The notes under the pieces: model-generated
What the model saw: the letters and a program-made list of their open reading frames with translations, nothing else
Told to the model about the DNA's origin: nothing
The model's database searches: none
Program-made: the position numbers and the translations under genes
Shown here: one piece after another, positions 1-64,000 of the stretch
Numbering within the stretch: the stretch's first letter is position 1
How the letters are laid out: each line of letters starts with the position of its first letter
Assembly (NCBI GenBank): GCA_963696385.1
Contig: CAVOKF010000005.1
Coordinates: forward strand, 1,440,001-1,504,000
Source: an uncultured delta proteobacterium
Lineage (GTDB): Bacteria; Myxococcota_A; Polyangia; Polyangiales; Polyangiaceae
DNA length: 64,000 nucleotides
Reading direction: 5' to 3'

Positions 1-101
1 TGGTCATCGATAAGGTGCTTCGACTTCGGGATCTGTCGCCACTGTGGGAGATGCACAACGAAGGAATTGACTTGAAGAGTGTGGAGTGGGTCGCGCATTG
101 A
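1..101 (+). CDS. iscS: Cysteine desulfurase IscS, C-terminal end (5' partial)
   Basis: Frame from nt 3 reads [32 protein letters not shown], the typical IscS C-terminus; lies directly upstream of iscU. Confidence 0.9.
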
Positions 102-182
102 CGTGCATGGCCGACGTGCCCCGTGAGTGTGCGACAGTGACGACGATGCCAATCGATTTTTCAAAACGATAAGGACCGAACC

Positions 183-605
183 ATGGCGTACAGCGACAAA
201 GTCATCGAGCACTACGAGAACCCGAAGAACGTGGGAACGCTCGACAAGAGCGATCCGATGGTCGGCACCGGTCTGGTCGGCGCTCCTGCATGCGGCGACG
301 TGATGCGGCTGCAAATCCGAGTCAACGAACAAGGCGTCATCGAAGACGCCAAATTCAAGACATTCGGTTGCGGGTCCGCGATCGCGAGCTCCTCGCTCGC
401 CACCGAATGGATCAAGGGCAAGACGATCGACGAGGCCGAGTCGATAAAGAATTCGCAGATCGTGGACGAGCTCAATCTGCCGCCGGTCAAGATACACTGC
501 TCGGTGCTTGCCGAAGATGCGATCAAGACTGCGATCGCCGACTACCGCAAGAAGCGGTCGGATCGCAAGGCCGCCTCTATCGCGACGTCCGACGAAAAGG
601 CCTGA
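183..605 (+). CDS. iscU: Fe-S cluster scaffold protein IscU
   Basis: MAYSDKVIEHYENPKNVG, GAPACGDVM, FKTFGCGSAIASSS and LPPVKIHCS motifs. Confidence 0.98.
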   Translation: MAYSDKVIEHYENPKNVGTLDKSDPMVGTGLVGAPACGDVMRLQIRVNEQGVIEDAKFKTFGCGSAIASSSLATEWIKGKTIDEAESIKNSQIVDELNLPPVKIHCSVLAEDAIKTAIADYRKKRSDRKAASIATSDEKA

Positions 606-613
606 CGGCAGCA

Positions 614-994
614 ATGGACACGACGCATCAACAAGCCCAGGGGAAAGAGCCGAACCTTACGGTCTCGAGCGGGGCCGTCGAAGCGATCGCCAGGCAAATG
701 AGGAAACGAGGTACGCCCGAGGCGAGCCTGCGCCTCGGCATTCGAGGTGGAGGCTGTTCGGGCTTTACGTATGTGATTGAGTTTCACGACGGCCAGCCCC
801 ACCGACGAGATCGCGTCCTCGACTACCTGGCGACGGACGGAACGAGAGTGCGCGTCGTCGTGGATCCAAAGAGCCTCATCTATCTCAACGGTACGGTGCT
901 CGAATGGGAACAGACGCTGATGCGCCAAGGATTCAAGTTCGCCAATCCCAACGAAAAGAGCGGCTGCGGCTGCGGAAGCTCGTTCTCGGTGTGA
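614..994 (+). CDS. iscA: Fe-S cluster assembly accessory protein IscA (HesB family)
   Basis: GGGCSGFTY and C-terminal NPNEKSGCGCGSSFSV; ATG at 614 chosen over the ORF-track start at 290. Confidence 0.95.
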   Translation: MDTTHQQAQGKEPNLTVSSGAVEAIARQMRKRGTPEASLRLGIRGGGCSGFTYVIEFHDGQPHRRDRVLDYLATDGTRVRVVVDPKSLIYLNGTVLEWEQTLMRQGFKFANPNEKSGCGCGSSFSV

Positions 995-1506
995 TGAATC
1001 CATTTGTGGCGCTGGGCCTGGCCCAAACGTTCGACGTCGATCCGGCTGTCGCCGAGGCAAGGCACCGCGAGCTTTCGCGTGCCTTGCACCCCGACCGCTT
1101 CGTGGGCACGAGTGCGACCGAAAAGCGCCAGGCGTTGGCGAAAGCGGTGGAAGTGAACGAGGCATGGCGGATTGTGCGGGATCCGCTGCTGAGGGCAGAG
1201 GCGTTGATCCGGCTGAGCGGTGTTTCCGTGCGAGACGATGACGGCCCCAAGGCCGATCCGGCGTTTCTGATGGAGATGCTCGAGAGGCGCGAGGCTCTCG
1301 CCGAGGCGAAGGGCGCGCGCGACCTGAGCGCTGTCCAGAGGCTCGCCGAGGCCATTCAGTCCCGAATCGGGGCGGTGCAGAGTGATCTGTCGGGCGGCTT
1401 CGCGCGCGGCGAGCATGGCTCGCTGGTTGGAAAGGTGGGGGAGCTCAGGTTCTATCGGCGCTTGCTCGACGACATTGTTGCGGTCGAAGACGAACTGGCG
1501 GCGTGA
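994..1506 (+). CDS. hscB: Fe-S assembly co-chaperone HscB
   Basis: J-domain with HPD (LHPDRF) and VNEAWRIVRDPLLRA; TGATG overlap with iscA stop. Confidence 0.93.
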   Translation: MNPFVALGLAQTFDVDPAVAEARHRELSRALHPDRFVGTSATEKRQALAKAVEVNEAWRIVRDPLLRAEALIRLSGVSVRDDDGPKADPAFLMEMLERREALAEAKGARDLSAVQRLAEAIQSRIGAVQSDLSGGFARGEHGSLVGKVGELRFYRRLLDDIVAVEDELAA

Positions 1507-3402
1507 ATGGCTCTATTCGAAATATTCGATCCGAAAGCGAACCCGCGGCCGGTCGGCATCGATCTGGGCACGACCAACTCCCTGGTCGCTTACGTCGCCA
1601 ACGAACGTCCCGTTGCGATTGCCGATTGCGACCTCGAGACGCTCGTACCCAGCGTCGTCGCGTATTTGCCGAATGGCGAGGTGGTTGTGGGCCGCCGTGC
1701 TGTACGGCTGGCGTCGGAGCATCCGCGCGACACGATCGTCAGTGTGAAACGGTTCATGGGTCGCGGCGCCGACGACCCCGAGACGCGCCGTCTCGGTCCG
1801 TACGCGTTCGCTCCTCCGACGGCCGGGGAGGCCAACACGGTTCGCTTCCAGATGACCGGAGGAAGAGTCGTCACTCCCGTCGAGGTGAGCGCAGAGATCT
1901 TGCGTGCGCTCAAGGCGGTTGCGGTCGACGCTTTACGGAACGTCGGTCCCGCCGTGATCACCGTTCCGGCGTATTTCGATGACGCCCAGCGGCAGGCTAC
2001 GCGAGACGCTGCGCGTCTCGCCGGTCTGGACGTCCTGCGCCTTCTCAACGAGCCTACGGCCGCGGCACTCGCGTACGGGCTCGAGAGAAAGCACAACGGC
2101 ACGTTCGCCGTGTACGACTTGGGGGGCGGCACGTTCGATGTCACGGTGCTCGTCCTCGATGAGGGGGTCTTTCAGGTGCGGGCCACCGGCGGCGACAGTC
2201 AGCTCGGCGGCGACGACATGGATCGCGCCGTCGCGCACGAATTGCTCGGAGCACTCGGTTTCGAGGGAATCCAGCAGACTCCCCAACTCGTGCGACTCGT
2301 GCTCGACGAGGCTCGCAAGGTCAAGCACGCGCTGACCGTTCAGGAGACGGTCGATGCGGGTGTGCCGGGCCAGCGTCGCCTTACGCTCACGCGTGCGCGG
2401 TTCGACCAACTGATTCGCCCTCTCCTCGAGCGCACGGGTGCTGCGTGCTTGCGTGTGTTGAGGGATGCGGGGATCAAGGCGCAGGACTTGGACGGCGTGA
2501 TTCTCGTCGGCGGTGCGACTCGCGTGCCTGCCGTGCGCCGCTATGTCGCCGAGCTTTTCAAGAGAGAGCCGATGGACGACATCGATCCGGACCAAGTGGT
2601 CGCTCTCGGAGCAGCGATTCAGGCGGACCTGCTGGCGGGGCTCGGGCAACGCGAGGACGTCGTGCTCCTCGACGTCATCGCCTTGTCGCTCGGCATCGAG
2701 GTCGGTGGTGGCGTCGTCGACCGAGTGCTGCCGCGAAATTCGACGATTCCGTGCGCTGGGCGCGCGACGTACACCACGCAGGAGGACAATCAAACGGGCT
2801 TTGAAATCCATGTGGTACAAGGCGAGCGTGAGCTCGCCGCCGACGACCGGAGCCTCGCGCGCTTCACGCTCAAAGGTATTCCTCCGATGCCGGCGGGAAT
2901 GGCACGTCTCGAGGTCACCTTCGAGGTCGATGCCGACGGGCTGTTGAGCGTGCATGCCAAGGAGCTGACGACGGGAGTCGAGCAGACGGTCGCCGTCAGG
3001 CCGAGCTACGGGCTGGACGATGCCACCGTCGAGCGCATGCTGCTCGAGGCGCTCGATCGCGGCGAGGAGGACCTCGTCAACCGGCGGCTCGCGGAGAATC
3101 GCGTCGAAGCTCGACGAATCCTCGCGGCGGCGCGCAAAGCGATCGACCTGGACGCCGATCTTCTCCAGCCCGGGGAACGATCTCGAATCGAGAGCGCGTG
3201 GGCCGCGCTCGAGAACGCCGTGTGCGGCGACGACCCGGGGCATATCCACTCGTGCGTCGAGGCGCTCGACGATGCCACCAAGGCGTTCGCAGGTCGGCGA
3301 ATGAATCGCGCCATCGCGCGGGCCATCGAGGGCAAGCGCGTCGACGCGGTCGAGCGGTCGGTGGAGCATGCCAAGGGCGTCGAGCTGGCGCACGCTCGCT
3401 GA
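1507..3402 (+). CDS. hscA: Fe-S assembly chaperone HscA (Hsp70 family)
   Basis: [23 protein letters not shown] and DLGGGTFD Hsp70 motifs; isc operon context. Confidence 0.96.
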
Positions 3403-3419
3403 CAGCGGACACGGGATTG

Positions 3420-3788
3420 ATGACGACAGTTCGCTTCAAGGGGTTCGGCGAGGTCGAAGTGCCGGTGGGTACTACGCTTCTCGAGGCCGCGACGAAGGCG
3501 CGTTTCCCGGAGGGCAGCGCGTGTGGCGGCGTTTGCGCCTGCTCGACGTGCCACCTGTATGTGACGCGGGGTGGAGCGCTCCTCAGCGAGCAGCAGGACG
3601 AGGAGGCGGACATTCTCGACAAGGCGTTCGACGTCCGCGCGATTTCCCGGCTGGGATGTCAGTCGCGCGTCGTCGGAGAGGGCGAGGTTGAGGTCGAAAT
3701 CAGTCGCGAGAGTCTGGAGGCATACGAAAACGAACACCCGGCCGAACGCGGGAAGTACACACGGCCGGCACGGGCCTCCGAGGGCTAG
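3420..3788 (+). CDS. fdx: ISC-type 2Fe-2S ferredoxin
   Basis: ACGGVCACSTCH...SRLGCQ adrenodoxin-type motif; follows hscA. Confidence 0.94.
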   Translation: MTTVRFKGFGEVEVPVGTTLLEAATKARFPEGSACGGVCACSTCHLYVTRGGALLSEQQDEEADILDKAFDVRAISRLGCQSRVVGEGEVEVEISRESLEAYENEHPAERGKYTRPARASEG

Positions 3789-3981
3789 GGTCCGTTTCGT
3801 ACGTCCCGCGGAACTCGGCGTGCGCAGCTGCACCGCGAAGACGGACCACCCGCACGAGTCTTGTTTTTCCGGCGCTCCGCCCCCGAATCCCCAAACCAGC
3901 TCCCGCGGCTTGGCGAGTGGCCAATCCCGCAAGAACCAGTGCACTTGTGCATTCGCGCGGACTTGCGCAATGGCCCCCGAG
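3785..3981. repeat. Dispersed intergenic double-hairpin repeat, copy 1 (homologous to 38118-38311)
   Basis: Shares ordered blocks with 38118-38311: CTAGGG-TC-GTTTC, ACGGACC, CTTGTTTTTCC, TCCCCAAA, GTGGCC-ATCCCGCAAG-ACC, CATTCGCGCG-ACTTGCG. Confidence 0.75.
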
Positions 3982-4016
3982 TCCTGGTGCTTCCCGTCGG
4001 TCGCGGCGCGGTCGGC

Positions 4017-5318
4017 TCAGCTCAGGCGGATGCCCGGGGCCGGGTACCTCGCGCAGACGTCTTTCACCTCATCGGCGATCCCCGCAAGGCTGATCTCGTC
4101 CGAGGGTCGTTGCGTCACCCGATCGATCCAGTCCGCGATACGGAGCATGACGTCCGTGCCCATGCCGCGTGAGGTGACCGATGGTGTGCCGATGCGAACG
4201 CCCGAAGGATCGAAGGGCTTGCGTGCGTCGAAGGGGACTGCATTGTAATTGAGCACGATTCCCGCCCGGTCGAGCGCTCGTGCCAACGGCTTGCCGGTCA
4301 CCCCCTTGCCCGTCACGTCGACGAGCATGAGGTGATTGTCGGTTCCACCGGTGCTCACGCGGAAGCCGCGCTCGGCAAGAGCGCGCGCCAAAACGCGGGC
4401 GTTTTCGACGATGGCCTGCGCGTACAGCTTGAAATCGGGTCGCGCGGCCTCGTCGGCAGCGACGGCGATCGCTGCGGTCACATGGTTGTGTGGTCCGCCT
4501 TGCAGGCCGGGGAACACGGCCTTGTCGATCATGGCCCCGTACTCCTTCTTGCAGAAAATCATGCCGCCGCGCGGGCCACGAAATGTCTTGTGCGTCGTGG
4601 ACGTCACGACGTCGGCCACGCCGATGGGCGAGGGATGGACCCCACCGCATACGAGCCCCGCGATGTGCGCCATGTCTGCCACGAGGAGTGCTCCGACTTC
4701 GTCGGCAATGGCTCGGAAGGCCGCGAAATCGATGCGTCGCGGGTACGCAGTCGTGCCGCACCAAAGAAGCTTGGGACGATGTTCGCGGGCGAGATCGCGA
4801 ACCTGATCCAGGTCGATGAGATGGTCCTCCCTTCGCACTCCGTACTGGACACTCTTGAAGTACTTGCCGGTGATGGACACGGAGTGGCCATGAGTCAGGT
4901 GCCCGCCGGCCGAGAGCGATAGGCCCATAATCGTGTCGCCGGGTGCGCAGAACGCGAAATAAACGGCGAGGTTGGCGGGGCTTCCCGAGTACGGCTGAAC
5001 GTTCACGTGCACGTCGTCTGCCGTGACGTTGCCTGCGGCAGTGGAAGCGAAGAGGGTCTTGAGCCGTCCGATAGCCAACTCCTCGATCGGGTCAATCACC
5101 TGTTGCCCTTCGTAATAGCGCTTGTGGGCATACCCCTCCGAGTACTTGTTCGTAAGGACCGATCCGGTGGCCTCCATGACGGCGCGAGAGGCATAGTTTT
5201 CGCTGGCGATCAGGCGAATCTTGTCGTGTTCGAGGCGGCTCTCCTCCGCCACCAAGCGGGCGACGGCGGGATCCGATTCCGCAAGCGACGGATTGAAGGC
5301 AGCATGAGGCGAGGACAT
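4017..5318 (-). CDS. glyA: Serine hydroxymethyltransferase
   Basis: LIASENY, NKYSEGY, GGHLTHG and PLP-lysine motif TSTTHKTFRGPRGG. Confidence 0.98.
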   Translation of the reverse strand: MSSPHAAFNPSLAESDPAVARLVAEESRLEHDKIRLIASENYASRAVMEATGSVLTNKYSEGYAHKRYYEGQQVIDPIEELAIGRLKTLFASTAAGNVTADDVHVNVQPYSGSPANLAVYFAFCAPGDTIMGLSLSAGGHLTHGHSVSITGKYFKSVQYGVRREDHLIDLDQVRDLAREHRPKLLWCGTTAYPRRIDFAAFRAIADEVGALLVADMAHIAGLVCGGVHPSPIGVADVVTSTTHKTFRGPRGGMIFCKKEYGAMIDKAVFPGLQGGPHNHVTAAIAVAADEAARPDFKLYAQAIVENARVLARALAERGFRVSTGGTDNHLMLVDVTGKGVTGKPLARALDRAGIVLNYNAVPFDARKPFDPSGVRIGTPSVTSRGMGTDVMLRIADWIDRVTQRPSDEISLAGIADEVKDVCARYPAPGIRLS

Positions 5319-5379
5319 GCGAAGGGATGTACCAGAGCGGCTGCTGGCGCGCGATGGGCCGTGCTAAGTCTGCGGCATC

Positions 5380-6009
5380 ATGCTCCCGCTGGTGCTCGCC
5401 GCTTCGGCTCCCGCGACCACCGCCATTGCCGTCAGTCAGCCGCCGGAGTCGAATGGCGTCGAATCGGCGTCCAAACACCGCAGCGGCGTCGTCTTGGGCC
5501 TGGCGCTGGGCGTCGGCTTCGGCCATGGGGCCGGGTACCCCAACAACGCCAACGACATCGGCACGGCCGACTACTCATCGAGCGGCTGGATGCCCGGCAC
5601 GAGCGGCACTCTTCTGCTGATGGGCGCTTTGACGGACTATCTCAACTTCGGGTTCTGGTTTGCGCAGGCTGGCTTCAGGGACAGCTCGCAGAAGGCCAAC
5701 CAACTTGGCATCGGCCTTCGCGTCGAGACCTTTCCTCTTATGGCCCTGTCCCCTCGGTTATCAGGCGTCGGAGCCTTTGCCCAGTTCGGTCTGGGTGTCG
5801 CGAAGCTGACGACGCCGGGGCTGCCGGACGCGGGCGGAACGCAGTCCTACGCCGGCGCGGGCGTCTTTTACGAGTGGCCGGTTGGCCACTTCCTCGGGGG
5901 TCACGCGGGGATAGGTCCGAGCCTCGAGTACGATGCCGTCTTCACGAGACCGTACGACGCAAGTGGCCTGATCGCGAGCGCAAGGCTCGTATTCTACGGC
6001 GGACCGTAG
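5380..6009 (+). CDS. Hypothetical exported protein, probable outer-membrane beta-barrel
   Basis: Hydrophobic N-terminus, alternating Gly/aromatic beta-strand pattern, ends ARLVFYGGP. Confidence 0.6.
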   Translation: MLPLVLAASAPATTAIAVSQPPESNGVESASKHRSGVVLGLALGVGFGHGAGYPNNANDIGTADYSSSGWMPGTSGTLLLMGALTDYLNFGFWFAQAGFRDSSQKANQLGIGLRVETFPLMALSPRLSGVGAFAQFGLGVAKLTTPGLPDAGGTQSYAGAGVFYEWPVGHFLGGHAGIGPSLEYDAVFTRPYDASGLIASARLVFYGGP

Positions 6010-6046
6010 CCGACGGCTGAGGACGGCACCTGCTATCGTCTCTGGC

Positions 6047-7390
6047 GTGGCTCCCTCCGACCCGTTTGGGCTTGTCGGTGAAGTGCTCGATGGACATTTC
6101 CGCGTCGAGCGCTGCGTCGGCGAAGGGGGGTTCAGCATCGTTTACAAGGGGACCCATGTCGGGCTGGGCGAGCCCATTGCCATCAAATGCCTGAAACTCC
6201 CGGCTGCGCTTGGCTCCGCGATCGTCGAGTCGTTCATTAAGCGCTTCCGCGACGAGAGCCGTCTGCAATACAAGCTGTCGCAGGGCCATCTGCACGTCGT
6301 GCGCAGCATTGCGAGCGGAACGACAATCGCCCCTTCGACCAGCGCCCTTGTCCCGTTCACCGTACTCGAATGGCTCGAGGGGCGATCGCTTGCGGCGGAG
6401 TATGCGGACCGTCAGGAGCGCCGTCTCGGCCCCCGTCCACTGGAAGAAGTGGTGCGATTTCTGGACTCTGCAGTCGATGCGATCGCTTATGCGCACGCCC
6501 AGGGCGTGGTCCATCGGGACCTCAACCCTGGGAACTTCTTTTTGGCGAGAACCCCGGCTGGCGTGCGGGTCAAAATACTGGATTTTGGGGTCGCCAAAGT
6601 CATGGCGGACTCGGCGCTGGCGATGGGCCCCAGCGCACGCACCATCGGCAACATCCGCATGTTCGCACCCGCGTACGGGGCGCCGGAGCAATTCGATGAG
6701 CGCGTCGGCGCGATCGGTCCGTGGACGGACGTCTACGCGGTCGCCCTCGTCGCGCTCGAGGCGCTTCGAGGAGCACCGGTCGTGGACGGGGAACACCTGG
6801 GCGAGTTTGCGATGAAGGCGCTCGACCCGGTGATTCGCCCGACTCCGCGGCGGCTCGGGAGTGCGGTCGGCGACGCCGTCGAGCGAGTGTTCGCGCAGGC
6901 CGTGGCCTTGAGACCCGGAGATCGACCGCGGGACGCGGGAGAGTTCTGGGGCATGCTCAAGCATGCCATGCACGCAGATTCCGACTCGGGCCGTCCTCCA
7001 CATGCGGAGCCGTCCGCTTTCAGCCGCGAAGGCTTCGGCAACACCGTAAGCCTCGGGGAGCGCCTGGCGTCCGTAAGAGTGCCTGACGAAGTCGGTTCCC
7101 AAGCCGCCAACGCCGATTTGGCGGCCCGGGGTCGAACGCTCCGCGTGGATCGCAGCCCCGTAAGCCACGCGCCCGGGGCGGGGCTGACGGGGCCGGCACC
7201 CGAGGACAGAGCCGTCCGTGCTTCCGAGCCTGCGCCGCGGCCCTCGTCCTCGGTTACACCGGCCCCGATCGGGACGGCTGCGCCGATCGCCATTGTGGTC
7301 GCGCTCACGCTTGCCGCGCTCGGGATTGGGGGCACTCTCATTTGGTACGCGCGCTCGCACCCTCATGACGCGCCGGTCATGCATCCGTAG
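6047..7390 (+). CDS. Membrane-anchored Hanks-type Ser/Thr protein kinase
   Basis: GEGGFSIVY, AIK, HRDLNPGN, DFG, YGAPEQ and DVYA subdomains; C-terminal TM helix. Confidence 0.92.
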   Translation: MAPSDPFGLVGEVLDGHFRVERCVGEGGFSIVYKGTHVGLGEPIAIKCLKLPAALGSAIVESFIKRFRDESRLQYKLSQGHLHVVRSIASGTTIAPSTSALVPFTVLEWLEGRSLAAEYADRQERRLGPRPLEEVVRFLDSAVDAIAYAHAQGVVHRDLNPGNFFLARTPAGVRVKILDFGVAKVMADSALAMGPSARTIGNIRMFAPAYGAPEQFDERVGAIGPWTDVYAVALVALEALRGAPVVDGEHLGEFAMKALDPVIRPTPRRLGSAVGDAVERVFAQAVALRPGDRPRDAGEFWGMLKHAMHADSDSGRPPHAEPSAFSREGFGNTVSLGERLASVRVPDEVGSQAANADLAARGRTLRVDRSPVSHAPGAGLTGPAPEDRAVRASEPAPRPSSSVTPAPIGTAAPIAIVVALTLAALGIGGTLIWYARSHPHDAPVMHP

Positions 7391-7475
7391 GGCTCGCACC
7401 GGTCCGCCTTTCGGACGGGCTCCCGGAAGCGAGAGCTCGACCCGATCGCCTGACGGTGGCACAAGGGACTTTAGA

Positions 7476-8768
7476 ATGTCCGTCACCCGAGACCCCATTT
7501 CGCGCGCGCTCTTCGAGCGGGCGCGAAAAGTCATCCCCGGCGGCGTCAACAGTCCCGTCCGCGCATTTGGAGCGGTCGGGGGCACGCCGATTTTCGTGTC
7601 GCGCGCCGAAGGCGCGCACCTCTATGGGGCCGATGGGCGGCGGTACATCGACTACGTCGGCTCATGGGGTCCGATGATTCTCGGTCATGCCAACGCCGCG
7701 GTGGTGGCCGCAGTCGCCGATGCGGCTTCGCGCGGGACGAGCTACGGCGCTCCGACGGAGCTCGAGGTGCGCTTTGCCGAGCGTATTTGCGCCATCTATC
7801 CGTCGATCGAAATGGTCCGCGCCGTTTCGAGTGGAACGGAGGCGACGATGAGTGCTGTTCGCGTCGCCAGGGGCTACTCGGGGCGCGATGTCGTGGTCAA
7901 GTTCGAAGGGTGCTACCACGGGCACGCCGACTTTCTCCTCGTGAAGGCCGGCAGCGGGGCGGCGACCTTCGGCGTTCCGGATTCGGCCGGGGTTCCCGCG
8001 GCGACCGCGGCGAACACGCTCACGCTGCCTTACAATGATCTGGCCGCGCTTCGCTCCTTGTTTGCGAATCGCGGCAAGGAAATCGCTGCGGTCATCGTGG
8101 AGCCGGTCGTCGGCAACATGGGCGTCGTACCGCCGGCCCCCGGCTTTCTCGAAGCGATCGTGAGCGAGTGCGCGCTCTACGGGGCCCTGTCGATCTTCGA
8201 TGAGGTCATGACAGGTTGTCGCGTGGCTCGCGGCGGAATGCAGCAGCGAGCGGGGTTACGACCGGACATGACCTGTCTCGGCAAGATCGTCGGGGGTGGT
8301 CTGCCACTCGCCGTCTACGGAGGCAAGCGCGCCGTCATGGAGCGAGTGGCCCCCCTGGGCCCGGTCTATCAGGCTGGCACCTTGAGTGGAAATCCCGTGG
8401 CTATGAGCGCGGGTCTGGCGACGCTGGATCAGTTGGACGACGACCTGTACGAGCGCCTCGAGGCGCTCGCCGCCCGGCTGGAGAGCGGCTTGAATCAGTC
8501 CATTGCGGCTCACGGCGTCAGCGCATGTGTGCAGCGTGTCGGATCGATGATCACCCTGTTCTTTGCCCACGGCCCCATCCGCTGTTGGGGACACGCCACT
8601 CTCTGCGACACGAAGGCTTTCGCACGTTGGCACCGTGCGATGCTCGATCATCTCGTCTACTGGCCTCCGTCCCAGTTCGAGGCCGCGTTCGTGAGCGCGG
8701 CGCACACCGATGCCCTGATCGACGAAACAATCCGGGTGTCCGACGAAGCGCTTTCGGGCTTCGAGTAA
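7476..8768 (+). CDS. hemL: Glutamate-1-semialdehyde 2,1-aminomutase
   Basis: PGGVNSPVRAF, SSGTEATMSA, FDEVMTG, GKIVGGGLP and YQAGTLSGNP. Confidence 0.98.
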   Translation: MSVTRDPISRALFERARKVIPGGVNSPVRAFGAVGGTPIFVSRAEGAHLYGADGRRYIDYVGSWGPMILGHANAAVVAAVADAASRGTSYGAPTELEVRFAERICAIYPSIEMVRAVSSGTEATMSAVRVARGYSGRDVVVKFEGCYHGHADFLLVKAGSGAATFGVPDSAGVPAATAANTLTLPYNDLAALRSLFANRGKEIAAVIVEPVVGNMGVVPPAPGFLEAIVSECALYGALSIFDEVMTGCRVARGGMQQRAGLRPDMTCLGKIVGGGLPLAVYGGKRAVMERVAPLGPVYQAGTLSGNPVAMSAGLATLDQLDDDLYERLEALAARLESGLNQSIAAHGVSACVQRVGSMITLFFAHGPIRCWGHATLCDTKAFARWHRAMLDHLVYWPPSQFEAAFVSAAHTDALIDETIRVSDEALSGFE

Positions 8769-8801
8769 TCGAGATTCCGGCGGCCGCGCCCTCGGGGCGC
8801 G

Positions 8802-9188
8802 CTACTGTAAAGCGGCGGGCGTGCGCTCTTCGTCCAGGACTGCGCTCACTCGGTTCTCCGGGTCGACGTGAACCACCCGCGGTTTGCGTACGGCGGCCTC
8901 GTCTTCCGTCATCCACCCATAGCTTGCGAGGATGACGAGATCGCCCGGCCTGACGAGATGCGCTGCGGCACCGTTGATGCCGACCTCACCCGAACCGCGT
9001 CGCCCGGCAATGACGTACGTCGAAAGTCTGGCGCCGTTCGTCACATCGTAGATGTCGATTTTTTCATTGGCGAGAAACCCAGCCGCGTCGACCAGATCGG
9101 CATCGATGGTGATAGAGCCCACATAGTTCAGGTCGGCGCGGGTAACCGTCGCCCGATGGATCTTTCCAAGCAAAAAATGCCGCAGCAT
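8802..9188 (-). CDS. panD: Aspartate 1-decarboxylase proenzyme
   Basis: [21 protein letters not shown] (Gly-Ser cleavage site) and NGAAAHLV. Confidence 0.97.
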
Positions 9189-9334
9189 GTTCTCCTCGGT
9201 CGGGGCCACGAATGGGTCCCCGCCTGCCTTTGAAAATGAGGCCAGCCGGGTCGCAGGTCAATCCCGCAGCTTAGGAACCCATCCAGAACCCCGTCCCTTC
9301 GTCTCGGCCGCGCCGGTCGGTCGGGCTCGGTTCG

Positions 9335-11458
9335 TCAGGCGAGCCTTGAAAAGTCGGCAATTCTAAGCATCGACTGGGCGCCGAACGCCAGAGTTTCGAG
9401 ACGCTTGGGCGTGAACGGGTCGTTCGGATCGTTCACGAGCGTTTCCAGGAAGATGCGATCGAGCTCCGTGGCGACCCGTTCCATGCTCATGAGGGCTTCG
9501 CGCACAGCGTCCTCCGACGTGAGGGTCTGCGTCGCGGCGTCGAGGGCTTGAACCAGCTTCTGGATGGCCCGATCGTCGGCTTTCGGACTCCTCTCGAACG
9601 CAGCAAGCGGATGGAGTTGCGGCCGAGCTTCGCGACTGATTCCCCCGAGCCGTTTGGCGATCACCTTCGCCTTGTCGAGCCACGACTCCTTGGCGTCCAC
9701 GACGGATTGAAGCACGCGCGCCCGCGCTGCAGCGGCGACGACGTTTTGCAAAGCCGCGGGTCCGCTTCCCGCGAGCACCGCGTCGGCGACACTTCCGCTC
9801 GTAGAGCTGCCGAGGAGTCCTCGCAGGCGCTCGGTGGCGAACTCGTCGAGCTTCGCGATCGTCTCCTCTCGCGACAAGTCCAGAAGAGTGCCTCCGTAGC
9901 CGTCGTAGGCAAGGCCGACGACGGTCGAAAACGCAACCGCAGAGTAGCCACGATCGATGAGGGTGCGCAGCGCGCCGATGCATGCGCGTCGAAGCGCGAA
10001 CGGGTCTGCAGCACCGGTTGGAGCGAGGCCCACGGCAAAGCAACCAGCGAGGGTATCGAAGCGATCCGCGAGCGCGACCATGGCGGCGACGTCGTCCTGG
10101 GCCACGTCGTCTTGCGCGCCGACGGGCTTGTAATGGTCACGGATCGCGTCGGCCACGTCGCGATCCTCGCCCCGCGCCGCCGCGTAGGCGCGTCCCATGT
10201 CGCCTTGGAGCTCGGGAAACTCGCCGACCATGAGAGTCACGAGATCGCACTTGCAAAGCCGCGCTGCGCGATGGATTGCGCGACGCCGTGCGTCGTTGAC
10301 ATGGAGCGTATCGGCGAGCGCCTCCCCGATGCGAACGATGCGATCGACCTTGTCGCGGACGGTACCGAGCCGATGATGAAATACGATACCGCGCAGTTTC
10401 TCCAAGCGCGCGTCGAGCGGCGTCTTCTGGTCCTCCTCCCAGAAAAAGCGCGCGTCGGCCAGACGGGCGCGCATGACCCGATTCATTCCAGCGCCAATGA
10501 GATCGGGCCGATTGGCGGTATTCACGACGGCGAGGAAATGAGGCAGCAGTTCGTCGTCGCTCTTTTGTACGCAGAAGTATCTCTGATGTCCTCGCGCTAC
10601 GGCGCGAATGACGGCCGCCGGTAGCTCGAGCACGGCAGCGTCGAAAGAGCCGGTGATGACATGAGGCTCCTCGACGAGCGACGCGTTCTCGCCGACCAAC
10701 ATCGGCTCGGGGTCGTAGGCTCCCTGCAGGGCCCGAGCGGCAAGGTCGACGCGGTCCATCATCGTCCGGACGCGCTCGTCGCGATCGACCAAGACGTGAC
10801 GTTCGCGCAGTTGCGCCACGTAGGTCTCGGCGTTGGTCACGTCGAACGGGGTGGGTGCGAGGAACCGGTGCCCGCGCGACGTTCGGCCGCTCTTCGCGCC
10901 GGCAAACACCATGGGGACGACTTCGTCTCCGGCAAGAGCGACCAGCCACTGCACTGGACGCCCGAACGTCGCATCGAGGTCTCCCCATCGCATCGACTTT
11001 CGAAAGGGGATGGATCCACATACGGCCGTCAAGGCACCGCCCAGCAGATCCCTGGCGAGGCCACCTTTCTGGACGCGACGGCCCACGACATAGCGGCCCG
11101 GCCTCTGCTTGGGTCCGGCCGCTCTCTCCACGACGTCGAGCTCGGTCACGGCTACAGCGATTTTCGCTGCGAAGGCTTCGGCCGCTCGCGTGGGCCTACC
11201 GTCCTTGAACGCCGTCGCTTCGGGAGGCCCGACCACCTCCTCGTCGAGATCGAGCTGACGCGTTGCGACGTCTCGAACCAAAACCGCCAGCCGGCGCGGG
11301 GTGCCCAAGGCGTGCACGGTGCCGTGCGTGAGTCGGGCTTTGGCGAGCTCGTCCGCGGCAATTCGGGGAAGTGCGTCGAGTGCCCCGTCGACGAACGAGG
11401 ATGGGAGCTCTTCGACGCCGATTTCCAGCAGAAGAGGCAGAGCGAAAGGCTCGAGCAT
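9335..11458 (-). CDS. glyS: Glycine-tRNA ligase beta subunit
   Basis: LLLEIGVEELP, TPRRLAV, RLADARFF, MVGEFPELQG and DPFALRRA. Confidence 0.97.
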   Translation of the reverse strand: MLEPFALPLLLEIGVEELPSSFVDGALDALPRIAADELAKARLTHGTVHALGTPRRLAVLVRDVATRQLDLDEEVVGPPEATAFKDGRPTRAAEAFAAKIAVAVTELDVVERAAGPKQRPGRYVVGRRVQKGGLARDLLGGALTAVCGSIPFRKSMRWGDLDATFGRPVQWLVALAGDEVVPMVFAGAKSGRTSRGHRFLAPTPFDVTNAETYVAQLRERHVLVDRDERVRTMMDRVDLAARALQGAYDPEPMLVGENASLVEEPHVITGSFDAAVLELPAAVIRAVARGHQRYFCVQKSDDELLPHFLAVVNTANRPDLIGAGMNRVMRARLADARFFWEEDQKTPLDARLEKLRGIVFHHRLGTVRDKVDRIVRIGEALADTLHVNDARRRAIHRAARLCKCDLVTLMVGEFPELQGDMGRAYAAARGEDRDVADAIRDHYKPVGAQDDVAQDDVAAMVALADRFDTLAGCFAVGLAPTGAADPFALRRACIGALRTLIDRGYSAVAFSTVVGLAYDGYGGTLLDLSREETIAKLDEFATERLRGLLGSSTSGSVADAVLAGSGPAALQNVVAAAARARVLQSVVDAKESWLDKAKVIAKRLGGISREARPQLHPLAAFERSPKADDRAIQKLVQALDAATQTLTSEDAVREALMSMERVATELDRIFLETLVNDPNDPFTPKRLETLAFGAQSMLRIADFSRLA

Positions 11459-11473
11459 GAACGGAGCGGAACA

Positions 11474-11550
11474 CTTAGTACAGTGCCCCGCTAAACGGTA
11501 CCCGAGCTGCGCTCGGTACGCCTAGCGTTGCAGGCGGGCGCTCTACTAAG
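11474..11550. repeat. Imperfect 77-bp palindrome (REP/MITE-like) between divergent glyS and trmO
   Basis: CTTAGTACAGTGCCCCGC pairs with GCGGGCGCTCTACTAAG; inner hairpin GTACCCGAG/CTCGGTAC. Confidence 0.55.
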
Positions 11551-11717
11551 ACGGTTTCCCTGGAGCTTCTGGCCCGAGACCACCCATCGCCTCCCGGCGA
11601 CGGAAGGTCACCGCCCGGCTGATCCCGTTGTTCTGGGGCGGCGTACTTCAGTGCGGAAGCGATGCGAGGTCGAGGACCCGGGCGTGCGGGCGGAGCGGTA
11701 GTAGCGTAGCTCGTGCG

Positions 11718-12506
11718 ATGCCCGGCCCGCCCCGATACGTCTTCGATCCCATCGGGATCGTGCGCTCGCCCTTCGTGGAGAGGGTTGCGGCACCGCGGCA
11801 GGCGGTCGTTGCGGCCGACGCGGTCGGTCGCATCGAGCTGTATCCCGGTCATGGATACGAGCACGCGCTCGAGGGGCTCGAACAGTGGCATCGGGCGTGG
11901 GTTGTCTTCGTGTTCCACAAGAACGTCGAACAAGGGCGGGGATGGCGACCGAAGGTGACGCCGCCGCGAAGCGAGCAGAGACAGGGCGTCTTCGCTACGC
12001 GATCGCCGCATCGACCCAACCCCATTGGTCTTAGCGCCGTGACCGTTGAGCGGGTCTCTGACCTCGTGGTTCACGTCCGCGGGATCGACATTCTCGACGG
12101 CACGCCGGTGCTCGATCTCAAGCCGTACGTGGCCTATGCCGATGCCCATCCCGATGGGCATGCGGGGTGGCTGGCTGCAGCGGATCCGGTAGCGCCTTGG
12201 CAAGTGACGTTCTCCCAGCACGCCCAAGCCCAGCTCGAGTGGCTGCGGCTCCACGACGTCGACTTGGCGCCCGCGATCCGGTCGACTCTTGCTCTCGGTC
12301 CGCAGCCGCACGCGTATCGACGCATCCGCAAGCGATGCGGCTCGATGACGTTGGCGATCAAAGATTGGCGGGTCGACTTCGCGATCGCGGGGCGGACCCT
12401 GTCGGTCGACGGATTGCGCACCGGGTATCGGGCGCGCGACCTCGCAGCCAACCCCACGCTCGAACTCCATAGAGCGTTCGTGGTGCAATTCCCATCGAGC
12501 GTTTGA
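11718..12506 (+). CDS. trmO: tRNA (t6A37-N6)-methyltransferase TrmO/TsaA
   Basis: PIGIVRSPF, GVFATRSPHRPNPIGLS and DGTPVLDLKPY; start uncertain. Confidence 0.93.
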   Translation: MPGPPRYVFDPIGIVRSPFVERVAAPRQAVVAADAVGRIELYPGHGYEHALEGLEQWHRAWVVFVFHKNVEQGRGWRPKVTPPRSEQRQGVFATRSPHRPNPIGLSAVTVERVSDLVVHVRGIDILDGTPVLDLKPYVAYADAHPDGHAGWLAAADPVAPWQVTFSQHAQAQLEWLRLHDVDLAPAIRSTLALGPQPHAYRRIRKRCGSMTLAIKDWRVDFAIAGRTLSVDGLRTGYRARDLAANPTLELHRAFVVQFPSSV

Positions 12507-12517
12507 GGTGCAGCACG

Positions 12518-13969
12518 TCAGTCGCCGAAAAGATCGAGCGTTCGCCGATCCGCGGACGCCCTTCGAGCGCGCTTCTCACCCCAATGCCTGAGGGCTTGAA
12601 TTTTTTCTTCATAAAGTGTGGCCAGCGGGATCAATTCGCGTGCGGCGGCACGCAGGTGATCGTGCGTGAGCGGCTTCCGTTCTGCGTACGCCCGAAAGAG
12701 TCCTCCGGTGACCATCTGCTCGATCTCGGCGCCGGACCAATGCTCGAGCGGGTGGGTTAGCTCTGCGACCGGGTAGGTCGCAGGATCGCGTCCCCGGCGC
12801 TTGAGGTGCACGGCGAGGATGAGAGCCCTCTCCTGAGGCGACGGCAGGTCGACGAAGAACACTTCGTCGAATCGGCCGCGCCGCGCCAGCTCCGGCGGAA
12901 GGCGGTCGACTTCATTGGCCGTTGCCGCCACGAACACAGGGGCCCGCCGCTCCTGGAGCCAGGTTAGAAAGGCTCCGAATACCCGTGCTTGCGCCGCGTC
13001 GCCGGACTGTCCACCCACGCCGCTCAGGCCCTTTTCGATCTCGTCGACCCACAGGACCACGGGGGCTACGGCTTCCACCGTGCGCGCCGCCTCATGGATC
13101 GCGTGCTCCGGTGAGGCCGCTGCGAACACCTCGGCAAAGTCGAGACGGACGAGGGGCAGCGAAAGAACGCGGGCCGTTGCTTTGCTCACGAGTGACTTGC
13201 CGCAACCCTGCACTCCGCTCACGAGCACTCCGCGCGGCTCAGCCAGGCCGAACGCTCGTGCGCCATCGTCGAACGCGAGGACGCGCGTTCGAAGCCAACC
13301 CTTGAGGACATCGAGCCCCCCGATGTCCTCCAGCGACACCTCCGCATCCACCAGTTCGAGACACGCGCTTCTACGCAGCGCGCCACGCTTTTCGGCGATC
13401 ACGTGGCGTAGGGCGTCGGCGCTGTCGTCCTGTGCGAGCGACCGAGCGAAGCGGAACGCGCGGCGTGCCTCGTCGAGGGTCAAGCCGAGGGCCGCGCGAA
13501 CGAGCGCGTCGCGGAAAGCGACGGGCGGCTGGTTCTCGGCATCGAACGCCGCCGAGAGCGCCTCGACGTCCGGAAGGGGTAACGTCAGGATGCGCACATC
13601 GCGATCGAGTTCCGGCGGTAAGCTCGCCATCGGCATCACGAGCACCAGCGGCAGCGGGCGGCGCGTGGCGGCGGCATCGCGCAAGGCGCGCACCACCCGA
13701 GCCTCTCTCAGCCATGGATGGAAATCGAGCATGACCCACACGATGTCCGGGTCGCCCGACCGCGCAGCCTGTTCGAGAGCGGCGATGGGGTCGCGCGCTT
13801 CGGGGTCGTGATCGAAGCCTCGGGTGGCGGTCCACTCGACGACTCGCTTCGCCCGGAAAGCGTGACCGACGAGCGTGATCGCTCGACGCTCTTCGTGGGT
13901 CACGACGCAAACGATGGGAGTCGTCGCGATCGCAGCCGCTCGCAAATCGCGCAGGAACGACGTTTCCAT
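12518..13969 (-). CDS. AAA+ ATPase, Ycf46-like
   Basis: [12 protein letters not shown], Walker A GVQGCGKS, Walker B LWVDEIEK, and [14 protein letters not shown]. Confidence 0.88.
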
Positions 13970-15811
13970 TCATGCCTCCGTCGTGACGCGCAGGACTTCT
14001 TCGAAGCTTGTCATTCCTTTCGCGAGCTTTTTGATGGCGGCCTCGCGCAGCGTTAGAAGGCCATCGCGGCGGGCCTGCTTCAAAATCTCCGCGGAGCTCG
14101 ATTTGCCCGCGATGAGCTTTCGGATCTTGTCGTCGACCTCGAGAACTTCGAAGAGGCCGGTGCGCCCGTACAATCCGGTTGAACGGCACGAAACGCATCC
14201 CTCACCCAAGGCGACCATCAGCTCGGGCTCCTGACCCTGAGCGCGAAGTTCGTCCATGTTTAAGCCAAGGAGCCCCATTTGATCGGCGGTCAAGAACGTC
14301 TCGACGCGACACGACGGGCACACCATCCGTACGAGGCGCTGGGCGATGACGCCGACCAACGTCGACGAAAGAACGAATGGGTCCACCCCGAGCTCCAGAA
14401 GTCGGGTCACCGCGCTCGACGCGTCGTTCGTGTGCAACGTGGCGAGCACCATGTGCCCCGTCAATGCCGCCTGAAGCGCAATCTCGGCCGTCTCGCCATC
14501 ACGCACCTCCCCGACCATGATGATATCCGGGTCCTGACGCAAGACATGCCGGAGCGCTTCGGCGAACCCGAACCCGATCTTTGGTTGGACGGAGACTTGA
14601 TTGAATGCGTCGACTACGATTTCGATGGGGTCCTCGATCGTCACGACGTTGACGTCGGGCGTCGCTATCGACCGGAGGGCTGCGTAGAGCGTTGTCGTTT
14701 TGCCGCTGCCCGTCGGGCCGGTCACCAGAAGCAGGCCATAGGGTCGCGCGAGAAATTTTTCGGCGATCTGGAGCTGGGTGTCGAACAGCCCGAGCTCGGG
14801 CACATCGCGCAAGAGCGCGCTCGGGTCGAAGATACGAAGGACCAATTTTTCGCCAAACGCCACCGCAATGGTCGAAACGCGCATCTCGACCTCGCGGTCG
14901 CCCCGCGCGGTCTTGATCCGTCCGTCCTGTGGCCGACGCTTTTCGGCGATGTCGAGACGAGCGAGAGTCTTGATGCGCGACACGACCGCCGGGTGGACCG
15001 CCTTCGGCAACGTGTGAACGTTATGAAGGACACCGTCTATCCGCATCCGTACGGCCGAATGCTCGCGGCGCGGTTCGACGTGGACGTCGCTTGCGCGCTG
15101 GTCGAGCGCATAGTGCAACAAGTACTCCACTGCGGCGACGACGTGGCTGTCGGTTGCCTCGATCTCGTCGACGCGCTTGAGTTTCACGTAGCGCTCGAGG
15201 TTGCCGATGTCGACGCCGGTGGTGGCTTGTTGCTCTGCCGCGTCGACCGCGCCGCGGAAACCGTAAAAGTCCGTGATGAGCCGCTGAATGTCGCTGGGGG
15301 TGGAGACGACAAGTCGCGGCTCCCTCCTCACGTGCGCCTCCAACGCCTGGACCAGCGCGTGGTCGAGAGGGTCGCCGACCGCGACCGTGACGGTCCGATC
15401 GTCGGCGGCGACGACCAGCGCGCCGTGCCGACGCGCGAACGGCCGCGAAAGAAGCTGCGGTGCAAGCTTCGCATCAATCTTGAGAGGATCGAGGTCGATG
15501 AAGGGCAAGCCGACGTGGTGGGCGAGCGCCTGCATCACGGCACGTTCCACGAGAGGAAACCGTGCGTCGCCGGCCTGGCCGAGGCCCATCGCAGCGATGA
15601 CTTCGGCGGGGTGCACGTGTTCGCCGCCGCCCCCGCCGGCCCGCCTGCGCGTCCCCGTCGTGCGCGATCGGATCAGTCGCGCATGCATGGTGTCACCTCG
15701 AGCAATCGCGTCCCGGCGCTGAGCCTCCGTCAATAGACCGGCTTGCACGAGCAAGCCGCAGAGGTAATCGAGGGTCAGGACCGCGCTGGCCGCGGGGGCT
15801 TTGGGGGACAT
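13970..15811 (-). CDS. GspE/PilB-family secretion/pilus extension ATPase
   Basis: ASDVHVEP, LDIAEKRRPQDGRI, GPTGSGKTTTLY, TIEDPIE, LRQDPDIIMVGEVRD and Zn motif CPSC...GCVSC. Confidence 0.93.
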   Translation of the reverse strand: MSPKAPAASAVLTLDYLCGLLVQAGLLTEAQRRDAIARGDTMHARLIRSRTTGTRRRAGGGGGEHVHPAEVIAAMGLGQAGDARFPLVERAVMQALAHHVGLPFIDLDPLKIDAKLAPQLLSRPFARRHGALVVAADDRTVTVAVGDPLDHALVQALEAHVRREPRLVVSTPSDIQRLITDFYGFRGAVDAAEQQATTGVDIGNLERYVKLKRVDEIEATDSHVVAAVEYLLHYALDQRASDVHVEPRREHSAVRMRIDGVLHNVHTLPKAVHPAVVSRIKTLARLDIAEKRRPQDGRIKTARGDREVEMRVSTIAVAFGEKLVLRIFDPSALLRDVPELGLFDTQLQIAEKFLARPYGLLLVTGPTGSGKTTTLYAALRSIATPDVNVVTIEDPIEIVVDAFNQVSVQPKIGFGFAEALRHVLRQDPDIIMVGEVRDGETAEIALQAALTGHMVLATLHTNDASSAVTRLLELGVDPFVLSSTLVGVIAQRLVRMVCPSCRVETFLTADQMGLLGLNMDELRAQGQEPELMVALGEGCVSCRSTGLYGRTGLFEVLEVDDKIRKLIAGKSSSAEILKQARRDGLLTLREAAIKKLAKGMTSFEEVLRVTTEA

Positions 15812-15886
15812 GGGTACGTTACGCGTTCAGCGTACACTGACGTCGAGGTCGACGGTTGCGGTCGCCGCGCTACTCTGGCGGCTACC

Positions 15887-17296
15887 ATGACCCCGCCCTC
15901 CATCGACGCCGAGCTCGCCGAGCTGCTCCGTCTCGGTGATCGCATCGTCCGTCTTGCTCGGGAGCGCGGGGGGGCGGATCTGATCGCCGAATGCGTCCTC
16001 CGCTCGGGCGCCGAGCTTTCTGCGCGCGTGCGGAAAGGTCAGCCCGAGCTCGTGGAGGAGGCGGGGACGCGTTCCGCTGGACTCCGGGTCATCCAGGACC
16101 AGCGGGTCGCGACGACGTCCACGAGCGATCTCACGGAGGCGGGCATTCATCGTTTCGTGTCCGATGCCGTGGAGCTCGTGGGCTTGTCCCAACACGATCC
16201 GTTCGCCGGACCGGCGGATCCGAAGCTATTGTGCGACCCGGCCGCCATGCCGGATCTGCAGCTGTACGATCCCGCCGGGGGCGGCGTCGATGCGGCTCAG
16301 GCGATTGCGATGGCGGGCGAAGGCGAGGCGGCGGCGTTCGCGTTCGACGCGCGCATCACCAACAGTGAGGGGGCCACGTTCGGGCGTACCGCCGGCGGCG
16401 CAGCCGTCGTTCTTTCGAGCGGCTTTCGCGCGAGCAACAAGGGATCGTATCAATCGCTGAGCGTCGTGCCGGTAGCCGCGGACGAAGGCGGCAAGAACCG
16501 ACGTGGCCACCATTGGACGGGGCGTCGCCACCTTGCGGAGCTGGACTCGCCCGTTTCCGTCGGTCGCGAGGCGGCGCGGCGCACTCTCCGAAAGCTTGGC
16601 GCTCGCACGGTGCCGACGTGCGAAGTCCCCGTGGTCTTCGATCCGGACGCGGCGCGTAGCATCCTCGGGATGCTGGCCGGGTGCGTGATGGGCGGTGCGA
16701 TATGGCGGAAATCAAGCTACCTGGTCGACCGAGAGGGAACGCGAGTCGCCAGCGATCTGGTGACCGTCATCGACGACCCGCTGATCCCGCGTGCACCCGG
16801 ATCGCGTCCGTTCGATGGAGAGGGGCTTGCCAGCCGCCGAAACGTCGTGATCGACCGAGGGGTGCTTCGCATGTACCTCTGCGACAGCTATTCAGCGCGT
16901 AAGCTCGGGCGCACGAGCACGGCAAGTGCCTCCCGAGGGGGTGGCGCTTCGGTTGGCGCGAGCACGTCGAATTTCATTCTCCAACCTGGGACCGACTCGA
17001 ACGATGCCATCGTCCGCGGTACCCCGCGCGGTCTCTATGTGACCGAAATGATGGGGTTCGGGTTCAACGCGGTAACTGGAGACTTCTCGCGAGGGGCGAC
17101 CGGGTTTTGGATCGACAAGGGTGAGTTGTCGTATCCCGTCGGTGAAGTCACGATCTCGTTGAACGTCGACGCTCTTTGGCAAAGTGTCGACGCGGTTGGC
17201 AACGATCTCGATTCTCGCACAGCCACGGCCGCGCCGACGATTCGCGTTGCGCGAATGACCGTCGCGGGCGGCGACGTGGACGTAGCATCCCGATGA
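15887..17296 (+). CDS. pmbA: TldD/PmbA family protein (PmbA/TldE type)
   Basis: DARITNSEG, SRPFDGEG, GFNAVTGDFSRGATGFWI; no HExxGH metalloprotease motif seen. Confidence 0.88.
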   Translation: MTPPSIDAELAELLRLGDRIVRLARERGGADLIAECVLRSGAELSARVRKGQPELVEEAGTRSAGLRVIQDQRVATTSTSDLTEAGIHRFVSDAVELVGLSQHDPFAGPADPKLLCDPAAMPDLQLYDPAGGGVDAAQAIAMAGEGEAAAFAFDARITNSEGATFGRTAGGAAVVLSSGFRASNKGSYQSLSVVPVAADEGGKNRRGHHWTGRRHLAELDSPVSVGREAARRTLRKLGARTVPTCEVPVVFDPDAARSILGMLAGCVMGGAIWRKSSYLVDREGTRVASDLVTVIDDPLIPRAPGSRPFDGEGLASRRNVVIDRGVLRMYLCDSYSARKLGRTSTASASRGGGASVGASTSNFILQPGTDSNDAIVRGTPRGLYVTEMMGFGFNAVTGDFSRGATGFWIDKGELSYPVGEVTISLNVDALWQSVDAVGNDLDSRTATAAPTIRVARMTVAGGDVDVASR

Positions 17297-17622
17297 CCCC
17301 GGACGACCTCAAGGCCCTCCGCAGGGAGCTGGCGTGTACCGCGAAGGAGCTCGCTGGAGCCCTTGGAGTCGACCAGGCAACGGTGCTGGCTTGGGAGAGG
17401 GCAGAGCGCTTCCCAACGAAAGCCTACATCGAGCGGATGATGGTCATCCGCGCCGGGGGCCCGGGCGCCGTTCCACGTAAATCGAAGGCCGGGGCTGATT
17501 CCGTCCACGCACTCGCCGACCCGGTCGTCTGGGAGATCCTCCGGAAGCTCGTGGCACACAAGAAGTTGCGCGACGAGGTCTCGAAGCTCGCCGAGCCGTA
17601 TTCGGACCCTGCAAAGGATTGA
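17293..17622 (+). CDS. XRE-family helix-turn-helix protein
   Basis: LKALRRELACTAKELAGALGVDQATVLAWERAERFP; ATGA overlap with pmbA. Confidence 0.85.
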   Translation: MTPDDLKALRRELACTAKELAGALGVDQATVLAWERAERFPTKAYIERMMVIRAGGPGAVPRKSKAGADSVHALADPVVWEILRKLVAHKKLRDEVSKLAEPYSDPAKD

Positions 17623-17651
17623 CGGTCGCTGGGCCCTCGCGACCCCGCGAG

Positions 17652-18725
17652 CTACGGCTCATCATCGAGGTCCCCTGTGGGCGGTGCGCTAGGGATGACG
17701 GTGGACGGATCATCGAGGTCCCCTGTGGGCGGTGCGCTAGGGATGACGGTGGACGGATCATCGAGGTCCCCTGTGGGCGGTGCGCTAGGGATGACGGTGG
17801 ACGGATCATCGAGGTCCCCTGTGGGCGGTGCGTCGGGGATGTCGGTGTCGCGGTTTTCGCCGTCGACGTCTGCCGGGGCGCCTGCGGGCTCATCGGCCCG
17901 ATCGAGTTCGGGCGTGCGCAGAGTGTCTGGTTCGGTGAACGCCGCGCCCAGTCCCTCGTCCGCAACCCGTCGCGAGTCCTCCGAGAGCTCCGTGAATTCG
18001 CGCAGCGTCGGCAGGTCCTTGAGCGACTTGAGCCCGAAGAATTGGAGAAAGTGCGTCGTGGTTCCGTAGAGCAGGGGTCGGCCCGGCTCATCCTTCTTTC
18101 CGAGGATCCGCAACAAGTCGCGCTCGAGGAGGAGTTTGATGGTCGCGCCGCTGTCGACCCCACGAATCTCGTCAATCTCGGGACGCGTTATCGGTTGCCG
18201 ATAGGCCGCGATGGCCAGCGTCTCGACCTGTGCGCGAGTGAGCTTCACCGGGCGCTCGGCGCTCAAGTCGCGGACGAACGGAGCGAACTGAACGCTGGTG
18301 CGAAATGCCCAGCCCCCCGCAATCTCGTCGAGCACGATCCCACGTTGGCCGTAGTGCTCCTTCAGTTCGCGCATCATCACCTTGACGTGCTTGAGCGGTG
18401 CAGAAGCCATCTTCGCGAGCTCAGCGGAAGGTTGGGGCTTGTCGCTGGCGAAGACGAGGGCTTCCAGCAGGCCGCGCAAATGCTCGTGGGAAAGGTCACG
18501 AGCCTGCTCGACGTCCGGCGAGACGTCTTCGTCGACGCAACGGGCGACCGACGGCCCGGGCTCCGTGACCTCGCGAGACTCGCCGGAATCCGACTCGGTG
18601 GCGGGCGGGATCGGGGGAGGCGCGATGGCCTCGTGCGGTCTGCCTGCCGCGTTTTCCGCGTTCGCTCGGGCCGCGTCGAAAGCAGCGAGCTCGGATGAGC
18701 CGCCCCCGCTTTTCTGCGGGCTCAC
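17652..18725 (-). CDS. scpB: SMC-Scp complex subunit ScpB with acidic repeat tail
   Basis: LEALVFAS, ETLAIAAYRQPITRPEIDEIRGV and GRPLLYGTT...FGLKSLKDLP. Confidence 0.95.
   Translation of the reverse strand: MSPQKSGGGSSELAAFDAARANAENAAGRPHEAIAPPPIPPATESDSGESREVTEPGPSVARCVDEDVSPDVEQARDLSHEHLRGLLEALVFASDKPQPSAELAKMASAPLKHVKVMMRELKEHYGQRGIVLDEIAGGWAFRTSVQFAPFVRDLSAERPVKLTRAQVETLAIAAYRQPITRPEIDEIRGVDSGATIKLLLERDLLRILGKKDEPGRPLLYGTTTHFLQFFGLKSLKDLPTLREFTELSEDSRRVADEGLGAAFTEPDTLRTPELDRADEPAGAPADVDGENRDTDIPDAPPTGDLDDPSTVIPSAPPTGDLDDPSTVIPSAPPTGDLDDPSTVIPSAPPTGDLDDEP
17661..17832. repeat. 48-bp tandem repeat (about 3.6 copies) in the scpB 3' end
   Basis: ATCATCGAGGTCCCCTGTGGGCGGTGCGCTAGGGATGACGGTGGACGG at 17661, 17709 and 17757, partial at 17805; encodes PPTGDLDDPSTVIPSA. 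Confidence 0.95.
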
Positions 18726-19513
18726 CGCGGGTCTCCCTTGCCGTCGTCGGTGATGGCGATTTCGACGTAAAGCGGTCCGAGGGGCTCACTTTGGAAGAGG
18801 CGCGTCATTTTGAGGCGGGTCATCTCGAGGAGGGCCAAAAATGTGATCACCATGTCGAACTTCGTCGCGGATCCTTCGAACATCTCTTCGAACGCGAGTC
18901 GCTTTCGCGCAGTGACGAGATCGAACAGCTCACCAATCCGATCCGTGACGCTGATTCGATCCGCAACGATGTCGTGCGACAATTTGATCTTGCTTCGGTC
19001 CAGCACGCGCTGAAACGCATCGACCAGGACGAAGAGCGGGACGTCGCTGAGAGGCGGCAATCCCTTCCGAGTCGCCTCTTCAACGGCCATGCCACGCGGA
19101 AACACGTCGCGGCCGGCAACGCCACGGGAGGCGAGCTGCTCGCCAGCGTGTTTGTATTTCTGGTACTCGAGCAAGCGGCGGATGAGGGCTTCGCGCGGAT
19201 CGATTTCCTCGAGGTTCTCTGGGTCATCGTCCTGCCCGGGCGGTGGCACCGGCAACAGCATCTTCGACTTGATGTGCGCCAGCGTCGCGGCCATCACGAG
19301 GTACTCGGACGCAACGTCGAGCTGGATGAGTTGCATGACCGCGAGATAATCCAAGTATTTTTCGGTCACGAACGAGATCGGAATGTCCAGGATGTTGAGC
19401 TCGTGCTTTTGGCAAAGGTGCAGCAGCAAGTCGAGCGGGCCCTCGAACTGCGGAAGATGCACAGACCAAGGTGCTGCGCCAGAACCGGAATCGGAGGCTT
19501 CGCCGTCGGACAC
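18722..19513 (-). CDS. scpA: Segregation and condensation protein ScpA
   Basis: FEGPLDLLLHL, EYLVMAATLAHIKSKMLLP and TFLALLEM. Confidence 0.96.
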   Translation of the reverse strand: MSDGEASDSGSGAAPWSVHLPQFEGPLDLLLHLCQKHELNILDIPISFVTEKYLDYLAVMQLIQLDVASEYLVMAATLAHIKSKMLLPVPPPGQDDDPENLEEIDPREALIRRLLEYQKYKHAGEQLASRGVAGRDVFPRGMAVEEATRKGLPPLSDVPLFVLVDAFQRVLDRSKIKLSHDIVADRISVTDRIGELFDLVTARKRLAFEEMFEGSATKFDMVITFLALLEMTRLKMTRLFQSEPLGPLYVEIAITDDGKGDPR

Positions 19514-19631
19514 GATGGGGCGAACACCTTAGGCAAAGCACACGGGCGGAAGCAACGGGCGCCTGGGGAGGCGCGGGGAGCGCCCCGCGAAGAACCGCCC
19601 CGCGTGCGCGGACAGGGCCGCTGAGGCTACC

Positions 19632-21875
19632 ATGGGCGCGGTGGTACCCGACGGCACACGGCGAGCGGGGGTCGACGGAGCGACGCCCAAAGCTTGTCCG
19701 TCGTGCGGAACGCGATACGCCGCAGACGCGCTCTTTTGCTCGCTCGACGGCGCGCCCCTGACGACCTCACCGGGTGCCATCGCGGCGGCCGCGGCGAGTG
19801 ACCCGTACCTGGGTCGCGAGATTCTCGGCCACATCGAGATCCGACAACTCGTCGGAATCGGCGCGATGGGGCGCGTCTACCGTGCATTTCAGAGGGGCAT
19901 CGATCGCGACGTGGCCGTGAAGGTCCTCCACCGCGAGCTCTCTGCGAATCAAACGCTTGTCGCGCGGTTTCAGCGGGAGGCGAAGGTGGCGTCGCGACTT
20001 GCGCATCCCCATGTCGTGCACGTCTTGCTCGTCGGGCAGCTGCCGGACGGCGCCATCTACATCGTCATGGAGTATCTCGACGGCATTTCTCTGCAGAGCG
20101 CTTTGGCCGCTGCGGGCGGGGCCATGCCCCTGCCGCGATCCCTGCACATCGCGTTGCAGTTGTGCGACGCCGCCGGCGAGGCGCACGCTCAAGGAATCGT
20201 TCATCGCGACCTCAAGCCTGAAAACGTGATGTTGGTTCTTCGCGCGGACGATCCGGATTTCGTCAAGGTGCTCGACTTCGGCATCGCCCGCCTCAACTGG
20301 GACGAGCCGTCGACGTCCACTCAGGCGGGGCTGATCTTTGGGACGGCGCGTTACATCTCGCCGGAGGGAGCTCAGGGCGACCGGGTGGGGCCCCAGGGGG
20401 ACGTCTACTCGATCGCCACGATGACGTATCAGATGCTGTCGGGCCGGACGCCGTTCGATGCGGACCAGACCGTGGCGCTTCTCGTTCAGCAAATTCACGA
20501 TGCGCCGCCTAGCCTCAAGGGCATCGAGCGATCGTCGTACGTTCCGGATCTCGTCGCCTCGGTCGTCATGCGGAACCTGTCGAAGAGGGCCGACGAGCGC
20601 TCCACGGATGCGCGCGCGTTCGGTCGCTCGTTGCTCGAAGCGGCGGTCAGCAGCGGGTTGAGCGCGCAGGACATTCTGGCCAGGCCAGCCCTGCTCGGAG
20701 GCGGCCGTGCTTCCCATGCGAGCGTCGTTCAAATGCCGTCGATGCAGCGCACCAAACAACTTACCCTCGAGCCCAGCGTTGCGGCTCGGATTGAAGCGGC
20801 ACCCCGGCAGGGGCGCGCCTCGGAGCCGGGCGACCGAGGCATTCACCCGACGGCCTACGAGACACCCGCGCTCCTGGAGCCGGAAGACGTGGGCCGGCTG
20901 ACCACGCGAACCGAGATTACCGATCCGGCGGGTGCGCCTCCTACCGCTGAAACGACGAGATGGTCGCCCCCCGCGGGCTTCGGCGTCAGGCTCGCCAAAC
21001 CGCCATGGGCCGACGTTGACGCGACGATGGACGACCAGCAAGCGTCGCGCGCCGTCGCCGGACCCGGTCGCGTCACCCAGCCGCCCGCCTCCCAGGTGCC
21101 CTTATCCTCGTCGGGGATTGGGCGTGCCCCCCCCACCACGAACGCGCCTTCATTCTCCGTCGACGCCACCCTCGCGGGAGACAAGGCCGCCGTCCACGGC
21201 TCTCCGGCAAATCGCCGAAGGGTGCTGCTCATCGCGTCGATCCTCGGCGTCGGCGTCGGCATGGCCGGCTTGGTCTGGCGCGGGCTTTCGAGCCGGGCTC
21301 CGATGGGCGCCGCGCCGTCCGTGGCGGAGCTCCCGCATGCCGATCTGGCCGCAGTCGCTCCCGCCAGTCCTCTTGGGGAACCGTCCGAGACGGACTCTGC
21401 CCGTGCATTGGCCACACACGTGCTTCCGGCGTCCGAGGGGTCCGTCGTTCCTCCGCTGGCGCGCGTGTCTGGGCCGCCGTCCGCTTTGGTCCCGTCCCCC
21501 GCCACAGCGCTGCGAGTGGTTCTGGAGACGTCAAGCAATCAGCCAGTCCCGGGGCAGCCCGTCGACTTCGAGGCCCGAATCGTGGGCGGGGTCGGAGCAC
21601 GAAAAGTGGAAGCCGCGCGGTTTCGGATTGTTGGACCGGGACTCGCGGCGGGGACCGAGCTGCCTTCGCCGGACGATGGCTCAGGCGTCTTTCGGACAAC
21701 ATTTACGTTTCTGCAGCCCGGGCGTTTCGACGTGCGATTCGGGGCGCGCGCCGACGGTGTGTCCGTGGGAGCGTCGCGCGCCGTGTCGGTCGGAGACGGT
21801 GCTGCGTCGCCTTCAGCCACCCCCGCCCCGACCGAGACGATCGCAAAGCCGCAGCAAACAGGGAAATGGCTGTGA
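19632..21875 (+). CDS. Membrane Ser/Thr kinase with N-terminal zinc ribbon and C-terminal extracytoplasmic beta domain
   Basis: CPSC...FCSLDG, GIGAMGRVY, VAVK, HRDLKPEN, DFGIA and YISPE; TM helix in the C-terminal third. Confidence 0.93.
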   Translation: MGAVVPDGTRRAGVDGATPKACPSCGTRYAADALFCSLDGAPLTTSPGAIAAAAASDPYLGREILGHIEIRQLVGIGAMGRVYRAFQRGIDRDVAVKVLHRELSANQTLVARFQREAKVASRLAHPHVVHVLLVGQLPDGAIYIVMEYLDGISLQSALAAAGGAMPLPRSLHIALQLCDAAGEAHAQGIVHRDLKPENVMLVLRADDPDFVKVLDFGIARLNWDEPSTSTQAGLIFGTARYISPEGAQGDRVGPQGDVYSIATMTYQMLSGRTPFDADQTVALLVQQIHDAPPSLKGIERSSYVPDLVASVVMRNLSKRADERSTDARAFGRSLLEAAVSSGLSAQDILARPALLGGGRASHASVVQMPSMQRTKQLTLEPSVAARIEAAPRQGRASEPGDRGIHPTAYETPALLEPEDVGRLTTRTEITDPAGAPPTAETTRWSPPAGFGVRLAKPPWADVDATMDDQQASRAVAGPGRVTQPPASQVPLSSSGIGRAPPTTNAPSFSVDATLAGDKAAVHGSPANRRRVLLIASILGVGVGMAGLVWRGLSSRAPMGAAPSVAELPHADLAAVAPASPLGEPSETDSARALATHVLPASEGSVVPPLARVSGPPSALVPSPATALRVVLETSSNQPVPGQPVDFEARIVGGVGARKVEAARFRIVGPGLAAGTELPSPDDGSGVFRTTFTFLQPGRFDVRFGARADGVSVGASRAVSVGDGAASPSATPAPTETIAKPQQTGKWL

Positions 21876-22612
21876 AGCTTCACGCGATCGCTGCCTTGCC
21901 GTTCATGACGGCAATGGCCAGTGCCGTGCGCGCGGACGACACGCGCGAACCGACCTCCGTGCTTGACCGTCCGCACACGATCGCCGTGCTCGAGGCGGGC
22001 ATCATCGCTCTGCCGAGCGCCCCCATCTCGGCGTCGAACCGCGGCGGTTCGACGCCTCTCGGAAGTGTAGGCAATGGCGACGCGACCGTTCAAACCGGCA
22101 TTCACCTGCTGTACCGCCCCAGTCGCGACTGGGCCGTTGGCGCTGGAGCTATTTTCGCACCTCATCCGACGAGCGACGACAATTACTTGGCTCCGAGCCT
22201 TCCCAAGCGCACGCACTCTCGAAGCTACCTATTTCTCGGCGGCGAAGGAAGGTACTATCCTTTTCACACTCGGTGGTTCGAAGCCTGGGTGGGGGCGACG
22301 GCGGGCAGCATCATCATCGCCGATCGGTTTACGACGGATGACGTTCCGGCGGTTCCGACATTTCTCGGCACCCCCACGGTAACGGTGTCGACCGAGGGTT
22401 TTTCCGTCGGCATCCAGGCCGGAGCGGACTACCTCATTACCGACCAGTGGGTTGTCGGTTTCGCCTTGCGGGCCGATCGTTGGTTTCTCCCTGCCGAAAA
22501 GCCGTTCTCTCAAGAGACGTCGTGCGACCCGCTCGGGGACTGTCCGACTCTGACCGGGTCGGTGGCCGCGTTCGAAGGCGGCATTACGATCGGATATCAA
22601 TTGCCGCTCTGA
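21872..22612 (+). CDS. Hypothetical exported protein, probable outer-membrane beta-barrel
   Basis: Signal peptide ending AVRA, beta-strand pattern, C-terminal GITIGYQLPL; GTGA overlap with the kinase stop. Confidence 0.7.
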   Translation: MKLHAIAALPFMTAMASAVRADDTREPTSVLDRPHTIAVLEAGIIALPSAPISASNRGGSTPLGSVGNGDATVQTGIHLLYRPSRDWAVGAGAIFAPHPTSDDNYLAPSLPKRTHSRSYLFLGGEGRYYPFHTRWFEAWVGATAGSIIIADRFTTDDVPAVPTFLGTPTVTVSTEGFSVGIQAGADYLITDQWVVGFALRADRWFLPAEKPFSQETSCDPLGDCPTLTGSVAAFEGGITIGYQLPL

Positions 22613-22674
22613 CGTGGCGACGGTCGCCGGCATTTCCGCCAGCGCCGCCGTGCGGCGCGCTGCAGCGGTTCCGC

Positions 22675-23409
22675 TCACGGCATGGTCATGATGGCTTTCT
22701 CCAACACCCCAGCGAATCGCTCGAAAACGATGCCTATCACCACGAGTGTTCCGAGCGCACGAACGGGGGCGATCAGGGCGTGCACGTGGGCGGGCGATGC
22801 CGCCCGTGCAACCAGGGCTGCCGCGATCTCGAGGACCACACTTGCGGCCAGCAGGGGGCCTGCCAGCGCGACCGCAAGCCAGATGCCACTGACGATATCG
22901 TCTCGAGCGGCAAGCAGCGGGTGGGCGCCCCCGGGATGACGTGCCAGGAGCGCCGCGACGCGCGCCGGCCGCCCGGAGGCGAGGAACATGGCGCTTGCCA
23001 AAAGCGAGATCGGGATGCCGAGGGTCGTCGGCGCACGACCTTCCGTGGTCGATCCACGGAGCGCATCGGGATCGCCGCGAAGCGCATCGGCCAAGCCGCC
23101 GGCCATGGTCGCGGCCCAAAGCGGGATCGCCGCCGCGAGCGCCACGGGAAGCCCCCGCGCCACCTCCGCCAGGCCTTCCAGGACCCATCGTTCCGATGTT
23201 CCCGCCGAGATGGGAGCGATGGCCGCGCATACGCTCGCCGCAAACACCAGGCCGAAAGCAGCCCTGACCGGAACCGGCGTGGCCCGAAGTCCGAACGCAG
23301 GGACGATCACGATCGACGGCATGACCCGCGCCCAGGCGAGTCCCAAGCCGCCGATGTCGATCCCCTGGGTGGCAAGCTCGTCGAGTATCGGTTCAATCGA
23401 CGGAGTCAT
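22675..23409 (-). CDS. FliR/SctT (EscT/YscT)-like export-gate membrane protein
   Basis: WARVMPSIVIVPAFG...VPVR, EVARGLPVAL...MAGGLADALRG and ALAGPLLAASVVLEIAAALVARAASP match the FliR/SctT helix pattern. Confidence 0.75.
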   Translation of the reverse strand: MTPSIEPILDELATQGIDIGGLGLAWARVMPSIVIVPAFGLRATPVPVRAAFGLVFAASVCAAIAPISAGTSERWVLEGLAEVARGLPVALAAAIPLWAATMAGGLADALRGDPDALRGSTTEGRAPTTLGIPISLLASAMFLASGRPARVAALLARHPGGAHPLLAARDDIVSGIWLAVALAGPLLAASVVLEIAAALVARAASPAHVHALIAPVRALGTLVVIGIVFERFAGVLEKAIMTMP

Positions 23410-23532
23410 CGGTCGGCATCGACGCGCGCGCCGAGTCGGTTGTCAAGGCAGTCTTCTGCTCTTCGCGTTGCCGTACTTGCGCGTCAGCAATCAGTTGCCA
23501 CATAGTGGGCCGTGCCCAAGCGACATGGTTCC

Positions 23533-23799
23533 ATGACGGCGCCTGCCGTTGGCTTGGACGTCGATCCCAAGTCCGGAGTCTTCACTCACCGGCTGCCGGT
23601 CGAGAGCGTACCTCGACTCGTTCTCTCTGCGGCCGAAGTTCGGGCCTTGCCGCTCGATCACCGGGCGGGCTTCATCATGTGGTTGATCGACGGCCGATCG
23701 AGCGTCGAAGACGTCCTCGACGGTTGCGCGATGCCGATGGACGAGGCGATCGCAATTCTGCGCGCACTCGCCGCGATGGGCGTCATCGCCTTCGATTGA
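23533..23799 (+). CDS. Small hypothetical protein (winged-helix-like)
   Basis: LPLDHRAGFIMWLIDGRSSVEDVLD...LRALAAMGVIAF, a pattern common in myxobacterial proteins. Confidence 0.65.
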   Translation: MTAPAVGLDVDPKSGVFTHRLPVESVPRLVLSAAEVRALPLDHRAGFIMWLIDGRSSVEDVLDGCAMPMDEAIAILRALAAMGVIAFD

Positions 23800-23828
23800 A
23801 GGAGGCTACGGTTTGGATGGGGGGACGT

Positions 23829-24110
23829 TCATGTCACCGAATGCCCCAACTTCTTCTTGCCATCCTGAAAGAGGACGTCGATCCGGGTCGCTTCGACGCC
23901 TAGGACGAGTCCTCTTCCGAACTTCGGATGCAAAATGAGATCGCCCTTCGAGTACCGTGAGGCGAGCATGAAGGGGATGAACGAGCCGTCGGGCTTGGCT
24001 TCGACGTCCGCCCAGGTTGGTTCTGCTTCCGCTGGTTTGGCCCAAGCGGGCGCGTCGTCGTCTTCAGACGGGCGGCTCGGGCCCGAGTTGCGTTGTTTGC
24101 TGCGTTTCAT
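23829..24110 (-). CDS. Small hypothetical protein with SH3/Tudor-like HPKFG domain
   Basis: YSKGDLILHPKFGRGLVLGVEATRIDVLFQDGKKKLGH. Confidence 0.7.
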   Translation of the reverse strand: MKRSKQRNSGPSRPSEDDDAPAWAKPAEAEPTWADVEAKPDGSFIPFMLASRYSKGDLILHPKFGRGLVLGVEATRIDVLFQDGKKKLGHSVT

Positions 24111-24185
24111 CGACATGGCGATCCGCCCTGTAGCGCAGATCGGCCCCGCTGGGGAGAACCGAGTCGTCGCGGTAGCATCGCCCCG

Positions 24186-24962
24186 ATGTTCGTGACGGCG
24201 GCACGTATCTATCGGGAGACGAGGAAAAGGCACGATCAGCTGTTCAACACCTATGCGATGCGTCCGATTGCGGCGCTCGTCGTGGCCGCCGTCGCGCCGT
24301 CACGCGTGACGCCGAACCAGCTGACTCTGGTCAACCTGGGCATTTTCATCATCGCGGTCGCGATGCTCGTGGCCCTACCGTCCTGGGGAGGGGGACTGGC
24401 TGCGATAGCCGTGCTCGAAGTGAGCTATTGTTTCGATTGCGCGGATGGCATGCTCGCTCGCTACAAGAAGCTGGCTTCCAAGGTGGGGCATCTCTTCGAC
24501 TTTTTCACGGACGAACTCAAGGCGGTCTTGCTCGTAGCCGCGCTCGCCGTGCGGGGATGGCTCATGGGGGGCTTTGGCGTCGATGCGAGAGTCTGGGCCG
24601 CGCACGACGCACGCTTTCTGTTCGGAGGTTTGGTCGGCGTCGTCGTCGTCGCCTCTGCCATCTCCCTCACCAATTTCGTTCGCCGTCCGGAACTTTCGGG
24701 GCGCGAAACGACGGTCGAAGCGTTTTACGAGGCCAACGTGTCGGCGCCACCAGAAAAGACCCATCCGCCCACGTCCGCCGCGCGTGCCGCGTCGCTCATC
24801 GCGACGTTCCTCCGCTGGCTCAATCACTATCCCAGCCACATTTGGCTCTGGGCCGTTGCGGGCCGGATGGACGCCTACTTTTGGATTTACCTGGCTATGA
24901 ACTCGGCTTACCTGGCACGCGGTTGGCTCGGGCTGCTGCTGCGATTCGGCCGTGTCGGATGA
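24186..24962 (+). CDS. CDP-alcohol phosphatidyltransferase family protein
   Basis: VTPNQLT and DCADGMLARYKKLASKVGHLFDFFTD (DxxDGxxAR...GxxxDxxxD motif). Confidence 0.92.
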   Translation: MFVTAARIYRETRKRHDQLFNTYAMRPIAALVVAAVAPSRVTPNQLTLVNLGIFIIAVAMLVALPSWGGGLAAIAVLEVSYCFDCADGMLARYKKLASKVGHLFDFFTDELKAVLLVAALAVRGWLMGGFGVDARVWAAHDARFLFGGLVGVVVVASAISLTNFVRRPELSGRETTVEAFYEANVSAPPEKTHPPTSAARAASLIATFLRWLNHYPSHIWLWAVAGRMDAYFWIYLAMNSAYLARGWLGLLLRFGRVG

Positions 24963-25211
24963 CGCCGTCGGGGCAGAGTCGTGTCGGCCCTTCACCGCGT
25001 GAAGACGGTGTCGTCGGGGTCGGACTTTGTGGAGCGAATCCCTACGGTCATGCTGGCGCCACGAAGACGCGTTCCAGCAACACCGACCTTCATCTCCACT
25101 AGCCGGCGCGACGTCTCGAAAGCAAGCTGGATGCTCAGCGTTCGCCCCAGCACCCGCAGTGTCCGCCTCGCCCGCCGCGTTGGCGTCGAGGCGACGTCCG
25201 GATCCGCATCG

Positions 25212-26699
25212 ATGGCCGCAAGGGTCGCCCTCGTCCTGCGGGCGTCGAGTGTCACGATAGCGGCCACGATCCCAGTGGCCGAGACGGCACGCGCCCAGCC
25301 GGAAGCCGTCACGGCGGAGTCCGAGGCTCGCAGTCATCTCATCCTCGCGCGTCGCGCCGCCGCCGCTTCCATGTGGACTGCGGCGCTCGCCGAGTTTACG
25401 CGGTCGAGCGAGCTCGAGCCGTCGGAGGCCTCGGCCGAAGGGATTGCGAGGTCGTACGACGCGCTCCACGACGATGCGGCGGCGTATCGGGCATTCCGAG
25501 GGCTTCTCGACGACTACCCCAAAGACTTGAGTCAGAGTGTGCGGGTCTACGTGGCGGCAAGACTCGGCATCTTGGCCGCCGCGACGGCGATGGTGGTCGT
25601 GCGCGTGAACCAAGCAGAGGCTCGGGTTGTGCTTGACGGCGCCGATCTCGGCGACTCTCCGTTGGTCGATCCGGTTCGCGTGAACGCGGGTCTGCACCGA
25701 GTCCGCGTTACCAAGCGGGGTTTCAAGGACGTCGAGCAAGTGATTCACGCCGTTGCCGGAACGAACGACACGATCTCGATTCTCTTGGTGGCGGCGAGCT
25801 CTCCCGCAGAAGGCGCCCAGAACGGGCTCGGCCCCGTGGAAACGCCCCCGCCGGTTGCGCCGGTCGAGCCTTCGGCCGTCGCCGTCATCACGTTCGACCG
25901 CAGGGGCACGATCGCGATCGACGGTCGAGTCGTGGGAGAGGGTGACTTCCGCGGTCCGATCTCGGTCGGTTTGCACGTCGTGCGGGTGACTCGCTCCGGC
26001 TACGAGCCATTCGAGAAAACGATCGTCGTTCGAGCCGGGGCGCCTGTCGAGCAACGCGTGAAGCTCATCCCCGTCGCCGTCGTCCCCAGAGCGACCGACG
26101 CGCGACCGGACAGACGCGGCGTCTACGGTGGATGGATCGCGCATTTGACGTTGGAGCCTGGAGGCGAGAACGGAGACGTCTGCTCCGTCCCAGGTGTCAC
26201 CCATTGTTCAACCTCGTCGCCGTTGGGGGGTGGGTTGATTGGCTACCTGGGATACCTTGTCGACCCCGTCGGCATGGACGCCCTGTTGGGAATCCAAGCG
26301 GACGCATCGACCGTCAACGCAACCGTTCAAGGTCAAACGGCCAGCGTCCTCGTGCCGCGAGTCGGCGGCATCGTTGCGCTGCGAGCGCGTCTGGAGTGGC
26401 AAGCCGGCTCGTCCCGGCTCGTGATGGCAGCCGGCTTCGGCGCGGCCTTTCGCGAGGTCGGACTCGTGGCCGGAGGGTTCGAGTCTGCGGCGTACTGGGC
26501 GCCTGCGGTGACCGTCCAAGGGGCAGTGAACCTTCGCCTCGGCCACACGACGGCGCTTTCTCTCGGTTTGCTATTCTGGGCGGAGAATGCGGGCGACGGC
26601 GTATCGCTTCAGCTCAAGCCGCTCCCGACATCCGCGCCAGTGCTTCGCTCGACGCAAGCGTTCTTCCTCCCATTCGTCGGCTTGGAGTTCGGTCCGTGA
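25212..26699 (+). CDS. TPR plus PEGA domain exported protein
   Basis: Signal peptide, TPR-like helices, PEGA-like repeats (ARVVLDG...GLHRVRVTKRGF; IAIDG...GLHVVRVTRSGY); start uncertain. Confidence 0.75.
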   Translation: MAARVALVLRASSVTIAATIPVAETARAQPEAVTAESEARSHLILARRAAAASMWTAALAEFTRSSELEPSEASAEGIARSYDALHDDAAAYRAFRGLLDDYPKDLSQSVRVYVAARLGILAAATAMVVVRVNQAEARVVLDGADLGDSPLVDPVRVNAGLHRVRVTKRGFKDVEQVIHAVAGTNDTISILLVAASSPAEGAQNGLGPVETPPPVAPVEPSAVAVITFDRRGTIAIDGRVVGEGDFRGPISVGLHVVRVTRSGYEPFEKTIVVRAGAPVEQRVKLIPVAVVPRATDARPDRRGVYGGWIAHLTLEPGGENGDVCSVPGVTHCSTSSPLGGGLIGYLGYLVDPVGMDALLGIQADASTVNATVQGQTASVLVPRVGGIVALRARLEWQAGSSRLVMAAGFGAAFREVGLVAGGFESAAYWAPAVTVQGAVNLRLGHTTALSLGLLFWAENAGDGVSLQLKPLPTSAPVLRSTQAFFLPFVGLEFGP

Positions 26700-27616
26700 C
26701 CCTCCGATCTCGCTCGACTGCAGCCGTCACCCTCGCCATCGCATGGCTGATGGTCTGTGTGTCGGCGCGTGCCCAATCGGAAACCGCCTCGCGGAGCATC
26801 CCGCCGCTCAGCGCGACGCTGCCGGCCGGCGCCGAGGTCGATTACGAAGCGGGACGGCAAAAGCTCGCAGAACACGACTTCGTGGGCGCGTTGTCCCGTT
26901 TCACGAACGCATACCGGCAGGTGCCCGATCCGCGCCTGCTTGCCAACATGGGCCTTTGCGAACAGCGCCTGCAACACTGCGCGCGTGCTACCTCCTTGTT
27001 GGATCGAGCGCTGGCCACGGGCGAGGCGCTGTTCTCGCCGGGGCAGCGGAGCGAGATTCGTGGACTCGTGGACGCGTGTCGATCCCACGTGGGTCGGGTC
27101 GCGATCCGCGTCAGCGAATGGGGCGCAGCAATCTACGTCGATGACCTCGAGGCGGGCCAATCTCCGCTCGCGTCGGAGGTTCTCGTCGATGAGGGAGCCC
27201 ATCGTGTCCGCGTCGCGAAGCCCGGCTACGTCCCTCTCGTCGAAACGGTCTCGGTCCCGCAAGGGGCGCGCGTAGCGGTCGACGCTGTGCTGGAGCCAAT
27301 GACGCGGCTCGGAGCCTTGTCGGTGCGGGTTGGGCCGAACGACGAGATTGCCATCGACGACCGGTTCATGGCCAAAGGGAGCGTTGAAACTCGCGTAGTG
27401 TCCGGGATTCACACCGTCACCGTTACATCCGACGGCAAGCGTCCGTATCGCTCGATCGTTCGGATCGAGGAGGGCCAAACGCGTACGCTCGACGTAACCC
27501 TCGAACCGGACCGACGAGTCCCAACGTGGCTCTGGGCGACCGGCGGAGCGGTGCTCGCAGCCACTCTCGTCGTGGGGATTGCTTCGGTATTCCACTCGTC
27601 CAATCCCGGGCCGTAG
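26696..27616 (+). CDS. TPR plus PEGA domain protein
   Basis: PRLLANMGLCEQRL (TPR), AAIYVDD...GAHRVRVAKPGY (PEGA), C-terminal TM; GTGA overlap. Confidence 0.8.
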   Translation: MTLRSRSTAAVTLAIAWLMVCVSARAQSETASRSIPPLSATLPAGAEVDYEAGRQKLAEHDFVGALSRFTNAYRQVPDPRLLANMGLCEQRLQHCARATSLLDRALATGEALFSPGQRSEIRGLVDACRSHVGRVAIRVSEWGAAIYVDDLEAGQSPLASEVLVDEGAHRVRVAKPGYVPLVETVSVPQGARVAVDAVLEPMTRLGALSVRVGPNDEIAIDDRFMAKGSVETRVVSGIHTVTVTSDGKRPYRSIVRIEEGQTRTLDVTLEPDRRVPTWLWATGGAVLAATLVVGIASVFHSSNPGP

Positions 27617-27785
27617 CCGACGGCGATCAGCCCGGCGCCGCCGCCCGCCTGGCCGAGCTCCTCGAACATTTGAGTCGTCGGGTCGACGACGCCCCGAATC
27701 GGCCGGCACCCGTCGCCGCTCTGGTCGGTTTACCTAGCTCATTCGCGGGTGTCCGCGGCGTCGGGCAAGGATGCTGCGCGACGGA

Positions 27786-29405
27786 CTAATGACCCGCGGC
27801 GGCGCCCCCTGGTCTCGGCTTTTGCGCGAGCCAGACGACCGGGATCATGAGCGCGGTGGCGACCCCCAAGATGAAAAGCGCGTCCAAGTACGCCAGCTGC
27901 GTCGCCTGCTGTACCAGTTGCCTGTACATCGATGCCGTGGCCTGTCGCACTGCGTCCAAAGAGCCAGCGCCCGCGTGCGCGAGTGCCCGCGAGATCGCAT
28001 CGACTCGGTCACGATAGGCCGCATCGTAGCCCGTCGTGTGGGCCGCGAGGTACGCTTGGTGAGTTTGGGATCGCCGGGCGATGAGGGTCGTCACGAATGC
28101 GATCCCGATGTCGCCCCCCATGTTGCGCGAAAGGTTCATGATCCCGCTCACCTGGTTGTACTTCGTCACCGGAACACCGGAGTACGAGATCGTCTGAATG
28201 GGAACGAAGAGAAACGCCAACCCGACCGATTGTATGGCGCGCAGCTCCACTGCGGTCGCAAAGTCCATGTGCAAGTCGATCTTGCGAGTCATATAGAACA
28301 TCGATCCGCTGAGCACGAGGAACCCGAACGCCACCAGCAGGCGCGTATCCGTCTTGCCCACGAGTCGACCGACAAGCGGCAGGAGGGCAATGACGACCAA
28401 GCCTCCGGGCGACAGCGCCATTCCGGCCTGCTGCGCCGTGTACCCCATGAGAACTTGCAAGTACTGTGGAAGAAGGACGGTCGTTCCGAAGAGCGCGATG
28501 CCGAGCATCAGCATCAACGCGTTCGCCACGGCGAAGCTGCGCCGCTTGAACATTCGGATATCCACGATGGGCGCATCGTGGGTCCATTCCCAGGCGATGA
28601 ACGAAACGAGCGACACGGCGGCGACCAGCGAGAAGCCGGTGACGAACGACGAGTGAAACCAATCGTCCTCTTGCCCCTTGTCCAGCACGACCTCGAGGCT
28701 GCCGAGTCCGATCGCGATGAGGGACAACCCCAACCAGTCGACGCCGCCGGCCCGCTCGCGACCCCATTTGAGGTGCGGCGGGTCCGACACGACGCGGTTC
28801 GAGAGAATCAGCGACGCCAGGCCCACTGGGATATTAATGAAAAAGACCCAACGCCACGAGAAGTTATCCGTGATGAAGCCACCCAAGGTGGGTCCAATCG
28901 CCGGTGCCAGCACGACGGCCATTCCGTAAACGGCCATCGCCATTCCGCGCCTTGCGGGTGGAAAGGTGTCCGCCAGAATCGCCTGCTCGCTGGGTCCGAG
29001 GCCCCCGCCGCCAATGCCCTGGAGGATGCGAAAAAAAATGAGAGATGACAGGCTCGGCGCGATGCCACACAAGAACGACGAAGTCGTGAACAGCGCCACG
29101 CAGGTCATATAGAAGCGCTTGCGCCCGATCTTGCTGGAGATCCAGCCGCTGATCGGCAGGACGATGGCGTTCGAAACGAGATAACTGGTAAGCACCCAAG
29201 TGCTTTCGTCTTGGCTCACGCTCAGGCTTCCAGCGATATGAGGAAGCGAGACGTTGGCAATGCTGGTATCGAGGACTTCCATGAAGGTCGCCATCGTGAC
29301 GACCAGGGCGATGACCCAGGGGTTGCGACCTCCGGTCCAGCCGGTCGCGAAGTACGCGGGGGGTCGCCCCTGCTCGGGATCGGGCGCCGACGCGCTTGGA
29401 CTCAT
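27786..29405 (-). CDS. emrB: DHA2 family MFS efflux permease (EmrB/QacA type)
   Basis: ATFMEVLDTSIANVSLPHIAGSL, WVLTSYL, APAIGPTLGG and WRWVFFINIPVG. Confidence 0.92.
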   Translation of the reverse strand: MSPSASAPDPEQGRPPAYFATGWTGGRNPWVIALVVTMATFMEVLDTSIANVSLPHIAGSLSVSQDESTWVLTSYLVSNAIVLPISGWISSKIGRKRFYMTCVALFTTSSFLCGIAPSLSSLIFFRILQGIGGGGLGPSEQAILADTFPPARRGMAMAVYGMAVVLAPAIGPTLGGFITDNFSWRWVFFINIPVGLASLILSNRVVSDPPHLKWGRERAGGVDWLGLSLIAIGLGSLEVVLDKGQEDDWFHSSFVTGFSLVAAVSLVSFIAWEWTHDAPIVDIRMFKRRSFAVANALMLMLGIALFGTTVLLPQYLQVLMGYTAQQAGMALSPGGLVVIALLPLVGRLVGKTDTRLLVAFGFLVLSGSMFYMTRKIDLHMDFATAVELRAIQSVGLAFLFVPIQTISYSGVPVTKYNQVSGIMNLSRNMGGDIGIAFVTTLIARRSQTHQAYLAAHTTGYDAAYRDRVDAISRALAHAGAGSLDAVRQATASMYRQLVQQATQLAYLDALFILGVATALMIPVVWLAQKPRPGGAAAGH

Positions 29406-30637
29406 CGCACGCGCACTCGCGGTTCGACGCTCATGCCGATGCGAAGTCTCTCGACGCCCGCCTGATCCGGATCCAGCTTGATCCGGACCGGAATACGCTG
29501 AACGACCTTGACGTAGTTTCCCGATGCATTCTCCGGCGGAAGCACGCTCAGCCGTGAACCCGTCGCGCCGCCGATGCTCTCGACGGATCCATTCAGGTCG
29601 ATGTCGAGAGCGTCCACGTGCACGCGCGCTCGCTGTCCCGGCGTCATTCTTTGGAGTTGGGTCTCGCGATAGTTGGCAGTGACCCAGAGCGAATCGGTCT
29701 GGGAGATTGCGATGACCTCTTGGCCCGGCGCGACGTGGTCACCGACGGCGATCGATTTCTTGGCGACGATCCCGGTCACGGGCGCGAGGATTTTGGCGTA
29801 CGAAAGATTCTTTTCGGCTTGTGCGAGTTGCGCGTTGGCGAGCTCGAGCGACGCCTTGCGCCACGTGACCGACGCCTTACGGGTCGCAATCTGGCGTGGC
29901 CCGTTCGACTCGACCTCGACAAATCGGCTCTGCAAGCTGACGATCTGGGCCCGTTGTTGCGCGACGCGGTCTCTCGCCCCCGCGAGCGACTCCTCGAGCG
30001 CATGGACATTGGCGGTGGAGGCAGCCGCTGCATTGGCCCGATTGTCGTAGTCGGATTGGGAGACGGCCCCCTGAGCGAGGAGTTTTTCGGACCGTTGCTT
30101 CTCGAGTTGTGCGGTTCGATCGTTGGCGGCCGCTTGAGCGAGCTGGGCCGTGAGCTGAGCCACTTCCTTGAGTGCGGCTCCGAGCGCCGCCTGCGCGGCG
30201 GCGAGATCCGATCGGGCGGAGGTCAGAGCGCTGGTGTTGGTCGCCACGGTGATCGGCACCGACGGGTCCTCGGCCTGGAGCTGGGCTTCGGCCTGCTCGA
30301 CCTGAGCGTGCGCTTGGTCCACCGCGATTCGAAGATCCGTCGGATCGATTTCGGCCAGCACGTCGTCCGACCGAACCGCTTCATTCTCGACCACGTATAC
30401 GGCACTGACGACGCCGGATGTCCGGGGGCTCACGTTGCTGATGTTGCCATCGACTTCGGCGTCGTCGGTCTCTTCGTAGCGACTCTCGTGAAACCAGTAC
30501 GCGACGGCCGCCGAGGCGACGAGCAGCGCGATCGCGACGGCAAGGACGGTCCGGCGGGCGACCGGGCGGCCCGGTGCGCCGATCGCTGTGCCGGGCGTGG
30601 GTGCGGGGTCTTGAGCCATGGGCGCGGATATCGCCAT
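29402..30637 (-). CDS. emrA: HlyD/EmrA membrane fusion protein
   Basis: EETDDAEVDG, WVTANYRETQL and LPPENASGNYVKVVQRIPVRI; alternative start at 30619. Confidence 0.92.
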   Translation of the reverse strand: MAISAPMAQDPAPTPGTAIGAPGRPVARRTVLAVAIALLVASAAVAYWFHESRYEETDDAEVDGNISNVSPRTSGVVSAVYVVENEAVRSDDVLAEIDPTDLRIAVDQAHAQVEQAEAQLQAEDPSVPITVATNTSALTSARSDLAAAQAALGAALKEVAQLTAQLAQAAANDRTAQLEKQRSEKLLAQGAVSQSDYDNRANAAAASTANVHALEESLAGARDRVAQQRAQIVSLQSRFVEVESNGPRQIATRKASVTWRKASLELANAQLAQAEKNLSYAKILAPVTGIVAKKSIAVGDHVAPGQEVIAISQTDSLWVTANYRETQLQRMTPGQRARVHVDALDIDLNGSVESIGGATGSRLSVLPPENASGNYVKVVQRIPVRIKLDPDQAGVERLRIGMSVEPRVRVR

Positions 30638-31153
30638 CTTATCCCTCGATCCAGGATCGGAGTTCCAGCCTCTGATGCCGCGGGCACGAGCCGGGTTACG
30701 CATCACCCGGACCGTGTGTCGCGCTTGCCAAGCCGCGTTTAGTGCACCGTGCGCGAGCTAGGGCCAAGCATACCCCGCGCAAGGATCCACGCGCCGGTCA
30801 GGAATCGAGCTTGTTGAGTTTGGACGGCATCTTGCGCGGACGGTGCGCTAGAGCCCCGAACACGCTGGATCCCGTCGGCTTTCTGGGGCTTTCTCGCCTC
30901 TCGCGGCGTTGCCCCTCCTTACCCTCCCTGCTGCAGCACTCCTAGTCGCTCGCGCCTTGCGAGAGGCCAAAAGCCTTGAAATCTTCGGTCCGCCAACACG
31001 TTCGGCGCTCCAGCGGCAAGGGTTTGCCTGGCCCTCGCGGCGGCAGGGGGGTGCAAGCGGTTTTGACGGGTCGCCGTGTATCGCGGGCGAGAGCCGATGC
31101 AAGGTGCCGTGGTCGGGGTGATGCGCGGTCGCCCATGGGGTTATAGTGGCGTC

Positions 31154-32536
31154 GTGGACTCGGGCCGCGCGGATCTGACCGTCGTACCGCGCGATGTACT
31201 CGTCATCTGCGAGCGCTTGCGTGGCCACGGCAAGCGGGCTTGGATCGTCGGCGGCTGCGTGCGCGACCTGCTCATCGGACGTGCAGCGAACGACTGGGAC
31301 GTCGCGACCGACGCGCGCCCGGACGATCTGCTCCGCCTGTTCCCGCGTGCCATTCCGACGGGCTTCGAGCACGGCACGGTGACAGTCGTCGCCGCCAGCG
31401 GCCACTACGAATTGACGACCCTGCGGGGCGAGGGGACATACTCGGACGGCCGACGCCCCGATTGGGTGGAGTTCGTCGATGACATCACGGCGGATCTAGC
31501 CCGCCGCGACTTTACGGTAAACGCCATCGCCCTGGACCCCTTGAACGGCCGGATCATTGATCCGTTCGACGGACGGGGCGATTTGGAACGGGGCATCCTC
31601 CGTGCCGTAGGCAACCCAAAGGAACGGTTTGCGGAGGACGGATTGCGCGTGCTGCGGGCTGCACGCTTCGTGGCGACCCTGGATCTGGCTCTCGACCCGG
31701 ACACGGAAAAGGCGATTCAGCCGACGCTCGATACGTACCGTAAGGTAGCTCAGGAACGAGTGCGTGACGAGTGGGTGAAAACCATGATGGCGCGCTGCCC
31801 GTCACGTGCCTTCGAAGTGATGCGCCGAACCGGAATTCTTGAGGTCACTTGCCCCGAGCTTCTCGAGGGCGTCGGCATGGGGCAGAACCGCTGGCACGCG
31901 TTCGACGTGTGGCGACACGGGCTCGAGTGCATGGACGCGTGTTTGGCCGATCCCGCACTTCGAATCGCCGCTCTGCTGCACGACGTCGGGAAGCCAAGGA
32001 CGCGCGCATGGTCCGACAAAACGATGGATTTCACATTCTTCGATCATGACCGGGTGGGGGCCGAGATCGCGGATCCCATTCTCGCGCGGCTGCGCTTTTC
32101 GAATGACGATCGGTCGCGCATCGTCGCGTTGGTGCGGCATCACGTCTTCCACTATTCGGACGAGTGGACCGACGCCGCCGTGCGCCGCTGGGTCCGTCGT
32201 GTCGGCCCCGATCGCGTCGCAGACTTGTACGTGCTGAACGAGGCGGACGTGCGTGCGAAGGGTCGCGATGTTGCCGACGACCTCGCCGCCCTCGCTCGGC
32301 TCAAGGTACACGTCGCACGTGTCCTCGCCGAAGGGGCGGCCCTTTCGACTCGCGATCTGAAGGTCAACGGGCACGACCTGATGCGCGAGCTAGGCATCCG
32401 ACCCGGCCCGGTCGTGGGAGAAATCCTCGACGCGTTGCTCGACGTGGTGACGACGGATCCGAACGAGAACGACCGGAGCGCTCTTTTCGCCCGTGCGCGG
32501 GAATATTGCGACAGCAAGCGGGCTCGAACTCCGTGA
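31154..32536 (+). CDS. cca: Class II tRNA nucleotidyltransferase (CCA- or A-adding type) with HD domain
   Basis: GGCVRDLL, DWDVAT, RRDFTVNA, EDGLRVLRAARF and LLHDVGKP; start uncertain. Confidence 0.85.
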   Translation: MDSGRADLTVVPRDVLVICERLRGHGKRAWIVGGCVRDLLIGRAANDWDVATDARPDDLLRLFPRAIPTGFEHGTVTVVAASGHYELTTLRGEGTYSDGRRPDWVEFVDDITADLARRDFTVNAIALDPLNGRIIDPFDGRGDLERGILRAVGNPKERFAEDGLRVLRAARFVATLDLALDPDTEKAIQPTLDTYRKVAQERVRDEWVKTMMARCPSRAFEVMRRTGILEVTCPELLEGVGMGQNRWHAFDVWRHGLECMDACLADPALRIAALLHDVGKPRTRAWSDKTMDFTFFDHDRVGAEIADPILARLRFSNDDRSRIVALVRHHVFHYSDEWTDAAVRRWVRRVGPDRVADLYVLNEADVRAKGRDVADDLAALARLKVHVARVLAEGAALSTRDLKVNGHDLMRELGIRPGPVVGEILDALLDVVTTDPNENDRSALFARAREYCDSKRARTP

Positions 32537-32680
32537 TTCGGCACGCCCGAGACGCCCTTCGGTTGGGCCAGGGGGCGGGCCCCTTCAGTAACGGCTCGTG
32601 CACGGCCCGCCTCGTGTCCCGTGCTCGATCGCCAGGCGAAGCGCGTTTCAAGCCGGCGACGGACGCGCTAGCTTCGCGGC

Positions 32681-34012
32681 GTGATCCAAGGCCTTTGGTT
32701 CGGCGCTGGGCTCGTGGTCATCGTCTGGGTGACGAACGTGTGTGCGCAGGCGGAGCCCGCCGCGCCGGTGACGCTTGCCGTGGGGGATTGGCGCTTCGAT
32801 CCGGTCCTCGAGTTGCAGACCCGCGGTGAGTACCGTCATGACTTGGACGATCGGGATCGCCTCACTCTCATCGAACGCGCTCGGCTCGGCGTGGATGCCT
32901 CACGCGGCTCGTTCGAAACGCGGCTGGTTTTCCAGGATGCGCGGTCGGTCGAGCTTTCAGGCGGTTACTTCATCGCGGGACCTCCGCCCATTGCCTCCAC
33001 CGGGGCATACGAGGCCTGGGCCGAGGCTCATACGGATGCCGCTCGACCAAGCTACCTTCGGGTCGGCCGCCAAGCCGTGGTCTGGGGGGAAGGACGACTG
33101 CTCGGGTCCGCCGACAGGTCGCCGACGGGTCGATCCCTCGATGCCGTCAGGGGACGGCTGGTCGTGGACGACACCGCGGTCGAGATCCTAGGGGCTGTAT
33201 TGCAGGACTGGCCATCCACGCCCGGGCTTTCGATCGATCCGTACGGCGAGCTGTTCGGGGCGAGGACCGAGTGGGCCTCCGATCCTCTTTTCGCCGTGGA
33301 GGTCTATGCGCTGGCTCGCTTGGCTCGGCGCGATCCGAGCTTGCAAACCGCAGTCGAGGGTCAGACTTACACGGCATCGGCGAGGCTGCATGGAGACGAT
33401 CGGCGTTGGACCTGGGGCGCCGAGGCCGCGTACCAATTCGGCCACGTCGATGGCGTGACCCGGTTCGGAGAACCTGAATTCACGGGTCGCCGCGCGGCCT
33501 GGGCGGTCGCGGGCCACCTGGCGCATACGTTCGATCGGGCGTATTGGGAACCGACGGTCCAAATCGCTGCCGCCTACGCGACGGGGGATGAGGCGGGGGC
33601 GACCTATCGCGCCTTTGATCCTCTGCTGCCCGACGTTCGTACCTGGCACGGAGCCGCCGAAGCGTTCGCTTGGTCGAATGAGGCCGAGGGGAGCGCGCGC
33701 GGGGCCATCGTTGCCTGGACGGAAGGCGTCGTGGCCCTCGAATATCGATACGTCGTACTTGCGCAACCAGGCAGCGGCTGGCAGAGCGCCTACCTCCAGA
33801 CGATCGGGCAAGCGTCGGCAAACACCCACGCTGGGCTGGGTCACGAGGTCGACGCAACCATTCGTTGGTCGCCCTGGGCCCCCGTTCTGCTGGAAATAGG
33901 CTACTCCGCGCTCGTGCTCGGCGATGGGGCGAAGGCCATCCTCGCGACACGCCCGACCGGTGTGGCCACCCTATCGCACTGCGCGTACGCCGAAACGAGA
34001 GTCGACTTCTGA
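32681..34012 (+). CDS. Alginate export family outer-membrane porin
   Basis: Signal peptide, LRVGRQAVVWGEGRLLG, RSLDAVR, YATGD and LGHEVD motifs; terminal Phe. Confidence 0.78.
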   Translation: MIQGLWFGAGLVVIVWVTNVCAQAEPAAPVTLAVGDWRFDPVLELQTRGEYRHDLDDRDRLTLIERARLGVDASRGSFETRLVFQDARSVELSGGYFIAGPPPIASTGAYEAWAEAHTDAARPSYLRVGRQAVVWGEGRLLGSADRSPTGRSLDAVRGRLVVDDTAVEILGAVLQDWPSTPGLSIDPYGELFGARTEWASDPLFAVEVYALARLARRDPSLQTAVEGQTYTASARLHGDDRRWTWGAEAAYQFGHVDGVTRFGEPEFTGRRAAWAVAGHLAHTFDRAYWEPTVQIAAAYATGDEAGATYRAFDPLLPDVRTWHGAAEAFAWSNEAEGSARGAIVAWTEGVVALEYRYVVLAQPGSGWQSAYLQTIGQASANTHAGLGHEVDATIRWSPWAPVLLEIGYSALVLGDGAKAILATRPTGVATLSHCAYAETRVDF

Positions 34013-34103
34013 ATCTGAGCCGAGACTCACGGGTTCGGAGCGATCGCGGTCTCCCGGGATGCGACGCCCGTCTCCTAACGACGGTGGATCGAGTTGGATA
34101 GCG

Positions 34104-34709
34104 CTAATTGAGCCAGCGTCGTGTGGGTCCAACGTCCGCGTGGATGAACCAATCATCCTTCTCCGGGTATACACCGATACCTCCGGTCCACCCAAGGCCG
34201 CGAATCTCCTGCTCCATGAGTCGTGGGTCGAGCCCTCGCTCGTCGCCGGGGGCCACGACGCGGAAATCGCACGCATGTCCGAGGGTGTGCTGACTGTGCG
34301 AAGCCACATGATGGCCCTTCTTGCGAAGCATCTCGTTCAGCTTTGGGCTGCGATACCCGCTGACGATCTCGATTCGGGACGCGGGGTGCCTCGCCGCGAG
34401 AGCACGAAGCAGTTGCAGCAAAGCGGGCTCGATGGGGTGCGTTGCTCCCGTGACGCGATCGCTTAGGAATGCGTCGAAGCGAGGCATCTCCGGCCGCAGC
34501 GAATCAAGGACGATGTGCTCGCCGGTGTGGACGTCGACGAGCGTTGCGAGCACGGGCGTGTCGGCCCCTTCGTCGACGGTCGGGCCCTTTTTGGTCCCGA
34601 GACCTGCGCCGTGGGGTACACGCGCTTCGGGGAACGCCGGATCGGTGACAAGCGTTACAGCCGCGATCGCCGCGAAGAGACAGGTAGCGATCTTGATTCC
34701 CACGGTCAC
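34104..34709 (-). CDS. YcbK/DUF882 (peptidase M15, MepK-like) protein
   Basis: IEIVSGYRSPKLNEMLR...VASHSQHTLGHACDF...GGIGVY...FIHADVG. Confidence 0.88.
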   Translation of the reverse strand: MTVGIKIATCLFAAIAAVTLVTDPAFPEARVPHGAGLGTKKGPTVDEGADTPVLATLVDVHTGEHIVLDSLRPEMPRFDAFLSDRVTGATHPIEPALLQLLRALAARHPASRIEIVSGYRSPKLNEMLRKKGHHVASHSQHTLGHACDFRVVAPGDERGLDPRLMEQEIRGLGWTGGIGVYPEKDDWFIHADVGPTRRWLN

Positions 34710-34803
34710 GAGCCGACCGTAACACCAGTTCGCCGGCCGGGCCGAGAGCGTCGGGCCGTTTCTTGACGCACCCCAGCCGGTGGCGGAGTACCCTCCGGCA
34801 AGC

Positions 34804-35694
34804 ATGCTATCGAGCGCTCCCTCCATTCTGACGACCGAAGGGTCGGTTGGGGCCCGACACGACGAGAGTCGGCTCGTTCGTCGGGCAACGCCCGGTCCGA
34901 CGCTGTACTTCAATGCGACCTTCCCCGCCGAATCGGACCCGCGGGCGGTGGTCGGTCTCATTCATGGATTTGCGGATTACGGCGCGCGCTATGCGCACGT
35001 CGCGCGCGCTTGGGCCGGGCGCGGACTCGCCACGATCGCCGTGGACCTGCGCGGCCACGGCAGAGCCGAGGGGGCGCGGGGCTCCTGCTTACGATTTCGT
35101 GAGTACCACGACGACGTGACGGAGCTAAAGGAGCTGGTTCGCGAGCGAGCCGGTCAGCTTCCCGCGTTTCTCTTCGGTCACAGCTTTGGGGGACTCGTTG
35201 CGGCATGCGAAGTGCTCGAGTCACCGGCCCGGTGGAAGGGCCTTGTCCTCACCGCTCCGAATTTTCGCGTCGCGGTCAAGGTGGCTCCGCTCAAGCTATT
35301 GGCAGGGCACCTCGCGTCGCGCTTCGTCCCATGGTTCGGGTTTCCTGCAGGTCTCAGTGGATCGGACCTAACCCACGATTCGGCGATCGCTCGCGCGTAC
35401 GACGAGGACCCGCTCGTCTTCAAGAGCGTGAGGGCCCGCTGGTACACGGAGATGCTCATCGCGCAGACTCGCGCGATGGCCAACGCGGCGTCGCTGAAAG
35501 TGCCGCTCTACATTGCGATGGGGACCGCGGACCGCGTCGCCGATTTCGCAACGGCGAGGGCCTTCTACGATGCTGCCGGCAGCACGGACAAGACCTGGGA
35601 TCCGCGCGAAGGGCTTTACCACGAAGTACTCAACGAGCCGGAGTGGTCGCAGACCGCGCAGCGCATGGCGGACTGGATGCTCGCGAGGGTTTAG
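34804..35694 (+). CDS. Alpha/beta hydrolase, lysophospholipase/monoacylglycerol lipase type
   Basis: IHGFADYGARY, DLRGHG, GHSFGG nucleophile elbow, YHEVLNE. Confidence 0.9.
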   Translation: MLSSAPSILTTEGSVGARHDESRLVRRATPGPTLYFNATFPAESDPRAVVGLIHGFADYGARYAHVARAWAGRGLATIAVDLRGHGRAEGARGSCLRFREYHDDVTELKELVRERAGQLPAFLFGHSFGGLVAACEVLESPARWKGLVLTAPNFRVAVKVAPLKLLAGHLASRFVPWFGFPAGLSGSDLTHDSAIARAYDEDPLVFKSVRARWYTEMLIAQTRAMANAASLKVPLYIAMGTADRVADFATARAFYDAAGSTDKTWDPREGLYHEVLNEPEWSQTAQRMADWMLARV

Positions 35695-35999
35695 GTCTCG
35701 GCCGACGCACGAACCCGAAGTTGTCCCGAACCTCGTCTCAGGCGCGCTTGACAGGCCAGCCGATGGCAGGCCGGAGTATCGCCCATGAGCCTCAGCAGAT
35801 CCGCCTCGCTTTCTGCTGGCGGCTCGAGGAGATCGCCCCCTTCCAGGACATGGATCCGACAGGTACCACAGCTGGCGCTGCGGCAGCCGAACGGCACGGG
35901 TGCACTCCATTCGTCGCAGAGGTCAAGCAATCGGCCTCCGTCCGGGGCGTTCACCTCGAGCGGTGCATGGTGGGACGATTCGAACACGACGATGGGCAC
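35691..35999 (-). CDS. 2Fe-2S ferredoxin
   Basis: PFGCRSASCGTC...RLACQ. Confidence 0.88.
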   Translation of the reverse strand: MPIVVFESSHHAPLEVNAPDGGRLLDLCDEWSAPVPFGCRSASCGTCRIHVLEGGDLLEPPAESEADLLRLMGDTPACHRLACQARLRRGSGQLRVRASAET

Positions 36000-36010
36000 G
36001 TGGGGAATGA

Positions 36011-37318
36011 CTATCGCTTTTCCAGCAAGATCGCGTGCTCCGCCCGGTGGCCGTCGCGGAAGGCCGCAGAGCTGGGGCCGTGAAAATGAGGACGCGCCTG
36101 AGACGCGCGGGCGAGCACTTCGAATCCGGCGTCGGGCGCGATCGCCGCGAGGACCGCATCGGCGCGGATGGCTTGTTGGCCGACGGCGGAGTCGGCGAGT
36201 AAAAGGATCACCCGCCCTGCAGGGCGACAGACGCGACGCATGGCACGGAGCGCCCGCCCCAACTCCAGCGCCCAGGCCTCCCGAGCAGCCTGGGCGTCGA
36301 GCCGCTCGTAGTTTCGCCGCGCCCCGATTTCGCCGCTGCCTAGCTTGCCCGCGTCCAGACCGAGCCAGCGCAATCGGACCGCATGATGCGAGAGGTAGTC
36401 ATACGTTCCGACATAGGGAGGCGACGTCACGATCACATCGACGGTACTTGCGGCCACGGTTTGCAAACGGGCCGCGTCGTCCAGGGCGGTCACCGTCGAT
36501 GGGGCGTCCACCGGTGTGCGCCGAGCGAACTCGGCGAGGCGCAGCGACAGCTCGTCGGCCTTTCGCGCGAACAAGCGTGACGCAAACCCCGCCGCGATCC
36601 GTCGGACTTGGACAGAGGCCGACGTGTCGGAAGCCCGTCGGCTCACTTTGACGAGGATCGCGCTCAGGACCAACTCGAGCGCGTCGCGCAACGGCGGATC
36701 GCTCGAACACTGCTCGACGATGCCAGCGCGCAGCGAGTCGAGCTCGAGCAGCACGTGGGGATCGAAGAGCTCCACGTCTTCGCGTGGATACCGGCGGGTG
36801 GCGCCGGCGCGCCGGATTCTGCGCGCTTCGGCGAATGTGGCGATGGATCGGGCCGCCGAAACCATCGAGGCTAGAACCGAATCGGGGTACCGCGTCGTTT
36901 TCAAACGAGCCAGGCGAACGGCCAGCGGATTCAAGTCCGTTCCAATAGCGCGTCGCGAATGGAGCGTGGCTTCGATCAAGACCGTGCCGGATCCACAGAA
37001 CGGGTCGAGCACCGTTGCGCCCTCTGAGCTCAGCGTGCGCACCAGTCGGGAAGCCGTGGTCGGGTGCATCCGCGCCGGATACGTGTGAAATCCGTGCACA
37101 TGGGCCCGATCGGCATCCTCGGATGACCCCGAGGACGGGGTGACGTCCAATGTTTGCGCAAGCGCTGCGGCCAACTCGGGGTCGCCCCAGGTGGCAACGG
37201 CACCTCCGACGTGCGTGAGCGAGCGGCGCTGCTTCTCGGCGCGCGGGGGCTCGCCGTCACGGTCGTGGCGTCGACTCCCGGGGGCCGACGCGCGACGATC
37301 GCCGTAGCGAGTCGTCAT
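36011..37318 (-). CDS. SAM-dependent amino-methyltransferase, probable orphan DNA m4C/m6A methyltransferase
   Basis: HGFHTYPARM, motif I VLDPFCGSGT and motif IV VTSPPY. Confidence 0.75.
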   Translation of the reverse strand: MTTRYGDRRASAPGSRRHDRDGEPPRAEKQRRSLTHVGGAVATWGDPELAAALAQTLDVTPSSGSSEDADRAHVHGFHTYPARMHPTTASRLVRTLSSEGATVLDPFCGSGTVLIEATLHSRRAIGTDLNPLAVRLARLKTTRYPDSVLASMVSAARSIATFAEARRIRRAGATRRYPREDVELFDPHVLLELDSLRAGIVEQCSSDPPLRDALELVLSAILVKVSRRASDTSASVQVRRIAAGFASRLFARKADELSLRLAEFARRTPVDAPSTVTALDDAARLQTVAASTVDVIVTSPPYVGTYDYLSHHAVRLRWLGLDAGKLGSGEIGARRNYERLDAQAAREAWALELGRALRAMRRVCRPAGRVILLLADSAVGQQAIRADAVLAAIAPDAGFEVLARASQARPHFHGPSSAAFRDGHRAEHAILLEKR

Positions 37319-37998
37319 GGCCGAATGATGGACGTCCCGACGGGCGGAACAAGATTGAATTGTGCTGCCGTGACGGGCTCGTTCACTTTCGGGTTGATGA
37401 AGTCGAACCGATTCCGGTTGCCCTGGCCATCGATCAGCATCACGCGCCGCACCTGCGACGTCGCGGCGTCCACGTAAAACAGAACTTTGGAGTACGAAGG
37501 CGTCGGCTGCTTCGGGGTCCCCACGAGAACATAGCCACCCGGGAACTTCATGGAGCTACCGGCAAGAATCTCGAAGTGGAACGCATCCGCCAGCTTTCCG
37601 GTGCCCGTCAGGAACGACAGCGCAGCCGGATATTGCGAGTTGTCGATCGGCTGCTCGTACATTTGCTTGTTGGCGGCTTCGTAGATCTTGATGAGCGTGC
37701 CGTCGGAGACGACTCGATTGTCTTTCGGGTCGTCGTAGACCCACTCCATTTTTCCCGGCTTGGCGAAAGTGACGTGTCCGCGCGAGGTCTTCTCTTGGTT
37801 GTACGCTTTCACCCAGAACTTCTGCTCGAAGTCGCTCGTGAAGGTGGTCGACTTATCGTAGAACGTCTGCACTTTTGCGACCGACTGCTCGGCATTGGCA
37901 TGGGCGGCGGAATCCGCATGGTCCGCGCCGTTGTCGGCGTCAGCCCGCGCGGCGCAGGTGAGAAGTGCGAGGACGATAAACGCGATGGGGGTGCGCAT
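37315..37998 (-). CDS. lolA: Outer-membrane lipoprotein carrier protein LolA
   Basis: Signal peptide; FTSDFEQ...GHVTFAKPGKMEWVY...VVSDG LolA signature. Confidence 0.9.
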   Translation of the reverse strand: MRTPIAFIVLALLTCAARADADNGADHADSAAHANAEQSVAKVQTFYDKSTTFTSDFEQKFWVKAYNQEKTSRGHVTFAKPGKMEWVYDDPKDNRVVSDGTLIKIYEAANKQMYEQPIDNSQYPAALSFLTGTGKLADAFHFEILAGSSMKFPGGYVLVGTPKQPTPSYSKVLFYVDAATSQVRRVMLIDGQGNRNRFDFINPKVNEPVTAAQFNLVPPVGTSIIRP

Positions 37999-38117
37999 GA
38001 CGGTTGTGCAAATGTAGTGCACAAACAAGCGCACGCTCTGTCCCAATTGCAAGTGTTGCGCACGTTGATCGCGCGGTGCAGTTCGGTTCCCCGGGCTCTC
38101 GCGAACGCCGCCGGACG

Positions 38118-38311
38118 CTAGGGGTCGGTTTCTCGGAAGTCCCGCAGATCCATCCGCGGGCGCGCTGCAGCACCCGCGCAAACGGACCCCTAGCCTTGTT
38201 TTTCCAGGGCTCCGACCCGTCCCCAAAGCCGGGGGCGGCTGTGGGGGGTGGCCCATCCCGCAAGGACCCTTGCACGGATTCATTCGCGCGACTTGCGGGT
38301 TGGACCGCTAG
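38118..38311. repeat. Dispersed intergenic double-hairpin repeat, copy 2
   Basis: CTAGGGGTCGGTTT (38118) pairs with AAACGGACCCCTAG (38180-38193); GTGGCCCATCCCGCAAG pairs with CTTGCGGGTTGGACCGC; homologous to 3785-3981. Confidence 0.78.
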
Positions 38312-38814
38312 GATCGTCCCCGCTGTCGCACGGCCGGCGCGATGGGGCGCGCACGTTGCAAGTGCGTGAGAGCCAGCGCGAGCGCGTCGGCGGCATCGGC
38401 GGGTGGCGCCCCGCTGAGCCGGAGCACCACGCGCACCATCTGCGCGACCTGACTTTTCTCCGCTCGGCCGCTGCCGACGACGGCCCTTTTTACGAGCGCC
38501 GGTGCGTACTCGTAAACGGGAAGTCCCGCGCGCGCACACACGAGAAGAGCCACTCCGCGTGCATGGCCGAGCTTGGCCGCCGCTTGCGGGTCCTTTGCAA
38601 AGAAGAGCGCCTCGACACTGGCTTCGTGCGGCGCGTGGGCGCCGAGAACGGACATCAACGCGCTCTCGATCGCGACGAGCCTCACGGCGATTGCGGCTTT
38701 TTCGTCGGTGTGCACGATTCCGTGTGCGATGTGGAAGAGGCGTGTTCCGCGCTGCTCGACGACGCCCCACCCGAAGTGGCGCGTGCCCGGATCCAGCCCG
38801 AGCACGATCGGCAC
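38308..38814 (-). CDS. ruvC: Holliday junction resolvase RuvC
   Basis: VLGLDPG, VEALFF, LGHARGV, VKRAVVGSGRAEKSQV and DAADALA. Confidence 0.97.
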   Translation of the reverse strand: MPIVLGLDPGTRHFGWGVVEQRGTRLFHIAHGIVHTDEKAAIAVRLVAIESALMSVLGAHAPHEASVEALFFAKDPQAAAKLGHARGVALLVCARAGLPVYEYAPALVKRAVVGSGRAEKSQVAQMVRVVLRLSGAPPADAADALALALTHLQRARPIAPAVRQRGRS

Positions 38815-39566
38815 TACGCGGAACTCTCGAGTGTCGCGAGCTCCTCGTCGGAGATGTCGAAGTCCGCGTACACGTTCTGCACGTCGTCGTGGTCGTCCAG
38901 CACTTCCGCCAAATTGAGGGCGACTTGCGCGTCTCGACCGGTAAGGGGCTTCTTGATCTTCGGAACGAATGCGATGCCGCTCGATTTGGGCTTGATCCGG
39001 CCCTTATCGAGGGCGTCGAGCACATGTGCGAGATTGTCGGACGCCGTCGTTAGGTGCCACTCGTCGCCCGCGTTCTGGTAGTCGTCGGCGCCCGCGCCGA
39101 CGGCGACGTCCATGAGCTGGTCTTCGGTAACCTCTTTGCCCACGGTGATGACGCCCTTCCGGTCGAAGGCCCAGCCGGCAGTTCCCGCGGCGCCGAGCAC
39201 GCCGTTGTGCTTCTCGAAGATCTTTCGGACCTCGGCCACGGTCCGATTGCGATTGTCGGTCATCGCTTCGACCAAGAAAAGGGTGCCTGCCGGGCCCGTC
39301 CCCTCGTACATGATTTCTTCGTACGCGGCCCCCTCGATCTCGCCCGTTCCACGCTTGATGGCCCGATGAATCGTATCGTTGGGCATGGACTGGCCCTTCG
39401 CGTCGCCGATGGCCTTGCGAAGCCGCGGATTGCCGCCCGGATCGCCGCCGCCCATGCGAGCGGCAACGGTGAGCTCCTTGATGAGCTTCGTGAAGAGCTT
39501 GCCGCGCTTTGCATCGAGCGCACCCTTCTTATGCTTGATCGTGGCCCACTTCGAATGGCCGCTCAT
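38814..39566 (-). CDS. yebC: YebC/PmpR family protein
   Basis: MSGHSKWATIKHKKG, TDNRNRT and DDHDDVQNVY. Confidence 0.97.
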   Translation of the reverse strand: MSGHSKWATIKHKKGALDAKRGKLFTKLIKELTVAARMGGGDPGGNPRLRKAIGDAKGQSMPNDTIHRAIKRGTGEIEGAAYEEIMYEGTGPAGTLFLVEAMTDNRNRTVAEVRKIFEKHNGVLGAAGTAGWAFDRKGVITVGKEVTEDQLMDVAVGAGADDYQNAGDEWHLTTASDNLAHVLDALDKGRIKPKSSGIAFVPKIKKPLTGRDAQVALNLAEVLDDHDDVQNVYADFDISDEELATLESSA

Positions 39567-39678
39567 GGTGAGTTACCGTTTTGGCTAGCCATGGCAAAGC
39601 CGAGCCCGGGAGAAGGCCGCAAGGGTAGTTAATGGATCGCGCGGCTTCAAGCGCGGCGCAGCATCCGCGATAGCAATT

Positions 39679-42600
39679 TCACGGCAACGAAATGCTCGTC
39701 CCCGCCATGAAGGCATCGTCGGTTCGATGGGCGCTTAGGACGAAGGAATCGTACTCTTCGGTCGGAACGGTGCCCGTGGCGACCCCCAGGATGAAATCAT
39801 CCTCGAGGACTGGCCCGTTCACGCTCAGCTTTCGCGAAGCTTCGACGAGCTTAGCTTTGACGTCCAGAGGTCCCGGCATGCGCGCGACGATCGCCCCTGG
39901 GGGGAGATCGAGGCGCCGGTGGACGTGGTATTGGACCGCGGCGCTTACGGCCAAAGGGCTTTCTCTGCCGGATCGGGTCGCGAACGTCGCGGCCAGACTC
40001 GATACGCGTGCCCGTGGCCAAACCCAATGGAGCGGGTCCAGGCCGGGGAGCAGCCATTGGTGCGCTCGGCTTCCCTTGCTTTCGAGTTGCTCCGATTGGG
40101 CGTAGCCGCTGACGCTGACGCTCGCGCGCAGGCTGACCTGCCAGCTGCCCTCGGTGGATGCGAGCTCGACGTCGTCGACGTTGGCCCATGGAAGCCACCC
40201 GAGCACCACCTCGCGCAACGCCCGCTGGCGCTCCGCACCGACGATTCGAAATAATGCCTCGGCGAGCTCTTGGGCCTCGCGACCACGCAGTACGATCGCG
40301 AACGTTCCTTTGGCATTGCCCTCCCGATCGAGCACAAGCCGTACGTCCACTTCGTCGCGTTCCTGACCCCAGCCGGTCGACGGAAGGGCAGCTATAGTTC
40401 CGTCGGACCGAAGCGCGAGCCGGCCTCTGAGCTCGGGCGAGATGCGGCCGGCCGGCAACGGGGGACCCGCGACGTCCGCGTCGATCCAGACGTCATCTAC
40501 TCCCGACCCTCTGGGTACGTGGGCCACGACCAGTGGGTGAACGAATCGACCGTAGTGGGGAGGAAACGACGGGTCCGCGCTGTACGGGTCGTTTTCTGCC
40601 ACTACCAGATCGCTCGCGATGCCGAACTCCCGGAGGCTTCGCAGTACGAGCCAAGCTCGGCTTCCCGCGTGGGACGCCAGGAACGTGCGGGCTGTTTGCG
40701 TCTGCACCGGGGCGATTCCGCCCCCGTAGTCGCTCAGGACGCCCGGGTCCGCCTCGCGCAACGACTGTCCTGCCGCTGCGACGATGGAGTCGACGATCGC
40801 GCGTGGATCGTCGCCGGCCCCAGCCACGGATCCTCGTGCCCAGGCGACAATCTCTGGATCGTGCTCGTCGAGGCTGGCGACGGTCTCACGCAGTGCCCGC
40901 GCGATGCCGGCCCACAACGCAGTCGAAAAGCTCACGCTCACGTTGCGGTCCATCTTCGGCACGCCGTCCTCGATGCGCCGTGCGGGGCGGTCCACAAGTT
41001 GCCATGTCAAGATGCGTTGGGCTCCCTCGATTCGCTCGGTCGGTTTTCCCAACAGAACGTGACTCCAAAGCGCCCCGTGCAGATCGCGCGGTAAGGATAG
41101 CTCGATCGTCGCCGAGTGAACCGCAGTGCGCTCCGGCAGCAAGTCCGGAGTGTCGATGCCGATGTCGCCTGTGTCACCGGGGAGGGACCAGCCTTCGTAG
41201 AGGGCCTCGACGATGTCTCCCTGCTCGAGCTGGGACAGGTCGGCGTGAGCTTGGGCGGCCCGGGGCGCGCGGTCCGGTTCAAGAATGCGTCCATCCTTTT
41301 TGAGAATTCGGCGGCGCAAGGCGCGAAGCGCGCTACGCCCCCAGACGTCGGGGGCCGCTGCCTGAGCATTCTCTTCGACGTCCGTCGTGCCGCGGACCCG
41401 GCGCTCGTCGAACAGAATCCAGTGGACCAGACCGCTGCGCAAAACTTCGTAGCGCTCGGTGTGCACGAGAATGGCCGTCCCGGCATTGGGAAGAATGGGC
41501 TGCGCGCGATCTTCGGCAGCAACACGTTCGGAGATGGGGTCGAACTCACGGCTCGGGTCGCTTCCCCAGGCCCGCAGGAGCGGTGCGATCGAAGCCGGCG
41601 CATCCGAAGCCGTCGTCGCGAGCGCGAGCAGCCGAGCCTGCGCGTCCTGCGATCCCGATCGGTTGGCGTCGCCGGTCAGCAGTGCGAACGCGGACATCGT
41701 GCGCTCCGCCGGGAGCATCGCGTCGAACACGCGTACGGCGGTGGGGAGGTCTTTGGCGATGAGGGCCTCCTGCAACTCGAATGGCAAAAAGATGGAGGGC
41801 GCGCCCAGAAGCGCGCGAAGCCGCGCCAACTCTCCGGTCACGCGCGCGTGGTCGCCGACTTCGCGCAGTGCATCGAGGCAGTCGGTCGTATCGTGCGCGA
41901 TCGGACGGGCCAGATCGCATGCCGCGGCGACGAGCTCTGCTCCCACACGCGGTGAGGCGGCATCGTCGGCGTCGGACACGAGCGCGGACCGAGCGAGCGT
42001 CCTCCGTGCTCGCTCAATCGCGGCTCGGGCACGGTCGAACAACCGTTCCCGTCCCGCAATCAGCGCTTCGAATGCGTCGAGGACCGGCGACGGCGCGCTC
42101 TTCGAACGCGAGCGGGTCTCGTCCAGGTCGCGGAGCGTTTCGATCCCGGCCTCATCGTGGCCGCGGCGCACCCCCGCCAGCACAGCGTGGCCGATCGTCG
42201 CCTCCCAGCTGGTCGGCCATGTCTCCAAAACGCGTTGGTACGCGTTTCGAGCTCGTTCGGCTCGCGTGGCCGGCGAAAGGTCCCGAGCGCTTTCGACGGC
42301 ACGCGCATAGAGCAACGCCAGGTCGGGTCGCGAGTCCGCGCGCGTTGCCGTCCTCGAAAGCTGCCGCTCCGCATCCCGCGGATCGCCCTCCGCGAGTGCC
42401 GCGGCGCCCGCCAGCAGCGCCTCGTCGTCGTCTCTCGCCTCCGGGGCAGCGAGGGGTTCGCTGCCGGTCACGCTCCCGCCCGACCTCGAGCCGACACTGG
42501 GGGCATCGATGTGCAGCGGCGAACCGCCCTCATCGAAGGCATCGATTTCGACGGCGTCTTCGCTTTTCGCTGTCCCGACGCGCACGACGAACCGGGCAGT

Positions 42601-43443
42601 CCCGTTCGACACGGCAACGCGAGCGAAGCGCGCCGCCTCGCCGTCGCCGAGTTCGAATGGACGCTCGAGAATCACCCTTCCCGAGGCACGAATCTCGGCC
42701 GCTCCATGAGAGCGCAACACGACGCCGATCCTTTCGGATCGCGGGATGGCGACGTCCACGACGACCTCGCGGACGCCCGGGTGGGCGCTCTCGGCGTCGA
42801 GTTCGATTGCGCAGCCCCGGCCGCCAACGGCGATAGGGCGGACCTGCGACTCGAACGCGCCGCCGGTGTTGTACGAAGGCTCGATCCGCGCATCGACGCG
42901 ATCGAGCGGCGAGGGGTCGTGGACGCCGGTCACCGGCGCCCAAGTGACCGGGCCGATGACGAGTGCCTCACGCGCGCAGCCGCTCTCCCTGCGGTCCAGG
43001 TCGGCCTCGTGCGTGTCACCCCTGCGCTGCGCGAGGGTCATGAGAGCACGCGCGATGAGCCCCTTGGCGAAGGGTCCGCGGGCGACGCTCTCGGCGTGAG
43101 AAAGCGCGTCGGCGATGGCGCGCGACTCTGGAGACCGTCGCTCGAGAGCCGCGTCGGGCGCCGCTCCGCCGAGCAACGGCATCTCTCGTTCGACCAGGGC
43201 GTCGAGGGCGGCCTCGATGGTTGGGACCTGCCATACATCCCCTTCGGCTCGGGCGGCGACGTTCACGATCTCGAGATAGGCCTGCACGGCCTCTGCGGGC
43301 TCGCTCGTCATATCCAAACGAAATGCGTTTGCGAATGCCGAGGGGAGATTCACTCGGCCGCTGGCCGGCGCGCGCGCCACGGGGGCACAGGCCGCAAGAG
43401 AAACCGCCAGAATGTTGACGAACGTGGCAACAAGCGGCCTCAA
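39679..43443 (-). CDS. Large lipoprotein, DUF3857/transglutaminase-like, apparently lacking the catalytic Cys
   Basis: TTG start overlapping the upstream stop; lipobox VSLAAC; TPR-like helices; LEQGDIVE; no GDCxD motif. Confidence 0.7.
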   Translation of the reverse strand: MRPLVATFVNILAVSLAACAPVARAPASGRVNLPSAFANAFRLDMTSEPAEAVQAYLEIVNVAARAEGDVWQVPTIEAALDALVEREMPLLGGAAPDAALERRSPESRAIADALSHAESVARGPFAKGLIARALMTLAQRRGDTHEADLDRRESGCAREALVIGPVTWAPVTGVHDPSPLDRVDARIEPSYNTGGAFESQVRPIAVGGRGCAIELDAESAHPGVREVVVDVAIPRSERIGVVLRSHGAAEIRASGRVILERPFELGDGEAARFARVAVSNGTARFVVRVGTAKSEDAVEIDAFDEGGSPLHIDAPSVGSRSGGSVTGSEPLAAPEARDDDEALLAGAAALAEGDPRDAERQLSRTATRADSRPDLALLYARAVESARDLSPATRAERARNAYQRVLETWPTSWEATIGHAVLAGVRRGHDEAGIETLRDLDETRSRSKSAPSPVLDAFEALIAGRERLFDRARAAIERARRTLARSALVSDADDAASPRVGAELVAAACDLARPIAHDTTDCLDALREVGDHARVTGELARLRALLGAPSIFLPFELQEALIAKDLPTAVRVFDAMLPAERTMSAFALLTGDANRSGSQDAQARLLALATTASDAPASIAPLLRAWGSDPSREFDPISERVAAEDRAQPILPNAGTAILVHTERYEVLRSGLVHWILFDERRVRGTTDVEENAQAAAPDVWGRSALRALRRRILKKDGRILEPDRAPRAAQAHADLSQLEQGDIVEALYEGWSLPGDTGDIGIDTPDLLPERTAVHSATIELSLPRDLHGALWSHVLLGKPTERIEGAQRILTWQLVDRPARRIEDGVPKMDRNVSVSFSTALWAGIARALRETVASLDEHDPEIVAWARGSVAGAGDDPRAIVDSIVAAAGQSLREADPGVLSDYGGGIAPVQTQTARTFLASHAGSRAWLVLRSLREFGIASDLVVAENDPYSADPSFPPHYGRFVHPLVVAHVPRGSGVDDVWIDADVAGPPLPAGRISPELRGRLALRSDGTIAALPSTGWGQERDEVDVRLVLDREGNAKGTFAIVLRGREAQELAEALFRIVGAERQRALREVVLGWLPWANVDDVELASTEGSWQVSLRASVSVSGYAQSEQLESKGSRAHQWLLPGLDPLHWVWPRARVSSLAATFATRSGRESPLAVSAAVQYHVHRRLDLPPGAIVARMPGPLDVKAKLVEASRKLSVNGPVLEDDFILGVATGTVPTEEYDSFVLSAHRTDDAFMAGTSISLP

Positions 43444-46400
43444 CGGGCACCGCCCGTGGCTGCGACCAGCCGTACGCTGCGGTGCATCAGCGCGTCGACG
43501 CGTTGAATCCATTGCCGCCAGGATGGGTATTGCTCCACGGCGATCGCGCTTTGATCGAACACGACGGTTCGGTGGATCAAAATGGCGTTCGGTTGACGCG
43601 GATCGCGTGTCACGTCGAGGTGGGCGCGGCCGAACGGCCCGCCGTTTTCGTCGCCTCCTGCGGGAAGCGCGGCGAACGTCCAGTTCTTGGGAGCAACCAC
43701 GCGAATCGTCCGCGCTTCGCTTCGGGGGGCGACGGAAGGCGGAAGCCAGACAGGCAGCGTGCGCTTGACCAGCGGCGCGAGCTGCGACGCGATGGTTTGC
43801 GACGGTGAGAGGGCAACCACGAGTTCATTGCCTTCGTGACGAGCCAAACCACTCGACGTCGCGCGCCATTGCACGACCGCCTTGCCGTGCGGCAATTCAC
43901 CGTGGAAGTCGACCTTCTTGTCGATCTCGACTGTCGGAAACCAGGGGCCCACGAGATGCTCTTCGACCCATGGCGCCCGGGCGCCTTGTTCGGTGAGGTA
44001 GGTGCGGAGCCAAAACGCATCGTCGCCACTCGCGCGCTCTTCACCGTCGAGGTCTGCGCTTCCGTCCGGCCTCAACGCAATGGTCCACGTCGAGTCGACC
44101 CCGTGGTCGCTCGGTGAGCTCGAAGGAAGAAGCACGACCTCGGCGGGTCCGTCCATGCGCAGCGCCGAGGCGCGCGCGTCCATCGAGGGCAGCGGCCCCA
44201 GGCGCGACTGAGGACTCGTGGCGTCGAGAAACATCCCGCCCTCGGGCCCTGGCAAGTAGGCGATTCCATGATCGAAGAGGGGGACGGCGGCCCCGCCCGC
44301 GCGCAACAGGGACGGCTCCGCGGTAAGCCTCGTTTGGACGAGGACCTCTTGCGCGACAATTCCGACGGCTCTTAAAAGCGTGATGAGCAACAGAGCCTTG
44401 TCGTCGCAGTCACCCTCGCGCCGCGCGAGCAGCTGTTGTGGACGGTTGGGCAGCCACCATTCACCACTCACGTAGTTTACGTATCGAATATCGTCGGCGA
44501 CGAAGTCGAACAGGGCACGCAGTTTTTCGTCGCGACTCGACTTGCCTCGAGTGAGCTTCGCTGCGAGCTCTCGAACCTGGGCGTCGGGATCGGTAAAACC
44601 ACGCACCGCCTCGCCGTACCAATCGCGGAACGCGCGCCAGTCCTTGAACGTGGAGAGGACCGCAGTCGGGATGATCTCGCTCAGCGGTGGGGCGAGCGGC
44701 TCATCCGGCACGTTGACGGGTCGGTCCCACACCAGCCGAACGACGTGATGGCTTCCTTCGTCCGTGTCCTCGCGGTGATCCGGACTGCCGTTGACCACGT
44801 CGACGTAAATCGGGCGATCGGCAGGTGATTCGACGATCACTTCATTATGAAGAACGGGGTGGGTAGATTGGCTACCCGCATAGTCGAGGCGATAAAATGG
44901 CGGGTCGCCGCGTCCGCCAACGGGGCCCGCCGTCCAGGACCGGAAAGCGACTTCGACGACATCGCCCGGCCCCAGATCCGGCCATCGAATCCGGGGCTTC
45001 GCATTGTCGCTGGCCTCCTCGATGGGAAACGCGATCTCGCCGTTCCTGCGGTAGACCCGCGCACGTACGATCTCGGTCAGATCGCCTTCGGCCGGTACGT
45101 CCTCGTAGAGTTCGTCCTCGGTGCGTGGTGAAATTTCGATTTCCCGCGCGTATTGGACGAGCTCCGAAACACGTCGGTCGGCATGCATCACGACCGCCCG
45201 CATCCAGTGCAACTCGCGATCGGCGACATCGGGCGGCGCGGCTTCCCTGCCGCGTGGCAGTGCATGGTCGCTCCCGACCCTCGGAGCGGTCGCCGCTGCG
45301 GTTGCGAAAGGTTCGTGCCCGGTGGCCACTCCGATCGCGCCGACCAGCTCCCCGCTCTGTCCTCCCCGCCGGCGCGCGAGGAATGCTTGCGGTGAGACGA
45401 GGTATTTCTCGTCGTCGTGAGGCTTGCCGCTCGGCGGCGTGCGCGTGCGCAGGGAGAGTTCCGCTCTGTAGCGAACCTCGCCCGGGTCGAGTTCGCGCGC
45501 GCGTCGCAACGCGGCGGAGATCGCTTCGTCGCGCGTGCCATCGCCTTGAGCCGCGCCAATCTCCTGCGCCAGCCCTGCCCAGACGCCGGCGTGATTCGGC
45601 GCCCAGCGAGCGAGCTTTCCGTAGAGTGCGCGCGCCTCCTCGTGCGCGCCCGCATGGGCCACGGTTTGGGCGACCGACAGCGCTTCGTCCGCGTTGTCGA
45701 CGCCACCGGCGAACGCCCGGCGCGCTGCACCGACGAGCGCGTCGCGTCCGCGCGATTGAAGCGACAGGACGCGGGCCGCGCCATTCTCGCCCCGCTCGGC
45801 GAGGCGCTCGCGCGTCTCGGAGGCGAGCGCGGGATCATAGGCGATCGCAAGGTCGGCGAGGCTGTCGAGCAGCGCATCTGGTGCATCCGTCGCCGCCCGC
45901 GCGAATTCTGCCAACCTGCGTTCCGCGCGCACGCGGAGCGCATCGGTGCCCAACGCGCTGTCCACCCGCGACGCAAGGAGCGCCGCTTCGGCGTCGTGCG
46001 CCGAGTCGATCTTGGCGGCGAGAAGAGTCGCCATCGCCCAATCGGGCAGGCCGGCTTCCAGGTGCCTCTCGACCAGGCGGCGTTCGACGAAGGCGCGGGT
46101 TCGGGCATCGGCCGACGGGCTCGAACGAACGCGATTCAGCCAAGCGCTGCGGTTCGCGCCGCTGGGGGTGATCCAGGCCGCCATGGCCAAGGCGTCGGCG
46201 TCGACGTCCCCGTCTGTGAACGCCGCGAGCAGGCCGGGGGCGCGCGGGCTTCGCAAATCGTCGGCGCCACCCAGGGTCCTTAACAAGGCCGCTCCGATCG
46301 AAGCGTCCCGTCCGGCCCCGGGCTGCTTGAGCGCTCGCCCGAGTGGCGTGGCGACAAGGTCGAACGCGGGCGCGGGACCGCGCCCGGGCCGCGCCCCCTG

Positions 46401-47321
46401 ACCCGATAGATCGGCGCTGGCAGTCACGTCGCGCGGGGCCGATCCATTCTGATCGGTGACCCGCAGCCGAACACGCCCGTCGTCGTCGAGAGCCCCGGAA
46501 CAGACCTTCGCTGCGAGCAGGTGCGTTCCGGCCTCCGCGTGTACGCGCGCTGCGATTCGATCGAAGCGGAGCCCTTCATGGACCGCATCGTCTCGTCCGA
46601 CGTTGGCGCCATCGAATACGAGGCGCGCCTGTCCGGTCGCAGCCAGCCTGAGAAACAGGCTCTGCTTGGACGCGACCGTCAGCTTCGTCGCGACCCAACT
46701 GCAGCTCTCCTTGCGCGGAAAGACGAAGAGGTCCAAAGCCACCCCTCGAGCCGGCGCGAACGCACGTGGCACCGAGCGCCAAGCCACCTCGTAGCTGCCC
46801 CATGAGTAGCGGGCTCGCATGTCGCCGAAGGCCGCATCCGGTGCTTCCGGGCCGTCGTGTGCGTCCAGACCCCCACCGGTGTCACGGAAGGGGCCGAGTA
46901 TCGACAAAGCGTCGATGATGCCGATCCTCTCGTCTTGCTCGGCGCCCGACTCGGTTCCATCGTCGTTGGCAAGCATGCGACCCAGCAGTGCGGCCTCGCC
47001 GCGTACGTCATCCGGCTTGCCGCTTGAGTCTGCCGCGATGCGGGCAAGCGCCTTGGACGCGTATCCTTCGGTCGCTCGGCTGGCGAGCGCCGCGATGGTC
47101 GAGAGTGCGGCCAGCTCGTCGCGCACCGTGGCGGTGGGCCCAAGCGCTCGAGCCGTGGCATCGTCGACCATGGCGTCCGGCGTTTCGTCGGTCCAGCGTA
47201 GCGCCGTCGCCGACGGATCCGGCGATGCCAGGTCGTTCGGTGCCGTCCGGGCACTTGGGGTCCAAGCGAGTACGATGGTGAGGGCGAGCGCGGATGGGGC
47301 GTACGGCAAACGGCCGACCAA
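43440..47321 (-). CDS. Large exported DUF3857 plus transglutaminase-like domain protein
   Basis: Signal peptide; LGPGDVVE; FVADDIRYV; Cys-His-Asp triad in REGDCDDKALLL, FDHGIAY and FLDAT. Confidence 0.85.
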   Translation of the reverse strand: MVGRLPYAPSALALTIVLAWTPSARTAPNDLASPDPSATALRWTDETPDAMVDDATARALGPTATVRDELAALSTIAALASRATEGYASKALARIAADSSGKPDDVRGEAALLGRMLANDDGTESGAEQDERIGIIDALSILGPFRDTGGGLDAHDGPEAPDAAFGDMRARYSWGSYEVAWRSVPRAFAPARGVALDLFVFPRKESCSWVATKLTVASKQSLFLRLAATGQARLVFDGANVGRDDAVHEGLRFDRIAARVHAEAGTHLLAAKVCSGALDDDGRVRLRVTDQNGSAPRDVTASADLSGQGARPGRGPAPAFDLVATPLGRALKQPGAGRDASIGAALLRTLGGADDLRSPRAPGLLAAFTDGDVDADALAMAAWITPSGANRSAWLNRVRSSPSADARTRAFVERRLVERHLEAGLPDWAMATLLAAKIDSAHDAEAALLASRVDSALGTDALRVRAERRLAEFARAATDAPDALLDSLADLAIAYDPALASETRERLAERGENGAARVLSLQSRGRDALVGAARRAFAGGVDNADEALSVAQTVAHAGAHEEARALYGKLARWAPNHAGVWAGLAQEIGAAQGDGTRDEAISAALRRARELDPGEVRYRAELSLRTRTPPSGKPHDDEKYLVSPQAFLARRRGGQSGELVGAIGVATGHEPFATAAATAPRVGSDHALPRGREAAPPDVADRELHWMRAVVMHADRRVSELVQYAREIEISPRTEDELYEDVPAEGDLTEIVRARVYRRNGEIAFPIEEASDNAKPRIRWPDLGPGDVVEVAFRSWTAGPVGGRGDPPFYRLDYAGSQSTHPVLHNEVIVESPADRPIYVDVVNGSPDHREDTDEGSHHVVRLVWDRPVNVPDEPLAPPLSEIIPTAVLSTFKDWRAFRDWYGEAVRGFTDPDAQVRELAAKLTRGKSSRDEKLRALFDFVADDIRYVNYVSGEWWLPNRPQQLLARREGDCDDKALLLITLLRAVGIVAQEVLVQTRLTAEPSLLRAGGAAVPLFDHGIAYLPGPEGGMFLDATSPQSRLGPLPSMDARASALRMDGPAEVVLLPSSSPSDHGVDSTWTIALRPDGSADLDGEERASGDDAFWLRTYLTEQGARAPWVEEHLVGPWFPTVEIDKKVDFHGELPHGKAVVQWRATSSGLARHEGNELVVALSPSQTIASQLAPLVKRTLPVWLPPSVAPRSEARTIRVVAPKNWTFAALPAGGDENGGPFGRAHLDVTRDPRQPNAILIHRTVVFDQSAIAVEQYPSWRQWIQRVDALMHRSVRLVAATGGAR

Positions 47322-47450
47322 GGTGTGGGGACTCTAGCCAGGAGTACCCGCTGACGCGAACGCTGACGGGCTTCGATGTGGGCTCCTCTGCGCCTCGAGG
47401 CTATTTGGAGCTCGACGGGGCACGGCCGTTGTCACGCGACGCACGCGGCG

Positions 47451-49259
47451 TTACCCGAGGATCGGGAGCCGAACCGTACCCGTTGGCTTCGGGAGCGCGA
47501 GCTTTTGATTCTTTGCGTAGACGGAGTGCCGGCCTTTCGTGCGGTACCACTCGGCTACCGTCGCCGTCGAATGCATTTTTTCGACGATCTGCCGCCAGCC
47601 GACACCTGTATTGTAGGCGCAGAAACTGATCTCGCCTTCCTGAGTGCCATACGGAATGATGCACATCTCCGTACGCCGAAAGTCGTAATTGAACAAATCC
47701 TGAAACCACATCCCCGCGACAAAGAGAACGCGCCACTCGAACTCGCCGGCGTCGCCTGGGTGATCGCCGACCTTGGCTCCACGAGCCCCGGTTTGGCTCA
47801 GGAACTGACGAAGCAACGTATAGAGCCCGAACCCCTGCGGAGCACGGCGTGCGTCGAAGCGACGGCACAGCGCGACGGCGAGCTGCGCCAGCGTAATGGC
47901 TTTGGGCTGCGCGGAGTCGGTGATCTCCTGAATGTCCTCGAGCAGGCCCTCAAGGTCGAGCACTTGCGCGAGCGGCACCATCTCGCGCGTCCGCTTGTGG
48001 ACCAATAGAGCCGTTCCGATGCCACAATTCGGGTGGCAGCCACACTTGAGGGCACCCCAATCCGCCCGGTCGGCCAACAGGAGGTCGGTCAGATCTCCGA
48101 AGGCGCCCAGCGCCGAAAGCGGAAACCAGTCACGCATGGGCTCGGTCGAACCGAGCTGGTCGTGAACATCGTGCGCAAGATGAGAGAGCGTGTACCGCTG
48201 CGCTCGCCGTCGCTCGTCCGAGATGTCTTCGTCGCGGCCGGTGAAACTGACGGGCTGGAACGACACGACGGTGACCTTGTCGGCATTCTCGATGGCGAAC
48301 CGAAGCACCTGGCCCACTTGGTCGTCGTTCACGCCTCGCACGACCGTGACGACGAGGACGACGTCGATGCCGGCCGCGTGCAAGTTTTCAATGGCCCGTA
48401 GCTTCACGTCGAACAAATTGCCGACTTTGCGGTGCGCGTTCGCTTCCTCGCCTAGCCCGTCGAACTGCAAATACGCGATTCGCAGACCCGCCTCTTTTGC
48501 CTGCCGCGCGAACATGGAATCTTGGGCGAACCGGATGCCGTTCGTCGCGCATTGGACGCAGAAGTAGCCGACATCGGCGGCGTACTTCAGAGCGCGAAGA
48601 AAATGGGGAGACAAGGTCGGTTCGCCGCCCGAAAACTGCACGCTCATCTGACGGTGCGGCTTGACGGTAAGCGAGTCGTCGAGAATGCGCTGGACCTCGC
48701 TCCATTCGAGTTCGTGCACGAACCCGACTTGATTGGCATCCATGAAACATGGATCGCACATCATGTTGCAGCGGTTGGTCAGATCCACGGTCAACACGGA
48801 GCCCCGGCCGTACTTGATGCTCGACGTCCCGTGGTTCCGGAGCTTCGTCGGAGGAGACGCAAAGTCGCGTCCGGGGAACAGGCGTTCGATTCGAGCGCTG
48901 AACGCCGCGTCGATCGAAATGACGTCGTCGATTTCGCCGTGAGAAGGGCAAGTTTTCGTCATCACGATATGGCCCTCCCGCTCTTCGATACGAGCCCGGA
49001 CCTCGCCGGGTCTGCCCTCGATCAACGTGCGCACCTCGGCACGTCCTTCGAGGATCGCCGCGCGCGCCTCCTTGACGCAACGTGGGCAAAGCGAGTCGGT
49101 TTCCCTCGGCCATCCGAGCTCAGGAAACGTGCGCTCGCGGCGCTTCAGCAGCGGAGCAGGGGCCCACTTGGGTTGAGGGGAACGCCGCTCAAACCTCTTG
49201 TTGTAAGCGCGCAACAACCGCCAGAGAGCATTCGCAGCCGACCGGAGACTTTGACTCAT
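47451..49259 (-). CDS. Radical SAM enzyme of the MJ0619/Tes (GDGT-MAS, tetraether synthase) family
   Basis: N-terminal SLCPRC...KTCPSHG metal site; DLTNRCNMMCDPCF; QFSGGEPT; YLQFDG; FQPVSFTGR; CHPNCG; GMWFQDLFNYDFRRTEMCIIPY...ISFCAYN. Confidence 0.85.
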   Translation of the reverse strand: MSQSLRSAANALWRLLRAYNKRFERRSPQPKWAPAPLLKRRERTFPELGWPRETDSLCPRCVKEARAAILEGRAEVRTLIEGRPGEVRARIEEREGHIVMTKTCPSHGEIDDVISIDAAFSARIERLFPGRDFASPPTKLRNHGTSSIKYGRGSVLTVDLTNRCNMMCDPCFMDANQVGFVHELEWSEVQRILDDSLTVKPHRQMSVQFSGGEPTLSPHFLRALKYAADVGYFCVQCATNGIRFAQDSMFARQAKEAGLRIAYLQFDGLGEEANAHRKVGNLFDVKLRAIENLHAAGIDVVLVVTVVRGVNDDQVGQVLRFAIENADKVTVVSFQPVSFTGRDEDISDERRRAQRYTLSHLAHDVHDQLGSTEPMRDWFPLSALGAFGDLTDLLLADRADWGALKCGCHPNCGIGTALLVHKRTREMVPLAQVLDLEGLLEDIQEITDSAQPKAITLAQLAVALCRRFDARRAPQGFGLYTLLRQFLSQTGARGAKVGDHPGDAGEFEWRVLFVAGMWFQDLFNYDFRRTEMCIIPYGTQEGEISFCAYNTGVGWRQIVEKMHSTATVAEWYRTKGRHSVYAKNQKLALPKPTGTVRLPILG

Positions 49260-49493
49260 ACGGAGCGGAGTCTAACGTCACAAGCGCTAAGACGAGGGAG
49301 CAAATCGAACCGCGGGACCGCGAAACCGGCACCGGCGGTCGTCGCCTCGCCCCAAGGGTCGAGACACCGCCCCGCCTGGGCTTCGCGCCCTACGTTCGCG
49401 CACGACCCGAGGCGCGCTCCGCGAGACGTCTCGACGACCGAGTTCGGACCGCGTGCAGGTCGGAGAGGCATTGGATCGCGATGCGTGGCCAGA

Positions 49494-49539
49494 GGCTCAT
49501 CGATTCGTCCGGGATGCGCGGCTCATCGATTCGTCCGGG
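49494..49539. repeat. Two perfect 20-bp direct repeats with 26-bp period
   Basis: GGCTCATCGATTCGTCCGGG at 49494 and 49520. Confidence 0.85.
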
Positions 49540-49724
49540 CATGGCCACACGCGACCGTTGGCGAGCGCGTGGCCTCTTGCCGCGGCCCATGAACAGGGCA
49601 AGGCCGATCCTTCGGTGACGAACGCGACACGAGACGGTGACATGGCATCGGACGCCACCGAATGTCCATGACACGACGACCGCTGACTGAGCGAGCGATG
49701 CTAAGCATGCTCGGACTCATCGCA

Positions 49725-50000
49725 ATGAAGAAAGCGCCTTTGCCACCGAAGCTGATGTGTCCACTTGCCATGGCACTGCTCTCCATGGCCATTGCGCGAC
49801 GCGCAGAGGGTCAGAATCTTTTCCTGTGCTGTGACGTGGCGATTCGTCCGGATGGCTCGTGCATTTCTCAGAGTACGCCCTGTGCGGAATCGACGCAGTA
49901 CGGTATCGGACTTTCCAATGTGTCGGCCAGTGCCGCTCAAGCGTACCCTCTTGAACCCGGCTACGCCGGCGCGGTCTTCCGGCCTGGCGTGGACGGCTAG
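49725..50000 (+). CDS. Small putative secreted Cys-containing protein, possibly truncated
   Basis: Signal-peptide-like N-terminus (MKK...LLSMAIARRAEG) followed by four Cys. Confidence 0.35.
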   Translation: MKKAPLPPKLMCPLAMALLSMAIARRAEGQNLFLCCDVAIRPDGSCISQSTPCAESTQYGIGLSNVSASAAQAYPLEPGYAGAVFRPGVDG

Positions 50001-50394
50001 GAGCCAGATCACGCCGTGGGTCGGATTTTGCCTTGACGCCCCATCGACGAAAGACCCCACGCACTCCGTCGCCTTCGGCCGCGTACTCGATCGACGCAGC
50101 CACGGTGAAGGCGATGAGCCACGCGCTGCTCGATGCCTACGACCGCGCCGATGAGGACATTGTCGCGGCGGCGCTCGGACCGGCCTTCGTTCTGTTCGAT
50201 GAGCGTCGACAGCACGTCGACTTCGCCTGCGAACCCCCGTTCGAACGTGGCACTCTGGGCGACCGCCGGATGCAGGACCTTCATGGCGGCGCGCATGTGG
50301 TGACCCTTGCGCACCTCGAGGACGATCCCCCGCGCGCGCGCTTGAATCGATCGGCACCGAGCTACTACGACGACAGCCGCATCAAGGAGCCACC

Positions 50395-50655
50395 ATGACC
50401 ACCCATTCGAAGAAAAACGCGCTCACCCGAGAGGCCCTCCTCGCCCTGCTCACCGACGCCGAGGTGGCGAAGGTCAGTGTGGCCGAGGATGCACCGCGTC
50501 TCATTGAGGGCGACGAGTACGTCGACCTGGCGGACCCCGCCGCGGGTGTGCAGCAGATGCAGGCGACGCCGCGAACTCCGCCGGGCGACGCCCTTCCGCG
50601 GAGCGCCGTATCGGACGCGACCTGGGCGAAGATCGTTCGAGTCGTGGCGAGCTGA
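50395..50655 (+). CDS. Small hypothetical protein
   Basis: AAGGAG RBS; LLTDAEVAKVS...LIEGDEYVDL...LPRSAVSDATWAKI, protein-like composition. Confidence 0.7.
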   Translation: MTTHSKKNALTREALLALLTDAEVAKVSVAEDAPRLIEGDEYVDLADPAAGVQQMQATPRTPPGDALPRSAVSDATWAKIVRVVAS

Positions 50656-50868
50656 AGGTCAGCGCCCTCCCGACCGCGTCATCTGCACGGAGCTCGTGAC
50701 GTCACGGCGACGCGCCGCGTGCACCGTTCACAGCGGCATCCTTCGATGCGTCCGAAGGTCTGCGCTTGAGTGCTCCGGCGTGTCCGGACGGACGGCGAAC
50801 GAGCCCCGCGGAAACGCGCTCCGCGGGGCGTGGCTAGGAGGTGGACGATGTCGGCGCGCGGATGGCGC

Positions 50869-51224
50869 TCAGGGTCGACAACGCGGGCGTGTGTGGGAAT
50901 GCGACGCGCTTGCGCACGCGACGGATGCATCACGACCCGGTGCATCACGAACAGACGGCGCGGTCGTGCTGTCCGACGCGACGTTCACGGGGCTTTGCAC
51001 GTTCGCGTGGGCGGGCTCGACCCGCCGGCGTCTGCCGCGTGAGGCCTTGGCGGCGACGCTCTTGAAGTGACTGAGATGGTTGCGCAGCGTCGACGGAGTC
51101 ACGTGCAGTCCCTTCTCCGCGAGCATCGCCGCGATGTCGCTCCACTCGTACCCTTCGATCGCATCGCGTGGAGTTCGGACGCCATCATCTCAATCGCTCG
51201 AATGCGGCTCCGGTGGCTCCGCAA
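50869..51224 (-). pseudogene. Frameshifted MobC-like (mobilisation accessory) remnant
   Basis: RIRAIEMMASELHAMRSK then, after a 1-nt shift at the CCC run 51151-51153, GYEWSDIAAMLAEKGLHVTPSTLRNHL. Confidence 0.5.
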
Positions 51225-51248
51225 GCTGTAATCGTCTGAAATCGGCGC

Positions 51249-52742
51249 ATGTTTTGGAAGCGGCTAGTTATAGGTTCAATGGTTCGGAACCCAGCGCGGG
51301 CGGTGCGCTCCGCAGTCTCCGGCCGGTCACCGGTTGGGGAAGAATGCGCGCGTCGGAGGCGTGGCTGGCGCTCGGGAGCTCGGTCGGCGTGCGCGATCGC
51401 GGTCGCCTTCATCCCGCTTCTTGCGTCGCTTGGCGCGTGCGACGTAACGCTTTCCGCCACGGCCTCGATCGGTCAGCCGTGCCAGATCGACGAAGATTGT
51501 CCGCCGGGCCAGCGCTGCCTTGGCACTCCGAAAGGTACGCTGTGCGAGCTCGCAGACGCGGATGCTACCGTCGCGAACGACGGCGCACCGCAACCAGGAA
51601 GCGGATTCGCTGAGGGGGAGCCCCCGCTTGAAGTCGATGCGAGCGACGCAGACGTAACCGACCTCGGCGCTCAGGACGATGGCGAAGCCGATGCGAGTGG
51701 GGATGCGGCGAGTGACGCAGACGCAAGCGACGTCGAGGCTCAGGGCGAAGCCGATGCGAGTGGGGATGCGGCGAGTGACGCAGACGCAAGCGACATCGGC
51801 GCTCAGCACGATGGCGAAGCCGAGGCGAGTTGTATGACCCCGTTCCCCCCTTCCACCCTCGTCCTCTTCGGGGGACAGGGCAATCAATTCTTCGGCGACA
51901 CGTGGTCGTGGAACGGCGCGTCTTGGTCCCAAGTCGACGCGGGTGATGCGGTGAATCCGCCTCCGCGCCAAGCGGCGGCCATGGCGACGGCGTGCGGCTA
52001 CGCGGTTCTCGTGGGTGGAACGGGGCCTTTGCCGAACGACGGCGGCTCCCCCATCAAAGGTGACGCATGGCTGTGGAACGGCAGCCTATGGCAGCCGGCG
52101 GCGCCTCCTCCCACGGCTCGTTCCGCGGGCGCCGCCGCGACGCTCGGGTTCACGTTGTACCTCTTCGGCGGCGAGGGCCCAGGCGGGATCGACCCCACGG
52201 AGTCGGGACTCCTCACCTGGGACGGGATAGCCTGGTCGACCCCGCCCCAATCGAGCCCGTTGGGGCCGGCCCCGCGCGTATTCCCTGTCGTCGTTAGCGT
52301 CGAAGGCGGCCTGCTCGTTTTCGGCGGACAGGATGCTTATGGCGACGCCTTTCCCGACACTTGGCTGCTGAACGCCACGTCGTGGCAGGAGCTCGACGAC
52401 GGGGGCGCCGACTCTGGCCCGGCCTTGGGAGCGGCGGGCGCCACGAGCGTCGGAGGATCATCCGTCGTGATGTTCGGCGGGCTGGACGAGAACTACGATA
52501 CGCTGGGGGACACCTGGCTCTGGAATGGGGGGGCTTGGTCGAAGGTCCCGGCAGACGGCGGCCCTCCACCGCGCGCCTATCCCGCGATGGGAACCCTCAA
52601 CGGCCAGGTCGTCATGTTCGGCGGGCAGGACGAGAACTCCCATCCGCTGGGGGACACCTGGCTCTGGGACGGTGGAAGCTGGGTGCGCGGACCGGATGCG
52701 GGGCCGCTTCCCCGCACAGCCGCAGCGATGACGGCTTACTGA
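51249..52742 (+). CDS. Lipoprotein with acidic repeat linker and Kelch-like beta-propeller
   Basis: Lipobox LASLGAC; CQIDEDCPPGQRC; six LFGG...DTWxWNG-type blades; true start probably downstream of 51249. Confidence 0.82.
   Translation: MFWKRLVIGSMVRNPARAVRSAVSGRSPVGEECARRRRGWRSGARSACAIAVAFIPLLASLGACDVTLSATASIGQPCQIDEDCPPGQRCLGTPKGTLCELADADATVANDGAPQPGSGFAEGEPPLEVDASDADVTDLGAQDDGEADASGDAASDADASDVEAQGEADASGDAASDADASDIGAQHDGEAEASCMTPFPPSTLVLFGGQGNQFFGDTWSWNGASWSQVDAGDAVNPPPRQAAAMATACGYAVLVGGTGPLPNDGGSPIKGDAWLWNGSLWQPAAPPPTARSAGAAATLGFTLYLFGGEGPGGIDPTESGLLTWDGIAWSTPPQSSPLGPAPRVFPVVVSVEGGLLVFGGQDAYGDAFPDTWLLNATSWQELDDGGADSGPALGAAGATSVGGSSVVMFGGLDENYDTLGDTWLWNGGAWSKVPADGGPPPRAYPAMGTLNGQVVMFGGQDENSHPLGDTWLWDGGSWVRGPDAGPLPRTAAAMTAY
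51681..51830. repeat. In-frame 63/69-bp tandem repeat (GEADASGDAASDADASD)
   Basis: GGCGAAGCCGATGCGAGTGGGGATGCGGCGAGTGACGCAGACGCAAGCGAC at 51681 and 51744, partial at 51813. Confidence 0.88.
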
Positions 52743-52787
52743 CGTTCGAATCGACTAACACATACCGCAAAAAAAAAGGAAACGACA

Positions 52788-53177
52788 ATGCAAAATTACT
52801 CCGGTTCCGTAGCTGTTGGCACGAGATTGTATGTCGGCGACACTGTGACCTCACTAGACGGCCACTATGTCATGGAGATCGTGCCGACGGGTATCGTCCT
52901 TAACCTTAACGGACAAATCATCCAGTGGCTCCTATCTGGCTTCGTCACTCTAACGAGCGCAAGGCTCACGGCCGAGGCCTTGGTCATCTACGCTTCGGGC
53001 GGCCCCTACGCCATTTCTTTCAACGGATTTATGGCGGTCCAGCTCTGCGTCGAGGACACCGGGCAGGTCGATGTTTTCGACGTGAGCGGCAACGCTTACT
53101 GTCCGTTCAACAGCGACCAAGCGCTGCAGCAGAGCGGCTTTCCAGGCCCGAACGACTCGGGCGAAAAGGTCGCGTGA
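52788..53177 (+). CDS. Small beta-rich protein, degenerate bulb-type (B-)lectin-like
   Basis: AAGGA RBS; LYVGDTVTSLDGHYVMEI...LVIY...LCVEDTGQVDVFD resembles B-lectin repeats without intact QxDxNxVxY. Confidence 0.5.
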   Translation: MQNYSGSVAVGTRLYVGDTVTSLDGHYVMEIVPTGIVLNLNGQIIQWLLSGFVTLTSARLTAEALVIYASGGPYAISFNGFMAVQLCVEDTGQVDVFDVSGNAYCPFNSDQALQQSGFPGPNDSGEKVA

Positions 53178-53210
53178 CAAGGCCAGGGCAGGACCCGTCC
53201 GCGCAGGGTC

Positions 53211-54227
53211 TCACCAGTCGTGGTCCAGCCCTACGGCGGCTCCGCCTCCGAGCACCGGTCCAGCTGTCGGGATCCAGGCAGTCACGGCCTTGCGACTCGG
53301 GCGGAAAAAGACGGCGGTCACCGCGCCGGCAATTAGCGCCGCGCCGGCTACCGTAAACATCGTGTTCGCGACCCACCCGTCGGTCTTTGCCCTTGCAATC
53401 TCGGCGAGACCGGCAGCGTTGTATCCCGCGCGGGCGGAGTTCCGACTCGCGGCATTTCTATTGGACTGATACGCAAGGCCGAACCCTCCCCCAACGGATG
53501 CCGCGCCGATGGCGGTTGCGCCAGCTGCCCATAAGGCGACCGTCCACGAGGAGCCCTCGCTGCTATTCAACGGAGCTTTTCCGGTCGCGGTGGACGTCGT
53601 CGCGACGCTGAAGAGCGGCGGCGAAGAGGAGCCCCTGCTGCTATTCAAGGGAGCTCCTCCGGTCGCGGTCGGTTCGAGCTCCGGAACGAGCAGGTTCGGC
53701 TCCACTCCGGCGGCCACCACGAATTCGTGGCTCCAGGTCTGGTATCCGTCGGCTACCGCCATGAGCTCGTGCGTCCCCGGGTCGAGGGGAACTGGTAGCC
53801 CCCACACAGTTCGCGGCAGCGGCGTGCGATCGATCGCTACCATGACAAGGTCGCGTGCTGCTTGCGGCGCTACAGTGACGGTCGCGTGGACGAGATCTCT
53901 CTGCAGTGCGTTGGCCCGGGCGATGGCGGCCTCCTGCCGTGCGTGCTGACCCTTCGCCGCGGCGGCGGCGGCCGCTTCGATCCACATGGACCACGCGGTC
54001 GCGGTGCGTCCCATGCGCTCGTAGCAGTAAGCCAAATTCAATACAGTGCCGACCTGTGGATTGAGGATCTCGCTTTCGCTGAGCTCGGCCGAGGCGGTTA
54101 GGAAGTCACCGTCGGTCATGTGCTGCTTAGCCGATGTGAAGAGAGCGGCTGACCGCTCACGATCGGAAGGGGTAACGGCCCACGCCGCGTGCGCTTGCGC
54201 AACCGATCCGATGGCGACCAGGTACAT
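53211..54227 (-). CDS. Exported TPR plus PEGA-like membrane protein
   Basis: Signal peptide; GTVLNLAYCYERMGRTATAW (TPR); PVPLDPGTHEL; C-terminal TM helices; start uncertain. Confidence 0.8.
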   Translation of the reverse strand: MYLVAIGSVAQAHAAWAVTPSDRERSAALFTSAKQHMTDGDFLTASAELSESEILNPQVGTVLNLAYCYERMGRTATAWSMWIEAAAAAAAKGQHARQEAAIARANALQRDLVHATVTVAPQAARDLVMVAIDRTPLPRTVWGLPVPLDPGTHELMAVADGYQTWSHEFVVAAGVEPNLLVPELEPTATGGAPLNSSRGSSSPPLFSVATTSTATGKAPLNSSEGSSWTVALWAAGATAIGAASVGGGFGLAYQSNRNAASRNSARAGYNAAGLAEIARAKTDGWVANTMFTVAGAALIAGAVTAVFFRPSRKAVTAWIPTAGPVLGGGAAVGLDHDW

Positions 54228-54335
54228 CGCGAGCTTTGTCACCGGGATGATCCGCTCCTTTCTCGGCGGAGCATATCCGAACGTGGTGACGGGCGGCGCG
54301 GCGTCCTCGACGCGAATGGATCTCATAGGCTGAAA

Positions 54336-55259
54336 TCAACGCCGCGAGACTGTCACGCGGCCATTGCCGATCCGCAGCTGACCAGGCCTGCGCTCGACGA
54401 TGTTTGGGCCATCGACGACGCCGCTGTCGATGAACTGCTGGCGAATCCGAAACACCTCCACGTTGACCTGACTGCGCGTGACGCTCGAGTTTCGGCAAAG
54501 GGTTTCGAGATCGACCCAGCCGGCGGCGGTCTCCGGGACCGCGTTGCGGTCATCGGCAAGGCGCCTCCGCGCCAGGGTGAGGAGTAGATAGTGGTGGGCG
54601 CGCTCGCCCAGATCGAAGACACAACGGTCGCCGCGGGCGCGAATTTCGACGTGCTCCTCGTCGAGCGACACGCTGAACTCGAGAGTAAGGTTCCGAAGCG
54701 AAACCTTGTTCGGAACTGAGTCGGCACGGGTCGTGGCCCGAACGCTCGTGGGACAGGAGAATCGCCACGCGCGGCCACCGCAGCGAAACACACGAAGGTT
54801 GCTCAACGGGAGGGGGAGCGCGTCCCCCTCCTCGAGCATCCACGAATTCCCGGGGCCGCGGTAGATCATCGCCTTGGGGTCCTCGGCTGACGGAAGAGCC
54901 AAGAGGTCGCCCTCGATAAGCACGGGCGGGTCGCTCTCGTCGATGGGGACAACCATGACGGCCGGCGGGGAGTCCTCGAACAACTCCCACGCCGAGCCTT
55001 GGCTACCGAAGGCGATCCGCGCCCCCTTTCCCAGTCGCTGCTCGAGGCCTGCGGGGATGCGGCGGTCGTTCAGCCAGGTGCCGTTCAAGCTCGCCAGGTC
55101 GCGAAGCAACCACGCTTCCCCGTCGTACCGTAGGAGCGCGTGTTGGGCGGACACGTAATCGCTCTCGAGATGCAGTGAACAGGTCTGCGCCCGACCGATG
55201 CTGTGCTCGGGTTCGAGGGGGACCGTTCGCTCCGTCGTAATCTCCCGTAAGAAGGCCAT
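54336..55259 (-). CDS. FHA-domain protein with putative C-terminal winged-helix DNA-binding domain
   Basis: SIGR, VSAQHA and DLASLNGTWLN (FHA); C-terminal VNVEVFRIRQQF...IVERRPG. Confidence 0.85.
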   Translation of the reverse strand: MAFLREITTERTVPLEPEHSIGRAQTCSLHLESDYVSAQHALLRYDGEAWLLRDLASLNGTWLNDRRIPAGLEQRLGKGARIAFGSQGSAWELFEDSPPAVMVVPIDESDPPVLIEGDLLALPSAEDPKAMIYRGPGNSWMLEEGDALPLPLSNLRVFRCGGRAWRFSCPTSVRATTRADSVPNKVSLRNLTLEFSVSLDEEHVEIRARGDRCVFDLGERAHHYLLLTLARRRLADDRNAVPETAAGWVDLETLCRNSSVTRSQVNVEVFRIRQQFIDSGVVDGPNIVERRPGQLRIGNGRVTVSRR

Positions 55260-55296
55260 TCGCAAATCCCGGTCAATAGGTTGGTCGTGCGCTCGG

Positions 55297-56733
55297 TTAC
55301 TCCTGGGTTTGAAGGAGGGACTCCAGCGAAGACTCCGCCGCAGAAGTGGATGGCGCGGGGACCGAGTCAACCGTTGGAGATGCGGCAAGCGTGAAGCGGC
55401 TCCTGAGCGGACGCGTTGTGGGATCAGCCTCGCGTCCGGCTCTAGATGCCACCGGGGCTCGCTTGTCCACGTCGATAGTTCGTACCGCCGGGCCCGCTTC
55501 GTCCGCCGACGATCGGTCGCTGGAGCCGGCACCGCCATCGGCACTCGCGGGAGGGACTCGCTGCGCGAAGACCTGCGGTGCGGCGGACGCCTGGATCGCG
55601 GGAGCGGCGACTGCAGTTGCGACCGCGCCGCTTGTTGGCGCCGGCCAGTGCGCTCTTGCTCGGTGAGTCCCGACCCAGACTGCCAGCGCGAGGACGGCAG
55701 CGCCGGCGAGCACCATCCGACTGGCGTGCGCCATGTGATGCGGTACGGATGCACTGACCGTCAAGGGCCCGGGCGCACCGGAGACGCGCGTCGACCCCAT
55801 TCGATTCGAAGCGAATGGCATCAGCGCTCGCACGAGTTCGGAAACGCTGGCGAAACGGAGCTGCCTTTCGAACTGCAGGCACCTGGAGAGAACGGCCTCC
55901 AGCCCCGCAGGCAGGTCCGGCCAACGGTCTCGCACGCAGAGTGCCTGCTGGGATTTCATCTCGGAGTAAAGCTCCACGATCGACTGGCCACGGAACGGAA
56001 GCTCTCCGGTCACGAGCTCATAGAGCGTCACCCCCAGCGACCAGATGTCGGTGCGGACGTCGATGTCGTGTGCCATCTGCATCTGCTCCGGCGACATGTA
56101 ACAAGGAGAGCCGATGGGACCGCCGGACGTGCTCATGCCGGCCGGCCTTTCGGTACCGATGGGCAGCGTCGAGGACAAGGCCGCTTTGGCCTTCGAGACC
56201 CCGAAATCGAGCACCTTGATCGTTTCCGTTCCGGTAGAGCCGCGGACGACGAAGAGGTTCGCGGGTTTCAGATCGCGGTGGATGATCCCCTGCCCGTGCG
56301 CCTCGGCGAGGCCGTCGCAGGCCTGAAGGACGAAATCCACCGCGAGATTGAAAGGAAGGCGTCCCCCGGCGCGCAATCGCGCTGCCAAATCGGCCCCCTC
56401 GAGGTACTCAAGCTCGATGTAGGCCGTGCCGCTCGATAGGCAAGCAACGTCGTAAACCCGCACGACGTGTGGATGAGCTAACTTGGCGGGTACGCGCGCC
56501 TCCAGCTTGAACCGCGCCAGTGCATCGGGATGGCCGAGCGCCGAGGCCACGAGAAATTTCAGAGCGACCGTCCGGTCCAGATTGAGGTGGCGTGCGGCCA
56601 CCACGACGCCCATCGCACCGGCCCCGATCACCCGCAGGATCTCGTACTTGCCGGCGACAACGTCGCCTATCTGCAGTCCATTAGGTAACGCGACCACGAC
56701 TTGCACCACACAGCGAGAGAACGCCGATGTCAA
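55297..56733 (-). CDS. Membrane Ser/Thr protein kinase
   Basis: GAGAMGVV, VALK, HRDLKPANLF, DFGVSK, YMSPEQ and DIWSLG; start uncertain. Confidence 0.93.
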   Translation of the reverse strand: MTSAFSRCVVQVVVALPNGLQIGDVVAGKYEILRVIGAGAMGVVVAARHLNLDRTVALKFLVASALGHPDALARFKLEARVPAKLAHPHVVRVYDVACLSSGTAYIELEYLEGADLAARLRAGGRLPFNLAVDFVLQACDGLAEAHGQGIIHRDLKPANLFVVRGSTGTETIKVLDFGVSKAKAALSSTLPIGTERPAGMSTSGGPIGSPCYMSPEQMQMAHDIDVRTDIWSLGVTLYELVTGELPFRGQSIVELYSEMKSQQALCVRDRWPDLPAGLEAVLSRCLQFERQLRFASVSELVRALMPFASNRMGSTRVSGAPGPLTVSASVPHHMAHASRMVLAGAAVLALAVWVGTHRARAHWPAPTSGAVATAVAAPAIQASAAPQVFAQRVPPASADGGAGSSDRSSADEAGPAVRTIDVDKRAPVASRAGREADPTTRPLRSRFTLAASPTVDSVPAPSTSAAESSLESLLQTQE

Positions 56734-56742
56734 GGTGTGGGG

Positions 56743-57075
56743 TTACTCCCCAAGGTGGGCGCATCTCGATTGGCGATTCCAGCGCAAAGGACAGCGAAGG
56801 TCGTGGAGCCGCCGGTTGGCCCGTCCGCTTTGGCGGCAAGGCTTTCGCCCGGCTTTCGGTCGTCGTTCAGGCCGTCGACGAGCGATTCGCGCGCGCACGC
56901 GCCCGAGGGGCGCGACTAATAGTCTGAAAAACCGCCGGTTTCTCATGGCGTCGTGGACAGCGGCGGGAGTCGGAACGAGGTGCTGGACACGGGGATTCAC
57001 ACGCACAAGCTCGCGGAAGGACTCGAGCAGGCCTTCGGTATCTTCGAGCCGGAGATCGCGAATCTCGAGCGACAT
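56743..57075 (-). pseudogene. Possible GNAT-like N-terminal fragment
   Basis: MSLEIRDLRLEDTEGLLE start is GNAT-like; degenerates into Arg-rich sequence. Confidence 0.25.
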
Positions 57076-57118
57076 ACTATCGAGGCCGCTCGGGTTGGAC
57101 TTGTCGCTCGAGGGCATC

Positions 57119-57379
57119 CTACGCGACACGCGTGCGCGGCGGGAACGCTCGCCCGTCATTCCCTGACGCATGCCGAAGTTCGACCTGTCGCGACGCGCGC
57201 CAGGCCGCCTCATTGGCTTGCGCGGCAAGCGCACCCGGGTTGGCCTCGAGGATCCGACGCGTCGCTTCGTCAGGATTGAAAAAGTCCGCGCCCGCGGCAA
57301 TGGCCATTTCGCCGAGCACGCTGCTCTTGCCCGCTCCGTTGGTTCCTGCGAGGACGTAGATGCAGGCCCTTTCAGGCAT
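57119..57379 (-). pseudogene. Truncated zeta-toxin-like P-loop kinase/ATPase
   Basis: IYVLAGTNGAGKSS and FFNPDE...ANEAAW, then similarity ends; no FETT-type motif in any frame downstream. Confidence 0.8.
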
Positions 57380-57383
57380 GCTT

Positions 57384-57578
57384 CTATCGTGCGGCTACGC
57401 CCGCCACAGCCGCGGCTCCGAATTCCTCGGGCGTGGCCTCAAACGCCTTCTTCATTCCCGCCCGCGCCCGGGGGGTCTGCATCCGGACGAACATGGTGTC
57501 GAAATCGGCGCTCAACGTGTCGAGCGTGCGCGTGCGTCGAGCAAAAAACGCTCGGAAATCGTCAAACGAGATCAGGAC
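57384..57578 (-). pseudogene. Phd/YefM-type antitoxin, 3' half (split by the IS21 element)
   Basis: VLISFDDF...LDTLSADFDTMFVRMQTP...AFEATPEE; joins in frame to 62066-62240 across the target duplication. Confidence 0.85.
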
Positions 57579-57675
57579 CTTCAGCGGCGCCTTTAGAGTG
57601 ATCCACTTCTGGCGACCGAAGTGATCCACCCGTCGCCGGGGTCGGGGTGGCGGCAGCGGCGGGATCGTGACCCAC
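57579..57675. repeat. Left end of the IS21 element: terminal IR plus three transposase-binding repeats
   Basis: GTGATCCAC at 57598 and 57621 (23-bp period); GTGACCCAC at 57667. Confidence 0.88.
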
Positions 57676-57813
57676 CCCTTGCTATCGGAAAGGGCGCGCG
57701 TCAGGGCCAGTGGCTCACCCCGAGGTGCTCGGCCGGGCGAAGGGGGGAACCGCCAAGACGCCGGTAGGACTCGCGAGCGCTCGGGCTCGCGGCTCAGCGT
57801 GGGAGTCCGGCTA

Positions 57814-58128
57814 TCAGAAGGAGTTGTCGTCCGTGGGATCGTGCGCGGGTGGCATTGCCGCTTCGCGGACGGCGTGGCGGTAGCGCCAGAGCGTTTCGCG
57901 CAAGGTGGCGGCCCTGCGGCAGATCGTGTGGGCGAGGAAGACGACAGGGCCTTGGTCGCGTGGCCTATGGAAGTCGTCGATGAGCGTCTGGTGCTCGGCC
58001 AAGAGCGCGTCGGCAGCGAGGTCGAGCGCGTGTTCGAGCAGAATGATGGAGGCGAGCTCCGGCGCGACGACGAGGTCCGGGACGCGGGGCGGAGGCGGAG
58101 CGGGTGGAACGCGGCGCGGGCGCCTCAC
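57814..58128 (-). CDS. Small accessory protein of the IS21 element (104 aa)
   Basis: GTG start overlaps the istB stop (GTGA); helical APELASIILLEHALDLAADALLAEH. Confidence 0.65.
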   Translation of the reverse strand: MRRPRRVPPAPPPPRVPDLVVAPELASIILLEHALDLAADALLAEHQTLIDDFHRPRDQGPVVFLAHTICRRAATLRETLWRYRHAVREAAMPPAHDPTDDNSF

Positions 58129-58982
58129 GGCGCCGTCGCCCGAGTGGGTGCGACCGGCTTGCCGGCACGCTCGGCAGCGACGTGCTGGCGGTAGCTCGGT
58201 CCGTCGATGTCGATACGAATGGCATGCATGGCGAGCCGATCGAGAATGGCGGCGGCGACGGTCGCGTCTCCCAGGTAGCGTCCCCACTGGCGCAAATCGA
58301 TATTGGAGGTGACCGCGGTCGAGAGCTTGCCGTGCCTGCGATCGACGAGGTTGAACAGAGTATGGGCGGCGGTGGGCTCGTCGTCGCGCTGGCGCCCCAG
58401 GCCGACGTCGTCGATGACGAGCAGGTCGGGTCGTGCCCAGGCCTTCAGGCGTCGGGGGTAGGTGCCGTCGGCGAGGCCGGCGTGCAGGTCGGCGAGCAGG
58501 TCGACGCACCGCGCGTAGCGCAGGGAGATGCCCTGCACGCAGGCGCGCAGGGAGAGAGCCTTGAGGATGTGACTCTTGCCGGTGCCGCTCTTTCCCGTGA
58601 TGACCAGGTCGTCGTGGCGCCTGACGAAGTCGAGGCGGGCGAGCTCCAGCACGAGGCTCTTGTCGATCGAGGGTTGGAAGTCCCAGTCGAAGGCCTCGAG
58701 TGTCTTTCGCTCGACCAGGCCGCTGACCCGGATACGCCGGTCCAGGCGTGCGGCCGACTTGTGATCGACCTCAGCGGCCAGGACGTGCTCGAGCAGGGCG
58801 GTGTGTCCGGGTCGCTCGCGGGTGGCCCACGCGAGCCAGTCGTCGAGCGTGGAGAGCGTATGGGAGAGGCCCAAGTAGCCGAGGTGCCGGCGCAGGCGAT
58901 CGATCACCACGACGGCCTCGTCAGAGGCCGGGCCGGTCACCCGGTCATTGGAGTCTGGTTTATCCGTTTTGGTCTTGGCCAT
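58125..58982 (-). CDS. istB: IstB AAA+ ATPase (transposition helper)
   Basis: KTLEAFDWDFQP, GKSGTGKSH, LLVIDDVG, VTSN and AAILDRL; GGAG RBS. Confidence 0.95.
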   Translation of the reverse strand: MAKTKTDKPDSNDRVTGPASDEAVVVIDRLRRHLGYLGLSHTLSTLDDWLAWATRERPGHTALLEHVLAAEVDHKSAARLDRRIRVSGLVERKTLEAFDWDFQPSIDKSLVLELARLDFVRRHDDLVITGKSGTGKSHILKALSLRACVQGISLRYARCVDLLADLHAGLADGTYPRRLKAWARPDLLVIDDVGLGRQRDDEPTAAHTLFNLVDRRHGKLSTAVTSNIDLRQWGRYLGDATVAAAILDRLAMHAIRIDIDGPSYRQHVAAERAGKPVAPTRATAP

Positions 58983-60535
58983 CGGCGGTCTCCACGGGGC
59001 GGCGGGTGGCGAGCGGCAGAGCGTCGTACTCGGCCAGATCGCGGGGGCGTGTGACGACGGGACCGAGCGCGTCATCGATGCGCTTGGCGGTGTCTTCGGC
59101 GACGTACTCGTCGAGGGTCCGGGGCGGAGCGCGTCGGGCGAGGATGCGCTCGACCGAGGCCGCGTCGAGCGCGCCGAACCGAACGGCGTGCGCGAGGGCG
59201 GCGTCGACGTCGGCGCTGTCGTAGCGGGCACGCAAGAGCAGGATCTGCCGGGCGTGGTGGGTCCAGACACGGGTCACGTGGGCGCCCGAGAGCTGGAGCA
59301 GGAACGCGGCGGCCCCGTCGCCCATCTGCTCGAAGGTGGCGCGCAGCTTGTCGACGTCGATGGGCGACCGGCTCTCTGGGCGAGGATGCAGCCCGAGCGG
59401 ATCGATCTTGTCGCCGCGTCCGCGCGGTCGCAGCTCATAGCGCGCCAGGCAAGCGAGATTCGGCCCGTAGACGAACAGCTCCGTCTGCGTGATGCGCAGC
59501 GGCAGGAAGTCGGTCACATGGTCGTACGGCACGGCGTAGCGGTTACCGAGCCATTCGACGTACCCGTCGATGCTGCAGAGTCGATACGTGACCCGGGCGG
59601 TGTCGTACGGATGCTTGGGCAGCGGCCGCAGATGAGGCGCCTCGTCGCGAAACCGATCGAGGGCGGACAGCCCGTGACGCTTGCGCGGGTCGACGACGCG
59701 AACGAGCCAGTCGGCGAGCTGCGCGGCGAAGTCGTCGCGATCGCGGAAATGAGCGGCCGTTGAGAAACGATCGCTCGTGCTCCCAGAAGCTGCGTTCGAC
59801 GCGCGGCTTGGCGTTGGGTTTTCCTCGCACGGCGGCGGGCTGAATGCCGTAGTGCGCGGCAAAGGCGAGATACCGAGGATTGTAGATGGGCTGGTGGCCT
59901 TCCCACCGGAGCACGACGGGCTTTTGGCTGTCGTACTTGCAGCCCGCGGCGCAGCCGCCGAAGCGCGCGAAGGCGCGCTCGTGGCCGTCCATGAGCGCGA
60001 ACAAGTCCGGCGAGCCGAAGACGTCGAAGGACTTGCGCTTCGAATAGACCAGGACATACGAGAACAGCTGCACAGTCTCGGAGAGGCCGGTCGTGTACGT
60101 GAGCGTGTAGGGCGACCAATCGTTTTCGGCCATCTCACCCGGTCCGAACACCGGAGCTTCGAGGCTCGGCGTCGGCTTGGCCGCTGGCCGCACGCGCCGC
60201 ATCTGCTTCTTGACGGCGGTGTAGCCGCCTTGGAATCCCTCGTCCTTGAGGATCTCCAGCACGCGCTGCGCGGTGATGTCCGGGTAGCGCGCGAGCAACT
60301 CGCTCACGCGACCCTGGTAGGCGTCGATCTTGCGGGAACGCGGCGCGCGCACGGGCGCAGCGGCCAGCGCGGCGTGCCCGTCGTCGCGCTCGCGACCGTG
60401 GGTCCGAAGGATCTTCTTGATCGTGTTCCGACTGACCCCCAGCGCCCGCGTGATGGCGCGCCGGCTCATCCCCTGGGCCGTCAACACGACGACCTGGTGG
60501 ATCAATTCCTCGCGAGAGCGCCAGTGCACCGTCAT
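58960..60535 (-). pseudogene. istA: IstA DDE transposase with a 1-nt frameshift near 59748
   Basis: N-terminal HTH LGVSRNTIKK, FQGGYTAV, PGEMAENDW and KPRVER in one frame; FRDRDDF...DGYVEWLGNRYAVP in another. Confidence 0.9.
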
Positions 60536-61422
60536 GCCCTGCTCGCTCTCTCGGTCACGGCGGTGATCGTTTTCATCAGGCCGCCCAACACGCCATGGAG
60601 GTTGCTGAGATCGGGGCCCACGACGTCGGCGGCGGGTCCCAACGCGGCGAGCGGCATCCCGGCCAAACAGGCCTGAAGTCGCCCCGCGCTCCGTCGAATG
60701 GTCGTCACGTCGAGCGCGATCGTCTCGGCGATGCTCCTTGCCATGCGTGGGCGGCCGCGGCGCGCAGGCCGACCCCCGTCGCGCCAGCGCGCCAGCACCG
60801 CCTCATGCCCCGGCCCCGAGTCGTCCGCGAGCTCGCGCACCAAGAGGGCCGTCTGCCGCACGGTGAGCCCGCGACGGATGACGACCGCGGAGACCGCCGG
60901 CTGGTTGCCACGTGGCAACGCGCCGACGAGGATCGCTGCCCGCGGCGCGAGCAGCCCGAGTCGAACGTCGGCTTGGACCGACGAATCGAGCGCTTCGACC
61001 AGCATCAGGCGGCGACAGACCCAGCTCTTGTGGCAACGAAGCAGCGCAGCGATCGCCCCTTGCGTCACGTGATGCTCTCGATGCAGGGCGCGCACGATCC
61101 ACGCCTCCTCGAGCGCGGTGAGCCCGCGGCCAGCGTGCAGCTCGCGCATCTGCACGGTGGCATCGACGGCGCCAAGGTCGGTGACGACGGCGCGCAGATC
61201 GCGAAGGCCCAGCCCTCGCGCGGCGCGTAGCCGCTTGAAGCCGTCGAAGATCTCGACGGCGCCATCCCGCTCGAACGCGCGCACGGCGGAGAGCTGGCCG
61301 TGCTGCTTGAGCGACGCGCGCATGGCGGCCAGCGCGCAGGCGTCGGCGAGGCGCAGCCGCGACAGGCCCTCGCCGAGATCGGCGACGGCGACGAGGCGCT
61401 CGGCTTGAGCAGCGGCGGTCAC
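60532..61422 (-). CDS. ParB/Spo0J-like protein (ParB/Srx CTPase-like domain plus HTH)
   Basis: SLKQHGQL...IFDGFKRLRAA; LTALEEA...TQGAIAALLRCHKSWVCRRL; stop overlaps istA ATG; GTG start at 61422 inferred. Confidence 0.85.
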   Translation of the reverse strand: MTAAAQAERLVAVADLGEGLSRLRLADACALAAMRASLKQHGQLSAVRAFERDGAVEIFDGFKRLRAARGLGLRDLRAVVTDLGAVDATVQMRELHAGRGLTALEEAWIVRALHREHHVTQGAIAALLRCHKSWVCRRLMLVEALDSSVQADVRLGLLAPRAAILVGALPRGNQPAVSAVVIRRGLTVRQTALLVRELADDSGPGHEAVLARWRDGGRPARRGRPRMARSIAETIALDVTTIRRSAGRLQACLAGMPLAALGPAADVVGPDLSNLHGVLGGLMKTITAVTERASRA

Positions 61423-61445
61423 GGCCGCGAATCCACCACGACTCG

Positions 61446-61916
61446 TTACCCGGCACGAGACCGGCCCGTGACGCTGTCCAGGTCCAGGCCCGATCGGCAG
61501 CCGTTTTCCCCAGCTTCCAGCGCGCAGGGTAGCTCGTGACATGGGCCCACTCTGTCCACTTTGGCGGGCCCAAAAGGGCCGATTTTCCGCAGAATTCGCC
61601 CCAGATCGCGGCGGAGGGTAGCTCGTGACAGGCTCGCGGCCTTGTCCACGATCTGCTGTGCTTTACGCAATAAATCCGCGCTGTTGCCGTCCGAGGGTAG
61701 CTCGTGACATCCGGCCGCCTCGGCGCCGTCCCGGCGCCTTTGCTGGCGTGCGCGCTCGTCGGCCCGCTGCTCGTCCAGGTCGTTGCGCCGCCTCCGGCGC
61801 GCCTGACGGTTGCGGCGCTGGCCGCGGCACCCCTCTCCGCACACAACTTGGTGATCGAGCGCGCTCACGGCAGGTGTGAACCACTTCCGGCACTCGCTGC
61901 ATCGACGCCTGGACAT
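61446..61916 (-). CDS. Cys4 zinc-finger-like basic ORF at the 5' end of the IS21 element
   Basis: CSECRKWF...QVVCGEGC followed by an Arg-rich helix; the C-terminal half overlaps the repeat array and may not be coding. Confidence 0.6.
   Translation of the reverse strand: MSRRRCSECRKWFTPAVSALDHQVVCGEGCRGQRRNRQARRRRRNDLDEQRADERARQQRRRDGAEAAGCHELPSDGNSADLLRKAQQIVDKAASLSRATLRRDLGRILRKIGPFGPAKVDRVGPCHELPCALEAGENGCRSGLDLDSVTGRSRAG
61458..61709 (-). repeat. Array of 16-bp direct repeats TGTCACGAGCTACCCT (three perfect, one degenerate)
   Basis: + strand AGGGTAGCTCGTGACA at 61526, 61615 and 61694; 10/16 copy at 61458. Confidence 0.9.
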
Positions 61917-61968
61917 CGACGCCAGCGTCCGGCGAGACGCCCTCGATCGCGCGTTCCACGGCGCCCCC

Positions 61969-62065
61969 CTGGATCACGATCCCGCCGCCCGCGGCCGCCC
62001 CTTCAGGCCGTGCCGTGGATCACGATCCCGCCGTGCAGTGGATCACGACGAGGGCGCCGCTGAAG
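61969..62065. repeat. Right end of the IS21 element: three transposase-binding repeats plus terminal IR
   Basis: TGGATCACGA at 61970, 62016 and 62039; ends GGCGCCGCTGAAG. Confidence 0.88.
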
Positions 62066-62240
62066 TCAGGACGGCCTTGGGCGTGTTCTGCTTGTTGATG
62101 ACGACGAAGCCGCGGCGCGCGGTCGTGTCGAGCAGGTCTGCGAAGGCATTGCGCGCGTCGGTCGCGGACACCTCCGTGAACTCCACCTGCCTCGAGGAGA
62201 CGTTTCGCGACGTGGCGACCGCCTGGCGCACCTCGGACAT
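62066..62240 (-). pseudogene. Phd/YefM-type antitoxin, 5' half
   Basis: VSATDARNAFADLLD...VVINKQNTPKAVL is a Phd DNA-binding domain pattern; start uncertain. Confidence 0.85.
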
Positions 62241-62451
62241 CTGACGGTACAACGCGATGGCACGAGCGACCGTCTCCTCAAGAAGGGCGGGCTCCGGCGA
62301 GCGTTTCAGTTCGAAGAGCATCCAGTCCTGCTTGCCGCGTCGGCGCGTCCGGCATGCCGCTGCCCCAGCGGGGGGTGGCACAAGTCATTGGGCTACGGTC
62401 CCAGCCCGAACATGCGCTTCAGGCCCTTGCGGCGTCCCGCACGGCTGGCGC

Positions 62452-62805
62452 CTAACCGAACGTCTTCCCGTCGAAGCCCCAGAACGACGCCGGCACGTCC
62501 GCGAACACGACGTATGTGCGGTTCGTCGGCACTCCGAGCGCGTCGTGCACGAGCTTGCAGACGGCCTCGGTCAACCGCTTGGCGCGGTCACCGCCCAGTC
62601 CGCCGATGCTTTTGACCTCGACGAGGCAAGAGGCCTCGGGCGAGCCCGCGAACGTCATTCGGCTGCGCGGTACGAGGCACGTCATCACGTAGCTCTCGGG
62701 CTTCCCGAGGAGGCGTGCGGTTGTCGAAGACAAATCCCGCAAGAGCGCCGTCGCCTTCTCGTCGGCAAGCGGCTCGGCGGACGCGTACACGGTAACGAGC
62801 GGCAT
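62452..62805 (-). CDS. MIF/phenylpyruvate tautomerase family protein
   Basis: Met-Pro start (catalytic Pro1), LLGKPESYVM, VKSIG and WGFDGKTF. Confidence 0.9.
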   Translation of the reverse strand: MPLVTVYASAEPLADEKATALLRDLSSTTARLLGKPESYVMTCLVPRSRMTFAGSPEASCLVEVKSIGGLGGDRAKRLTEAVCKLVHDALGVPTNRTYVVFADVPASFWGFDGKTFG

Positions 62806-63039
62806 GTCGCCAGGGTGCTCCCGGCGCGGCGGATTCTCAACCCCCCATTGCGGCGCGGCCTATCTCCGACGCGACCGCCTGGAGCCGATGCTCGGCGGAG
62901 CGGCTGTTCGCTCCGTCAGTCGCCGCTCGGGCTCTGACCGGCACGTGCGTCGGCGTTCATCCTTTCGCGGCCATTTTCTTCGCAGCAGCCAAGGGCGCGG
63001 ATTCGGGGTCGTTCAGAGCAGCAAAGTTACACGGGTGAG

Positions 63040-63174
63040 CCCACGCAGAACTGGCTCGGGGCGTCGCAATACGCGAGCGATTCGTACCTGTTCGGAAAGA
63101 TCGACCAGTTCCGGATTTACGACCGCGCGCTCAGTGCGGCCGAGGTGCCGCAGCTCTTCACGCAACAGGAGTGA
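63040..63174 (+). pseudogene. Orphan C-terminal fragment of a LamG/ConA-like jellyroll domain
   Basis: PTQNWLGASQYASDSYLFGKIDQFRIYDRALSAAEV...*; no start codon after the in-frame stop at 62935. Confidence 0.7.
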
Positions 63175-63404
63175 AGAAGAGACCGCGGCGATCGACCGAA
63201 CTATGTCGACGGTTCGGCGCCTGCACCAAAAATTCGACGGGCGAGCGCATCTTTTCGCCTCTGTCGTTCGTGGTTCGGGGGAGGCTCGTCGATGACCCCG
63301 TACTCTCCTTTCGCTCGGAAGAATGAAACGGTCTTTCGCCAGGACTGCTCGGTCCAGTGCGACATTCGCCCGCGATCTGAAGCGAGCCGCCGAGGAGGTT
63401 CGAG

Positions 63405-63830
63405 ATGAGTAAAGCGACGGGGAACGGGACCCCAGCCACCCCGTGGAAGTTGACCACGCCCCCCGGCACGGCCGAATACGAAGCCTATCGCGACTCCGCC
63501 GCCACACCGCCGGCGCTCGTCGTGCGGGTGGGAAAGACGGAGCTTCGGTACCAGCTCCGATGCATCGAGGATCTCGTCGAGATGCTCGCGCGCCACGGGG
63601 ACTGGATGCCGCTCGGTGCCGCCGACGAGCAAAAGCCGGCCTCTGAAGGATCGGTGGAAGCGTGGGGCCGCGCGCAAGACAACCCCGTAAAGGGTTGGTA
63701 CGGCCTGAAGAAGGGGCTGCGGGGCCGCTTCGCCATGTACGTGCCGCCGGTGCTCGAGGCGCTCGGCCTGGCCGAGTTGGAGCACAATCCGAAAAACAAT
63801 CGCATTCGCGCCATCGTCAAGGCGAAATGA
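63405..63830 (+). CDS. Conserved hypothetical protein (resembles DUF6855, from memory)
   Basis: GAGGAGG RBS; PWKLTTPPG, LGAADEQKPA and GWYGLKKGLRGRFAMYVPP. Confidence 0.75.
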   Translation: MSKATGNGTPATPWKLTTPPGTAEYEAYRDSAATPPALVVRVGKTELRYQLRCIEDLVEMLARHGDWMPLGAADEQKPASEGSVEAWGRAQDNPVKGWYGLKKGLRGRFAMYVPPVLEALGLAELEHNPKNNRIRAIVKAK

Positions 63831-63901
63831 GAGACGGGATCGGCCATGGGGGCGCGAGTTTCAAGGTCGCCACGGCTCACGAACCCGTAGCATCGTCGCC
63901 C

Positions 63902-64000
63902 ATGACGGATCCCCTTCACGACAGTGTCGCGAAAGCGCGAGAGGAGTTCTTGGCGACCGTCGAGGGGATTCGCGCCGAATTGCACAGGTACTGCGCACGC
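63902..64000 (+). CDS. ECF-type RNA polymerase sigma factor, N-terminus (3' partial)
   Basis: MTDPLHDSVAKAREEFLATVEGIRAELHRYCAR resembles the start of ECF region 2. Confidence 0.65.
   Translation, partial: MTDPLHDSVAKAREEFLATVEGIRAELHRYCAR

Follow-up and report, generated by a model that had tools for sequence, protein, structure and literature searches.

For AAA+-regulator-dependent transposases, IS21-family insertion sequences provide a structural model; their ends typically read 5'-TG...CA-3', a feature that is neither defining nor universal, and their target duplications span 4-8 bp. Phage Mu depends on host restart proteins; both its repressor and MuA bind the Mu operators, which separate the repressor gene from the A/B genes. 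Research on CTP switches of the ParB fold is also active. Within the available text of PMC8367383, residues E102 and Q58 of Caulobacter ParB are needed for CTP hydrolysis, and E102A-like ParB forms a locked clamp that spreads further. KorB of plasmid RK2 and BisD of ICEclc are ParB-fold proteins of mobile elements that control transcription rather than partition, and KorB acts with a small partner protein, KorA (available parts of PMC11790492 and 10.1101/2024.09.16.613209). In the portions available of three structural IS21 papers (PMC10122671, PMC11208146 and PMC12486865), 'ParB' is nowhere mentioned, and a literature search, ISfinder apart, found no description of a ParB-carrying IS21 architecture.

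Here, the window is a 64,000-nucleotide stretch of DNA, and its positions 57579-62065 are occupied by a single copy of an IS21-family element of 4.49 kb, whose genes lie on the minus strand. Judged from sequence, the combination of parts in this element points to an undescribed control of the well-studied IS21 transposition machine.

A mobile IS21-family element and its genes

The element lies inside a Phd/YefM antitoxin gene, where in silico removal of the element and one copy of the target duplication restores a single open frame. Its main features are the following.

57572-57578, no strand, target-site duplication copy 1, TCAGGAC on the plus strand
57579-57675, minus strand, element right end (in gene sense), with terminal inverted repeat 57579-57607 and sub-terminal GTGGATCAC-type repeats
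about 57597-57607, 57620-57630 and 57657-57675, minus strand, right-end sub-terminal GTGGATCAC-type repeats, presumed to be candidate IstA sites
57814-58128, minus strand, ORF5, 104 aa, helical hairpin and disordered acidic tail ending in F
58125-58982, minus strand, istB, AAA+ helper ATPase (Pfam PF01695, E 5e-55)
58960-60535, minus strand, istA, DDE transposase, split into two frames in the window copy
60532-61422, minus strand, ParB-like gene, 296 aa, with ParB/Srx N-domain, ParB-type HTH and C-terminal helical hairpin
61446-61916, minus strand, Zn-ribbon (Cys4) ORF, 156 aa, CxxC...CxxxC followed by an Arg-rich stretch
61967-62065, minus strand, element left end (in gene sense), with terminal inverted repeat 62037-62065 and sub-terminal repeats GTGGATCACGATCCCGCCG
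61967-61987, 62013-62033 and 62030-62048, minus strand, left-end sub-terminal repeats GTGGATCACGATCCCGCCG
62066-62072, no strand, target-site duplication copy 2, TCAGGAC

The two inverted-repeat arms are 29 nt each and 83% complementary, and each end has three GTGGATCAC-type repeats. These ends are conserved in relatives and in a 1003-bp non-coding derivative; the termini read CTTCAG...CTGAAG, rather than 5'-TG...CA-3', in all copies and relatives. The same genome carries six full-length copies with 97-100% identity, and three of the four copies with both flanks readable have target duplications of 7, 8 and 8 bp (8 and 5 bp in relatives). Moreover, a contig matching the empty site (joint 57571->62066, 7 shared letters) occurs in two of four metagenome runs, X3 and X4, which is weak on its own because its side is only 28 letters long; a near-identical element is present in 20 runs from 14 studies. 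The earlier note had described one mobile, co-oriented unit bounded by inverted repeats and a 7-bp duplication, and the copy number, the 29-nt arms and the TCAGGAC repeats bear that out. Overall, the element is one copy of a recently active insertion sequence and a member of a deep, widespread IS21 branch.

The element has the features expected of the family: an IstA DDE transposase, IstB encoded directly 3' of istA, multi-repeat ends and short duplications. In particular, on NF033546 (cut-off 160) the intact IstA of copy L002 reaches 202.2 bits; IstA also carries an HTH at its N terminus and, at its C terminus, a Mu-transposase domain (PF22483). IstB scores 215.9 bits on NCBIfam NF038214 (cut-off 200). 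In the window copy, istA is frameshifted by a single additional C within a C-run at about 59745-59746; one other copy has the same insertion, and the dominant contig lacks it in all four runs. Copies L002, L003 and L005 have an unbroken gene encoding 524 aa. The window istB is 6 nt (two residues) shorter than in the other copies. Because of the family membership, the multi-site ends, the 5-8 bp duplications and the copy number, IstA and IstB do the transposition as in canonical IS21.

The gene coordinates agree with the overlaps that had been read at the parB/istA (ATGA), istB/ORF5 (GTGA) and istA/istB junctions, the last being about 23 nt. The longest parB ORF reaches 61542, and the GTG at 61422 was adopted as its start because homologues start there; with this start, the Cys4 ORF and parB are separated by a 23-nt gap and do not overlap. 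A promoter search across the whole element returned no sigma-70-like promoter.

Inheritance of the extra genes with IstA

The order Zn-ribbon ORF, ParB-like gene, istA, istB is kept in every adequately long relative, down to 25-40% IstA identity, and distant lineages also have Zn-ribbon homologues on the upstream side of parB. In all 13 related loci from GTDB genomes, ParB is followed by IstA wherever the contig reaches, and eight of them keep the order Cys4-ParB-IstA(-IstB-ORF5). Among 29 IstA-seeded loci from 301 Polyangia genomes, the ParB-like gene is found at every locus with at least 39% IstA identity and upstream DNA. Further, a reverse search seeded with ParB gave 18 additional loci, 14 with IstA directly downstream, while the other four end at most 541 nt after ParB; every ParB-like locus of sufficient length has istA next. 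At 50% identity, the ParB-IS21 family comprises 735 representative clusters (E <= 1e-30), from soil, peat and wetland bacteria. The module is absent altogether from the 12 canonical IS21 loci sampled.

The ParB and IstA trees share their topology, with a Spearman correlation of 0.97 between patristic distances over 105 pairs. On a 40-row IstA tree, ParB presence changes twice, compared with a shuffle mean of 10.6, and none of 500 shuffles was as low. All three extra genes have dN/dS below 0.5 (parB, 0.23-0.34; Zn-ribbon ORF, 0.35-0.48; ORF5, 0.22-0.35). The earlier note had proposed a distinct IS21 subgroup with ParB built in rather than captured, and had suggested examining tree congruence and gene order; both support the proposal. 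Because conserved gene order and tree agreement with IstA persist over deep divergence, the closest IstA relatives are not devoid of parB, and the extra genes are almost certainly integral to a distinct IS21 subgroup.

The source annotation of the ParB-like protein, 'ParB/RepB/Spo0J partition protein', would instead suggest a passenger, namely a captured partition or host-benefit module unrelated to transposition. This explanation is effectively refuted by the co-phylogeny of ParB with IstA, the overlapping start and stop codons and the presence of istA after every sufficiently long ParB-like locus; further, an ORF and domain scan found no ParA-like gene in the element, and there was no match on 72,556 plasmids and no defence-system match. 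A ParABS partition system was rejected on the lack of a ParA-like ORF in the element and on candidate sites that are not palindromic parS. At present, genes of this family are labelled as ParB proteins of chromosome partition, which makes for misleading genome annotation.

The fifth gene has a narrower distribution. ORF5 was seen only in lineages of the source's class (Polyangia), and even there it was absent by tblastn from seven loci (L027, L028, L030, L033, L034, L035 and L055) and not found at L037-L039; it was also not found in distant lineages, including the ORF listing of L023. The 'five-gene' architecture of the earlier note is therefore not supported as a family trait, and the deep core is four genes and an internal repeat array.

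The repeat array, its candidate reader and the proposed control

The array and the SSB-like tail of ORF5 are new here, both being missing from the earlier note. The array overlaps the 3' half of the Zn-ribbon ORF and has the following sites.

61457-61709, minus strand, four-direct-repeat array, inside the Zn-ribbon ORF and directly upstream of parB
61693-61709, 61614-61630 and 61525-61541, minus strand, array sites 1-3, TGTCACGAGCTACCCT(C/G)
about 61457-61473, minus strand, array site 4, degenerate, CGTCACGGGCCGG

The sites are spaced by 79, 89 and 68 nt, the last one about 50 nt ahead of the parB start, and they occupy different reading frames, the middle copy being in another frame. Their position and spacing are kept in relatives despite diverging flanks. 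The motif varies by lineage around a common core, GT(T)CA.GAG, and all copies have changed in concert in L009 and in other lineages. Moreover, conservation is 0.916 in the array and 0.789 in the rest of the ORF; of 20000 random window triples, 9 reached the array level. In both lineages compared, the array motif shows no relation to the terminal repeats. Because their sequence changes in concert between lineages, the repeats are probably protein-binding sites.

The ParB-like protein is the likely binder. Its ParB-type HTH is its best conserved part, with S133, W134, R137 and R138 invariant, and the recognition-helix segment CHKSWVCRRL is identical across lineages with only about 30% overall identity. 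The sites are direct and non-palindromic, unlike parS, NBS and the KorB operator, which is unusual for a dimeric ParB HTH. In Pfam, HTH_ParB scores 32.8 bits (cut-off 22.6) and ParB_N 17.2 bits, under its cut-off of 26.3; profile matches cover both domains of Noc (PDB 7ng0, E 7e-12) and include Myxococcus xanthus ParB (1e-11). A Foldseek search with the AF2 model (pLDDT 89) returned 6sdk and 7bnr (3.9e-10) and KorB 8qa8 (1.8e-6).

In an alignment of 29 members, the equivalents of Caulobacter ParB S74, G79 and R104 show no variation, R103 is replaced by K in 27, Q58 is not conserved, and E102, the glutamate of GERR, is Phe in all 29, so that GERR reads G-F-K-R. Because this hydrolysis glutamate is replaced throughout, the label 'CTPase' given earlier is unsupported. 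Nucleotide binding is uncertain because P-motif 3 (ENxxR; N136 and R139 equivalents) aligns ambiguously and is not conserved among the 29 members.

Another possible reader is the Zn-ribbon protein, with the ParB-like protein acting as an NTPase or nickase through its ParB/Srx domain, its target being DNA or a different protein. The array and the Zn-ribbon ORF overlap physically and are conserved together, and some ParB/Srx proteins are nucleases (part of PMC12839542); this assignment is nevertheless very unlikely given the conservation of the ParB-type HTH and its four invariant residues, and the nearest structures are the DNA-clamp proteins ParB, Noc and KorB, not nucleases. In the Zn-ribbon family, C6, C9, C26, C30 and Q23 are conserved. 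The window ORF matches NinG only in its N-terminal part (profile 5-62 of 193; 24.9 bits, cut-off 25.4), and the same part matches PHROG 171 (E 7e-5); a NinG/Rap junction endonuclease was rejected, as the full-length NinG domain is absent and the score falls below the cut-off.

The best overall explanation, to which we give a probability of about 0.5, is an IS21 branch with ParB-array control of istAB, a Zn-ribbon co-factor and an ORF5 adaptor. The inherited unit consists of the left end, the Zn-ribbon gene with three or four repeats in its 3' half, a gene of the ParB/Noc/KorB class, istA, istB and the right end; in several Polyangia lineages these genes are followed by a fifth, which encodes a small helical protein whose tail resembles the SSB tip. 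The ParB-like protein would bind the array through its HTH, with its nucleotide pocket probably kept and hydrolysis presumably impossible because Phe replaces the glutamate. Because nucleotide would not be hydrolysed, it would form a closed clamp or a stable complex with DNA that separates parB-istA-istB from promoters at the left end or outside the element, and so set the level of transposase and helper through autoregulation and a block to read-through. The Zn-ribbon protein would be its co-factor, as KorA is for KorB. That the net role of the ParB-like system is to control istAB expression or activity is a tentative reading, put at slightly less than an even chance. Besides regulation, the earlier note had offered target choice, target immunity and stabilisation of the excised circle as candidate roles.

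ORF5 has a codon-position GC of 0.77/0.51/0.85. Its predicted structure is a helical hairpin of ~70 residues with a flexible tail and no OB fold, and a structure search found no specific relative, its best match (Z 8.1) being to generic helices. The tail ends in TDDNSF in the window copy and in DDDLPF or DDDIPF in most homologues; the terminal F is present in 117 of 120, and 116 have F plus at least two preceding acidic residues. The host SSB also ends in DDDIPF, which is the SSB-Ct motif (part of PMC5872125). ORF5 was rejected as an SSB protein, its tip motif being attached to a helical hairpin in place of an OB fold; the protein may act in an SSB-tail-like way. The chance that it engages SSB partners appears about even, in which case the tail would direct host enzymes of replication restart or gap repair to the product of transposition.

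Two alternatives assign the array a direct part in transposition. In one, the array and its bound proteins would be a transpositional enhancer, pairing the ends and assembling the IstA transpososome like the Mu internal activation sequence/operator. The Mu-transposase C-terminal domain of IstA, the location of the array, which in every lineage is 350-610 nt away from the left end, and the parallel with the placement of the Mu operators are consistent with an enhancer. However, the 1003-bp derivative has similar ends without the array and has moved at least twice, two copies of it being flanked by recent duplications of 7 and 8 bp, and the sampled canonical IS21 loci do without the module, which makes an enhancer unlikely. 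Further, one copy deleted for the Cys4 ORF, the array and ParB retains an intact istA. Because of this copy and the movement of the derivative, the module is unneeded in cis for mobilisation; this fits a regulatory role while giving it no positive support.

The other alternative is cis-immunity or target choice, where array-loaded ParB-like clamps would slide over the element and its flanks to bar or steer IstB; MuA/MuB and Tn7 achieve self or nearby immunity by other means. Each of the seven placed copies in the genome has another copy 23-49 kb away and none nearer, an arrangement seen in 2 of 200000 random placements. IstB is a target-DNA-binding AAA+ partner (part of PMC11208146), and the invariant Phe recalls the further-spreading, locked E102A-like clamp (part of PMC8367383). 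Local hopping or an IS-rich region would explain the clustering equally well, there is no sign of contact between the ParB-like protein and IstB, and spreading is itself putative, so that cis-immunity appears improbable. A broader, speculative and doubtful scenario is Mu-like control put together from components of other origin: a ParB clamp unable to hydrolyse nucleotide, loaded with a Zn-ribbon co-factor at an internal parS-like array, would mark the element and its surroundings, silence istAB and exclude IstB, restricting new insertions to sites tens of kb away, and the SSB-mimicking adaptor would pass the strand-transfer product to PriA-type restart or gap repair.

A large natural family unites IS21 transposition with the ParB fold and would offer a compact, testable system, with its five genes and its four sites contained in 4.5 kb. 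It would address whether and by what means a ParB-fold protein controls a DDE transposon, the role of a naturally hydrolysis-deficient ParB, and the recruitment of host SSB-partner proteins by a transposon through tail mimicry.

Comparison with known systems

With canonical IS21 elements (IS21 and IS5376, with istA and istB), the window element shares an IstA DDE transposase and an IstB AAA+ protein over the NCBIfam cut-offs, the istA/istB overlap, several sub-terminal repeats at the ends and 5-8 bp target duplications. It differs in being about twice the size (4.49 kb), in the two or three extra conserved genes that flank istAB and in the internal array of three or four sites.

Its ParB-like protein shares with the ParB/Noc/KorB clamps an N-terminal ParB/Srx fold, a ParB-type HTH and several CTP-binding positions, and the CDP- or CTPgS-bound ParB, Noc and KorB are its best sequence and fold matches. 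In contrast to those clamps, it has G-F-K-R for GERR, no conserved ENxxR, no ParA partner, direct and non-palindromic candidate sites, a long helical hairpin as its C-terminal domain and a gene that always lies ahead of istA.

As in the KorB-KorA and BisD systems, a ParB-fold protein resides on a mobile element, with regulation here inferred; those carriers are plasmids and ICEs, whereas the carrier here is a DDE insertion sequence, and the putative small partner is a Zn-ribbon protein unrelated to KorA. Phage Mu, with MuA and MuB, shares the pairing of a DDE transposase with an AAA+ target-binding helper and a multi-site regulatory region inside the element near the left end, but the regulators are non-homologous; the likeness would be a functional analogy. 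Finally, the SSB C-terminal tip (DDDIPF) is shared by the ORF5 homologues, which end in DDDLPF, DDDIPF or alike in 116 of 120 cases, on a protein that, unlike SSB, has no OB fold.

Organisation, mobility and insertion site

The element at window positions 57579-62065 belongs to the IS21 family, and its layout agrees with what the earlier note had read from the sequence alone, namely matched ends, a target duplication, a single co-oriented unit and overlapping gene junctions. In particular, a 29-nt inverted repeat (83% complementary, repeat search) bounds the element, the 7-bp direct repeat TCAGGAC flanks it (57572-57578 and 62066-62072), and every gene lies on the minus strand; parB and istA overlap at ATGA, istB and ORF5 at GTGA, and istA and istB by about 23 nt. 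At the level of profile matches, Pfam and NCBIfam confirm istA (transposase) and istB (AAA+ helper) as the core genes: IstB matches PF01695 (E 5e-55, Pfam) and NF038214 (215.9 bits, cut-off 200, NCBIfam), and NF033546 is matched with 202.2 bits (cut-off 160, NCBIfam) by an IstA that is intact in a sister copy. The ParB-like homologues are 285-310 aa long with starts that correspond to the GTG at 61422, and the true ParB-like gene therefore spans 60532-61422, which places it 23 nt from the Cys-rich (Cys4, or Zn-ribbon) ORF. A sigma-70 promoter scan over the element found 0 sites, and a terminator scan found two terminator-like sites, a number at chance level.

Genes of the element and of its insertion site
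61446-61916, minus strand, Cys-rich (Cys4) ORF, 156 aa
60532-61542, minus strand, ParB-like ORF, longest frame
60532-61422, minus strand, ParB-like gene, true extent, 296 aa, GTG start at 61422 from homologue starts
59543-60535 and 58960-60138, minus strand, istA, two overlapping frames
directly after istA, minus strand, istB (PF01695 and NF038214)
57814-58128, minus strand, ORF5, 104 aa
62043-62381 and 57384-57629, minus strand, interrupted Phd/YefM-type antitoxin gene

The element is mobile and has been active recently. The same genome holds six full-length copies that are 97-100% identical, together with two partial copies and one older relic; both flanks can be read for four copies, three of which have target duplications (7, 8 and 8 bp), and relatives in other genomes have duplications of 8 and 5 bp. 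The istA frameshift, caused by a single additional C within a run of C near 59745-59746, is common to the window copy and copy L004; copies L002, L003 and L005 have an intact istA (524 aa). The copy alignment also places the istB of the window copy at 6 nt shorter. A near-identical element also occurs in metagenomes from soil, peat and wetland (20 sequencing runs, 14 studies), and the dominant contig is without the extra istA C and with the 6 istB nucleotides in all four metagenome runs compared. An empty site is represented in runs X3 and X4 by contigs joining 57571 to 62066 with 7 shared letters, where the shorter side of 28 letters is weak alone.

Removal of the element and one repeat copy by script yields one continuous Phd/YefM-type frame, so that the insertion lies within a gene for an antitoxin. 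Just downstream, an ORF at 57119-57379 (minus strand) has a P-loop kinase/zeta-type-like start with weak AAA_28/AAA_33 matches, and it stops after 86 aa, so that the presumed toxin partner looks truncated. A 117-aa ORF (62452-62805, minus strand) adjoins the disrupted antitoxin gene and by eye resembles a tautomerase/MIF-type protein.

Seven copies were placed on contigs of the window's own genome (C4, 1.130 and 1.167 Mb; C5, 1.498 and 1.525 Mb; C7, 1.349, 1.376 and 1.429 Mb), each 23-49 kb from another and none closer, which random placement matched in 2/200000 trials. The clustering could reflect hopping over short distances, a region rich in IS elements or a zone of immunity. It bears on a rival explanation of the extra genes, cis-immunity or target choice through IstB, an explanation that we regard as improbable. 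The sixth full-length copy (L006, G000:C4:1167242-1171704) stands apart from the rest through some 55 small indel columns across all genes, which reflect either decay of this copy or poor assembly quality in that stretch.

Inheritance of the extra genes with the transposase

Scanning one genome per species with a sequence pattern identified 13 loci with relatives of the ParB-like protein, all followed by istA wherever the contig reaches. The Cys4-ParB-IstA-IstB-ORF5 order is kept at 8/13 loci, from Polyangiaceae, Polyangiales and Myxococcales bins and one bin labelled Actinomycetota, with identities to the window of 50-100% (Cys4), 65-99% (ParB), 79-99% (IstA), 56-100% (ORF5) and, leaving aside the decayed L019, 81-99% (IstB); the upper limit of each range comes from a near-identical copy, L013. 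At the remaining five loci (Geobacteraceae, Desulfuromonadaceae and Chlorobiaceae bins), ParB-IstA-IstB is retained with proteins 37-40% identical to the window's, and a Cys-rich ORF is again present upstream. The five-gene unit described in the earlier note thus holds at eight loci, but ORF5 appears, as far as found, to be confined to some lineages of the window's own class. The Actinomycetota-labelled locus (L016, contig JBBRWM010000017.1, 5474 nt) carries a five-gene element at 71-86% protein identity; its close relatives are all in Polyangia-type bins, and its label is probably a binning artefact rather than a cross-phylum transfer.

An IstA-seeded search of 301 genomes of the window's own class yielded 29 loci. 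A ParB-like gene is present at every such locus with an IstA identity of at least 39% and upstream DNA, although reduced to a 77-aa remnant at L031; L032 begins 194 nt before istA, and L040-L042 are fragments. The gene is absent at twelve loci, where IstA identity is at most 35%. In the reverse direction, a search seeded with the ParB profile detected the family in 27 of 301 genomes and added 18 loci to those above: istA is directly downstream in 14, with some IstA proteins only 25-31% identical to the window's, and in the other four the sequence ends within 541 nt after ParB. Every ParB-family locus with enough sequence in this search has istA next, and none was seen in which the cassette precedes another kind of transposon.

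Further, on a 40-row IstA tree, the presence (28 rows) versus absence (12 rows) of ParB requires two changes, compared to a mean of 10.6 after shuffling (0/500 as low), and a clade (SH-aLRT 98) unites the 19 closest elements with ParB. The ParB and IstA trees contain the same groups, with a Spearman correlation of 0.97 between patristic distances (105 pairs of 15 elements), and dN/dS is 0.23-0.34 for ParB, 0.22-0.35 for ORF5 and 0.35-0.48 for Cys4. These results support the proposal of the earlier note that the extra genes were built in rather than captured: the parB-istA-istB order extends across relatives, the two trees are congruent, the closest IstA relatives with upstream DNA carry the ParB-like gene, and all dN/dS values are below 0.5. 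Passenger cargo is effectively ruled out because of the synteny, the shared phylogeny with IstA and the dN/dS values. From these comparisons, the module (Cys4 ORF, internal repeat array and ParB-like gene) is an ancient component of a large IS21 section.

The ParB-like family is large, with 1294 clusters at E <= 0.001 among 8000 candidates scored and 735 representatives at 50% identity and E <= 1e-30. Representatives of 457-476 aa were considered as Zn-ribbon-ParB fusions and rejected, being N-terminally over-extended or unrelated. Among 301 genomes from the phylum of the Geobacteraceae locus, a family-level match occurs in two, and the element is rare in that sample.

The internal repeat array and natural variants

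The 3' half of the Cys4 ORF contains four repeats with spacings of 79, 89 and 68 nt, the last about 50 nt before the parB start.

Internal repeats of the window element
61693-61709, 61614-61630 and 61525-61541, repeats 1-3, 17 nt, direct, TGTCACGAGCTACCCT(C/G), from the repeat search
about 61457-61473, repeat 4, degenerate, CGTCACGGGCCGG

The middle copy is in a different reading frame, which shows that the repetition belongs to the DNA (or RNA) and not to the encoded protein. Its positions and spacing are kept in eight relatives whose flanking codons have diverged; across seven aligned elements, on one of which the motif was defined, conservation is 0.916 in motif columns versus 0.789 in the rest of the ORF, a value equalled by random window triples in 9/20000 trials. 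Other lineages have 3-4 repeats in the same place with a lineage-specific sequence (TGTCACGCGCCACC, GTCACGCACCAGCC, TGTCACGCGCCAGG, TGTCACTGGACAGG, GTGCAATCCCAGAT, GTTCAAGAGGTGAT or GTGCAAGAGGCGAT), and the copies within a lineage have changed together. Synonymous change is slowed in the C-terminal half of Cys4, in keeping with a constraint on the DNA that overlaps the coding sequence. The terminal repeats, at which IstA presumably acts, show no relation to the internal motif in either of the two lineages compared (GTGGATCAC... in the window element, GTTTTTGGGTTTTAG-like in L024). A relic of a related, distinct element (L009/L010, G000:C4:98626-100628; 70-78% DNA identity) has a frameshifted parB, a truncated istA, and the variant TGTCACGCGCCACC in all three internal repeats.

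The array is probably a co-evolving protein-binding site, judged from its sequence pattern. Its favoured binder, with a probability of roughly 0.6, would be the HTH of the ParB-like protein, because the recognition-helix segment CHKSWVCRRL is the protein's most conserved stretch, because this segment is identical between lineages with the common motif core GT(T)CA.GAG, and because the sites of ParB-family proteins are usually beside their own gene. The converse arrangement, where the Zn-ribbon protein binds the array and the ParB-like protein acts enzymatically, is quite unlikely: the overlap of the repeats with the Zn-ribbon ORF speaks for it, but the helix conservation points to the ParB-like protein.

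Two natural variants indicate what the module does not do. A 1003-bp non-coding, MITE-like element occurs twice (L056 418-1420, G000:C5:738917-739919; L057 426-1429, G000:C2:55525-56528), with copies 99.5% identical to each other, an AT-rich patch inside, ends 77-81% like those of the IS with three sub-terminal repeats each, target duplications of 7 bp (GCGTCCT) and 8 bp (CCGCGTCC), and none of the internal 17-nt repeats. In addition, copy L008 (G000:C7:1349133-1352323) has lost gene-sense positions of about 177-1474, a 1.3-kb deletion of Cys4, the array and nearly all of parB, and keeps an intact 524-aa istA, istB and ORF5 as a natural 'delta-module' copy; one contig of run X6 has a similar deletion joint (60587->61890). 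Movement thus does not depend on having the module in cis, and a regulatory or modulatory role fits better than a core catalytic one. A Mu-like enhancer role for the array is unlikely beside these array-free copies.

Accessory proteins and comparison with known systems

The ParB-like family profile matches solved chains of Noc (7ng0, E 7e-12) and M. xanthus ParB (1e-11) across the N-terminal and HTH domains. The AlphaFold model (pLDDT 89) is nearest to CDP-/CTPgS-bound ParB, then Noc, then KorB (Foldseek 3.9e-10 to 1.8e-6), with a long helical hairpin as its C-terminal third. According to passages of Jalal et al. (2021, PMC8367383), Ala/Ser changes at R60, S74, G79, R103, R104, N136 and R139 of Caulobacter ParB abolish CTP binding, Q58A and E135A bind CTP without hydrolysis, and E102A binds without hydrolysis and is locked on DNA. 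When aligned to Caulobacter ParB, the equivalents of S74, G79 and R104 are invariant in the family, and that of R103 is Lys in 27/29 members; the ENxxR motif is not conserved. The protein may bind nucleotide. The 'CTPase' label of the earlier note is not supported, as the E102 equivalent is Phe in 29/29 members, making CTPase activity unlikely. The element has no ParA gene, a tblastn search of 72,556 plasmids with the ParB-like protein gave no match, and PADLOC gave no defence-system match for the ParB-like, Zn-ribbon or ORF5 proteins.

ORF5 matched no family in Pfam, NCBIfam or PHROGs. These databases gave no specific match for the Zn-ribbon ORF either: NCBIfam had nothing, and PHROGs had only a weak match to the NinG/Rap N-terminus and one family whose function is unknown. 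The ESM Atlas returned only unnamed clusters and one auto-named 'NinG domain' cluster for the Zn-ribbon ORF. ORF5 has a codon-position GC consistent with coding, and 150 homologues (E <= 0.001), all unnamed. Among the best 120 of these 150, the C-terminal residue is Phe in 117 and Pro-Phe ends 66, and in 116 the seven residues before a final Phe include two or more acidic ones; many of these tails read exactly DDDLPF or DDDIPF. The host SSB ends in DDDIPF, described in PMC5872125 as the conserved SSB tip that engages SSB partners. In the ORF5 model, two helices form a hairpin that carries a disordered tail; with this model, a wide VIA-align search returned generic helical hairpins (best Z 8.1) and no informative relative. 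From its tail, we infer that ORF5 may be an adaptor or competitor addressing host SSB-partner proteins.

Full-text literature searches turned up no account of a ParB-like gene within an IS21 element, though ISfinder or TnCentral may already list one, and the word 'ParB' is absent from the structural IS21 papers PMC10122671, PMC11208146 and PMC12486865. An apparent match in PMC12839542 was to 'iSTAND', not istA, and PMC7371123 gives IS21 only as a count.

Beyond the family membership, mobility, module inheritance and array conservation shown above, the ParB-like protein would bind the array, perhaps in partnership with the Zn-ribbon protein, much as KorB and KorA cooperate. The resulting complex would be stable and would not hydrolyse nucleotide; lying upstream of parB-istA-istB, it may set the level of transposase or stop read-through. 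ORF5 could link the transposition product to host repair or restart.

Follow-up and report, generated by a model that had tools for sequence, protein, structure and literature searches.

IS21 serves as the structural model for ATPase-assisted transposition. The prototype carries istA and istB only, makes 5-bp target duplications and ends in a terminal CA (PMC10122671). In the structures described in PMC11208146, IstB turns a 60-bp duplex through about 180 degrees while tracking it at 10.5 bp, and two IstB decamers form an S-shaped target with the insertion point at its junction; how IstB yields target immunity is stated in the same paper as an open question. Orphan ParBs on mobile elements are described in the 2025 ParB-CTPase fold survey (10.1101/2025.10.10.680097), according to which sequence is no reliable predictor of nucleotide specificity, and the main text of which contains neither 'transpos' nor 'IS21'. 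A ParB-like gene can also be part of TIGR loci (PMC12045711). Lac repression loops in vivo have their optimum at 78.7-79.2 bp (PMC1919473, Table 2) and follow a helical repeat of 10.7-11.6 bp (PMC1919473).

The element described here combines the IS21 genes with a zinc finger gene, a parB-like gene, an array of direct repeats and a palindrome. Its features are given below in coordinates of the window, that is, the whole stretch of 64,000 nucleotides that was analysed.

57579..62065, minus strand: IS21-family element, 4487 bp, gene order orf1-parB-istA-istB
57572-57578 and 62066-62072: 7-bp target duplication flanking the element
61968..62065, minus strand: left end with three GTGATCCA-type repeats
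61446..61916, minus strand: orf1, a Cys4 zinc finger gene
61694..61709, minus strand: array site 1, exact copy of TGTCACGAGCTACCCT
61631..61693, minus strand: spacer 1, 63 nt, period 79
61615..61630, minus strand: array site 2, exact copy
61542..61614, minus strand: spacer 2, 73 nt, period 89
61526..61541, minus strand: array site 3, exact copy
61474..61525, minus strand: spacer 3, 52 nt, period 68
61458..61473, minus strand: array site 4, degenerate (10/16 identity), scored as a site by the profile scan
60532..61422, minus strand: parB-like gene (start about 61422), ParB/Noc fold with HTH
60904..60919, no strand: 16-bp palindrome GTTGCCACGTGGCAAC inside parB, coding for L-P-R-G-N
58960..60535, minus strand: istA transposase (NF033546, 172 bits, cut-off 160)
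58125..58982, minus strand: istB AAA+ helper (NF038214, 214.7 bits, cut-off 200; PF01695, E 5e-55)
57579..57680, plus strand: right end with GTGATCCAC-type repeats

Like IS21 and IS5376, the element combines a DDE transposase IstA and an IstB encoded directly after it, both scoring above their cut-offs, with multi-repeat ends, target duplications and a multicopy state, and we place it in the IS21 family on these grounds. It differs from IS21 in the extra orf1 and parB genes, in the internal phased array and the internal palindrome, and in its termini: the duplications are 7-8 bp (5 bp in studied IS21), and the ends of 54/62 relatives start with 5'-CT instead of carrying the 3' CA (PMC10122671). 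The copies in this genome, whose 5' start is CTTCAGCGGCG, begin like those 54 relatives with 5'-CTT and not with TG, so that the transferred 3' end would be AG, not CA; we read this as a variant end that does not exclude the element from the family. The left-end repeats, which number three in 38 of the 62 relatives with a located end, are likely IstA sites.

Besides six full copies, the host genome (G000) contains a copy with an internal deletion and a partial copy at a contig end; the large copies lie at C4:1130-1172 kb, C5:1497-1529 kb, C7:1349-1434 kb and C3:1-3 kb. Both ends could be read in five copies, three of which have duplications of 7-8 bp. In the copy studied here, a frameshift near 59746 interrupts istA; it is confined to this copy, reflecting mutation or assembly error, and an intact istA ORF of 524 aa is present in another. 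The istB gene of the studied copy is 6 nt shorter near 58396 than in the other five. The insertion splits a Phd/YefM antitoxin gene (57384-57629 and 62043-62381, minus strand), next after which lies a short AAA-like ORF at 57119-57379. The internally deleted copy lacks the array, parB and the palindrome, but its flanks show no duplication, and it thus neither supports nor refutes a need for these sequences in cis. We also noticed that none of the eight large copies is farther than about 100 kb from a contig end, and that copies are often separated by 20-50 kb; the 12 loci of one other assembly were spread out.

A previous sequence-only reading of this DNA had reported three perfect copies of a 16-mer with periods of 79 and 89 bp, a partial fourth copy 68 bp beyond the third, and a repeat type distinct from that of the element's ends, and all of this was borne out. 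Exact matching recovered the three copies, and matches to TGTCACGAGCTACCCT with three or fewer mismatches numbered five as compared with a mean of 0.32 in shuffled sequences (n=100); the copy at 61458-61473 agrees with the 16-mer at 10 of its 16 positions. The 18 exact copies of the 16-mer in the 6.9-Mb genome all fall within the six full element copies. The presence of three identical site copies is unusual (9/90 elements with at least four sites). At an identical 79/89 spacing, another 16-mer occurs in a diverged paralogue (about 70% nucleotide identity) within this genome. The array occupies the 3' half of the conserved gene orf1 (61446-61916), and site 4 starts about 47 bp ahead of the parB start of homologues (~61422).

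As had been noted from the letters, the three perfect copies are read in different frames of the overlapping ORF, as CHELP, LSRATL and CHELP, and the constraint at the nucleotide level proposed on that basis held up in the family: the middle interval of the array occurs in all three frames, indicating that the constraint acts on DNA. We rejected a repeat at the protein level, as sites 1, 3 and 4 are read in several frames and the end of orf1 varies, its stop lying after site 2, 3 or 4 in 18, 37 and 32 of 87 elements, respectively. Site 2 is held in one orf1 frame (L-S-R-A) in 86/87 four-site elements. Elsewhere in the window, at 51612-51832, in-frame 63/69-nt repeats in a predicted 497-aa ORF resemble ordinary protein repeats.

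The family was surveyed through its ParB. From 8000 scored candidates, 1447 were relatives at E 1e-20 or better; 170 loci were gathered, of which 154 had either sufficient upstream DNA or an anchor that could be used, and dereplication of these left 114 clusters. istA comes next after parB in 97 of the 100 clusters with sufficient downstream DNA, and the record titles name mostly Myxococcota, together with Planctomycetota, Chloroflexota, Actinomycetota, Verrucomicrobiota and others. The GTCAC arrays emerged from a repeat finder run without a seed, with a mean score of 25.5 versus 22.3 for parB and 21.1 for shuffles. A profile scan, which yielded the family motif (T)GTCACG-N-GCC-R-S-C-Y-T, detected 384 sites in 44 kb upstream as compared with 29 in 285 kb downstream. 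The array is kept in related elements: at least three sites are present in 96/114 dereplicated relatives, and the four main sites in 87. In the variable part of the motif, likeness is 8.4/10 within elements and 6.5 between elements, suggesting that the copies of an array change together. When we searched for arrays first, eight true arrays were found, and some ParB-family gene lay downstream of all eight. The plasmid collection contained no ParB relative at E 1e-15; viral contigs gave one ParB relative and five two-site pattern matches, none of which had orf1 or ParB.

The spacing of the sites follows the DNA helix. Adjacent sites are 67-70, 76-79, 88-91 or 99-100 bp apart in 277/287 intervals, and spacings of 71-75, 80-87 or 92-98 bp did not occur at all. 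The spacer 2 period in relatives is 77-79, 88-91 or 99-100, and that of spacer 3 is 67-70 in 86/87 relatives. The best period of these spacings is 10.5 bp with a half-integer phase, and the phasing of the 19 distinct interval values was better than that of 2000/2000 random sets. In addition, all three spacers carry A/T patches in the same phase, lying some 24, 35, 45 and 56 bp past the start of the site, and their periodicity power is 0.49-0.65, compared with at most 0.13 in parB controls. An amphipathic helix of the orf1 protein could contribute to the signal in spacer 1, while spacer 3 has no such explanation, and the power is still 0.42 in the 22 elements whose spacer 3 falls outside orf1. 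With a turn of 10.5 bp, successive spacers differ in A/T phase by -165 and +161 degrees, so that the bend direction alternates; this flip exceeds 90 degrees in 87/87 elements at the first step and in 98% of 87 at the second. The fixed spacing classes and the phased A/T patches in every spacer point to a DNA architecture, and we are highly confident that the array is a protein-binding scaffold at the DNA level.

In the studied copy, spacer 1 shows four A/T patches in 10.5-bp steps, an inverted TGG(G)AC sub-motif at about offset 61 and a weak IHF-like match. The sub-motif recurs at offset 60-61 (+10.5n) in 70, 58 and 51 of 87 spacers 1, 2 and 3. With the IHF consensus WATCAANNNNTTR, as printed in PMC1919473, a match was found in spacer 1 of 43% of elements versus 13% of shuffles, with little or no enrichment in spacer 2 (7% versus 6%) or spacer 3 (15% versus 9%). 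The host encodes HU/IHF-family proteins.

The array resembles Lac repression loops in that a site spacing of 63-100 bp keeps to the helical repeat and is best at around 79 bp: its commonest spacing, 79, is the in vivo optimum of the Lac loop, and its spacings are in phase at the Lac-type in vivo repeat, near 11 bp. It differs from Lac loops in having four asymmetric direct repeats within the presumed regulator's own gene, encoded A/T phasing, and a predicted reader made of a zinc finger and a basic helix. No phasing links site 1 to the left end (R 0.06, distinct values) or the array to the palindrome, showing that the array is self-contained.

What protein reads the array? The model of the orf1 protein consists of a Cys4 zinc finger, a 40-residue Arg-rich basic helix and a helical hairpin (pLDDT 90), the last coded over array sites 1-2. 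Eight columns are invariant in 87 sequences, namely four Cys and four Arg. The N-terminal part gave a weak match to NinG in 63/87 sequences; fold searches gave no clear match (best Z 5.4; best E 0.007), fold and profile searches together found no characterised DNA-binding relative, and in the Atlas orf1 fell into unnamed clusters only, with a recognition value under the Atlas threshold.

The presence of the array is tied to the type of orf1. A profile of the upstream part of orf1, which was built from array-bearing elements, scores these at 44 bits or more and the others at 34 or less (120 ParB rows). On the ParB tree of these 120 rows, the array changes nine times and the orf1 class changes nine times, the array always going with the orf1 type; in independent pairs, array and orf1 class agree in 6-7/7 cases (median p 0.016). 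For a set of 114 rows placed on both trees, array class changes four times on the tree of orf1 N-termini as compared with nine times on the ParB tree. It should be noted that the array overlaps orf1, and both are thus inherited together whatever the function. Fine variants of the class I motif fit the orf1 and ParB trees equally well. In a second orf1 clade, found both in IS21 elements and upstream of large serine recombinases, the motif is of the GCGAGACG type and the spacing 69/69. At four such loci (L204-L207; G079), orf1 with its 69/69 array overlaps the recombinase start; a RepB-type ParB pair comes next in two of the four, and one recombinase is fused to the end of a type I restriction subunit. 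Remnants of a clade II element and class I fragments were also seen in the host genome itself (G000 C8:656.3-657.2 kb, C5:730.3-730.5 kb, C1:358.4 kb and C1:367.9 kb).

ParB does not vary with the array. The earlier suggestion that the repeats co-vary with the ParB recognition helix failed, as HKSWVxRR does not differ among elements that carry this array, the clade II array or none, although its constancy in the genome scan, which selected for this motif, is partly by design. The ParBs of L115 and L116 are 91% identical, yet one has the array and the other an unrelated zinc-finger gene and no array; those of L064 and L088, 81% identical, differ in just the same way in array presence. TGTCAC arrays with 79/90/70-type spacing also precede ParBs only 28-37% identical to this one. 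The nine array changes on the ParB tree and the differing sister ParBs argue against the proposal that the 16-bp repeats are the cognate parS, and the repeats, being asymmetric and all on one strand, do not have the form of a palindromic 16-bp site. Five elements that lack the array (L070, L088, L092, L101 and L116) have another Cys-rich gene with a basic helix, and in three of the five a near-palindromic GTGACGCA(T/A)CA follows the basic helix, perhaps as a single operator. IstA is not favoured as the array binder either, since array-less relatives keep the end repeats and an IstA of 59-66% identity. We consider the orf1 protein the probable reader of the array; given the linkage, the variants and the array-first result, the case against ParB as a specific reader is stronger than the case for orf1. 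A scan for sigma-70 promoters gave none in or around the array, where none was expected from shuffles either, and three metatranscriptomes of the same study have zero cover over the array, which is uninformative either way on expression.

The ParB-like protein appears to have a different site. Its model matches ParB/Noc structures (Foldseek E 4.5e-11; HMM E 1e-22), and it shares with the ParB/Noc clamps the fold and the HTH. R24, D60, G61 and R64, which align with Noc/ParB motifs, are invariant in 76 sequences, with K replacing the first R. Unlike ParB/Noc and repABC systems, the element has a ParB without the N-terminal arm, a GERR-type motif that reads DGFKR, and no parA among its ORFs, so that the usual ParABS partner is missing. 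A search for recurrent palindromes found GTTGCCACGTGGCAAC, and a perfect palindrome stands at the same parB offset in 98/114 clusters. With 5/114 having no LPRGN match (three truncated loci and two variants), 109 could be placed; 94 of them are perfect, and the arms disagree at no more than one position in 108. The Leu codon is TTG in 87/87 compared with 9% in the background, the Pro3 and Arg3 positions are complementary in 85/88, and compensatory variants such as LQRCN (8 perfect cases) change the protein while retaining the symmetry. The palindrome is present in array-less and clade II elements as well; in a distant ParB clade, a different palindrome, G(T/A)TGGCSCGSGCCA(A/T)C, stands at the equivalent position in seven of the eight loci that the script could place. 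Palindrome type changes only twice on the ParB tree, the co-variation expected of a parS.

The sequence-only reading had proposed a transposon-borne parS, and this idea stands for the palindrome, a 16-bp site at 60904-60919 conserved as DNA and of a type linked to ParB, but not for the direct repeats; array and palindrome are separate features. The sequence evidence makes the palindrome, in all likelihood, a putative ParB site of the parS loading type. It resembles the repABC-type parS consensus GTTNNCNGCNGNNAAC (PMC9040568) as a 16-bp GTT...AAC palindrome and differs from it in its CG centre, in its location inside parB, in being single in each element and in being transposon-borne. A host chromosomal parS was rejected: its consensus matches the element only at five mismatches. 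The array core TGTCACG and the palindrome half TGCCACG are one base apart, and weak binding of ParB to half-sites in the array is therefore possible.

All ten perfect GTTG-N8-CAAC palindromes of the genome lie in element derivatives. Two of these derivatives are mini-elements of 1.0 kb (C2:55526-56528 and C5:738918-739918) with the same ends and 7-8-bp duplications, which keep the palindrome amid unrelated flanking sequence and in which our searches detected no array and no element gene. A third mini-element, of 279 bp and single-copy in its genome (G579), shares these ends, is flanked by a 7-bp duplication and retains the palindrome but has no array. The palindrome is thus conserved at the DNA level and also in mini-elements, while the array is missing from mini-elements that have moved. 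An A/T-rich core was noticed besides the palindrome in the 1-kb mini-elements. A degenerate palindrome search of 301 genomes was noisy: of 30 loci fetched, six were family parB, one was a mini-element and 23 were unassigned. A longer near-palindrome akin to that of parB lies at C7:1424422 of the host genome, 5 kb from an element copy and outside detected elements. In another genome (L263, G567) a GTTGCCGCGCGGCAAC palindrome occurs in nine copies, and the copy fetched stands beside a transposase-like ORF without a parB of this family.

Several other explanations of the array have to be weighed. That it is a repeat-spacer RNA processed to targeting guides, as the sequence-only reading had speculated, is extremely improbable. 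The repeat-spacer layout recalls such an array, and folding of the antisense strand is slightly favoured over that of shuffles (mean z -1.0, 22 elements), but that of the sense strand is not (z = -0.08), the consensus fold has three pairs at -0.34 kcal/mol with no compensatory change, and Rfam gave no match to the array. The spacers of a guide-RNA array are variable, independently acquired and target-matching, and those of the present array are homologous across elements, align without gaps at 54% mean identity (71 elements) and vary in length by steps of one helical turn. Nor did they find a target: the best match in the genome outside element copies was a 17-mer (E 0.02), insertion flanks gave random-level scores, and phages gave no match. 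The locus is like TIGR-Tas with TasParB in having spaced repeats near a ParB-like gene (PMC12045711), and is unlike TIGR-Tas and CRISPR in its conserved homologous spacers, with no conserved RNA structure and no target match; the element's ORFs had no match to Tas- or Cas-like families. A serpentine landing pad for IstB is conceivable, though unlikely. Each spacer would make the U-turn for one IstB decamer, with alternating turns, and the orf1 protein at the junctions would block IstA, making the array a decoy target, a means of self-immunity or an IstB-sensing switch. The bending by IstB and the S-shaped target of two decamers would suit this arrangement, and the array is indeed like that complex in its U-turns of about 60 bp, 10.5-bp pitch and alternating direction (PMC11208146); in addition, clade II arrays of IS21 elements have a stronger A/T periodicity (0.27, 20 units) than arrays that are orphan or linked to recombinases (0.15, 10 units). 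The array is unlike the IstB complex in being written into the element's own DNA, with specific sites where the turns would meet, and IstB binding to it is hypothetical. Moreover, IS21 elements with IstB but without the array occur, arrays stand upstream of serine recombinases where no istB was found, the 68-100-bp units are longer than the 60-bp duplex of the structure, and at an in vivo repeat of about 11 bp the spacings are in phase.

We also doubt that the array is a second class of ParB site, in which half-sites for the HTH or the C-terminal domain would build a large complex with the palindrome. P1 parS, with its two box types and IHF, offers a precedent, and the one-base difference between the array core and the palindrome half, the ParB-family gene after every array of the array-first search, the RepB-type pair at two of the four recombinase-linked loci and the IHF-like enrichment in spacer 1 of a host with HU/IHF-family genes are all in line with it. 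On the other side, array type changes nine times on the ParB tree as against two for the palindrome, sister ParBs of 91% identity differ in array presence, the array core stays constant across palindrome variants, array and palindrome are unphased, and IHF-like matches are little or not enriched in spacers 2 and 3. A cis-acting transposition enhancer that organises end synapsis is very unlikely: phased protein sites near an element end do recall Hin, where synapsis occurs on supercoiled DNA at an enhancer bound by Fis (PMC4513852), but the array-free mini-elements of 1.0 kb (two copies) and 279 bp carry 7-8-bp duplications, and site 1 is unphased to the left end. It is similarly very unlikely that the repeats are the target of a transcription factor or nucleoid protein of the host, with orf1 doing no more than overlap them. 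The A/T phasing fits a general DNA-bending protein, whereas the motif tracks the orf1 clade, class I arrays are found in records from several phyla, and a class I array coexists with a class II remnant within the host genome studied here.

Taken together, the array is real and well conserved, is neither the element's parS nor an RNA array, and represents a putative new regulatory architecture in a ParB-carrying IS21 variant. It is self-contained, phased and A/T-patterned, and is co-inherited with the orf1 type, not with ParB. As a working model, which we hold tentatively and give somewhat less than an even chance as a whole, a phased orf1-bound array forms a loop to hold down the operon and ParB loads at the separate palindrome. 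Oligomers of the orf1 protein would bind the four sites and loop or wrap the A/T-phased spacers, possibly assisted by HU or IHF, and the loop would block transcription into parB-istA-istB; control of the operon may be the main output of the array. ParB would load at the palindrome, presumably using CTP, and may act as a transposition accessory, for example by marking self DNA. A bolder alternative, which seems rather doubtful, is that this widespread IS21 branch depends on a nucleotide-driven ParB sliding clamp whose loading at a parS within the parB gene is a cis requirement for transposition, and that its array is a serpentine platform, encoded in the sequence, on which IstB is captured and each kink is capped by the zinc-finger protein.

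Within the literature searched, no description of this IS21 branch, of the array or of the palindrome turned up. To the system that serves as the model of ATPase-assisted transposition, this branch adds two cis-acting DNA modules with separate partners. The array provides a natural, family-wide loop or wrap geometry beneath protein-coding sequence, and its spacing classes predict that insertions of 10-11 bp are tolerated and those of 5 bp are not. If ParB loading is needed for movement, a ParB clamp would have a role in transposition, a role absent from the literature searched; and if the combination of ParB clamp and IstB platform is true, it would give a transposon a new means of self-marking and of gating the transposase.
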